Shown one piece after another: positions 1 through 64,000 of a DNA stretch of 64,000 bases. The notes below the pieces were generated by a model. It was not told the origin of the DNA. It did not search any database and saw nothing but the letters and a program-made list of their open reading frames with translations. The translations under genes and the position numbers were made by a program. This DNA comes from Salpingoeca rosetta (lineage: Eukaryota > Protista > Choanoflagellata). The DNA is taken from assembly GCA_033442325.1 (NCBI GenBank), contig JAWQFM010000003.1, positions 823,119 to 887,118 on the forward strand. The letters are read 5' to 3'. Each line of letters starts with the position of its first letter. The stretch's first letter is position 1.

Positions 1-1357
1 ACCTCCATTGGGCGCGAGAGGTCCTCGTTGGGCACATACAGGACGGTGTTGTGGTCAGACTTGCTGGCCACGTCTGTGAGCGAGGACATGAAGCGGTTCA
101 TGCCTGCGGCAAACTCGTTGCGTACGCTGTCGGGCCACTGCTTGGCGGCGTGTGACATGAGCGGGGAGAAGAGGTCGTTCATCAGGCGCACGAGGCTGTC
201 CAGGTAGTCCTGCTGCAGCACGCCCGTGTGCACAATGTCGTCAAACTGCGAGTCTGGGTAGATGAGCTCGGGCTTGGCGCGAACAAAGTAGATGAGGCGG
301 CCAACCGGATATGCGGGTGGCGAGTGGCTGACAACCAGCATGCCCTCGGACTGGTACACGGTCAGCAGGACGGAGGAGCGCCGTGTGAAGAAGTTGAAGA
401 TGGCCTGGAACGACATGTCGTTGTTCCACTCACTCTCCGTCGTGCCCTCGAGGTGTACCCGCGACTTGATTTCGTTCACCTACGAGAAATAAAGCGGGGA
501 GCAGAAGAGTTAGAAGTACAGCACAGGGACAGACGGATAGCAGGCGAGTGCTTGGGGCAGAGTCTTTGTGTGTGTGTGATGTGTATGTGTGTGTCTGTGT
601 GTGTGTGTGTGCGTGTGCGATGTGTATGTGTGTGTGCGATGTGTATGTGAATGTCTGTGTGTGTGCGATGTGCATATGTGCACATGTGTGTGTGTGTGTG
701 TGTGTGTTGCACACGACATGGTGGAGAATACATGAAACCCCGCCTCCCTTCCACAGAGTCTCAGGCCGCGCACACACGTGAATGAAAGAGTCATTTCATG
801 GATATGTGCGTGCACAGGAGCCAGCGCTTCAAGTACATGAGCGGGCATGAATGCACTTTCCCACTGCAGTCACAACGTACCATAAAGTCACGAAGGTTTG
901 CTGGCTTTGGCGGTGGAGCAGGGATGGGATCAGGGTCTGGCTGGGGATCGACCAGGACCTCAATCTCCTCACCGTCCGATTCCTCCTCGTCAGCAAGTTC
1001 CTCTTCATCGTCTTCATACTCCTCATATTCCTCGTCCTCATTTCCTCCTCTGTCACCGACCGCAGAAGACGCACGTGTGTTGATGGCAGAGGCCTTTCTG
1101 GTACCGGCCTTGCTTTGTACAGCCGATGCCCGTTTGGAGGCCTTGATACTGCTGCTCTTGGACATGGCATTTGCGGTGCCTCCGTCAGCACGTGCGGCAG
1201 GCGCCTTGTCTTTGCTTTCCTGGGACTGCGGCTCCTGTTGTGCTTGCTCCTGCTGTGCTTGTTGGTTGTCTGTCGTGTCTGGCGGTGGTGTTGCGGAGGC
1301 GTTCGCTTCAGCTTGGGCCGAGGGCTCCTGTGCTGTTGCTGTTGTGTTCTCGCTCAT
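1..1357 (-). CDS. DNAH2: Axonemal dynein heavy chain, DNAH2 / inner-arm I1-beta-like; 5' part only, continues past position 1
   Basis: Exon 1 1357-881 (MSENTT...acidic...KPANLRDFM). GT-AG intron 880-480. Exon 2 479-<1 reads VNEIKSRVHLEG...LIYFVR...LDSLVRLMNDLFSPLM...QWPDSVRNEFAAGMNRFMSSLTDVASKSDHNTVLYVPNE. This matches the DHC N-terminal signature of DNAH2 as I recall it (WPESIRN.F...LHKFL..LTD......GHTVLYIP). Confidence 0.85.
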
Positions 1358-1832
1358 TGTTGTTCCAGGTGAGTGTGTTGTTTTGTTGGTGGTTGATGCC
1401 GCAATGTCAATGTGGTGGTAAGGTAACAACGCAGGTTGAACCCCCGCCTCAAGAGCGGATAATTGTGAGGAAAGGGGAAGGCCTGGCGCACTCCTTCACT
1501 TGCTTGCTTGCTTCCTTCCCGCCACAACCTATCTCGTTGCTTGATGGCGGCTGCGGCTGCGCTGTGGCTGTGCTGTGGCCGTGCTGTGGCTGTCGCTCCC
1601 AGCAGCCAGTGCTCGACGACGTTTGTGCGTTGTGTGTGCGTTGAGAGCCAAACCAACCGCCGATGAGTTGCAGTTGGTCGCTAAGCGAAATGTTGCTGAA
1701 GTTATCTACCAACAATCACAGCCTGCATCCACAGCAACAACTACGACGCTGAGGACTGTTGTGACGGGCGAGCTGACGCACAACCTCTCGTCTCGCTTCC
1801 TTGTGGCGCTTGTACTGGGCTTGTGCTTGGCT

Positions 1833-1916
1833 TGTTGTGGTTGTTGTGGTTGTTGTGGTTGTTGTGGTTGTTGTGGTTGTTGTGGTTGTTGTGGTTGTTG
1901 TGGTTGTTGTGGTTGT
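1833..1916 (+). repeat. 9-bp tandem repeat (TGTTGTGGT)n, about 9 copies, just upstream of the C1orf87-like ATG
   Basis: Directly visible; produces the poly-T/QQP/CCG ORF artefacts. Confidence 0.9.
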
Positions 1917-1932
1917 TTGAGCAGCGATCGCC

Positions 1933-4424
1933 ATGGCAGACGCACCATTTGGACACGACGGCCAAGCTTCCATTCGCACCGTGCTTCGCGGTGGTGAGTG
2001 TGTGTTTGTGCGTGCATGTATGTGTGGTGTGCTTGTGCTTGTGCGTGTGAGTGTGCATGTGTGTGTATGTTGCGTGTATGTGGATACTGCTTCTTTGTGT
2101 TGTTTGTGTGCCATGACTTGTTTGCTGGTGGCAAGAAGACCTGTGCCTTGCTTGACCTTCAACACTACCTGGGTATACATTGTAAGGCAAGCTCATCGAG
2201 CTGCGCGGGAATGGGCCTGCGTCGTCATCGTCTCAACAGCGTCATCAAACACCGTCCACAGTGCGTATTTTCTGCACAGAGAGAGACATTTGCGTGTCTG
2301 TGTGTTGTGTGTGAATGTGTGTGTGTGTGTGAATGTGTGTGTGAATGTGTGTGTGTGTGTGTGTGGATTGTGCGTTTGAGGTAGAGAGCTGTATTCGTTT
2401 GGATGCATATGTGTGTGGCTGTGTGTTGTGTGTGTATGTCTAGGCTGTACTTGTGCGTGTGTGGATTGTGCCTGTGTGTGGATTGTGTGTGTGTGTGCAC
2501 AAGTATATGAAGCAGCACCCAAGCGATAGAGCTTTCTCCCCTCATTACCTCCACCGCCACCACCGCCACCACCGCCACACTGTTTGCTGCTCTTGCGCGC
2601 CTGGACCAGGCCTCCTCAAGAGGGAGACCGTCCTCTGGATCGCAGGGGCGGCGCTCATCTGGGCCGGCCATCAATGTGCCAGAGAGTCTCCTGCAAGACA
2701 TGAGAGAAAACCCAAGAGCACTGGCCCTGTAAGCATACGCTGCCATACCCCCGATCAACACACACACACTCTCTCTTCACAGGCTCCTTCTCACATCCGT
2801 TGTTCATCCTGTTACTCAGTCACACAATCACAGTCGGTCACACTCACACACGCACACACACACACACACACACGCACTCACGTAATCACACAGCCACTGA
2901 GCTGAGTCAGTGAGTCATACAGGTTCACACACACACGCACACACACACGCACACACACACGCACACACGCACACACAAACGCACACACGCACACACACTT
3001 GCTTCCTCACCTCCAGCTTGTGACCCACACTCATGAACGTACGCTCGCGCATACAGGTTTGAATCTCTGCTGCAGAACTCGCAGCGCGACCTTCACGGCA
3101 ATCTCTTGCACGAGGCCGTCATCAAGTGCCTGCGAAAAGCGCAGCTCGTGCTCAACCTTCCCCTCTTTCGGCAGTGGCTCGAGTGCGTACCGCTGTGTCT
3201 GCGTGCCACCATGGTGAATGCTCACATAAGAAGGAGCTGCGCCCAAAGCGGGTTGGGGGAGGGGGAGGGTGTGTGCCGTAATGGGTCGTGAAGATGGGAG
3301 CAAGTACCTGGTTGGTGGATGGGGTCTGTCTTTAGTTGGCATGATGACGAGTGTTTCCTCCTCTTTTCGCCTCGGGCGTTGTTAAAGCCCAACTTTGAAG
3401 GTGCAACTCACGTTTCTGTTGTCACTGCCACTGCCACTGCTGCTGCTGCTGCTGCTGCTCTCTCTCTCTCTGTGTTGTATTCAGGTCACTCGACACACGC
3501 CGCAACGGAACAATATCACTGACGTGAGTTGTTGCGGTTCATGTTTGCGTATGCACGTTCATGCACGGCGAACAGTGTTGCTCATCACTTCCCTGTGGCA
3601 TGTGCGTCTGCGTTATTCAGTGCGCTGCAAGGTGCGATCGACGCTGCGAAGCGGGACGAGGCACCCCGGCCACGGGACGCGCTGCGAACACCACTGCATC
3701 ATCATATAGCGACATCGCACGTGGCCTCAACGGCGGCCATACCCGCAACGTCTGCTGTGTACACCCCATTCCTTCAGTCCTCAAATGCAACACACCACCA
3801 CCACCACCACCAGAACCACAACCATCACCATCATCAGCACAATCTTCAGCAGCAGCACCAACACGATCAAGGGCGCCCATCTCCACTGCGCAAGATGCTG
3901 TCGCGAACAGGCGTCGTCTCCGCTGCCCCCAACAACAGCAGCAGCAGCAACAACAACAGCAACGCTGTGCTTACTGCGGCTCTCGTTCGCGCTCCACAAG
4001 CAGGTTTGTCGTCGTTGTTGTCGTCAACTCACGTTGTGTGCATGTGTGTGTGCGTGTTGTGGGTTTGTGTGTTTTTGCAGTTGTGTTGCGCGTGTGTTTG
4101 TTTTTGGCTCTGAATCTGGTGTGGTTTGGAAAATGTCTATTTGTTGTCGACTCACGACCAAGCCTGCGCCTGCCATGGCCATATGGGTTCGCAGGAGGCG
4201 TCGGAGTGTTTTCCAAGTACGACAAATTGCCACCCATCTCCTCGACACCAGCTACGGTGAATGTCGACACGCGCTCATCCGACACTACCGCTGCAGCCCC
4301 ATCTCCGACCCTTGCTCGACCATCTGAGCAGCAGCAAGCCCACCACCAGCCCGAGTACCATCGACGAGAAGAGCATCAGCATCATTCACAAACGCAATTG
4401 CAATTGCAGCCGCAACAGCAACAT

Positions 4425-4460
<36 letters not shown>

Positions 4461-4868
4461 AACCACAGTTATCGCCAACAAGAGCAGCATCAGCCATCGT
4501 TCCAAGCCAGACCGCGGTCCCCTCCTGTGTCACAGCAGCATCCCCAGAGGCTGGTGCGGAGCGCAACTGACTTGAGCGAGTGGATGCATGGCTTTGATGC
4601 CATGAACCGAGCTATGCTGGCACAGCAAGATGACAAGGGCCACATTGCATCGGCGGAGGCAGCCCGCATCATCTCAAACTTTGACCTCATTTACAGACTC
4701 CACCTGCCAAAGCGAACGGTGGTGGACCTCATTCAGCAACTGGAGACGCAGGATTTCTCGCTGCATGTGCAGGACTACTGCCGCGCCTTACTTGGGTCCT
4801 TACAGCAACAAACCTCCAAGCAGCAACACCAGCAACACCAGCAAGCGCCACCGCAGCGCTATGCATAA
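1933..4868 (+). CDS. C1orf87-like EF-hand-fold protein (multi-exon)
   Basis: Exons about 1933-1993 (MADAPFGHDGQASIRTVLRG|gtgagt), 2187-2260, ~2512-2728 (junction uncertain), 3057-3182, 3485-3523, 3621-4002, 4195-4868. Splicing gives the EF-hand-like segment LPLFRQWLESLDTRRNGTISLTALQGAI. The C-terminus EWMHGFDAMNRAML...DDKGHIASAEAARIISNFDLIYRLHLPKRTV resembles the C1orf87 C-terminus as recalled (W..RF..LE.AL......G.L....A.RLI.NYNLIY.L.L). Confidence 0.7.
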
Positions 4869-4973
4869 CATGGCACCATGGAGGTATGCACTGTTTTGTA
4901 CATACTCTACTACTTCCTGACCCGGTTGTTTCCATGTCAGTTGTACATTCAGCGCACGCCTGTCGTAGCTGCC

Positions 4974-5059
<86 letters not shown>

Positions 5060-5061
5060 TG

Positions 5062-5130
5062 GTTGCCAGCCGCTTCGCCTGCTTGACAACGAATGTGATA
5101 ATTAATTGAAGATATGGCAAATTTACCGTA
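5062..5130. promoter_or_regulatory. Putative promoter with two inverted GTTGYCA (RFX X-box half-site-like) motifs followed by an AT-rich patch
   Basis: GTTGCCA at 5062-5068 and TGACAAC at 5084-5090, followed by GTGATAATTAATTGAAGATAT, about 300 bp upstream of the ATG at 5419. Confidence 0.3.
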
Positions 5131-5418
5131 CCGGCCAACACCACCAGCGCTCGCTTGCCGCTCGAATTCGCAACAATCCACACCAAACAACCACAACACA
5201 CAACGCAGCATCTCACACACGAGCACAACAAACAAACCACAACACGCACGAACACACGAGCACAACACACATCACAACGCAACCAAGTATCCCACACCAA
5301 GCTTGTTGGCTTGGGTTGGTTTTGGTCGAGCATCGCACCGAGCATTGCACCATCGTGAGAGGCTCACCACACAGCTCGCCCACCGCCTCGCCCGCTTGGC
5401 ACCACCACGGACGGGCTG

Positions 5419-6579
5419 ATGGACGATCTGCCCGTGTTCTTTGACCAGCTGTGTGGTGTGGACCCGGGCCATCGCATCGCTGCGCATTGCCACGCACAGG
5501 GAGGTGCAGCCAAGCGCAAGTTCTCGCAAGGGCTCAGGACCCTGCGGCTTGCCCTCTCCATCGGCAAGGCATTTCGAGCAAAGCCAAACAACAAGGACAC
5601 CGCCGCCTCCCCAGCAGAGCGCGCGCAGCAGATCCACCAGAAGCGGCGTGCCAGCTACGAGGTCTGGTCCTTCATCGACGCCGAGCTCGCCCTTGCTGGT
5701 GCCGGCACCAGTGACAACGGTAGCGAGTCGTTTCTACCACCGCTCTCTGTGATTCGCAGTTTCGCTGCACCCCCGGGGGTCAACGAGCAGCTTGCACCAG
5801 CCTACCTCTCTGCACTCACTGGGGAGGACGCATTTGCCGCCGAGACAGAGGCACGCCGCGACAACACCCAGCTTGCCACCTTCAACCTCTCCGACACTGA
5901 GAAGCTTCCACCGGACCAGCGCCCGTTTCTGCTCACCCTCAACGATCGCCACATCCTGATCATCCAGGGGCAGCCCAATAGCGCATACGACTGCATCACC
6001 TGCTTCTGCGAGAAGGTTGGCACCAGCCCAGCTCTCTTCGCCCTCGAACTTCCAGAGCACACGCCAGCACCCTGCGCAGCCTGCGCCTACATCTGCCACC
6101 TCTATACAAACTACGAGCGCCTACCAACCGACCAGCACCTGCCCACCAAGGCGTACCGCAAGCGCGTCTCGCGTCGCCACGCCAAGGCCAACCACGCCGG
6201 TGACGACAACGACGACAGCGATTTCGAAGACGCAGACAACGCAGCTGCTGCTGACGGAGACCAGCGCCGGCCGCACACGCAACGCCCCCGCTCCAGAGCA
6301 TCGCCATCGCCGTCGCCATCGGCGTCGTCTCTCGCCGCCAACACAAGCAGCCCCAGTACCAGCAACAAGAAGTCGCGTGGAAGCGTAGCCTCAATCGCCC
6401 TTCCCGACACACCGCACGCAAGGCGCCGCTCTCGGCGGCTACAGGCGGTTCTTCAGGACCAGGCAGCCCAGCGCGGATCACCGCCACCAACACGCGGAAG
6501 GGACGACAAACAGCGTGCTCCTCGCATCTCCCTGTCGGTTGCAGCGCAACAGCAACAGCGCACAGCCCAACCCCAACCC

Positions 6580-6615
<36 letters not shown>

Positions 6616-9600
6616 TTTGGAGCACAGAAGGCGTTCGTGCCCCAGGTGCAAGTTGATAGCCAGCCGGGCTCAGCCACCGCCAGTCGAAGGGGGTCTCAGG
6701 CCAACCAGCCCAGGCGCCGACGCTCCACTCGCACACAAGGCCAACAGCAGCAGCAGGAAGCAGAGGCGGAGGAAGGTGAGGAGAAGCGTGGGCGGCATCG
6801 ACGTAGCGATTCTGGAGCAGCCGCAGCAGCTGCATCAACTGCGCATCCATCTGAGACTTTAATATCTGGCGACACCCAAGGCCACACCCCTACCACCACA
6901 TCGTCGACAACAGCCTCGCCTCGTCTCTCACGCAAGCAAGCAGGTGCGCATTGTGTACGTGCGTGTGTACGTACATATGTGTGTGTACGTACGTGTGCGT
7001 GTGTGTACATGTGTTTGTGTGGCGTGCGCGTGTGCGTGTATGCGTCTACATATTTATTCCCTGCGTATCACGTCGTATTCCATCGCTTGCCTGGCTTGTG
7101 CAAGCCAGGAGTCTTGTGTGTCTGCTCAGCTTCATCTGCTGCTGCTTGCGTATTGTCGCTACCATCTCAACATGGCAGGGCATCCACTCACTGCGCCCAT
7201 TGTTGCGTGGGCGGATCGAAAAACACGTGCCGAGCTCTTTCACAACACAGAGTACAGCCCAGATATGCAGACTCGAAGGTGTGCATGTAACATCAGTGAT
7301 GGCATGAGTGCCTCGCCAGCCGTTCAAATGCTTGCATTGTTATTTGCCATCAATTTGTCATGTTTGTTGCTCCTGCTCTTTGAACTCTGCCTCTTCCTCG
7401 AAACGCCACGACATCACACGACACCACGACACCACACAGCACCACACATCACCACACCACACCGCTCACTGGCCACCACCACAACTGTCCCCTGTGATGT
7501 GCCTCACACACGCACACACACACACAGTGCCAGCGATATTGTGCTTCAGCAGCACTACACGCACCCAACATCTGGCCTGCCGCCAGCCGTGCGCATTTCC
7601 AAACAGCCGCAACAGCAGCAGCGTCAACAACAACAACAACAGCAGCAGCAGCAGCAGCACCATCGCCAGCGATCACCATCGCCGAGTCCGCACAAAACAC
7701 AGCGGCGTGGCTCTGCGCGCTTGTCGGGTTCGCAGGGCCAGCGTCGGCGCGTGTCGCGTGTGCAGCAGCAGGACGCCTCCCGCGCAGCCAGCCCGCGCCG
7801 TAGCATGGCCCGCCCTGGTGATGGCGCGGACGGCGGCTCTTTGCTGCAGACAGATGCGCAGGCCGAGCAGCAGCGCAGTGGCAACTCGCTCACCATCGAA
7901 GACGCATTTGCCCTGCAGCCGCAGCTGTTGCACCACCACCACACGCAGCAGCCGGCACCCACCCACTTCCAGCGCAAGGCTGTGTTGCGCTTCTCCTACA
8001 AGGAGGAAATGGCAATGAACAGGGGTTGGGTTGTTGGTGACCTCAACGCATTCAACCCGCAGCGGCAAACCATGCAGGAGTGGGCAGCAGGCCTGGCCCA
8101 GGTGCGCCTGTGCCGTTCGCGCATGGGTGCAAACTACTTTGATGCGCCAGATGCCCCCGCTGACCACCAGGACGTCGAAACCCTGGGCAGCACTCGCAGA
8201 CAGCAGCAACAGCAACAACAACAACGGCGGCGTCGTCGTGGACGCGCCGGCAGCAGCGGCAGCGGTGGTGGCAGTAGCAGCAACGGTGGAACCGGCACAG
8301 GCATCAGCGCGAGCATCGATGGCAAGGACGTCACCACGTCCAATGGTGGCACGGCTTACCTTCCACCACTCCGGCGAGCGCCTGTTTCGCCGCGCACCGC
8401 GCCTCAAGCAACATTGAACACGAAAGCTGACGAGGACAGCAGCGCCAGCACTGCAGACACGGACACGGCGCTCAGTACCGCCATCAGCCCGAGCCGGCCG
8501 TCCACACGTGCGCGGCAGAAGCGCGATGGCCTCCCGCGCTCGCGTGTGTGTGCGGAGGAGCGCTATCGCAGCGGGCGGTTGTTTGTGGCACTCAATGACG
8601 GCACAGGCACTGCTTACTACCCATCCGGCCGCCTTGCCATCTGCACCAGCCTGTGCGCGCATGGCACATACCTGTGGGCGTTTGACGACGCTGAGAGTGG
8701 GCAGTTGCTAGCGTCGTTGTCGCCGCTCGGCGGGGGCACGTGCTACAAGGCCGGACTCACCACCCCGTACGTGAGCACATCCGTTGACGGCGGTTGTCTG
8801 TTTGACGAAGAAGGCAGGCTGGTGAAGGAATGGAAGTGGGGCCATGCCATGACACATATCCGGCAGCTCAATCCGCACCTGACGCTGCGCATCAACTCAA
8901 AGCATGACATTAGCCTCACCCTCCGCTGCCCAGACGGCGATACCTCCACATTGCACACGCAGCAGCGGGAGGGCAGAGGCAACCGCCAGCAGCGGCTCAC
9001 GCCGGCTGGGCTGCTCCCCGTCTCCGCGACAGACACGTCATCGACGACAGGCGCTGTGCCCACGGGCACCGAGGCAGACGCCGCTGGCCCCGGCTCCAAA
9101 CGCGGTGGCACAGGCAGCAACGGAACCAGTGGCCCCTTCCACGGCGGCACCGCTACTGCGGGGACAGCAACAACGCCAACCATCACAACCACAGCCGACA
9201 CAACCGCCGTCGACGCAAACGCTGCTCCCACCTCAGCAGGCCGAAGCAAGGGGAAGAAGCCACCTCGTGGTGGCAGCGGCCGTGGTGTCCGGGGCGGGTC
9301 GGCGGCGTCGGGGAAGGGCGTCGGGCGCAGCGGCTCAAGCCGCGCCGCATCCGCCAATCAGCGGAAGCGCGGTGCCGCAAATGGGGCGACAGGTGCTGCA
9401 GACAGTGCAGGCGACGGCAGCAGTGCCGCCCAGCGCAGTGGACGAGCATCGACAGCAACAGGTGGCGAGGTACCTACAAACGCAAGCAGTGCTGCACTAA
9501 CTGTCGAGTCAGCACTCAATGCTCACGCGTCGTCCGCGTCGCGAGAGGCGCGCAGTGACGTGGAGAGTGATGGCGACAGCCACGATGGCGATGGCGCGCG

Positions 9601-10653
9601 CACGTCGAGCGGGGGTAGCAGCGAGCAGCATGTCAGCGCGGTTGAATTGCGCATTCAGTCCCTGCTGGCAAACCTTCGTCAGGCAGCCGTCTCCCCAGGA
9701 AACGGGCAGGGGCGGGACGGCGAGGGTGCGTCGTCGTTGGCGTCCACAACCTCCTCCAAATCGCCTGCGTCGCGTTCAAAGAAAATCAGTCGCAGTAGCG
9801 ATGGAAGTAGCGCGTCGCAGGTGCTGAGTCGCATGGCCGCATCCCGTCTGCGCGTTGGGCGCGTTGGGCCCTCGCTTGGTGCCATCCCCGAACTGCAGAA
9901 GAACGAGCTGTCGCCTGACGTCACGGTTGCCCCGGCGGAGATGAGGGGCAAGCCTGCAAAAGTGAAGTCGCTCACAGTCAATGTTGGCTGCAGTCTGCCC
10001 AAAGTGTTTGCTGCGCGCACTGCACCCACCGTCAGTTCCGCAGCTCTCCAAGGTTCGCATTGCTCGTTTGTGTGTGTGTGCATGCATGTGAGTGCATGTG
10101 TGTGCATGCATGTGTGTGCATGTGTGTGCGGATGATTGAAATACAATGTGTTATGTGCATGTTGCGTGTGATTCCCACCTATGCCGCCTGATCTGTGCAC
10201 GTGCGTGTGTGTTGGGGCGGGAGACAGTGGCGTGGCATGTACTCTCATCGCTTCGCTGTAACACCATCACCTGTCGCGCTTTGCAGGTCTTCGAACGAAA
10301 GCGGATGTGTTGCTGGCATACTTGAGCACGTGCGTCAATCACATCAAGTCTGCACAAGACAGAGGGGAGAAAGTGTCGCGGCAAACCATCGTCTCAGCCG
10401 TTGCGGTCAGTGTGTACACGCGTGTGTGTGCTTTGTGTTTGCGTTTGGAAAACATCATGTCTGTGTTCTACCCACGCACGGATGCGTGTGTGTGCATGTG
10501 TGCCCGCATGCATGTACACACCAAGTGTATATGCGGTGGAAGAGATGTTCCTTGCCTGGTTTTCCTGTACGCGTGCATGTGTGTGTTCTTCGGCTATCAT
10601 GTGGCATTGAACACACAATGAGGTTGACTAGTGTTGAGCTGACCTACTCGCAA

Positions 10654-10725
<72 letters not shown>

Positions 10726-10828
10726 CGCGACGTACCACAGGGTTTATCCTAACCTGACAGCGCCGTGGAGCGCAGAACCCACCCTCATGACTTTACGGAG
10801 CCAGCGGCTTGTACCGTACCTACCGTCA

Positions 10829-10902
<74 letters not shown>

Positions 10903-12346
10903 CGCATGACGGGTGAGATGCGAGACACGACGAGTCTGGTCCATGCCATGGATCCAACAGAGGTGCGCATTGCTGCACTTCCACGCACTCTGTCCTCCAC
11001 TGTGGTGGATATGTACAGCACAACTGGTCGCCCCTCTGGCCCACGGCGCTCGAAATCAACCGCTTCTTCCCTGCACTCTTCCACAAATACACGTACGACC
11101 CTCGCACCTGTGTTTGTTTGTTTGTTGTGTGTGTTTGTTTGTGTTTGTCCAAATGGCTGCCGTGTGCTTCAGCACATTGCGCGCGTCATTGCATGTGGCA
11201 AGCACGTGCGAAGCAACAACTGAAATCGTGTTTGTGCTTGCGTTTGTCTCGTTCCATCTGCGGGCACTTGCTTGACGAATTGTGTGTGCATGCCTTGATG
11301 CTGATTGCTCTCCTCTGCCATTTGACGACTACAGCACCACTGGAGCTTCGGCGAAAGCTCAACAAGTCCCGCACGGCGTCATCGTCACGCTCCTCCTTTG
11401 ATCCGCAGCTCCTGAAGCGCTCGAGCTCGGTGTCTGGTGCACCTCTCTCCTCCGCTGTCGCGTGTCCAACGGCGATGGCTGTGCGCACACGCGGAAGCAC
11501 CAGCGGCGCCATTTCCGCCTCTTCCGGGTGCGCACGCCATTGCATTCAAGTCTTGGCCCGCTTGTTGTGTATTCTTTACGTGTTTGTGTGTGTGTGTGTG
11601 TTTGTGTTTTGTGTGTTTAGTGTTTGTGTGTGTGTGTTTGTGTTTTGTGTGTTTTTTGTTTGCGTGTGTTTGTGTTTGTGTGTGTTTGTGCTTGTGTTTG
11701 TTCTTGTGCTTGTGCTTGTGTGCGTGTGTGTCACACGCCCCAATAATTGATTGCTTGCTCTCTTGCTTTGTGTTCGCTTATTGCACCGACCTTGTTTTCG
11801 CAGTGTGTGCAACTGCAGCAAGTCTTCAGTCCCCGACATTCCCGATGCCGTGTTTGATCAGTACCTAGCAAAGGTGGGGTGCTGCACGCGCTTGGCAAGC
11901 TTGCGAGTGCCTGCATTTGCGTGCATGAGGTGGCGATTGAGAGGATATCTGTCGCTCTCTGTGAACTGTTTGGCGTTTGGCCTTTGGCCTTTGGCGCATG
12001 GCGTTTCGGGTTGGACACACTGATACGACGCTGAACACATGTGCGCGTGTGCGAATATGTAGGTTCCCAGGACGGACGTTGTGGTTGTTGGGGTTGTTGG
12101 CCCCAACGGTGATTCTTCAGCGCGCCTTGCCTCTGTGCTGAATCAGCTCTACAGGTTGGTATTTCTGAAAGCCTGGGTTGGATGCGTGCTGACGTCAACT
12201 AGCCCCACGTGCTGCATGTTGTACGACGCATACGTACAGTATTTTGCTCCTCACACAGCCCACTTTCACGCAACTCGTGATTCCATGACACACATGCACA
12301 CATGCGCACCTGCTCCTTCCCTCTCTTACTGTCCCTCTCGCACACG

Positions 12347-12379
<33 letters not shown>

Positions 12380-12928
12380 GCACACACACACACACACACG
12401 CACACACGCACACACACACGCACACACACACGCACACACACACACACACACACGCACGCACGCACGCACGCAGACGAAGCGTCGGGCTCAACCGCTTTCC
12501 GTGCCAGTTCACCAAGACTGGAGTGTCGCGTTTCTTCAAATACGTCCTGTCAGGGTGCGTTCCACTACACATGGTGTAGGCATCCGGTCTGCCTTTCCAC
12601 GGCTTGTCGTTTACCCCCACTAATTTCGCTGTGCAAGGCATCATACTCTTTTGTCTCATATCTTCGCCCAACCACTTCCGCGTTGCGTTGACAGGAAGAA
12701 GCAGCGTTTGCTTCAGCGCCGTCACGCTGTTACGCCAGGTCTTCTCCTCATCTACGTCGGCGGCAGGCTTGGTGCGTGCGTTCTCGTGTGCGCAGTTGTG
12801 CGCGGTTGGGGGTTGGTTCCGGGGTGGGGGGGGGGGTTGTGTGCATGGGCGCGGTTTTGTTTTGTTATCGAGAAGTGCCGATCTTTGCACTCCCAATTCA
12901 TGAACATGTTTTCTCAACAACAACGACG

Positions 12929-12988
<60 letters not shown>

Positions 12989-13205
12989 CACACACACACA
13001 CTCACACTCACTCACACACTCACTCACACACTCACACACACACACACACACTCTCTCTCTCTTCAATGGAACAGTGTTTCTCAACCGAGTTATTTCTGGG
13101 CGGCCTGTCACGGATACGAGGTTGCTGGAGCAGATCCAAGTGTCGCGCTCACACGCCTCCAAGAACCAGTTCCTGCCCAAAAACTTCAACGCGCGTTCTA
13201 TTTAA
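5419..13205 (+). CDS. C3orf20-like FAM194-domain protein (large, multi-exon, long low-complexity regions)
   Basis: Exons about 5419-6943, 7179-7278, 7528-10052, several small exons 10287-12770, last exon 13074-13205. FAM194 motif: [16 protein letters not shown]...[14 protein letters not shown]...GGGTCY...[25 protein letters not shown]...[20 protein letters not shown]. The C-terminus [30 protein letters not shown]...[22 protein letters not shown] parallels C3orf20. Confidence 0.75.
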
Positions 13206-13580
13206 TCTGCACCTGCTGATCCCATGCATTCGTCACACGTGCGTGTATGTGCTCTTCAAGGGAGCACCATCGTGCTCTCTCATCCTTGGCCTGGCCCCCA
13301 ATTCCCCTGTGTATGCTTCTTGCTTTTCCTGCTGTTTCCCTTGCTCGGAAAGTTGTCTTGCCAATCGGCTGCTATTTATCTGTTGCTCAATGACACTGCC
13401 TGTTTACTTTTAACATCACATCAAATCGCGTGTCACATCATGTCACATCGTAAAGCGTCATTGCACGTCTTGACAGCAACCACAAATATCAGCCAACATG
13501 TTACATGTGGGTGGGTGAATTCAACAAGCTACCTAAACCCCGTCATCACGACTGATGAAGCAAAAACGACAGCACCAGCA

Positions 13581-13622
<42 letters not shown>

Positions 13623-13664
13623 CAAATCCCAAAGGGAGGCACATCCACTTCGCTGTTCTCAGTG

Positions 13665-16021
13665 CTATTCAGCGTCAGAGTCCGCGCCACCCTTGGCCCG
13701 TTTCTGCGCGCTCAACCCATGCCCATCATCGCCGCCTGCAACACGTTTCTTGCTTCGTTTGTGCTTCTTCTTTCTCTTCTTCCGTTTCTTCGTGCTCGTC
13801 GTCGCTTCCTCACCGTGATCCCTTGCTTCACCAGCTGCCGCCACGGCCACCTGCCGCTCCGACACTGCGCCTTCTTCTTCCACTTCCTCGTGGTCATCCA
13901 AAATCGGCTCCCGCACTGAGTCGCTTGCATCGGGTGTCGCCACCGCAGGCATCACATCATCATCGCTGGCAAGCGGCTTGTCTTTCCTGTGCTTCTTGTT
14001 CTTCCTCTTCTTCCTTGTCTTCTTTCTTCCCTTCTCCGTCTTGCCGGATTCTGATGCCTCTGCACCATCTCCAGACCCATCGGCATCCGGGGCCACCGCC
14101 GCCTCAATCACGACATCTTCGCCAGCCTCTTGTGCCGCCTGCGCTGTGTCGTCGCTATCGCTGTCGACGAGCTTGCGGCGCTTGCTGCGGTGCTTCGCCT
14201 TGTTCTTTCTTCTCTTCTTTGACGGGGAGCCTGCACTGCCAGGTTGCTGCACGTCGACTTCGCTGTGCGCTATGCCGGCTTGGTCGGGCGAACTCTGTGC
14301 TGGTTGCGCCGCTTCAGCAACACCCACATCATCATCATTATCATCATCACCACTACCACCACCAGCACCAGCTCTAGTATTGCTGGCACCGTGTTCCTTG
14401 TCCTGCTTCTTGTGCTTTTTCTTCCTGTGCTTCTTCTTGGTGCGTGTGGGAGCTGAGGCGGAACCATCATCGCTTACACGGGCCACCGCATCGTGCCCTT
14501 CTTGGGCCAGCTCTTTGTCGCCGATTTGCTGCGGCGATGATCGCTCATGTGCAGCGGAGGCGTCGGCGGGGGCAACAGTCACGGGTGTCGGCGTGGACAG
14601 CAGAACAGAGTCAGCGTCTGATGCCTGGGCCTGGGAGGTTGACGAATGGCGCTTCTCCGCACTCCCATGAGAACTGGCAGGCACGGCCAACACTGACTGT
14701 GCACGAACTCCACTTGTGGACGCGGTGTCAGAGCCAGCTGCGCTGGCATGCTCATCATCGGTTTCCTCTTCCTCAACAATCTCGTACTCGACATCATCCT
14801 GATCTGAGGCAGCCTCAAAATCTTCATCCACCTCCACTTCTTCCACGACAACTTCCTCGTCAGAGAGGCCATCGGAATCCTGAACAGAGGCATCCCATTC
14901 TTCCTCTTCTTGGTCTTCGTCCTCGTCCACTGCTTCCTCTGCATCATAGGCCTCCCAGTCCTCTTCCATGTCCTCTTTTCCACTGTCCTCCTCCTCCTCT
15001 ACATATTCTTCCTCTTCCTCTTCTCCCATTTGTTCTTCTTCTTCTTCCTCCTCCTCTTCCTCTGCATCATCTGCCTCATGATCATGGGCTTCGATGTCAT
15101 CTTCGTCGCCGTCAGAGTCGCTGCTTTCGTCTCCCGCACCTTCGTTGTCGCTATCTTCGTCCTCCGAGTCACTCAGCACCAGATCATTCAGTGTCACATC
15201 CTATCAAGTCAACAACCGAGCACGGCGTGTTTGCGTGATCAGAACACGACAATTACGCAAGCGCATGCAACTGCGGCAAGCACGTGGGCATGTGGGCAAC
15301 CAGGTTTGTGTCTCACCTCCAGCCGGGGTTGAATGATGGCCAGGCGCTCTTGAAACGGCAATGACTGAATTTGGATGGGCAGCCGTCCAAGCCGCCGGGA
15401 CACGTGTTTCTGCACCAACGGTCAATGTAGGGTGTGTGGGAGTCGCGGACACGTTGCACGTGGTTTGTGAGGAGGAAACCCACACTGAGATCAACAGCAC
15501 AGGCCATTCCATCTGGCACTGCACACATGAATTGATAATCACGCTCGCTCGCTCGCACACATGCACACATACACACATACACATTCACACATACACACAT
15601 GCACATGTTCATCCACACACATGTACACGCACACATGCGCACGATTGGGGCAGACCTTGAGAAAATTAGGAGAATACTCCAACTGGAGTTTCTGCTTGAC
15701 GGCAGCCCAGTCCACGTGCTCAAGGGACGAAGCACCCATCTTTTGCACGGCAGACACAACTGCGCGGTGAGTGGCACGACTCATCCGTAAATTGGTGCTC
15801 GTCGTCTTGGCTTTCTTCCTGCGCAATTTCGGTTGGGCCTTAGACGGACGCAAACAGCCCAGGTCTCGAGGCAATGGAATGCTGTCGCCGTACGTTGATG
15901 GCACCGCCACTTCCAGGTGTTTCTGCATGCAGACGAACGAATTCAAGTGCGTGTGTGTGTGCGAGGGTACATGTGCGCGTTCGTAAGCAAGAGTGTGTAG
16001 TTGTGTGTGTGTGTGAGAACA

Positions 16022-16082
<61 letters not shown>

Positions 16083-16573
16083 GGTGGTGGTGGTGTTGTT
16101 GTTGTTGGTGGTGGTGGTGAGCATGATACAATCGGGGGCGATTGTGAAGACCTCACAACACCTCGCGTTCAAGTGATGGCATACGCGCATGCGCACTCAG
16201 TTTCAAACCTTGAGGAGGCTTGTGGGGACACATGTATGCATCTTCTCCTGGACGATGTCCCAGTTGATGTCCGAAAGGTTTGAGTAGTCGAGCTCCGCTA
16301 ACACACGCAGCAGGCGCTTGTACAGGCTTGGTCGGATGAGATGAGACGCCTTCTGTGCGGAAAGCACCCCCTGAAGCATGGCCTCAAAGGTGGGGAGTTC
16401 AGAGAACGGCCTCAGCGCCTTCAAGAATCGCGCCTGTTGCCGCATGACACAACCAAGCAAGGCCAAACGCGGTTAAATCCATGACTTGCGGGCATGGTCG
16501 AAACAAACTTCATGAGCACGTGTGCAAGTGCCCAAACTCACATGTGTACATGCATCTTTGAGCTTTTGTGTGC

Positions 16574-16619
<46 letters not shown>

Positions 16620-19589
16620 ATGCGTGCATGTGTCGGTGAGAAACAGACAAATACAACACAGCACCAAGGCACCTTCAAGACGGTCGGGGTGAAATCAAAG
16701 CCGACGTGTTCATGGATGTCCTCCCAGTCCACCTCCTCCAGCGACTTGTACCCGAAATCACGAATGAAGTGGGCAACGGCACGTTGTTGATCTCCACGCA
16801 GTGCGTGACTTGGCAACAGCTTCTGCAGTTGTTCTTGGAACGACAGCGACTGGTGGCCATCATTGTCACCCTGCAGAAGTTGCTTCACGTGTGCCTATGC
16901 AAAAAACCACGCCAGCAAATCCAGGAGCACAGTGCAGCGTGAGTTGATGGGCGGTGCTTCCACGCATATTTGAGAGCAGAAGGCAGCGACCCACTCAACT
17001 GCCTGGGCAATCCACAAACGCAACCAACCAATCCAAACACAGAGCGATTCACATGCGCGCGTCAGCAAAACAGGGGGCACACCTCGATTGTTTCTGGCGC
17101 TCGGAAGACGCCAGAGGCTTCTTGCACAACGCTCCAATCAACCTCGTCCACTGACGAATACCCAAGCTCTTGCAGCGAGAAAATGATGTCCGTTTTCTCC
17201 CGGCGGTGCAGGTGGGAAGACAAGGCCAGCAGCAATTTCAACTTGTCTCGAAAGGACAACGATGTCGACTCGGCAGGAAGCTCTCCAAGTTGTTCCTTGA
17301 GTGCTTCCTGTTAGACGCGAGCAGAGCCCGTGCATCAAAGGCGAGCGTGCGTTATGGCAGCGTGAGTGACACCAAAGGCACGAGTGACAGAGTGATTGTG
17401 CATGTGCGTGCATGGTGTGCGCATGTGTGTGTGCGTGGGTGCATGTGTACGTGTGTACGTTTGTGAATCTGATACGTGTACACAACACGACAAGTACACA
17501 CACACACACTCACACACAAGCACACTCACACACAAGCACACAGACAACAACGAGAAGCGACAATGCACTATGACACGAACTAACTCATGGACAAAGACAA
17601 GGGGACGGGGCAGAGCGTCAGGAGAGGCTACAGCAAGTACAATGCATATCGCAAAGGAAGATCATTTCCTCGCACCTTCAGCCTGTCGGCAGGAGTTGCA
17701 TGTGAGGCTGACGCTGCCTTCCAGTCCACTTGCTCAAGCGAAGTGATACCCGAACTGTAGATGACACGAGTGACTTGGGACAGAACCAAGGGGTGCACAG
17801 CCGACATAATCTTGGGCAACAGCTCGGCAAGCGGACGATCGATCAAGTTGGGAGTCAAACGCTTCACGTGCGTCATCATCAGCTTCTGAACAGAAGGAAC
17901 AACATGTGGAGACATGAGATGTTGTCAACAGAGGAATGCTGGGGAGTGCTGTAGTTGCTGGAGAGGAAAGAGGAAGCGGTGCACGCTAATGCATTTGCAG
18001 CAGGTGACAGCAGCAGCAACAGCAGGCAGGCAGGCAGGCAGCAGCGCACACCTTCAGACTGCTTGGACGATGAGGCAGCTGAAGCCGAGTGACAACTTCC
18101 GCCCAGTCCACCTCGTGCAAGAATGAGCAATCCATGTCCTTGATTGTCTCCCAAACACGTTGTCTCTCCTGCGGCGTGAGTGGACGGTGCGAGTACAGCG
18201 AGTACAACGCTGCTAGCTGACCAGCAAATGACAAAACCCGCTGCTTTTGGGGCAGTGTAGCCAATTGCTGGCGAATGTAGTGCTGTACCACGGGCAAAAT
18301 CGAGGGTGATGCTGGCCGTGAGTCAAACATGGGCCAGCGCACACGTTGGCGCCACACAACAAGGGCTTCAAAGAATGTCTTCCCACAAGCGCACACAAGC
18401 GCGCACAAGCGCACCCCTCCACTTCGCACAAGTAGCACACAACAGCGCACAAGCGAAGGCAGAACAGTACATACCTTGAGGAATTCAGCAGGAAAAGGCA
18501 GCTTCACGTCACGCTCAACTTGGTGCCAATCAATGTCATCCAAAGACGAGGGCGCTCGACGGCGAAGTAATCTCAATAGTTTCAGGTGTGCCCACGGCAC
18601 CAATCGAGATGTGGGCAGCGACCAGCACGCCAAGCATTGAAGTTTCGTGTTGCAAGGGAGTACCTGCAACCTGAGCGGAAGTTCGCTAAACTCGGATGCA
18701 AACGACGCCTGTCAAAATGCAATGCAACAAAAGGTAAGGGGTAAAGGTAAGCCTGGAGGGAAAATAAAAGTGCACTGATTCGGGCACGGGTTGCAAGCCC
18801 ACGCGAAACAAACAACAAACAGAGCAACCAACGCTGCAAAGATGGAATCCGAGCAGGAAGGCGCGAGACAAGACGAGCATTACCTTCAAGTGTTCAGGCT
18901 CAACATCCACGCCGCTTTGCTCCTTCACAGCAGTCCAGTCAATCGCTTCAAGAGACTCAGCATCCATGCCTTGCAGCACCTTGAACGCTGCCCTGCGTTG
19001 CACCTGCGTCACTGTTCGCGTGCGCTGTTCCCTCTGTGTCCCTGAGGCTACCTTCAACACTGCGAGTTGGTCTTGGAATGGCAGCAGCCGCTGCTCGGGT
19101 GGCAAGACAGCAAGCTTGCTCGCGAAATAGTCCTGCGTGCAAACAAGCACAAGTACATGCGGCGAGTGGGACCACAAGGTGCATCATAAAGATGAGCACA
19201 ACGACTGCGTCCTTCCTGACGCGTAACGCACGTTTGCGCGCATGACACAGGCGCATGCAACGTGCAACGTGCAACGTCACAGCACGCAAACAAAGCAATA
19301 GGCGCAAGTTCACAGCCAAACAGTCGCTCACCCTCAGGCGTTCAGGCTCAACATCCGCGCCACTTTGCTCCTTCACAGCTTCCCAGTCCACTGCTTCCAA
19401 CGACGCAGCACCAAGCTCCTCAATCGCAGCTATGCAGCGGGAACGTGTCGACGACAGCCGCAGCGTACTCGCCGCTAGCACTCTCAATCGCTCTAGCTGC
19501 TGCTCAAGTGGCTCAGACTGTGCCTCAGCCGGCAGCGCACTCAGGGCATGCGTCATTCGAGCCTGCGCCCACAACCCATCGCGCAGTGT

Positions 19590-19623
<34 letters not shown>

Positions 19624-22600
19624 GCACGCACACACGCACACACACACACACGCACGCACGCACACACACACACACACACAAACAACAACAGCGTTGTGAG
19701 TCGTCGCGAAAGTGCAATCTCAACGCAAGTGATGCATGTCAAGCAAACAAAGCGTGCGACATCTCTCACTCTCAAACAAAACGGCGCAACGCTGCAGGCA
19801 CATGATCATTGTCCCTGTAGAGCCCAAACCTTGATGTTTCTCGCAGTGGATGCGCTTGTCCCAATGCGTTGTTGCACCTCGTCCCAATCAACCTCGTCCA
19901 GCGATGACACACCCATGTCCGCAATGACCGCAAGAGCCTTCCGAAGATGCACTGGCGCTACATTTTTCACCAGTGATCGAGCCATCACCCACTGCAGCTG
20001 CTGCCTGAACGGTAGTCTGCGAGCTCTGCCTGGGAAGTACCGCAGCACAATCTTCTACAAACCGCACCAGCACACCACACACACACACACACACACAGAG
20101 CACACACGCACACACGCACAAACACACACAGAGCACACACACACACACACACACGCACAGAGCACACGCAGAGCACACGCATGCACATGTGAGCAGCGTC
20201 ATAGAAACAAGTGGCATCACCATTCATACACAGAGCACACACACCCACACAGGACAAACAAACAAAAGCACATCTAGAAGACAACAGCAACAGCTCTGTC
20301 AGCACAACAACACTACCTTCAGGCGTTCAGGCTCAACATCCACGCCGCTTTGCTCCTTCACAGCAGCCCAGTCAATCGCTTCAAAGGACTCAGCATCCAT
20401 GCCTTGCAGCACCTTGAACGCCGCCCAGCGCACCTGCGCCTGTGTTCGTTTCCGTCTGTGTTTCTTCGAGACAACGGTTGAGCCTGCGCGCAACACTGCG
20501 AGTTGGTCTTGAAATGGCAGCTGCTGCTGCTCGGGCGGCAAGACAGCAAGCTTGCTCGCGAAATAGTCCTGCGTGCAAACAAGCACAAGTACATGCGGCG
20601 AGTGGGACCACAAGGTGCATCATAAAGATGAGCACAACGACTGCATCCTTCCTGACGCGTAACGCACGTTTGCGCGCATGACACAAACGCATGCAACGTG
20701 CAACGTGCAACGTCACACCACACCAAACAAAGCAATAGGCGCAAGTTCACAGCCAAACAGTCGCTCACCCTCAGGCGTTCAGGCTCAACATCCGCGCCGC
20801 TTCGCTCCTTCACAGCTGCCCAGTCCACTGCTTCCAAAGACTCAACGTCCAAGCCTTTCAGAGCGCGAAGCACAATGGCCTGTCGCCGTTTGTTCAGACC
20901 GTGCCCTTTGAGAATTGCCTTCGATGTCAGCAATTCAAGTTGATCTTGAAGCGGCAGCTGTTGTTGCTCTGACGAGAGCTTGGACAGTTGCTGATCCAGA
21001 AACCTCTGTGTGAGAGCGCGTGCGTACGCGTGCGGTGTGTGTGAGTGCGGTGTAGCGTGAGAGAGAGCGCGTGCGTACGCGTGCGGTGTGTGTGAGTGCG
21101 GTGTAGCGTGTGTGAGAGCGCGTGTGTACGTGTGCGGTGTAGCGTGAGAGAGAGAGAGAGAGTGTGTGTGTGTGTGTGTGCATGCGTTTGCCGCACCCGA
21201 ATGGAACCCGGTTTCGTTAGGAGTGGGTACAGCTGGCAAGGAAATGAAACAACATGTTGTCCATCATCAATCGTTCACGCGCACTTCCTGCCATGAACAC
21301 GTACATGACGAACCTTAACATGACCCGTGTTTATCGTCATTTGACAGCGCTGCTGAACGGCGGACCAGTTGATGTCATCGAGCGAAGTCACGTTCATGTC
21401 GTGTAGCGCCATCATGCCAATGCACACATGCCACTCAGGTGGGCGCGCATCATCAATCGCTTGCTGCAACTGCTGCTCAAAGGACAAGGTCTGTTCCTGG
21501 GAAGAAGCTTTGCTAAGGGCTGTTTCCACAGCAATCTGCGCATCGCATATGAACAGCAAGGGGCAGGACAGGGTGAAACTGTGAACCCGGTTGGCTCGAC
21601 GCCTGCACATAGACTCCCCGGCCCCCGCCCCAATACAACAACCTCATCTTGCAATGCACACCTTGAGGCTGAGACAGCTTCGCTTGGAACCACTGCGCTC
21701 TTTGATCTCATCCCAGTTCACGTCCTCCAATGACGCAACATTCATTGCTTGGACGCGCTGGCATATTGACACCACTTCTGCGGGCTGAGGTGGTCCGAGG
21801 GAGAGCGAGGTCAAGACGGCGCTGGTTGGTTGGTCCCGTTCCTCCCTGGGAATCTTGAGAAGCAAGGTTCGAAAGCGAAACTACAATACCACGCGACAGG
21901 ACATGAAATGCAGGCGCGCACAGTGTGAACATGTAAAAACAGTGCTACGTTGTCAGAGCAAGGAATCCCGGCGGCTGCCACTTAACGGGACACGCATCAC
22001 TCAACACAATGCAGTAGTGCACTCGCTCACTTGAGCACGCGTGTGCCGCTGCAAACAGCCCAAATACACTTCACAAACCATGGTACGGCTGTATGCATAT
22101 CGCAAAACGCAACACAGCACACTACAACGCAGGCGCAAATGCACACAACTCGGACCTCAAGTAGCTCTGGAGGTGTGTTCCCGGGCAGCTGTTGTGCGAT
22201 CGCATCCCAGTCAATGTCACTGATATGTTGCGTGCCCTGGTCTCGGATCACTGAAAAGATATGTCTCCAGGGCAAGGTTTGCTTCAGCATGTCTTTCACG
22301 GCTTGCAACTGCTCTGTAAACGATTGCGTGTCCGTGGAAACCAGGGACAGGTAGCGCCCCATGTGCTTCTGCACGGTCGAAGCGAAGGCAGTGGTCAGGG
22401 CAAGGATGCGGTTTGCGAGTGGCGAGAAGAGATGCACAAAATCGATGGCATTGTGTGTGTGTGTGTGAGATGACCAAACAGTGAGGTACTCTCCAGCAAG
22501 CAGTGAGGGGAGGAGGAGGTCAGGATTGAATGCACACGCACACGCACGCACACGCACGCACACGCACACACACACACGCATGCACGCACACGCACACACA

Positions 22601-23736
22601 CGCACACACGCACACGCACACACACACGCACGCACACACGCACACACACACGCACGCACACACGCACGCACGCACGCACGCACGCACGCATTCACACACG
22701 CACGCAGGTGTGCGCATACCTTAAGGTCAGCTGGTGAGTCACCACATTTGACGTGGTCGAAGACAGCATTCCAGTCCACGTCGTCGAAGCGGGCGCAGCC
22801 CATGCCTTGAATGGCTGCAATGACGGCAAAATTGTCTCGTCGACGCAGATACCCGAGCGAACCTGGTGCTTCCCCTCCCCGCTTCTTCCGCGCTTGCACC
22901 TCCGCCATTTTGAGCTGGGCCTTTTTGCGCTCTGCCTCAAGCTGTTCCCTCAGCTGCTCCTGCTTCAGCAATTCGGGTGGCAGCGTGCCGGCCTTGCGCA
23001 TCTCGCTCAGCTTCTTTCGTCTGTGCTCTTGGGCCTCTGCTGTCTTGGGCTTCTTCTTGCGGGTGACTGTCGGCCGTGCTGCCTTTGAGGGACGCTTTGC
23101 TTGGCCTTTGGCGCTGGCAGTGTCCTTCGACTGGGGTCGCTTCAACAGATATTCGATGTGATGCTTGCAATGGCTTGGGCTCTTCTTGTCGAAGTGCTGC
23201 GCGAGCAAAACCCACTTGCGCCCGTGCTTGGCATAGAGCTCCATGAGTTTTGCGTCCTCCTCCTCCGTGAACGGGGTTGTGATTTGGGTCATCCTTTGGT
23301 AACAGCTCATGAGAGAGTTTGGGTCACGTCCAAGTGAGGATGCGATTTTCGCCCATGCTTTACCGTGGGTTTGGACCAAGCGGCACAGCTGCGCTTCCTC
23401 CTCAGGGGTGAGGGGTTTATCCCGCAACAGAGGGTATTTGGGGTACGCCCTGGTGAGGTATCTGCAGATGGAGACCGCAGTGCGGCGAATGTTGTGACAC
23501 ACTGCTCGGCGGAGCTCTGACTTGAGCTCTTGCTGGTCACCGTAGAGTACGCTCAACGCGTCGCTGGCGCCATGCTCCTTCAGGAATCGGTTGACGTTGT
23601 TGTGCAGCGTTTCCACCTCGCTCTTCGACCAGGGGCCTTTGTTGGGTTTGATCCGCTCGAGCTCTTTCCGGTTCTCTGGCGTTGGCCTCCAGATGTGGTG
23701 GAGTATCGCCAAATCTTCCTCCTCCTGCGTTTGCAT
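13665..23736 (-). CDS. Reb1/TTF1/DMTF1-family Myb DNA-binding protein with 16 tandem exon-encoded 'DW' Myb-like modules and an acidic plus Lys-rich tail (about 2035 aa)
   Basis: Exons: 23736-22720, 22368-22156, 21880-21662, 21535-21314, 21005-20769, 20568-20317, 20054-19830, 19562-19332, 19132-18884, 18708-18475, 18282-18052, 17885-17676, 17307-17083, 16894-16673, 16433-16209, 15922-15656, 15409-15317, 15200-13665. All introns are GT-AG, all exon lengths are multiples of 3, and there are no stops. The N-terminus has [20 protein letters not shown] (Myb-associated domain) and two Myb repeats ([29 protein letters not shown]; [27 protein letters not shown]). The start codon is uncertain and an upstream exon is possible. 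Confidence 0.85.
18880..19400. repeat. Intragenic duplicated block, copy A (3' end of exon 8, intron 8, exon 9)
   Basis: Near-identical to 20315-20838, including the ~200-bp intron (e.g. GCGTGCAAACAAGCACAAGTACATGCGGCGAGTGGGACCACAAGGTGCATCATAAAGATGAGCACAACGACTGC in both copies). Confidence 0.95.
20315..20838. repeat. Intragenic duplicated block, copy B (3' end of exon 5, intron 5, exon 6)
   Basis: Near-identical to 18880-19400; ORFs 18686..19177 and 20299..20613 begin with the same peptide. Confidence 0.95.
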
Positions 23737-23859
23737 CCTCCTCGTGGGTGCACCACCAGAGAAGAGCAGGTGGTTGGTTTTTGTGTGTGTTCGAATGTGT
23801 GTGGTACACAGCGGTCGCATGTCACTACATTATATGGTGTTGTGAAGTTGTCTGTGTGT

Positions 23860-24007
<148 letters not shown>

Positions 24008-24355
24008 GTGGGTGTGTCACACACTTACGCACATGCACTCACACGGACTCACATTCTCTGTCTGACACCACCCGACGTTGGTTCATCCAATCATCATCAC
24101 GTCAATCGACAGCGAGGCACATCAACAACAAGACAAGCAGTGGGGACGAAGAAACGAACAACATGGGTGCTTGCGACAGTTAAAATCAAGGGAGATGGCA
24201 TGACACAAAGGACATGTGCCAAACACAACGTGGCGAGTCGTGCGGAGTGAATGCGCGTGTGGCACCAACAGCGCCGCATCCATGTGCACGTCTCAAAAAC
24301 ACGAGCGCACGCACACACACGCACGCACACGCACGCATGTATCAACAACAGCACG

Positions 24356-24587
24356 CTAGAGGTTGAGCATGCCCTTGACGGTGCGGACAACGTTGCTTGC
24401 GTTGGGGAAGACGAGGTCCTCCAGGTTCTTCGCATACGGCGTGGGCACATCCGCACCGGTCACGCGGTGCACTGGCGCATCGAGATGGTCAAACGCCTCG
24501 GCTGTGCAATGTGCATGTGTGTGTGTGTGTGTGAATGTGTGGGTGTGTTGTGTTGATGCGTGTGAAATGCGTGGAATGCGTGTGCGA

Positions 24588-24623
<36 letters not shown>

Positions 24624-25220
24624 GTGCGTGGAATGCGTGTGCGAATGTGTGTGTGTGTGTGAGTGTGAACGAGGTTGCGGTGAAGCGTAGAAGGTTCAAC
24701 ACATGAGTTCAACACATGATTTGAACGGCACGTGACAGATCAACAGGGCAGGCGTACATTCCATGACGACGGCACAAATCTCCGAGCCAATGCCGCACTG
24801 TGGCCAGCCGCCCTCGACGGTCACCAGCCTGCAGGGTGCACACATGCCAACAAGCAGGGATACGAAACAGCGGGAGGAGTTGAGCAGGTGGCGGATGTGT
24901 GCTGCAAGGCAATCGTATCATGTCATGCAACAAACACACGAGCGCATGAGCGAAACCCGCGGGCGGTCAAGCCATCGCGACTGACCTGTTTGTCTTCTTG
25001 ACGGAGTTGATGATGGTCTCCGTGTCGAGAGGACGCAGTGTACGCAGGTTCACCACCTGCATTCGGCATCAAAAGCAACCACGCAGGAAAACGAATGAGC
25101 ATATGGGAGGGGGGCGTACACACACACACACACAGGAGAGAGACAGGCAGACAGAGACAGAGACAGAGACAGACAGACAGAGACAGAGACAGCCAAAGAG
25201 AGACACACAGAGAGTGTGTA

Positions 25221-25252
<32 letters not shown>

Positions 25253-26840
25253 TCTCTTCGAGTGCGCCAAACAACAAAGGCTAGAAGCAAAACCGCTTGC
25301 TTGTCAAAACAAAATGGTTCACGCCACAAGCACGATACAAACGCAAGCGGTCGGCGTACCTCACAGCTGATGCCCTCGTTCTCAAGCTCCTTTGCGGCCT
25401 CGACAGCAAAGCCGACAGCAATCGAGTGCGCAACAAGCGTCACATCCGTGCCTGGTGCACATGCAGCATGCACGGGAAATGTAGAGAGGCAATCGCATGC
25501 AATGAATGGGCGCCCGTGCACAGGCACAAAGTGATATCAGCACGAAGCAGCGCGGACCACGAATTACATGAATCAGAGACGGCACATGCACAGTGAGCCA
25601 CTCAGAGAGTGTTTGCAAATGCATACATCAATAGAGCATCAGCCACGCGCAGCAAACGCACAGATGCACAGACGCACAGGCGCACAGACGCACAGACGAG
25701 CTGATGGCACGCACCTTCGCGCTCAATCTTTGCCTTGCCAATGGGGAGAATAAAGTCCTCAGCAAGAGCCTCGTCAGACATCTCAAACTCCTGGCCGTAC
25801 ATGAGCTCGTTCTCAAGGCACACGACGGGGTTCGGGTCTGCGATGGCGGCCTTCAGCAGGCCCTTGCAGTCCTCAGAGGACCAGGGCGCAACAACCTGCA
25901 TGGTGATTGCATGCAAGCACGCATCCACGTCAACAAAGAGCACAAGGCGCACAACGCTGTAGTAGCAAGCAGCCGCACATATATGCACACTCACATGCAC
26001 GCACACGCAAAGGCAAACGCGCACGCGCACACGTTCCTCTGTCACTCTGTCTTTTTCACACACCTAACTTGAGAAACAAGCCAATGCATACGTATTTACA
26101 CAAAAGCACACACACACTCTCACACACACACACACTCTCTCTCTTCCTTACAGCTTGATGTCACTTGCCTTGAGACCGGGGCAGGAGGAGTACCAGGCAG
26201 CAAAGCACTGCGAGTGCTGGGCAGCAACGCCTGTGGACATGCCATTGGGCCCGCGGAACACGATGGGGCACTTCATCTATTGGCGGCAGAGTAACGGTGT
26301 GTTGCGTGGGCATGGCATGTCAGCGGAAAAAAAAACCTTGCAAGCGAAGCGGGCGATTCTAAGCAGGCCATTCTCTTCCACAACAAGCGCATGCGTTTAT
26401 GCTTGTGCATGTGTCTGTCTGCTTGTCTGCGTGCGTGGTCCGTGGTCATGTGCATGTCTGTGCGGGTTGTACAACCACACTCCACGCAAACCATCAAGTT
26501 TGGATGCATGCATGCATGTGCACATCAATACAGTCAGTAGGAAGGCAGAACTACTCACGATGCCGGAGGACATGTAGTGGGCCTTGGCAGCAGAGTTGAC
26601 AATCTACATCATGGCGTAGAAGGTGAATCCCAAAACCAGTGACGTGAGGGTACAAGTGCCAAGTGGTATGGATGATGCAGGAGAATCAAGATGTAACGGA
26701 TACAAGTGACATATAACCAAAACAGGGCGAGAGAGCGCCTGTGTGTCGTGGTGCGTGTGTGTGTGTGTCGTGGTGCGTGCGTGTGTGTGTGTGTGTGTCG
26801 TGGTGTGTGTGTCGTGGTGCGTGTGTGTGTGTCGTGGTGC

Positions 26841-26922
<82 letters not shown>

Positions 26923-26929
26923 CGTGGTG

Positions 26930-26963
<34 letters not shown>

Positions 26964-27914
26964 GATTCAAATGCGCATCTTTGCACGTGTGCACTGAAGT
27001 GTACGTGGACCTTACGTGGTCAATGGCCTGCATGGCAAAGTTGAACGTCATAAACTCGCAGACGGGGCGCAGGCCGCCGAGGCCAGCACCAACAGCAAGG
27101 CCGCCAAAGCCCATCTCAGTGATGGGCGTGTCAATGACGCGCTGCAAAGCAAGAAAGCCCAAGGTGTTGGAGCATTGGTACGTCAGTGGCGCTCATCAAA
27201 AAGGTCGAGAGAAACAAGCGACAAGGCCCATACAAGAGATCGGGCGACTCCACAAAGAACGCATCTGTCCATGCATTGCTTGACATGATTGCATGACAAG
27301 GAAACGAAAACAGGAGGACGCATGGAAAACATATGCGTGCATCAGAAGGCCGTGTATGTCTCTGTCAATGACAGATACGTCAAACAAACCATGGGGGTGT
27401 GGGACCTTGCGGAATGCTTACCTTTTCGCCGTACTTCTCGAGGAGACCCCGAGTGACCTTGTATGCGCCATGGTATTGGCCGACCTCCTCGCCCATGACG
27501 ATGACCTTGTCGTCCTTCTTCATCATCTCGTCCATGGCTGCATTGAGCGCATCGCGCACGGCAACCTGTGCAACACGGGAGAGGCAGCGGGTTTTTTTGA
27601 TTTTCAGAGAGCAGGTGTGAGCATGCGCATGCTTGCATGCTTGAGTGGGTCAGCGCGTTGACGCCAGTGCATGCGCGTTGACAGGCAGACATGCAACCGT
27701 CGACGTCGCTAGACGTCGCCACACACGAAGCATGGGAGCAATGATGAACACGGCAATCACACCGCAGCCGCAGTAGCACTAGTCACAACGAAAACACCGG
27801 CATGCGCTTGAACACCCATACCGTCTGTGCAAGGGCGGGGCGGGCTGTGGCAAAGGTGCGCGCCGAGGTAAGGGCACGGGCAGCACGGCCCGACACAAGA
27901 GCGCTGGCAACCAT
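24356..27914 (-). CDS. PDHB: Pyruvate dehydrogenase E1 beta subunit, mitochondrial
   Basis: Presequence [26 protein letters not shown], then exons encoding [15 protein letters not shown]...[69 protein letters not shown]..., [61 protein letters not shown]...MLNL*. Confidence 0.97.
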
Positions 27915-28278
27915 CGTGGTGGTGTTGTGGTTGGTCGGTGTGGTTGGTCGGTGTGAGAGCGTGTGCAGGTGGTGGTTGCAGCGGAGTTTCAGTGCGAACG
28001 AAATTTTCTGGGAATCATTCACCAAACGCCCAACCCATGTCATGCGACTTGTGTTGTCCTTGTTTTCCTTGCTCTTGCTTGCTTGCTTGCTTGTTGCTTG
28101 TTTGCTCAAATCATCACACGTCTTCACATCAGCCTCTCTGTTTGTGAACAGCGCTTGCACGAGTGCATCGATGCCCTGGTTTTGTTTGTGGCGTGCATGA
28201 CTCTGTGACAGGACGTTGAACAGGTGAGGCGTTTACTGCTGTTAATTATTTGACGTCATGCTTGTGAGAGGACGTCGG

Positions 28279-33355
<5,077 letters not shown>

Positions 33356-33633
33356 TGGCAATCGAACTGGCTGTTGACTTCGCCTTTACAGTTCGTGGTG
33401 GTTGTGCGTGGTTGATGATGACGATGTGCGCGGTTGAGGAAGGGTGCAACGGACGGACGACGTGCTGTGTGACAGCGATGGTGCGCAGTGTCTTCTTCTT
33501 CCGCTCGATTGCAGAAAATTGTTTAGTGTCATGTACAAGAATCGGTAACGCGATGGCGAGCGGGTGTGATGAGCGAGAGTGTGGGTGATGACATGGTGTT
33601 TGCACTGCTTGTAGTAGTCGTGGCATCTTGCTG

Positions 33634-35182
33634 TCAGGTGTCCTGTTGGTTGTCGACGCCGGATTGATTGCTCAGCACATCCTTGAGAAAGTCAAACTTT
33701 GGGTTGGCATCGACCGCCTCTTTCCTGAAAGCAGGTGTGTGTTGGGGGGGGGGGTGGTGGAAACAGCGTGGGGAGTGAAATAGCGTGAGGAGTGCACGTA
33801 CACGCGCACTGCGCTCTCTTCCCACTCACCAACGGCACATACACGCGCACTGCGCTCTCTTCCCACTCGCCAACGGCACACTCTTGATGCACCATGTGAG
33901 GACATGCACACGGGGGAGAGAGAGAGAGAGAGAGAGACGGACGGACAGACAGACAGACACACACACACCCACACCCACACACACACACACACACACCCCA
34001 TACACACCACCCACACGACACACACAACCTCCACACACACACACACACACACACACACACCGCATTGGAGATTACGGTGGCAGGGCTAAGACACCACAGC
34101 GTACTGTCCCTGGCCAGAATGAAGGGGTGCAAACCTTAAACATTCATAAATGATAGCTCTAGTATATGATGGTCCCCCCCCATCTAACTCATTATGAGAC
34201 CTTCAAGGCTTGTTAGTATGCACCAATAGACTTAATCGCGCCCAACTTCGCGGGTGGTTATATGCACGGTAAACAAGTTTGAGAGCTAAGATGTCTTTCG
34301 GGGGTGGGGCCACTATCTTCCTCAGGTGCCATTGCGATAGAGGCCTAGGTAAGCACTTTCATATCGGCCGAGAGTGCAAATAAGCATCTGGACGTGACTG
34401 ATAAGTGTTTTTTTCCTAGTGATTGGCTAACAACAGATCAGCTCAAGAAATGAGCTAACACACACAGAACATCAGCGAAAAAAACAACAACAAAAACGTA
34501 CAAGTGGCTTGCACCGATGGTTTTGGAGTCTGGGTGGGTTGTAGTTGTTTGGTCCAGGAGGTCAGTGATAAATGCTTCCAATACAGCAGCTACAGCACCA
34601 TGTGCATCACACACATACAGAAAGAGAGAGGGGGAGGGGAGGGAGGGAGTCTCGCGTGAGTAAAGCAGTGGTGTGAATGCTGTGAGTGCTGTTGACGCAA
34701 ACGACACAAGGAAGTCATCCAAACCGCAAGCATGCATCAAAGACAGACGGAGAAACGAAGGAGGGAGAGAGAGAGAGACAAGTACCAACAGAAACACACA
34801 CACAAGTAACAACAGAACCAACAGAGACACACACACACACAAGTAACAACAGAGACACACACACACATGTGTGTACCAACAGAAACACACATTCACGTAC
34901 AAACTCGCACACGCACACATTAGCATCAGAATTACACTCACAAATGACAACGGGTGTCCCGGTGGAAACCTTCCCCACGTCCTCATCCGTCTGCATAATC
35001 TTCTTGATGCGAGACTGTAGCCCAATCAGCGCAAACACCACACAGCAACCGTCATGATGAGCTGGTGAGGAATCACACTCGAGCGTGCCCACAGCTCCTC
35101 TGAGCACGCATGCACAACAGCACACACCCGAAAGCACGCATCTCACCGCTGGAAAGCGTGGCTTTGGGCCACCTCGAGGCAT
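33634..35182 (-). CDS. DRAP1: NC2 alpha / Dr1-associated corepressor (histone fold)
   Basis: Four exons: MPRGGPKPRFPA|SRIKKIMQTDEDVGKVSTGTPVVI|AAVLEAFITDLLDQT...KTIGASHL|KEAVDANPKFDFLKDVL...*. Contains the classic RFP.SRIKKIMQ.DEDVGKV and FDFLKD motifs. Confidence 0.93.
33800..33881 (+). repeat. 41-bp tandem duplication in DRAP1 intron 3
   Basis: ACACGCGCACTGCGCTCTCTTCCCACTC(A/G)CCAACGGCACA occurs twice. Confidence 0.9.
34061..34455. other. Compositionally atypical non-coding island inside DRAP1 intron 3
   Basis: Rich in TA/TAG/TAA and lacking the CA/TG periodicity of the other introns. No ORF in the track lies within it. It starts abruptly after a (CA)n run. Confidence 0.6.
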
Positions 35183-35813
35183 CTTGTGTGAGTGTGTGTG
35201 TGTGAGTGTGTCTGCGTGTGTATGCGTGTGTCTGCGTGTGTGTGTCTGCGAGAGGTGTGTGTGCGTGCGCCTGTCTGTGGCTTGTTTGTTGCTTTGCTTG
35301 TCGTTCTCCGCCTGGCTGCTGGTGTCGAAATGTGGAAGTGGCACAAACAATCCTCCACAACGGGTTTGGCGGGAAATCTCCGCGCACAAATCAAGAGGTT
35401 TGTGTTGGGGTGAGGACCAACCATCGGCACAGCTGCTTGCCATCCATCCGTCCTCGTCTTGCTCGGCTGTCTGCCTTGCTTGCTGCCTCTTCCAGTCCCG
35501 CCTTTTCGTCTGCCACCATCTGTCTTCCCGCACACTCGCACAACCACACAGCAACACAGAAGCTTGCTTTCGCCGACACCCTTTCCACCACCACGGTTGC
35601 TTGTTCGTGTCCTTGCTGCCTGCTCATTTTCGTCCACAACCACAACCCCGCCACCCACACGTGACGTGAACAGGCATATCGTCTGAGCCAAGGAGCGTAT
35701 TGAGTCGCTGAGGTGAATCAGCCGCGCTTGCTCTGTCAGCCACACCACCAGATCCTCGCCACCCAACAGGCTCGTTGTTTGGTGTGGCAGAGTGACAGTG
35801 TCTCGAACACGTC

Positions 35814-47774
<11,961 letters not shown>

Positions 47775-47781
47775 AAAGCAG

Positions 47782-47901
<120 letters not shown>

Positions 47902-47935
47902 GCCTGTCTGTCTGTGGGTGTCTGTGGGTGTCTGT

Positions 47936-48002
<67 letters not shown>

Positions 48003-48337
48003 GTTAATCGGTTGGAACCGTTTCTTTCTCTTCATTCCAACTTGTTTTGTGTGTACACACTTGCACATTTATGTACTTGCGCTGCCTGTTGATTGACATG
48101 CCTTGCTGTTGCTGTTGGATGCGTGTCATGTGTATTTGTGTGTGTGTGTGTGTGTTGTTCTTTATTGGTCACTTTGATTGAACGTAAGCAGAGCCAGCCA
48201 GAGTCAGGAAGCAAAAACACAAGAACGTGTGCAGGACAACGAACGACAAGACGAGAGAGGGACAGCACGAGTGGGCGCGAGCATGCAGGGAGTTGTGTGT
48301 GTATGGGCGCAAAGACCAGGGTTGCACTGTCAAGTCA

Positions 48338-50003
<1,666 letters not shown>

Positions 50004-50120
50004 ATCGATGGTTGGCTTCCAAGCAAGAGAGAGTGGATGGAGGATGGTGGAGTTTGGATGTATGCGTTGTTGGCGTTTGCTGTCGGGAAATTTAGCAAAA
50101 ACATCAAAGACATTTCTTCA

Positions 50121-50201
<81 letters not shown>

Positions 50202-50746
50202 GTTCCTGCGTGTCTCGCACACCCTCTCCCAACCTCACTCACCTCTCTCTCTCTCTCACACATACGCACAATCTCTCTTCTATGTGTCCATTCAATGAAG
50301 GAACAGACGTCATTGGCTGTTGTAGAAAGAGGGAGTAACACAAGTGCGGTCTTCAGATAAGCAACGAGGCAATAGAGAGGAGAAGGGACGGGGGAAAGCA
50401 GAAGGAAAAAGAAACAACGCTGAAAAGGAGGGTGAGGGAAGCGGAGACATCCTAAACTTATCGAGCCGATGAAGAAGAAGAAGAAGAGGAGGAGGAGGAG
50501 GAGGAGGAAGAAGAAGAAGTACAACGGGTTTGGGCCGTGACACTGGCCATGTGGGACACAGACATGTTGGTTTGATGCCGCGCACACATCAGCGCAAACA
50601 CACAAAGGAAACGCGCATGCACAAACACATTATCGCACACACACTCTCTCTTCCTCACACACATACACACGGACAGCGAGAAGATGCGAAACAATGCGAG
50701 AGGGAGAGGGAGAGAGAGAGAGGGAGGGAGTTTGTTGATGATCACA

Positions 50747-52723
50747 TCATGACAGCTCCTCGAGGTCACCAGCAATCTTGGCAATGACCCATTCCATCGC
50801 TTCTTTACCCTGTCACAATTAAGAATGTCAACACAGTTTGTGAGCTAAGACTGTCATCGCCATCATGCGCGCGCGCGTGTGTGTGTGTGTGTGTGTGTAC
50901 GTGTGTGTGTGTGTGTGTGTGTCTGCTCTGACTGATTCACCCATTCTCGCATTGTCTGACGCTCCCATGCCCTCACACGCATTCTCTCATGCTCCCACGC
51001 GCTCGTGCACTTACGCTCTCACTCACGCAATCGCTCACAATTTCATCAAAAGGTGCACGCGCTCCCTCCCTCCCTCCCTCCCTCCCCCTGCCTGTACCTT
51101 CTTGGAGTTCTTGGCGATGGAGTCGGTCAGGGTCTTCTCAACATAAGTCATGGACGGCACGCTCACTTCCGCCTTTTGTGTCATCACAGTCCTAGCACAT
51201 CAACCGAAAGCACATAAATGGTGAGTGTCGGCCAGCGCACGCGCGCAATGTGGGCACATCGGGAGAAACGAATCGAATAGACAGAACACGCATCGTCGTG
51301 GTTGACACCAGGGGGGAAAGAGCAGGCCAATGGGCAATGGGGCTTGAGCGTACTTGTTTGGATCAGAGGGGTCGGGCGAATATGTGATGGACTCCTTCAC
51401 ATTCAATAGATTACAAAACGTAACCTGTTGAGCAGGAACAAAGGAAAGGGGACAGCAGCAATAAGCAGGATAGCGAAAGAGGTGAGGTCATGCTGGCTGT
51501 TGTTGTTTGGGTAACGTGGTGATGGGCCGGGGAGGGGTTGATGTGGTGTTGCAGCGATGTAACAAGCATGCAGGGCGATGGAACAAGCATGCAGGGCGAT
51601 GTAACAAGCACAACCAACACACAAGCGCAGACTCCACAGCAAACTGCCTCAAACTGCCTCGACTCACGTTCTTCGACACCATTTCCAGGCTCTGTGTCCT
51701 TGGATCGACCTTGGACTCCTCGATGGCGTGAATGCAGTTGCACCCAATTAGCTGATAAATGGTAGAATCACAACAGGAGGACAGACGAGAAACACAACCA
51801 TCACAAACAGTTGCAACGTGAGTTGGAGCATCATTGTGCAAGCCGCGCATGCACATGTACACGTGTACGAGTACGTGTATGTTTGTGTGTATGTGTATGT
51901 ATGTGTATATGTGTACGCGTGTTGTGATTGAGCGGAACGACGGGAGCAGCGGCAAAACGGTGGGAAATGGCAATGGTGGTGTGTGCAGAGAAAACGCACG
52001 CACGATACATCACACCCCCACGTATACCGCAGGGTGCCTTTGTTCACAAGCCATGCATGCACGAAAGCGCGCGTGTGCGTGTGTGGGCGTGTTAGGTGAA
52101 CAAAGAGGGGGGGAGGCGCGTTGATCTTGAATACTCAAGGTGGTGTGGGAACTTACCCTGCGCACCCATCCTGGGACCTGAAAGTTTGTGGTGATGAGCC
52201 GCTTGGAGTGAAGCACGCCATCTTCGACCTTGCGGTCCACAATGTCCGTGGACAGCACCGCCGGGTTGTATGGGTTGGGGTACTTGCGCCAGTGCCCGGA
52301 CGTCACATGTGTCCAAGGATGGCTGTGTATGTAATGGAGAGAGTGGATAAGCAGGTGGTGCGGATAGGGAGGGAGTGAGTGAGTGAGTGAGTGAGTGAGT
52401 GAGTGAGTGAGTGAGTGAGGGAGAGAATGGGTGAGTCGAGTAAGGGTGTAAGGGTGTGAGTGAGTGAGTGAGTGAGTGAGTGAGTGAGTGAGTGAGTGAG
52501 TGAGTGAGTGAGTGAGTGAGTGAGTGAGTGAGTGAGTGAAGGAACGGGTGAGGTTGATGGAAGAAACAAGAGGAGGGTATGTGCGTGCACACGAGCGTGT
52601 CAACAACGCAAATGCATGCACACACACACGCACACATGTACACACCAACATTTGCGCGCGCACACGATGGGAGCGCTTGGCAACTCACTCGAAGATGTGC
52701 TGCGTCTGCCAGATTTTGACCAT
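50747..52723 (-). CDS. PRELI-family lipid transfer protein (PRELID3/slowmo/Ups2-like)
   Basis: MVKIWQTQHIFE|HPWTHVTSGHWRKYPNPYNPAVLSTDIVDRKVEDGVLHSKRLITT...|...EESKVDPRTQSLEMVSKN|VTFCNLLNVKESITYSPDPSDPNK|TVMTQKAEV...NSKK|GKEAMEWVIAKI...*. Confidence 0.93.
52372..52540 (+). repeat. (GAGT)n tetranucleotide microsatellite, intronic
   Basis: Directly visible. Confidence 0.95.
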
Positions 52724-53995
52724 GGTTGGTGGTTGGTGGGTTGAAGTGCCTGTGTTGTTGTTGTTCCTGTTGTTGTTGTTCGCTGTGTGAAATGGATTGA
52801 ACAATAACCACAGCTGTGATGAGACAAGTGACATGAAATGAAACTGGCGTGATGTGTGTGACGTGATGTGACATACATTGTCCGCACCAAGCAACACGAC
52901 ACACGCACGCACACACACACACAGGCTCACACACACACACACATACACACACACACATACACACAGGCTCTCACACACAGACACACACACACCGCCTGCC
53001 ACGACACTTCTCGCTTCTTGTTGTTGTTGCGCCCACTTGCACTCACATCAAAGAGACCAACGGCCACACGTGGAAAGCAGCGGCGGCAGCAAAGACGGGA
53101 AAAAGGCACACAAGAAGCGCCACGCAAGACGCACTTTCCACTGTTTACATATGCATGGAATCAAACTCACATTATTGTTTTCTTGACATGAACAGAACGT
53201 CACAAGGTACCAGATAGATGTTTTGTTGATGATTCCCACCATTATTCCACCAGTTGTTCTGGTCCGCCTGTTTTTGTGTCGAAGCGCGAAGCGTGTGTGT
53301 GTTTGGTGCGTTCTGCTGTTTACCCTGCTGCTTCCAAGCAAGCAAGGTCACCGTGCCGAGACCGCGAGAGAGGTTGGTTTGGCTTCGCCTGTTCTGTGCT
53401 TTGAGTGGTGGATGCTGTTGCTTCAGCTGCTTGGCGTGCCATATGATTTGTGACGTCGACTGTTGGAAGTCTACGTGAGAGCCTGGGGCGGTTGTGTCAT
53501 TTTTTTTTTCATTCATCCCACGACCCAACAAAGATTGCCTCGTGTGTGTGCATGCACCTTTGTTGTTGAATGAACAAACCCTTTCCACCCTTTCCACCGC
53601 TCAACACACCACATCTCACATCCCACATACCGCACACACACACACACACCACATCCCACATACCGCACACACACAAACACAAACACAAACACACAAACAC
53701 AACCATGCGTGGACACGCACAGCCAGCTGTGCTTGCGCCAGCACCACACCACCAGCGTCAGCCGCATCAGCCGCATCCACATCAGCACCAGCAGCAGCAG
53801 CAGCAGCAGCACCAGCAGCAGCAGGGACACAAACGTCCTGCACCACCACCACTTCTGCACCTGCCTTGCCCAGTGCAGCCACCCACACCACGAGCGACCA
53901 CCACACCCTCAGCGCCGCCAACAAGCAGCCCTGTCATCGCCAGCAACTTCCTCACAGCTAGATACCGCACGCACCCCATCCGACACCACTTGAGG

Positions 53996-56123
53996 ATGGC
54001 CTCCAAGTCTGGCGCCAGCAAGAGCAGCAGCGCCGCAGACATTGTGCGCGAGTACCAGTCGCTCCACCGCGAGTGCCATGGCCTCTTCTCCCAACTGGGA
54101 ACGCTACCGGAGTACGGCTCCCACCATTGGCAGCCGTTCTTCACCCGCGCCTTTGCCGCCTTCTCCCGCCTGTGGAAGCTCCAGCGCGAGCACCGCGATA
54201 CCCTCATGGCTGCAGGCGCCCTCAGCAGGCTGCGCGTGGGCGAGATCGCCAACCGTATTGCCCAGCTCTACGGCCACTACTACACGCGGACCGGCAACCC
54301 CACATACCTGAAGCAGGCCCTCTCCTTCTACCAGTCCATCCACGACCGCGGCTACTTCAACAAGCCTGCAGCAACAGACTCGACCTCTGCTGTCAAAGAC
54401 GGCAAGCCCAGCACTGGCCGCAATGGCAGCAGCAGCAGCAGCCATGGTGCGGGCACCGGAACTAGCGGGCCGTCCAAGGACGCCGAGACCACAGCCCAAG
54501 CTGACGTCTCGGGCACCAGCACACACACACGCAACGACGATGATGACAGGTCGCACACCTCAAAGCGAACGCACGCAGAGGCTTCGACAGAACCTTCTGC
54601 GGAACAGCAAAGCAAGGCTGCCAAGGCATCCACAGGCAATGGCAACGCCACGGCATTCTCTGCCAAGGCCGGCGGCGACGATGATGATGACCATGACCAT
54701 GACAACGACAACGACAACAAGGGCACAGTGCCAGCTGCCGCCAAGAAGGGCGGCGGGGTCCCGCCAGAGGTGACGAGCGCGTATCTGACGTCGCTGATCC
54801 CGCCACCGGAGGAAGAGGGCCCGCCAACGCCGAGCGACGCCAGCGACGCAGCGCAAGCGACCGCCGATGATGGGCCGCAGGGCAGCACAGCCCGCCGTAC
54901 GCGGACCAAGGCGCCAACGCCGCCACGCGACCTTGGGGAGACAACGGTGGTGCCGCCAGCCAACCCGCGCAAGCCCACCCGGGCGATCATCAACCCGCCG
55001 CTGCTGGAGGGCGTATGGAACGAGGAGCGCGTGCTGCGGTACTACGCCCGGTTTGCCGTGACGGCGCTGCTGCTGTACGGCAACTGCCCGCACCGCGGCG
55101 AGGGCGGGGCTGGCGTGCAGTGCTCCAGCAACCTGTGCTCGCTTCTGCGCGGCATCCGCGCCAAAGTGCACGAGATTGCGTCGCCTGAGCGGGCAAAGCT
55201 GTGGGAGCGCGAATTCGACGCCGCCGTGGCCATGGGCGACGCCATCACTTCCGTCAACTTCCCCTGCCGCCGCGCCAAGCCAGAGGTAGGGGTTGTCTGT
55301 GCGTCCGCATGTGTGTGTCTGTGTGTCTGTGTCTGTGTCTGTGTCTGTGTCTGTGTCTGTGTGTGTGTGTGTGTGTGTGTGCTTGTGTAACTTTTGTGCG
55401 TGCGTGCGTTCGTGCCCGTCTTTGGTCGTGTGCACTCACACCTCCGCGTGTACTGCAACGCTGCAGGCGATGGCGAAATTTGACCACCGCACACATGTGC
55501 GTGAAGTTCTCGTTGTGGATTCCCGCAGCCCGCGGCACGCCGCCACAAACAGGCTCGCCTTTAGCGAAATCACCCTCAACATCCTCTTCCACATGCAGCT
55601 CTTTGAAATAGCGCCAGGCACAAAAGCAGGTAAGGGTGTGGTGGGTGTGCGGTTGCAATCTTGCATTTGTTTTTTTGCCTTTGTTGTTGCGCGAGCGTCA
55701 TCAGCCACAGGCGCCACCAACTCTAACCCATTGCACGCCACCACCACTCCTCCCCGCATCACGACTTTGCTCTTGACCACCTCGGGCAGACGATTTGCAC
55801 GCGCACAAGGCCGGCCTGCACATGCCCGACGTTACGCAGCTCCTCGCATTCTCGAGCATCGCCCTCAGAGTACGCGCAGTCATGTCTGTGTATGGGTTTG
55901 TGTGTGGGTGTGTGTGGGTGTGGGTGTCTGTGTGTCTGTGTGTCTGTGTCTGCGTGACTGTCTCTGTGGGTTTGTGGTTGATTACAGCAATTCGCTTCGC
56001 TAACACGGGCCATCCGACTTTCCATGCGTGCGGTCATCAGGAGCTGCCGGCAAATTCAATGTTCGTCCTCAACATCTCCGCGGACGCCTCGCCCGAAAAT
56101 GGTGTGACACACACACAGACACA

Positions 56124-56186
<63 letters not shown>

Positions 56187-56677
56187 ACACACACACACAC
56201 ACGCACCTCACACTCTCTGCTGGTGCACTGTTCGCTTTGCGTCCAGATGCGCTGGTGCTTGAGACGGAGAAAGATGGGGCGATAATGGAATCAAAGCTCT
56301 ATCCACAGGACTTGGCCTTCCTTATTCGCACTCCTCTCCTCCTCATCATCGAATCCCCCGCCGCAGACGCCTTTCTGGTCAGTCGCCCTGGTGGCGCTGT
56401 GTGTGTCTGTGTGTGTCTGTGTGTCTGTGTGCGTTGGCTCTGTTTCTTGCGAATAATTTGCCTGCGATTACTTCCTTCTCCCTTCCTTGCTGATCCCCGG
56501 CCCTCCCCCGCTCTCACTCGCACATTACCCATATCATGCCATGCAGCAACTGTCTGTGAGCAACAAGCACGGGATGCCGCTGTTTCTGATCACCGCCCCT
56601 GGTCCCTGGCCCGCGCCCTGGCAGCAGTTCTTCCCCTGCAGTTGCCTCACAGCCTTTCTCGCAGGTCCGGCTCGTGT

Positions 56678-56723
<46 letters not shown>

Positions 56724-57058
56724 TGTCTGTCTGTGGGTGTCTGTCTGTGGGTGTCTGTCTGTCTATCTGTGTGGGTGGGTGTCTGTGTGCGTCCGTCTGT
56801 CTGTCTGTGTGGGTGTCCTTGTACCACAGTGTCATTCATGCAGTTGTGTGAATCTTGATACTGGTTTTCTGGCCTGTGTTATCTTCCTTGCCCTTGGCGC
56901 TTCCCTGTGTGTCGCTGATATCATGACGTGCTGCGCTCACCTGTCACCGTTGTTGTATTGGTGAATCATGTCCTTGTTCAGATCCGTTTGTTGCGTTCCA
57001 GGGTGTTGTGCAGCAGCTTGGGGGCCCAGCGGCCGAAATGGCGCCCCACCGCAAGTGA

Positions 57059-57136
<78 letters not shown>

Positions 57137-57771
57137 GTTTATCCACCACTACAACTCCTGGTGGATGTTGCTCACATTGCGTCTGTCTTCGCACGCGACC
57201 AAACAGGGAATACGACCGTCTGTTGGAGGTGTTTATGCGATCACTGCGCGATGCACAGCGCGAGCCAGTGCGCACCCTCCTTCAGGATTTCTTCCTCCTG
57301 CGCCTGCTTGCGCATGCCATCATCGCCAAGCGACTGCTGCACGGCACAGCCATAATCAACGTGAGTTGCCGCTTTGTGCCCTGTGAGGGCGTGGAGGTTG
57401 CCAGGAAGTGGAAAGAACGAAAAGAGGGGGAGAGGGCGCGCGTTCACAATGCGAGCGGATGTTGTGTGTTTGTGTTGTGCGCTTTGTTGTGCTCGTTGTT
57501 GTGCTTTGGCCGCCAGCATCTCATCGCGCAGCGTCGCTGATTGCTTGCTTGCTCGTGTGCTTCTTCGTGTCTGGTTCGCTCATTTGCTTCTTTGCATGGG
57601 TCTCCTGTTGTCTTGTACGTACTGGTACATGCGTGTGTGCGACAGGTTGTGTGCCCTATCAACCTGCAAGGAGTGGACACGCACTGTGAAACGTACCTGC
57701 AGGCGTTGGTCGCTGCATGCTTTCAGCAGATGCATGGAGGGCAACAGCTCGTTGCCACCATGGCATCATAG
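53996..57771 (+). CDS. SCAI: SCAI-like protein
   Basis: LFSQLGTLPEYGSHHWQPFFTRAFAAFSRLWKLQREHR...RVGEIANRIAQLYGHYYTRT...YLKQALSFYQSIHDRGYF, RYYARFAVTALLL, FSEITLNILFHMQLFE, ELPANSMFVLNISAD, LYPQDLAFLIRTPLLLIIES...AF, DFFLLRLL. These are SCAI motifs in order. Confidence 0.9.
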
Positions 57772-58147
57772 AGACATGCCCTCGTCCCTGAACTCACGTT
57801 GTACTTGCTATTCACTCTCTGACAATGCCTTCGTCTCTGACAGTCAACTTCGCACATGCCAGTCGCTTTGCTGCATTCGTTGTCCTGTTCCCTTCTTGAT
57901 GACCTTACTTACTTCTTATGGATCGTTCACTTGTTTCACCATTCCCCCCCCCTCATCTTTTGTACACAACCATCGAGTGCGTGAGTATGATAGTGTGTGA
58001 GAGTGAGAGTGGGTTTGAAGTGATGATGTTGGAAACTACTTACGGCAAGAAGCCGAGCCGTGTTCAAGTGGTGGGGTGGTGAACCATGAGAGATGCAAAC
58101 AGTTGTAGAAACTTGGTGGGTGTTATTCACAATAAACGGACACCGAG

Positions 58148-59012
58148 ATGGCGACGCGATACCGGCACGCTTGTTGCTTGCTTGCTCGCTTGCTTGTGTG
58201 CTGTTTGTGCTCGTCGTGCGACCTGTGTGATGATGGCAGGCAGCTCTCTGGTTGTGAACTTGGTCTGCCTAACCCGATGCACACAACACGTGTGGCTTTG
58301 TGGTTTGTGGTTTTGGTAGGGCGAGACCAAAGAAGACTGGCATTCCAGCCGTCGTGAAGTTGCCGTCCATCCACAAGAGGTACGTGGGCTTGTCTATGTG
58401 TTTGTGTGTTTGTGTCTCTGTGTGTGTCTGTGTGTGTCTGTGTCTATGTGTCTGTGCCTGTGTGTGTGTCTGTGCCTGTGTCTGTGTCTGTGCCTATGCG
58501 TCTGTGCCTGTGTGTCTCTGTATGTGTCTCTGTGTGTGTCTGTGCCTGTGTCTGTGTCTGTGTCTGTGTCTGTGCCTCGTCTTGTGCCCTCTCGCTCCAT
58601 ACACCCATGGATGCCCAAACCACCATTTGTGCTTTTGAAGCAACAGCCCTTCCAGCTCGACTCCAGGCTCCGCAAGCGACTGCAAGGCGTACGTATTCAC
58701 TGATCCACCTGTGCTCCCCCAAGTACACACTCATGTCAAGGCTGACACCACCCGACATCACCCACTGTCCATTTATTGCCCATTTACTGCGTTGCCACTG
58801 CTCACCAACTGCATGTGTGACACTGCACCCTGCTGCTGTCTCGTTAGCAGTGCCACATATCCATCCGCGGGTTCATCTTCATCTTCCACATCCTCATCAT
58901 CATCATCTGGACGAAAGAAGAAAGGACATCGCAAACACACGGTTCCCAAAGCTGATAGCCACCAACACCGACAAGATGATGTGTCGGAGGATGCGGTACG
59001 CTCATCTGTTGC

Positions 59013-59072
<60 letters not shown>

Positions 59073-60066
59073 GGGTGTGTGGGTGTGGGTGTGTGGGTGT
59101 GTGTGTGGGTGGGTGTGGGTGTATGTGTGTGCACCTGTGATGATATGCGTGCGTATGCGACTCAAGCCCTGCATCGGTGTTCGTTGGTCACGACTTCACC
59201 ATCCCCTCCACCTCATCCTTTGTTCTCTCAGGTGGAGGAAGACTTGGAGTTGGTAAAGGCGATGCAAGAGCAGCTTGCGCTTCAGCGACAACTGCTGCAA
59301 TACGAGTATGAACTGGAACAGCAGCAAGACGCAGCAAATGACGCGCAAAGCGGCATTGACCTCCAACAGGTTGTGTGTGTGTGTGTGCCTGTGTGCTTAC
59401 AAGTGCGTGTGTGTGTGCATGTGTGTCTGTCTGTCTGTGTCTGTGTCTGTGCATGTGTCTGTGTCTGTGTCTGTGTCTGTGAACGTGTCCTGCCTGTGCC
59501 TGCGTGCATGTTAGTGTGTGTGTGTGTGTGTGTCAACGTCCTTTGCCCTCTGCCTTCATCACATTACACCATATGTATGTGCTCATGTCTGTGGCTGATC
59601 TTGCTTGACGCGCAACTCCAGGCGTACGAGGAGACGAGGAAGGCCATTCGGACGGCACGTGGTGGACGGAGAAAGAAGGCCACTGGCGGCAGTTCCTCAA
59701 GACAGGTGTTGTTGGCACAGCACATCACACACACGCATACATACACACACACATACACACACATACATACATACATACATACATACATACATACATACAT
59801 ACATACATACATACATACATACATACATACATACATACATACATACATACATACATACATACATACATACATACATACATACATACATCTGCTCCTCACA
59901 GTTGTGTGTGTGTGTGTGTGCATGTGCCCATGTGCTCACCCTCCTGATGCTTCTGTTTTGTGCACCTGCACCCCCATTCGCTGTGCCCCCGGGGTAACTG
60001 CCTGTGCAGGTCAACGACGATGACGACGATGATGCCCATATCACGCACCCATCTGGTCCGTTATGA
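58148..60066 (+). CDS. Small hypothetical low-complexity/coiled-coil protein (about 7 exons)
   Basis: GT-AG exons at about 58320-58379 ([19 protein letters not shown]), 58640-58689, ~58851-58995, 59232-59369 ([32 protein letters not shown]), 59622-59705 and 60010-60066. The start codon and the first donor are uncertain. Confidence 0.55.
59760..59888 (+). repeat. (ATAC)n microsatellite, intronic
   Basis: Directly visible. Confidence 0.95.
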
Positions 60067-60511
60067 TCTGTCGCCATAGTCGATGCCTGTGTGCATGTGA
60101 TTGACTTGGGTTGATTTGATTGCTTTTGCTGCTTTTGTTTGCTGCATCTGTTGTTTTGTATTTGAAGGGGAACGGTGTGCACGTTCACGTGTAACTGAAA
60201 ATGAACCAACAAGACCACAATAACCACCGGCGGCCATGACAAGAGAGAGAGAGAGAGAGAGTGTGTGTGTGTGTGTGTGTGCGTGTGTGTGTGTCTGTGT
60301 GTGTGTCTGTGTGTGTGTGTGCGTGTGTGTGTGTGTGTGAGTCTGTGTGTGTCTGTGTGTGTGTGTGTGTGTCTGTGCGTGTGTGTGTGTCTGTGTGTGT
60401 TCTGTGAGCGGAACCCACAGGGAAGAGCAAAGGGACGAATAGACAAGAATTGACATCAACGACTGCGAGTGAGACACGGGCACGGTGAAAGGTCTTCTCC
60501 AATCCTGCACC

Positions 60512-60823
60512 TCATGCATCTGCCTGGCTGAGGGGTGGGAACGAGGTGAGGGTGCCTGGGAGAATGTAGTCAGTGGTGTCTGGGAGCTTGGTCTTGCGGA
60601 GGAGGGCGTTGAGGGGTGCAAGATCGCTGTCGCGGATGTAGAGCGGGTTGTGGGTGAGATCCTGGATGTTCTTGCGGCTGCTCGTGGTTGTCGCTGCAGG
60701 GCCGTGCGCGTCCTCGCCAAACACACGCGCGAGCGAGCCAGCATGCAGCTGGTTCTACAGCATGTAACGAACACGGCAGAACAGAGGTGGCGTGAGGATA
60801 GATGTTTGGGGGATATACCGGAC

Positions 60824-60895
<72 letters not shown>

Positions 60896-62135
60896 GTGTG
60901 TGTGTGTGTGTGTGTGTGCGTGTGTGTGTGTGTGTGTGTGTGGACAACCGTGCCAGATGAGACAGCGCGGCAACAACCAGCAAACGCGGACGGACGAGGG
61001 ATTTGCATTTGGGGCATGCGTGCATACAAAGGGTCGGTGACATTGCAGTGGACTGATAGGCACCGCGACATAATGCACACACGCACACACACATCCACAC
61101 ACATCCACACACATACACACACACACAAGCACACAAGCACAAACACACACACACACAGACGCATACAAACACGCACGCGTACACAAGCACACAAGCACAC
61201 AAAAGCACACAAGCACACACACACACCTTTGCCTCTGGGACGGCGTCGTGGACAATATCTGCATCCAAAGCAACCCAACTGCGGAACTTCACAGCAAGCG
61301 CGGCAGTGGCACTGCTGGTGGCATCAGTCGAGCTGCCTGCGTCAGAGGTAAGACCGGCACGTGCTGCAAGGAGGAAAGTGGCGTCACGAAGGACCTGCTT
61401 TGCCTCTGGTCGTGTCATGCGGCCTTCCTTGAGCGCCAGGAAGACGGCGGAGTAGATGTCGGGCTCGGCAATGCTGTGCACGCCATATGCAGAGCCAAGC
61501 GCCTTGCTGAGCAGCGTGGACCCGCAGCGGCCAGTGCTGTGCACAAAGACGACGCGGGACAGGAGTGCACGCTCGGCGTCGGGCTCGGCGCAGCCGTGGG
61601 CGGCCTTGAGAGCCTCGACGGCGCTGTGCAGGCCAGCGAAGGAGAGCAGGACGGCGCGCTTGTGGGCCGATCCCCGGAGCTCTTGATAGTGGAAGGTGCG
61701 AGCAAACGTGAGGTCCTTGGTGATGCTCACGGGCGCCGGCTCCACAAGCACGACGGCCTTGTCGTCCTCGAACAGCGAGTAGACGGTGAGGTCCGGGTTG
61801 TCCACCAGCACGCTCCGCGGGTCCTCCACGCGGACACATGCAGTGAATGGGGCGAAGTCCTGCAGCATCCCCAGCGACTCGACGCCAGCAGGGCCTGCAG
61901 GCTTACCGCCGATGCCTTGGAAATGGAGCGAGCACGCCACATCCTTTCCCCGAACGGGCGCCGTATTCGTGTCACTGTTGCTGTTGTTGCTGCTGAACTT
62001 GGGCAGGACGACGCCGTACTTGTTCTTGGACTTGGCCTCCTCGCTCTCGTTCTTGTTGCTGCTCATGATGCGCACGGCCACAAATGCGACCACGGCAATG
62101 GCAAGCCCTGCGCCAACCGCAACAACCAGCGACAT
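60512..62135 (-). CDS. Membrane-anchored sulfotransferase-like protein (P-loop fold), possibly internally incomplete
   Basis: N-terminal TM segment (VVAVGAGLAIAVVAFVAV) and 5'-PSB-type loop VVFVHSTGRCGSTLLSKAL...SIAEPD, then AVKFRSW and VPEAK. Exons 62135-61227 and 60754-60512 join in phase 0 and end DYILPGTL...*. Confidence 0.7.
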
Positions 62136-62358
62136 GGCTTCCGTGAAGTGGATGAACGACTGCGCTTGTGACTGCGCTTGTGACTGCGACTGCAGTTGTG
62201 ATTGGAGACTGTGTGATTGTGGTTGTAGACTGTAATGATCGAGACTTAGGCCGGAGACTGTGATCGTGCGCGGCAGTGCCAGGTCGTGTTGAAAAGTTTT
62301 GGTGGCGTCGTCAATTTTCTACAACCATCAAGCAAGCACTCGCGAAGCGATCATCATC

Positions 62359-62483
62359 ATGTCAGTCAACGACCACTACCGCAAGACATCGCTTGGGCTT
62401 GCTCTGCAAGCTGCCTTGGATGAGCTTCTTGAGGTTGGCTTGACTGTGGCATCTGCGTGTTGTTGTTGTTGTTGTTGTTGTTG

Positions 62484-62524
<41 letters not shown>

Positions 62525-62545
62525 TGTTTGTGTGTGTGTGTATGT

Positions 62546-62589
<44 letters not shown>

Positions 62590-63198
62590 TTGTGTGTATT
62601 TGTGTGTGTGTGTGTGTTTGTGTGGTTTCGTTCGTTTGTCGGTGTGTTTGTACGTTCGTTTGTTTGTTTACGTTGACCGTACATGCCCATGTCTGCCTGC
62701 TTTTATCTCTGCTTGCCATGCTCACTCGTCTGTCCGTGTCATGGTATTGGTGCAATGTCTGTTTTTTGGTTTGGTGCATGACCATGCGTACCCCTCTTGC
62801 CCGTCTGTGTCCACAAACATTCACACACCTTCACACACACCTTCACACACACCTTCACATGCACACACACATACACACACACACCTTCACATGCACACAC
62901 GCACAAACACACACGCATGCACGCACACACACGCACACGCGCATGCACGCACGCACACACACAGGCGCAGAGCATCTCGCCGGATTTGATGAACCATGTG
63001 TTGGAAAACTTTGACACCACCATGGTGAAGCGGCTGTCGAATGTGAAGCACCGGGCCGATCTCAAGGCGTTGTGTAAGGAGTACAAGAACATGAAGGATT
63101 TCTGGACCATCTCGCTCAAGGACTGCAAGTTCACCTTCAGCAAGGCCGAGGAACTGCATACGGACAAACTCACCGTGTTCACCAGCAAGACACAGTAG
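62359..63198 (+). CDS. GTF2A2: Transcription factor IIA gamma (small) subunit
   Basis: MSVNDHYRKTSLGLALQAALDELLE (62359-62433) joined to AQSISPDLMNHVLENFDTTMVKRL...YKNMKDFWTISLKDCKF...TDKLTVF (62965-63198). Matches the TFIIA-gamma pattern YR.TTLG..L...LDELI...I.P.LA..VL..FD...Y......WTF.L.D. Confidence 0.88.
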
Positions 63199-63232
63199 TC
63201 TAGTGTGGACCGTGTGGTTGCATCTTTGCTGG

Positions 63233-63367
63233 TTCTTCTTCTTCTTCTTCTTCTTCTTCTTCTTCTTCTTCTTCTTCTTCTTCTTCTTCTTCTTCTTCTT
63301 CTTCTTCTTCTTCTTCTTCTTCTTTCTTCTTCTTCTTTCTTCTTCTTCTTTCTTCTTCTTCTTCTTC
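63233..63367 (+). repeat. (CTT)n trinucleotide tract in the likely TFIIA-gamma 3' UTR
   Basis: Directly visible, about 45 units with small interruptions. Confidence 0.95.
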
Positions 63368-63911
63368 CGTATTGTCGCGGGTTGAGGAGGTGGGGTGAGA
63401 ACAGCATGGTGCTTTTGCTGCTTTCTCTTCTGTTTCGAATGTTCGTCGATTATGTTACCGTTTGTCTCTCTTCCACCCCCTACCTGCCCGTTCCTCCTCA
63501 GTGAACTCTTTCCGCCCACCTTCCTTGCCTCTCCCCCTGTTTCTCCTCATTCCTCCCCTCTCTTCCTCTTCTTTTGCCCTCGCTACACAAACACGCAAAC
63601 ACACGCACAAACACACACGCACACACACACACACACAACTGCCCCAAGCAATGCACGCCCTTGCCCACCCCGACGGCGCTGTGCGCTGTCATGTGTGCCA
63701 ACACCACACCTCGCTTCCGCATGTGTGTTTTGTTTGAACGAACGAATGAACGAACCATGAGACTGCACACCAAGCAAGCAAGCTCCTCCCAATCACCGTG
63801 CTTCTTGTTGCTACACTGTGATGTCATTCGCCCTTCATATCATACACACTGACATTGACATCATCACCATCATCATCATCATGACCACCACAAAGCAAAG
63901 CACACACACAC

Positions 63912-63989
<78 letters not shown>

Positions 63990-64000
63990 ACGAACGTACG

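What the first reader, a model, noticed from the sequence alone, without database searches (positions are those of the whole stretch)
15317..22840. Reb1/TTF1-type Myb protein whose terminal module is amplified into a 16-unit, one-exon-per-unit array
Seen: 16 consecutive exons each end in a variant of h..h..hG..SL-+VDW..V.+..G....P..LK (e.g. [63 protein letters not shown]). The next exon starts with a helix like ..L..LP...Q.LPF.EQL..L. Internal exons are 70-89 codons. A final half-unit ([26 protein letters not shown]) closes the array. Established: TTF1/DMTF1/Reb1 carry one such C-terminal unit (as recalled, DMTF1 RIAELDVADENDINWDLL...PQWLRSKW...DVSFPVLI and TTF1 EIDWEDL...KTFPEII) after their Myb repeats. 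Inference: this is a lineage-specific, TALE/zinc-finger-like modular array of degenerate Myb/SANT units. It could read a very long or repetitive DNA target such as an rDNA spacer, terminator or satellite, or act as a multivalent scaffold. I know of no family member with this architecture. The ORF track hides it because it is split across microsatellite introns.
Basis: partly seen in the sequence, partly recalled or inferred. Interest (0 to 1): 0.88.

Follow-up and report, generated by a model that had tools for sequence, protein, structure and literature searches.

The report
Myb protein with 16 Reb1-tail-like repeats
A choanoflagellate (Salpingoeca rosetta) gene encodes a Myb DNA-binding protein followed by 16 tandem copies, one per exon, of a small four-helix module whose closest solved look-alike is the non-DNA-binding tail domain of the yeast rDNA terminator Reb1; no other protein with this layout was found.

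Summary
On the minus strand, 16 consecutive exons each end in the h..hG..SLxxVDWxxV....P..LK motif. Every unit is recognised by a leave-one-out profile (19-72 bits against 11 or less for shuffles). RNA reads and contigs join 13 of the 17 introns exactly as predicted. My spliced model is identical to the public protein PTSG_11868 of Salpingoeca rosetta (2063 aa, "hypothetical protein") from residue 33 to the end.

- The gene does not end at the half-unit. It splices on into a 511-aa acidic tail with four K/R patches.
- The folding unit is offset from the exon. A two-unit AlphaFold model (pLDDT 90) gives a Myb/SANT-like three-helix core, whose third helix crosses the splice junction, plus a fourth LPFxxQL helix.
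- The best of 48,161 solved chains is S. pombe Reb1 residues 424-500 (Z 8.4, 2.3 A over 72 residues; next best 5.9). This is the domain right after Reb1's Myb repeats, which a cited paper describes as not essential for DNA binding.

So "terminal Reb1-type module amplified" is supported at fold level only. The TALE-like DNA-reading idea is not supported: 11 of 16 cores are acidic or neutral. The unit was found nowhere else in this genome or in 1.84 billion representative proteins. It is a new variant of a known kind, and its function is inferred.

The parts
22720..23820 (-). Exon 1. Start codon at 23820 in the public model; an in-frame ATG at 23736 is an alternative. It holds the Myb region, a basic linker and unit 1.
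   Evidence: ORF and splice model. Identical to PTSG_11868.
23440..23640 (-). Putative degenerate first Myb-like segment (KGPWSKSE...RYLTRAY), protein residues about 61-127.
   Evidence: Sequence pattern only, my inference. No Pfam match, including Reb1_MybAD.
23137..23421 (-). Two canonical Myb repeats, protein residues about 134-228. The region is basic (pI 9.25).
   Evidence: Pfam PF00249 and PF13921, E 1e-23 and 2e-18. PDB MYB21 E 3e-9 and Reb1 5EYB E 1e-3. Charge.
22852..23136 (-). K/R-rich linker (net +16, pI 10.8) between the Myb repeats and unit 1.
22720..22851 (-). Unit 1 core, at the end of exon 1.
   Evidence: Leave-one-out score 29.9 bits.
22156..22368 (-). Unit 2 exon (71 codons).
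21662..21880 (-). Unit 3 exon (73 codons).
21314..21535 (-). Unit 4 exon (74 codons).
20769..21005 (-). Unit 5 exon (79 codons). Its 3' part is nearly identical to that of unit 8.
20317..20568 (-). Unit 6 exon (84 codons). Nearly identical to unit 9 except in the linker.
   Evidence: Junctions seen in RNA. Identity profile.
19830..20054 (-). Unit 7 exon (75 codons).
19332..19562 (-). Unit 8 exon (77 codons).
18884..19132 (-). Unit 9 exon (83 codons).
18475..18708 (-). Unit 10 exon (78 codons).
   Evidence: including contigs that chain units 10-16.
18052..18282 (-). Unit 11 exon (77 codons).
17676..17885 (-). Unit 12 exon (70 codons). This is the most divergent unit.
   Evidence: Leave-one-out score 18.9 bits.
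17083..17307 (-). Unit 13 exon (75 codons).
16673..16894 (-). Unit 14 exon (74 codons).
   Evidence: Modelled.
16209..16433 (-). Unit 15 exon (75 codons).
   Evidence: P0001 is an ORF call of this exon.
15656..15922 (-). Unit 16 exon (89 codons), with a long basic linker.
15317..15409 (-). Half-unit exon (31 codons). It supplies the end of helix 3 and the LPFxxRL helix for unit 16.
13665..15200 (-). Last coding exon: a 511-aa acidic tail (net charge -82, 29% D+E) with four K/R-rich patches. The stop codon is at 13665-13667.
   Evidence: The splice 15200|15317 is seen in 10 raw reads and 2 contigs. Composition. Matches the public model.

Best explanation
This is the expressed S. rosetta gene PTSG_11868, encoding a 2063-aa nuclear protein.

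Shown:
- Two canonical, basic Myb repeats lie near the N-terminus.
- A K/R-rich linker follows them.
- Next come 16 tandem modules of about 75 aa, each encoded by one phase-0 exon, then a closing half-module.
- The protein ends in a 511-aa acidic tail with K/R patches.
- Each module folds (predicted, pLDDT 90) as a Myb/SANT-like three-helix core plus a fourth helix. Its closest solved counterpart is the C-terminal domain of S. pombe Reb1, which follows that protein's Myb repeats.

Inferred:
- The array grew by tandem duplication of exon-plus-intron units. It is still being homogenised or duplicated: the unit 5/6 block is 90-100% identical to the unit 8/9 block, introns included.
- The N-terminal Myb repeats anchor the protein at specific DNA sites.
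- The 16 Reb1-tail-like modules are protein-contact modules rather than DNA-reading modules. They would give a multivalent docking platform, by analogy with Reb1, whose contact with Pol I subunit A12.2 is reported as needed for termination (which Reb1 domain makes it rests on my recall).
- The acidic, CK2-site-like tail with basic patches suggests nucleolar or chromatin residence.
For: Array and splicing.

Myb repeats.

Fold: the exon-phase model (pLDDT 71) gave mostly Myb/SANT/GARP hits. The two-unit model in domain register reached pLDDT 90.3. Its top match in two VIA searches was 5EYB_B residues 424-500, with Z 8.4 and rmsd 2.3 A over 72 of 74 residues; the next best were 5.9-6.0. 5EYB also had the highest Foldseek probability, 0.80.

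Position: the Myb repeats of this protein align to 5EYB chain positions 150-278. I take these to be the repeats just before Reb1 residue 424, assuming the chain starts near residue 146. If so, the order Myb repeats then this domain is the same in both proteins.

Reb1 literature: the Reb1 terminal domain is described as not essential to DNA binding (PMC8970589). The Reb1-A12.2 contact is described as required for Pol I arrest and termination (PMC8701712).

Charge: 11 of 16 module cores have pI 4.6-6.9, whereas the Myb repeats have pI 9.25. The tail has net charge -82.

Recent duplication or conversion: introns 5 and 8 are identical at 194 of 200 positions.
Against: - There is no sequence-level similarity between the unit and Reb1 or any other solved chain.
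- Z 8.4 is within the range the tool warns can arise from a common helical arrangement.
- The fold is a prediction from an alignment of paralogous units only.
- Some units and several inter-unit linkers are strongly basic: units 10 and 16 have pI 10.5-11, and helix 3 carries K/R in many units. Nucleic-acid contact by part of the array is therefore not excluded.
- Reb1/TTF1 family membership of the N-terminal part is weak. c-Myb-type chains score better, and no Reb1_MybAD was found.
- No localisation, binding or partner data exist.
- The original Reb1 structure paper could not be read here. Domain limits and the mapping of the A12.2 contact to the terminal domain rest on secondary citations and my recall.
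Confidence: 0.45

Rival explanations
1. The array is a modular DNA (or RNA) reader. Each degenerate Myb unit would contact a few bases, so that 16 units read a long or repetitive target such as an rDNA spacer or a satellite.
For: The units have an HTH-type three-helix core like DNA-binding Myb, GARP and TRF domains. Helix 3 and the linkers carry K/R in several units, the array as a whole has pI 9.0, and units 6, 10, 11 and 16 are basic.
Against: 11 of 16 cores are acidic or neutral. The conserved positions are hydrophobic core or helix-capping residues, and I noted no conserved basic contact position in the alignments. The best structural counterpart is a Reb1 domain described as not essential for DNA binding. 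No Pfam DNA-binding Myb model reaches its cut-off.
Confidence: 0.17
2. The modules are SANT-like chromatin modules that bind histone tails or nucleosomes, unrelated to Pol I termination. With the acidic tail, the protein would act as a chromatin scaffold or histone-chaperone-like factor.
For: SANT domains of SMRT, MTA1, CoREST, Ada2, SWIRM/BAF and DMAP1 are among the fold matches at Z 5-5.6. The module surfaces are acidic, as in SANT domains, and the tail is long and acidic.
Against: These matches cover only the three-helix core (45-55 residues) and score 2.5 Z units below Reb1 424-500, which also covers the fourth helix.
Confidence: 0.2
3. The array is a fast-evolving, largely neutral repeat expansion that serves as a spacer, with no unit-specific function. 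Alternatively, its unit count is partly an assembly artefact of near-identical copies.
For: The array is unique to one species in all searches. Units share only about 20-30% identity. There has been recent duplication or conversion. Contigs collapse units 5/8 and 6/9.
Against: All 16 units keep an open frame, the core pattern and a confidently predicted fold. Every laid junction is supported by RNA, including both the 5-to-6 and the 8-to-9 junctions in raw reads. The public assembly gives the identical protein.
Confidence: 0.12

Closest known systems
[quoted passage not shown]
   Same: Two canonical Myb repeats are followed by a roughly 75-residue four-helix domain. One unit superposes on Reb1 424-500 with Z 8.4 and rmsd 2.3 A over 72 residues. 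The Myb repeats align at E 1e-3.
   Different: Reb1 has one such domain and this protein has 16 and a half. The unit shows no detectable sequence similarity to Reb1. No MybAD was detected. Here a 95-aa basic linker separates the Myb repeats from the first unit, and a 511-aa acidic tail follows the array.
Mammalian TTF1 and DMTF1 (and yeast Nsi1, Xenopus Rib2): Myb-type factors related to Reb1
   Different: Not tested. No TTF1 or DMTF1 sequence could be retrieved with the tools. The unit profile gave no such protein among its eight hits at E up to 1e-3 in 1.84 billion representatives.
Generic Myb/SANT three-helix domains (c-Myb R2, TRF1/2, Rap1, GARP ARR1/LUX/PHR, SANT of SMRT/MTA1/Ada2)
   Same: The core of each unit has the same three-helix arrangement (Z 5-6, rmsd 1.2-3 A over 45-60 residues). 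The central tryptophan is invariant.
   Different: Only one of the three spaced tryptophans is kept. There is an extra conserved fourth helix (LPFxxQLxxL). Most cores are acidic or neutral. No Pfam Myb model reaches its cut-off.
TALE, C2H2 zinc-finger and PUF arrays (modular nucleic-acid readers)
   Same: Many tandem small helical modules. Here they are also modular at the gene level, with one phase-0 exon per unit.
   Different: I noted no conserved contact scaffold with variable specificity positions. Charge is unfavourable in most units. No evidence of nucleic-acid binding.

Membership tests
Reb1/TTF1/Nsi1-type Myb terminator factors | Two adjacent canonical Myb repeats (MybR1-MybR2) | tested here: met
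   PF00249 matched in two stretches, E 1e-23. The repeats align to 5EYB chain positions 150-278, E 9.7e-4. c-Myb-type chains score better (E 3e-9), so this feature is not specific to the family.
Reb1/TTF1/Nsi1-type Myb terminator factors | Myb-associated domains (Pfam Reb1_MybAD, PF21559) before the repeats | tested here: inconclusive
   No PF21559 match at E up to 10 in the protein. No match in the genome either, but the control genomes did not ring, so that search proves little. A degenerate Myb-like segment (residues about 61-127) is present by eye only.
Reb1/TTF1/Nsi1-type Myb terminator factors | A C-terminal domain of the Reb1 424-500 type following the repeats | tested here: met
   Met at fold level only: Z 8.4, rmsd 2.3 A, 72 aligned residues, top of 48,161 chains with the next best at 5.9. 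The sequence-level test was negative.
Reb1/TTF1/Nsi1-type Myb terminator factors | Binds rDNA terminator sites and stops Pol I or replication forks | not testable with these tools
   Needs ChIP or CUT&RUN and termination assays.
   No TTF1 or DMTF1 sequence was obtainable. Three homologous-protein searches returned nothing usable. The library-wide profile search listed no such protein.
Myb/SANT fold (each unit) | Three-helix bundle with a helix-turn-helix | tested here: met
   AlphaFold two-unit model, pLDDT 90.3, with helices 4-17, 27-34 and 40-53 plus a fourth at 63-70. Many Myb, SANT and GARP chains match at Z 5-6.
Myb/SANT fold (each unit) | Three regularly spaced tryptophans, or a score above a Pfam Myb gathering cut-off | tested here: not met
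   Only the central W is invariant. The best Pfam result is PF22980 at 21.5 bits for the whole array, against a cut-off of 27.
TALE / zinc-finger-like DNA-reading array | Units with a conserved nucleic-acid-contact surface | tested here: not met
   11 of 16 cores have pI 4.6-6.9. I noted no conserved basic column among the conserved positions. Actual binding was not testable.

The most novel reading that the evidence does not exclude
PTSG_11868 is a DNA-anchored platform that carries 16 copies of the Reb1 termination-type domain. This would be a lineage-specific amplification of a polymerase- or partner-docking module. It could create a high-avidity hub at rDNA terminators or other Myb-bound sites, for example capturing many Pol I complexes or nucleating a nucleolar sub-compartment. 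Because every unit is a phase-0 exon, the number of docking sites could be tuned by exon skipping or by unequal crossing-over.
Probability: 0.15. Interest if true: 0.8.

Novelty: new variant of a known kind. Interest (0 to 1): 0.6.

Why it matters
Reb1/TTF1-type factors couple site-specific DNA binding to Pol I termination, fork arrest and chromatin events through a single poorly understood C-terminal domain.

A natural protein that carries 16 copies of a look-alike of that domain would be useful in two ways. It gives 16 diverged paralogous sequences of the same fold, which show what is structurally conserved. It also offers a test case for whether the domain is a general protein-docking module and what multivalency does.

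S. rosetta is genetically tractable and is a close relative of animals, so localisation, CUT&RUN and unit-deletion experiments are feasible. The strict one-unit-per-phase-0-exon layout, with ongoing duplication or conversion, is also a clean example of how repeat proteins grow by exon shuffling.

Tried and rejected
- Pfam scans of single units gave only scattered chance hits. The whole array gave PF22980 at 21.5 bits, below its cut-off.
- The unit profile against PDB sequences, in exon register and in domain register, gave nothing meaningful.
- The unit profile against 1.84 billion representatives gave eight hits. Seven are unrelated repeat proteins. One (P0001) is an 80-aa ORF call of unit 15 itself.
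- Three homologous-protein searches with the Myb region gave nothing: none at E up to 1e-5, one weak Logan protein, then none. Part of the reason is that the full-length protein sits in a cluster represented by the 80-aa fragment.
- hhalign of the unit profile against the protein's own Myb region gave probability 0.4%. It did align the unit's W to the second tryptophan of a Myb repeat.
- ESM Atlas search by features gave no credible family for a unit, and generic Myb families for the N-terminus. The Atlas fold search returned only bacterial HTH regulators at TM below 0.45.
- Foldseek against the PDB found nothing at E up to 1e-3 for either model.
- The metagenome scan for relatives failed: the alignment was too variable to search with, and the Myb region found no relative.
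- Reb1_MybAD and Myb_DNA-bind_8 searches in the genome found nothing useful.
- The apparent exon-skipping joint 20769 to 19132 (units 6-8 skipped) is rejected as evidence. The 31 nt before and 32 nt after the junction are identical in the 5/8 and 6/9 copies.
- Intron 2 is held by DNA-type runs and not listed for the spliced-contig runs.
- The Reb1 structure paper (PMC4843429) is not held.
Full report
**What is in the sequence**

The feature lies on the minus strand. A motif scan finds exactly 16 sites of the type [VI][DN]W..[VIA] between window positions 22779 and 15715. Each is preceded by h..h..hG..SL and followed about 20 codons later by L[KRE] and a GT donor. With phase-0 acceptors chosen by eye, the region resolves into:
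- exon 1 (22720-23820), which holds the Myb region and unit 1;
- 15 unit exons of 70-89 codons;
- a 31-codon half-unit exon (15317-15409).

Every intron is GT..AG and every exon length is a multiple of three, so all 17 introns are phase 0. Sixteen of them sit at the same place in the unit, directly after the LK of the motif.

**Is it more than chance?**

- The 16 units align with an invariant W and a clear consensus.
- In a leave-one-out test, with near-duplicates also left out, each unit scored 18.9-71.7 bits against a profile of the others. The best of 200 shuffles of each unit scored 3.8-11.4 bits.
- A six-frame search of the whole 55.4-Mb assembly with the unit profile found the 16 units and nothing else. 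In domain register, all 30 matches at E up to 5 lay inside this gene.

**Are the exons joined?**

One read-laying run of 6000 letters was allowed, and I spent it on 15000-20999. Two RNA-seq raw-read runs and two runs kept as contigs show 13 joints at exactly the predicted bases, all CT..AC on the plus strand. First mates lie on the plus strand, as expected for a minus-strand RNA in a stranded library.
- The joints run from unit 5 to 6 through unit 16 to the half-unit, and one further.
- Single contigs of 1680 and 1912 letters chain the unit exons 10 to 16 without introns; table 8 lists all seven pieces for X4 and six for X5, whose unit 12 piece is not among the rows shown.
- The extra joint, 15200|15317, shows that the half-unit exon is spliced to the next large ORF. 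The gene therefore continues for another 511 codons to a stop at 13665.

**Identity of the gene**

Looking up the cluster of the one true hit of the library search (P0001, an 80-aa ORF call of unit 15) returned a 2063-aa member. It is the hypothetical protein PTSG_11868 of Salpingoeca rosetta (EGD81608.1, XP_004996812.1, UniRef100_F2U1V6 "Myb-like domain-containing protein"). My spliced translation is identical to it from residue 33 to the end. The model's first 32 residues come from an upstream in-frame ATG at 23820. A second ATG at 23736 is an alternative start. No held paper mentions the locus tag.

**Architecture**

| Residues (public protein) | Feature | Evidence |
|---|---|---|
| about 61-127 | Degenerate Myb-like segment | By eye only; no Pfam match |
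| 134-228 | Two canonical Myb repeats, pI 9.25 | PF00249 E 1e-23, PF13921 E 2e-18; PDB MYB21 E 3e-9, c-Myb E 2e-7, Reb1 5EYB E 1e-3 over chain positions 150-278 |
| 229-323 | K/R-rich linker, net +16 | |
| 324-1552 | 16 units plus the half-unit | |
| 1553-2063 | Acidic tail: net -82, 29% D+E, runs like SDSEDEDSD, four K/R patches that look like nuclear or nucleolar targeting signals |; the targeting role is inferred |

**What a unit is**

Sequence methods say little:
- No Pfam family is matched by more than one unit.
- The whole array sums to 21.5 bits on PF22980 Myb_DNA-bind_8, below its 27-bit cut-off.
- PDB sequence searches with the profile, in either register, are blank.

Structure prediction is more informative.
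- An exon-phase unit folded with the 16-unit alignment gave pLDDT 71. Its C-terminal 48 residues matched mainly Myb, SANT and GARP domains at Z 2.6-4.4.
- Spacing of hydrophobic positions around the W suggested that the third helix continues into the next exon. Once the full-length protein id was available, I aligned 15 overlapping two-unit windows in that register and folded the first.
- The model has pLDDT 90.3. It shows, twice, helix 1, a short turn, helix 2 (carrying the W), helix 3 (crossing the splice junction) and a fourth helix formed by LPFxxQLxxL.
- The exon is therefore offset from the folding unit, and the intron falls at the start of helix 3.

**Closest structure**

An exhaustive alignment to 48,161 representative chains put 5EYB chain B, the S. 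pombe Reb1-Ter complex, first. It scored Z 8.4 with rmsd 2.3 A, and 72 aligned residues covered model 76-149 and Reb1 424-500. The next rows, at Z 5.9 or below, are Myb, SANT and GARP domains covering only the three-helix core, and four-helix GerE or winged-helix regulators. A second look at Foldseek's top 1000 chains gave the same order. Foldseek alone found nothing significant, but gave 5EYB its highest probability, 0.80.

Reb1 residue 424 lies just after the Myb repeats to which this protein's own repeats align, if chain positions 150-278 correspond to residues about 295-423. That numbering rests on my recollection that the crystallised chain starts near residue 146. On that reading, the domain order is the same in both proteins.

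[quoted passage not shown] PMC8701712 states that protein-protein contacts between Reb1 and Pol I subunit A12.2 are required for arrest and termination. The original paper is not held. The exact domain limits, and the assignment of the A12.2 contact to that domain, rest on my recollection of it.

Caveats:
- The tool warns that Z near 8 can be a common helical arrangement.
- The model rests on paralogues only.
- There is no sequence support.

I put homology of the unit to the Reb1 terminal domain at roughly 0.6-0.7. Arguments for it are that the match covers the whole 74-residue domain, stands 2.5 Z units above the rest, and falls on a protein with the same preceding domains.

**How it most likely works**

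*Shown:* an expressed multi-exon gene, Myb repeats, 16 confidently folding modules and an acidic tail.

*Inferred:*
- The basic Myb repeats provide site-specific DNA anchoring.
- The modules are protein-contact units rather than base readers. 11 of 16 cores have pI 4.6-6.9. By my reading of the alignments, the conserved columns are hydrophobic core and capping positions with no conserved basic column. The Reb1 counterpart is dispensable for DNA binding.
- The result would be a multivalent docking platform, plausibly at rDNA or another nucleolar or chromatin site, given the tail.

Not excluded: units 6, 10, 11 and 16 and several linkers are basic, so part of the array may touch nucleic acid. 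A SANT-like histone-binding role is a serious rival.

**Origin and dynamics**

One unit per phase-0 exon, with the intron at the same position in each, points to growth by tandem duplication of exon-plus-intron blocks.

A block running from the W region of unit 5 through intron 5 into unit 6 is 90-100% identical to the matching block of units 8-9. Introns 5 and 8 are identical at 194 of 200 positions. A roughly 50-nt stretch encoding the inter-helix linker of units 6 and 9 is only 43-56% identical. This agrees with two other first-stage notes on the same stretch.

Because of this identity, the apparent joint from unit 5 to unit 9 cannot be told from the ordinary 5-to-6 and 8-to-9 junctions. 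It is no evidence for exon skipping.

**Distribution and novelty**

- The unit profile, read against 1.84 billion representative proteins, found only this gene's own fragment. The parent collection includes NCBI, UniRef and EukProt entries, as the sources of P0010 show.
- An array of even a few units would have summed to a strong score there. Among sampled proteomes the array therefore appears confined to S. rosetta, or it has diverged beyond HMMER's reach. Single-copy domains in Reb1 or TTF1 would not have reached that library's threshold.
- Searches for relatives of the Myb region returned nothing usable.
- No paper in the library links S. rosetta with Reb1-type Myb proteins.

The gene model is public, but the architecture appears undescribed. 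I class it as a new variant of a known kind.

**Verdict**

Interest 0.6.

Noticed in passing
window 13665-15200 (-): The gene continues past the half-unit into a 511-aa tail. It has net charge -82, long D/E/S runs, and four K/R-rich patches such as [11 protein letters not shown] and [16 protein letters not shown]. The composition is typical of nucleolar or chromatin proteins. The finding as given did not mention it.
   Followed up: partly
window 18884-19562 versus 20317-21005 (-): The block from the end of unit 5 through intron 5 into unit 6 is 90-100% identical to the block from unit 8 through intron 8 into unit 9. The introns match at 194 of 200 positions. A roughly 50-nt linker-coding stretch inside the block is only 43-56% identical. 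This points to recent duplication or mosaic gene conversion.
   Followed up: yes
window 19132 / 20769 (-): Contigs and two raw reads show a joint that would skip units 6-8 in frame. The flanks are identical between the duplicated copies, so it cannot be told from the normal junctions. Real cassette skipping stays open.
   Followed up: partly
window 23736-23820 (-): There are two in-frame ATGs. The public model starts at 23820, and its first 28 residues read like translated CA-rich low-complexity sequence. One RNA-type contig, if it is spliced, would begin near 23811, which would favour the ATG at 23736. Unresolved.
   Followed up: partly
window 23860-24010: A (CA)n/(GT)n microsatellite of about 150 bp lies just upstream of the gene's 5' end, between it and the upstream gene. 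Similar CA/GT-rich tracts fill most introns of the array. Intron 15 carries a (GTT)n tract at 15990-16127.
   Followed up: no
window about 24356-27560 (-): By eye, the upstream neighbour on the same strand looks like pyruvate dehydrogenase E1 beta. Its exon translations include [18 protein letters not shown] and [26 protein letters not shown].
   Followed up: no
protein collection (P0001 / P0010): The 2063-aa public protein sits in a 90% cluster whose representative is an 80-aa ORF fragment of unit 15. Length-filtered and representative-only searches therefore cannot return the full-length protein.
   Followed up: yes
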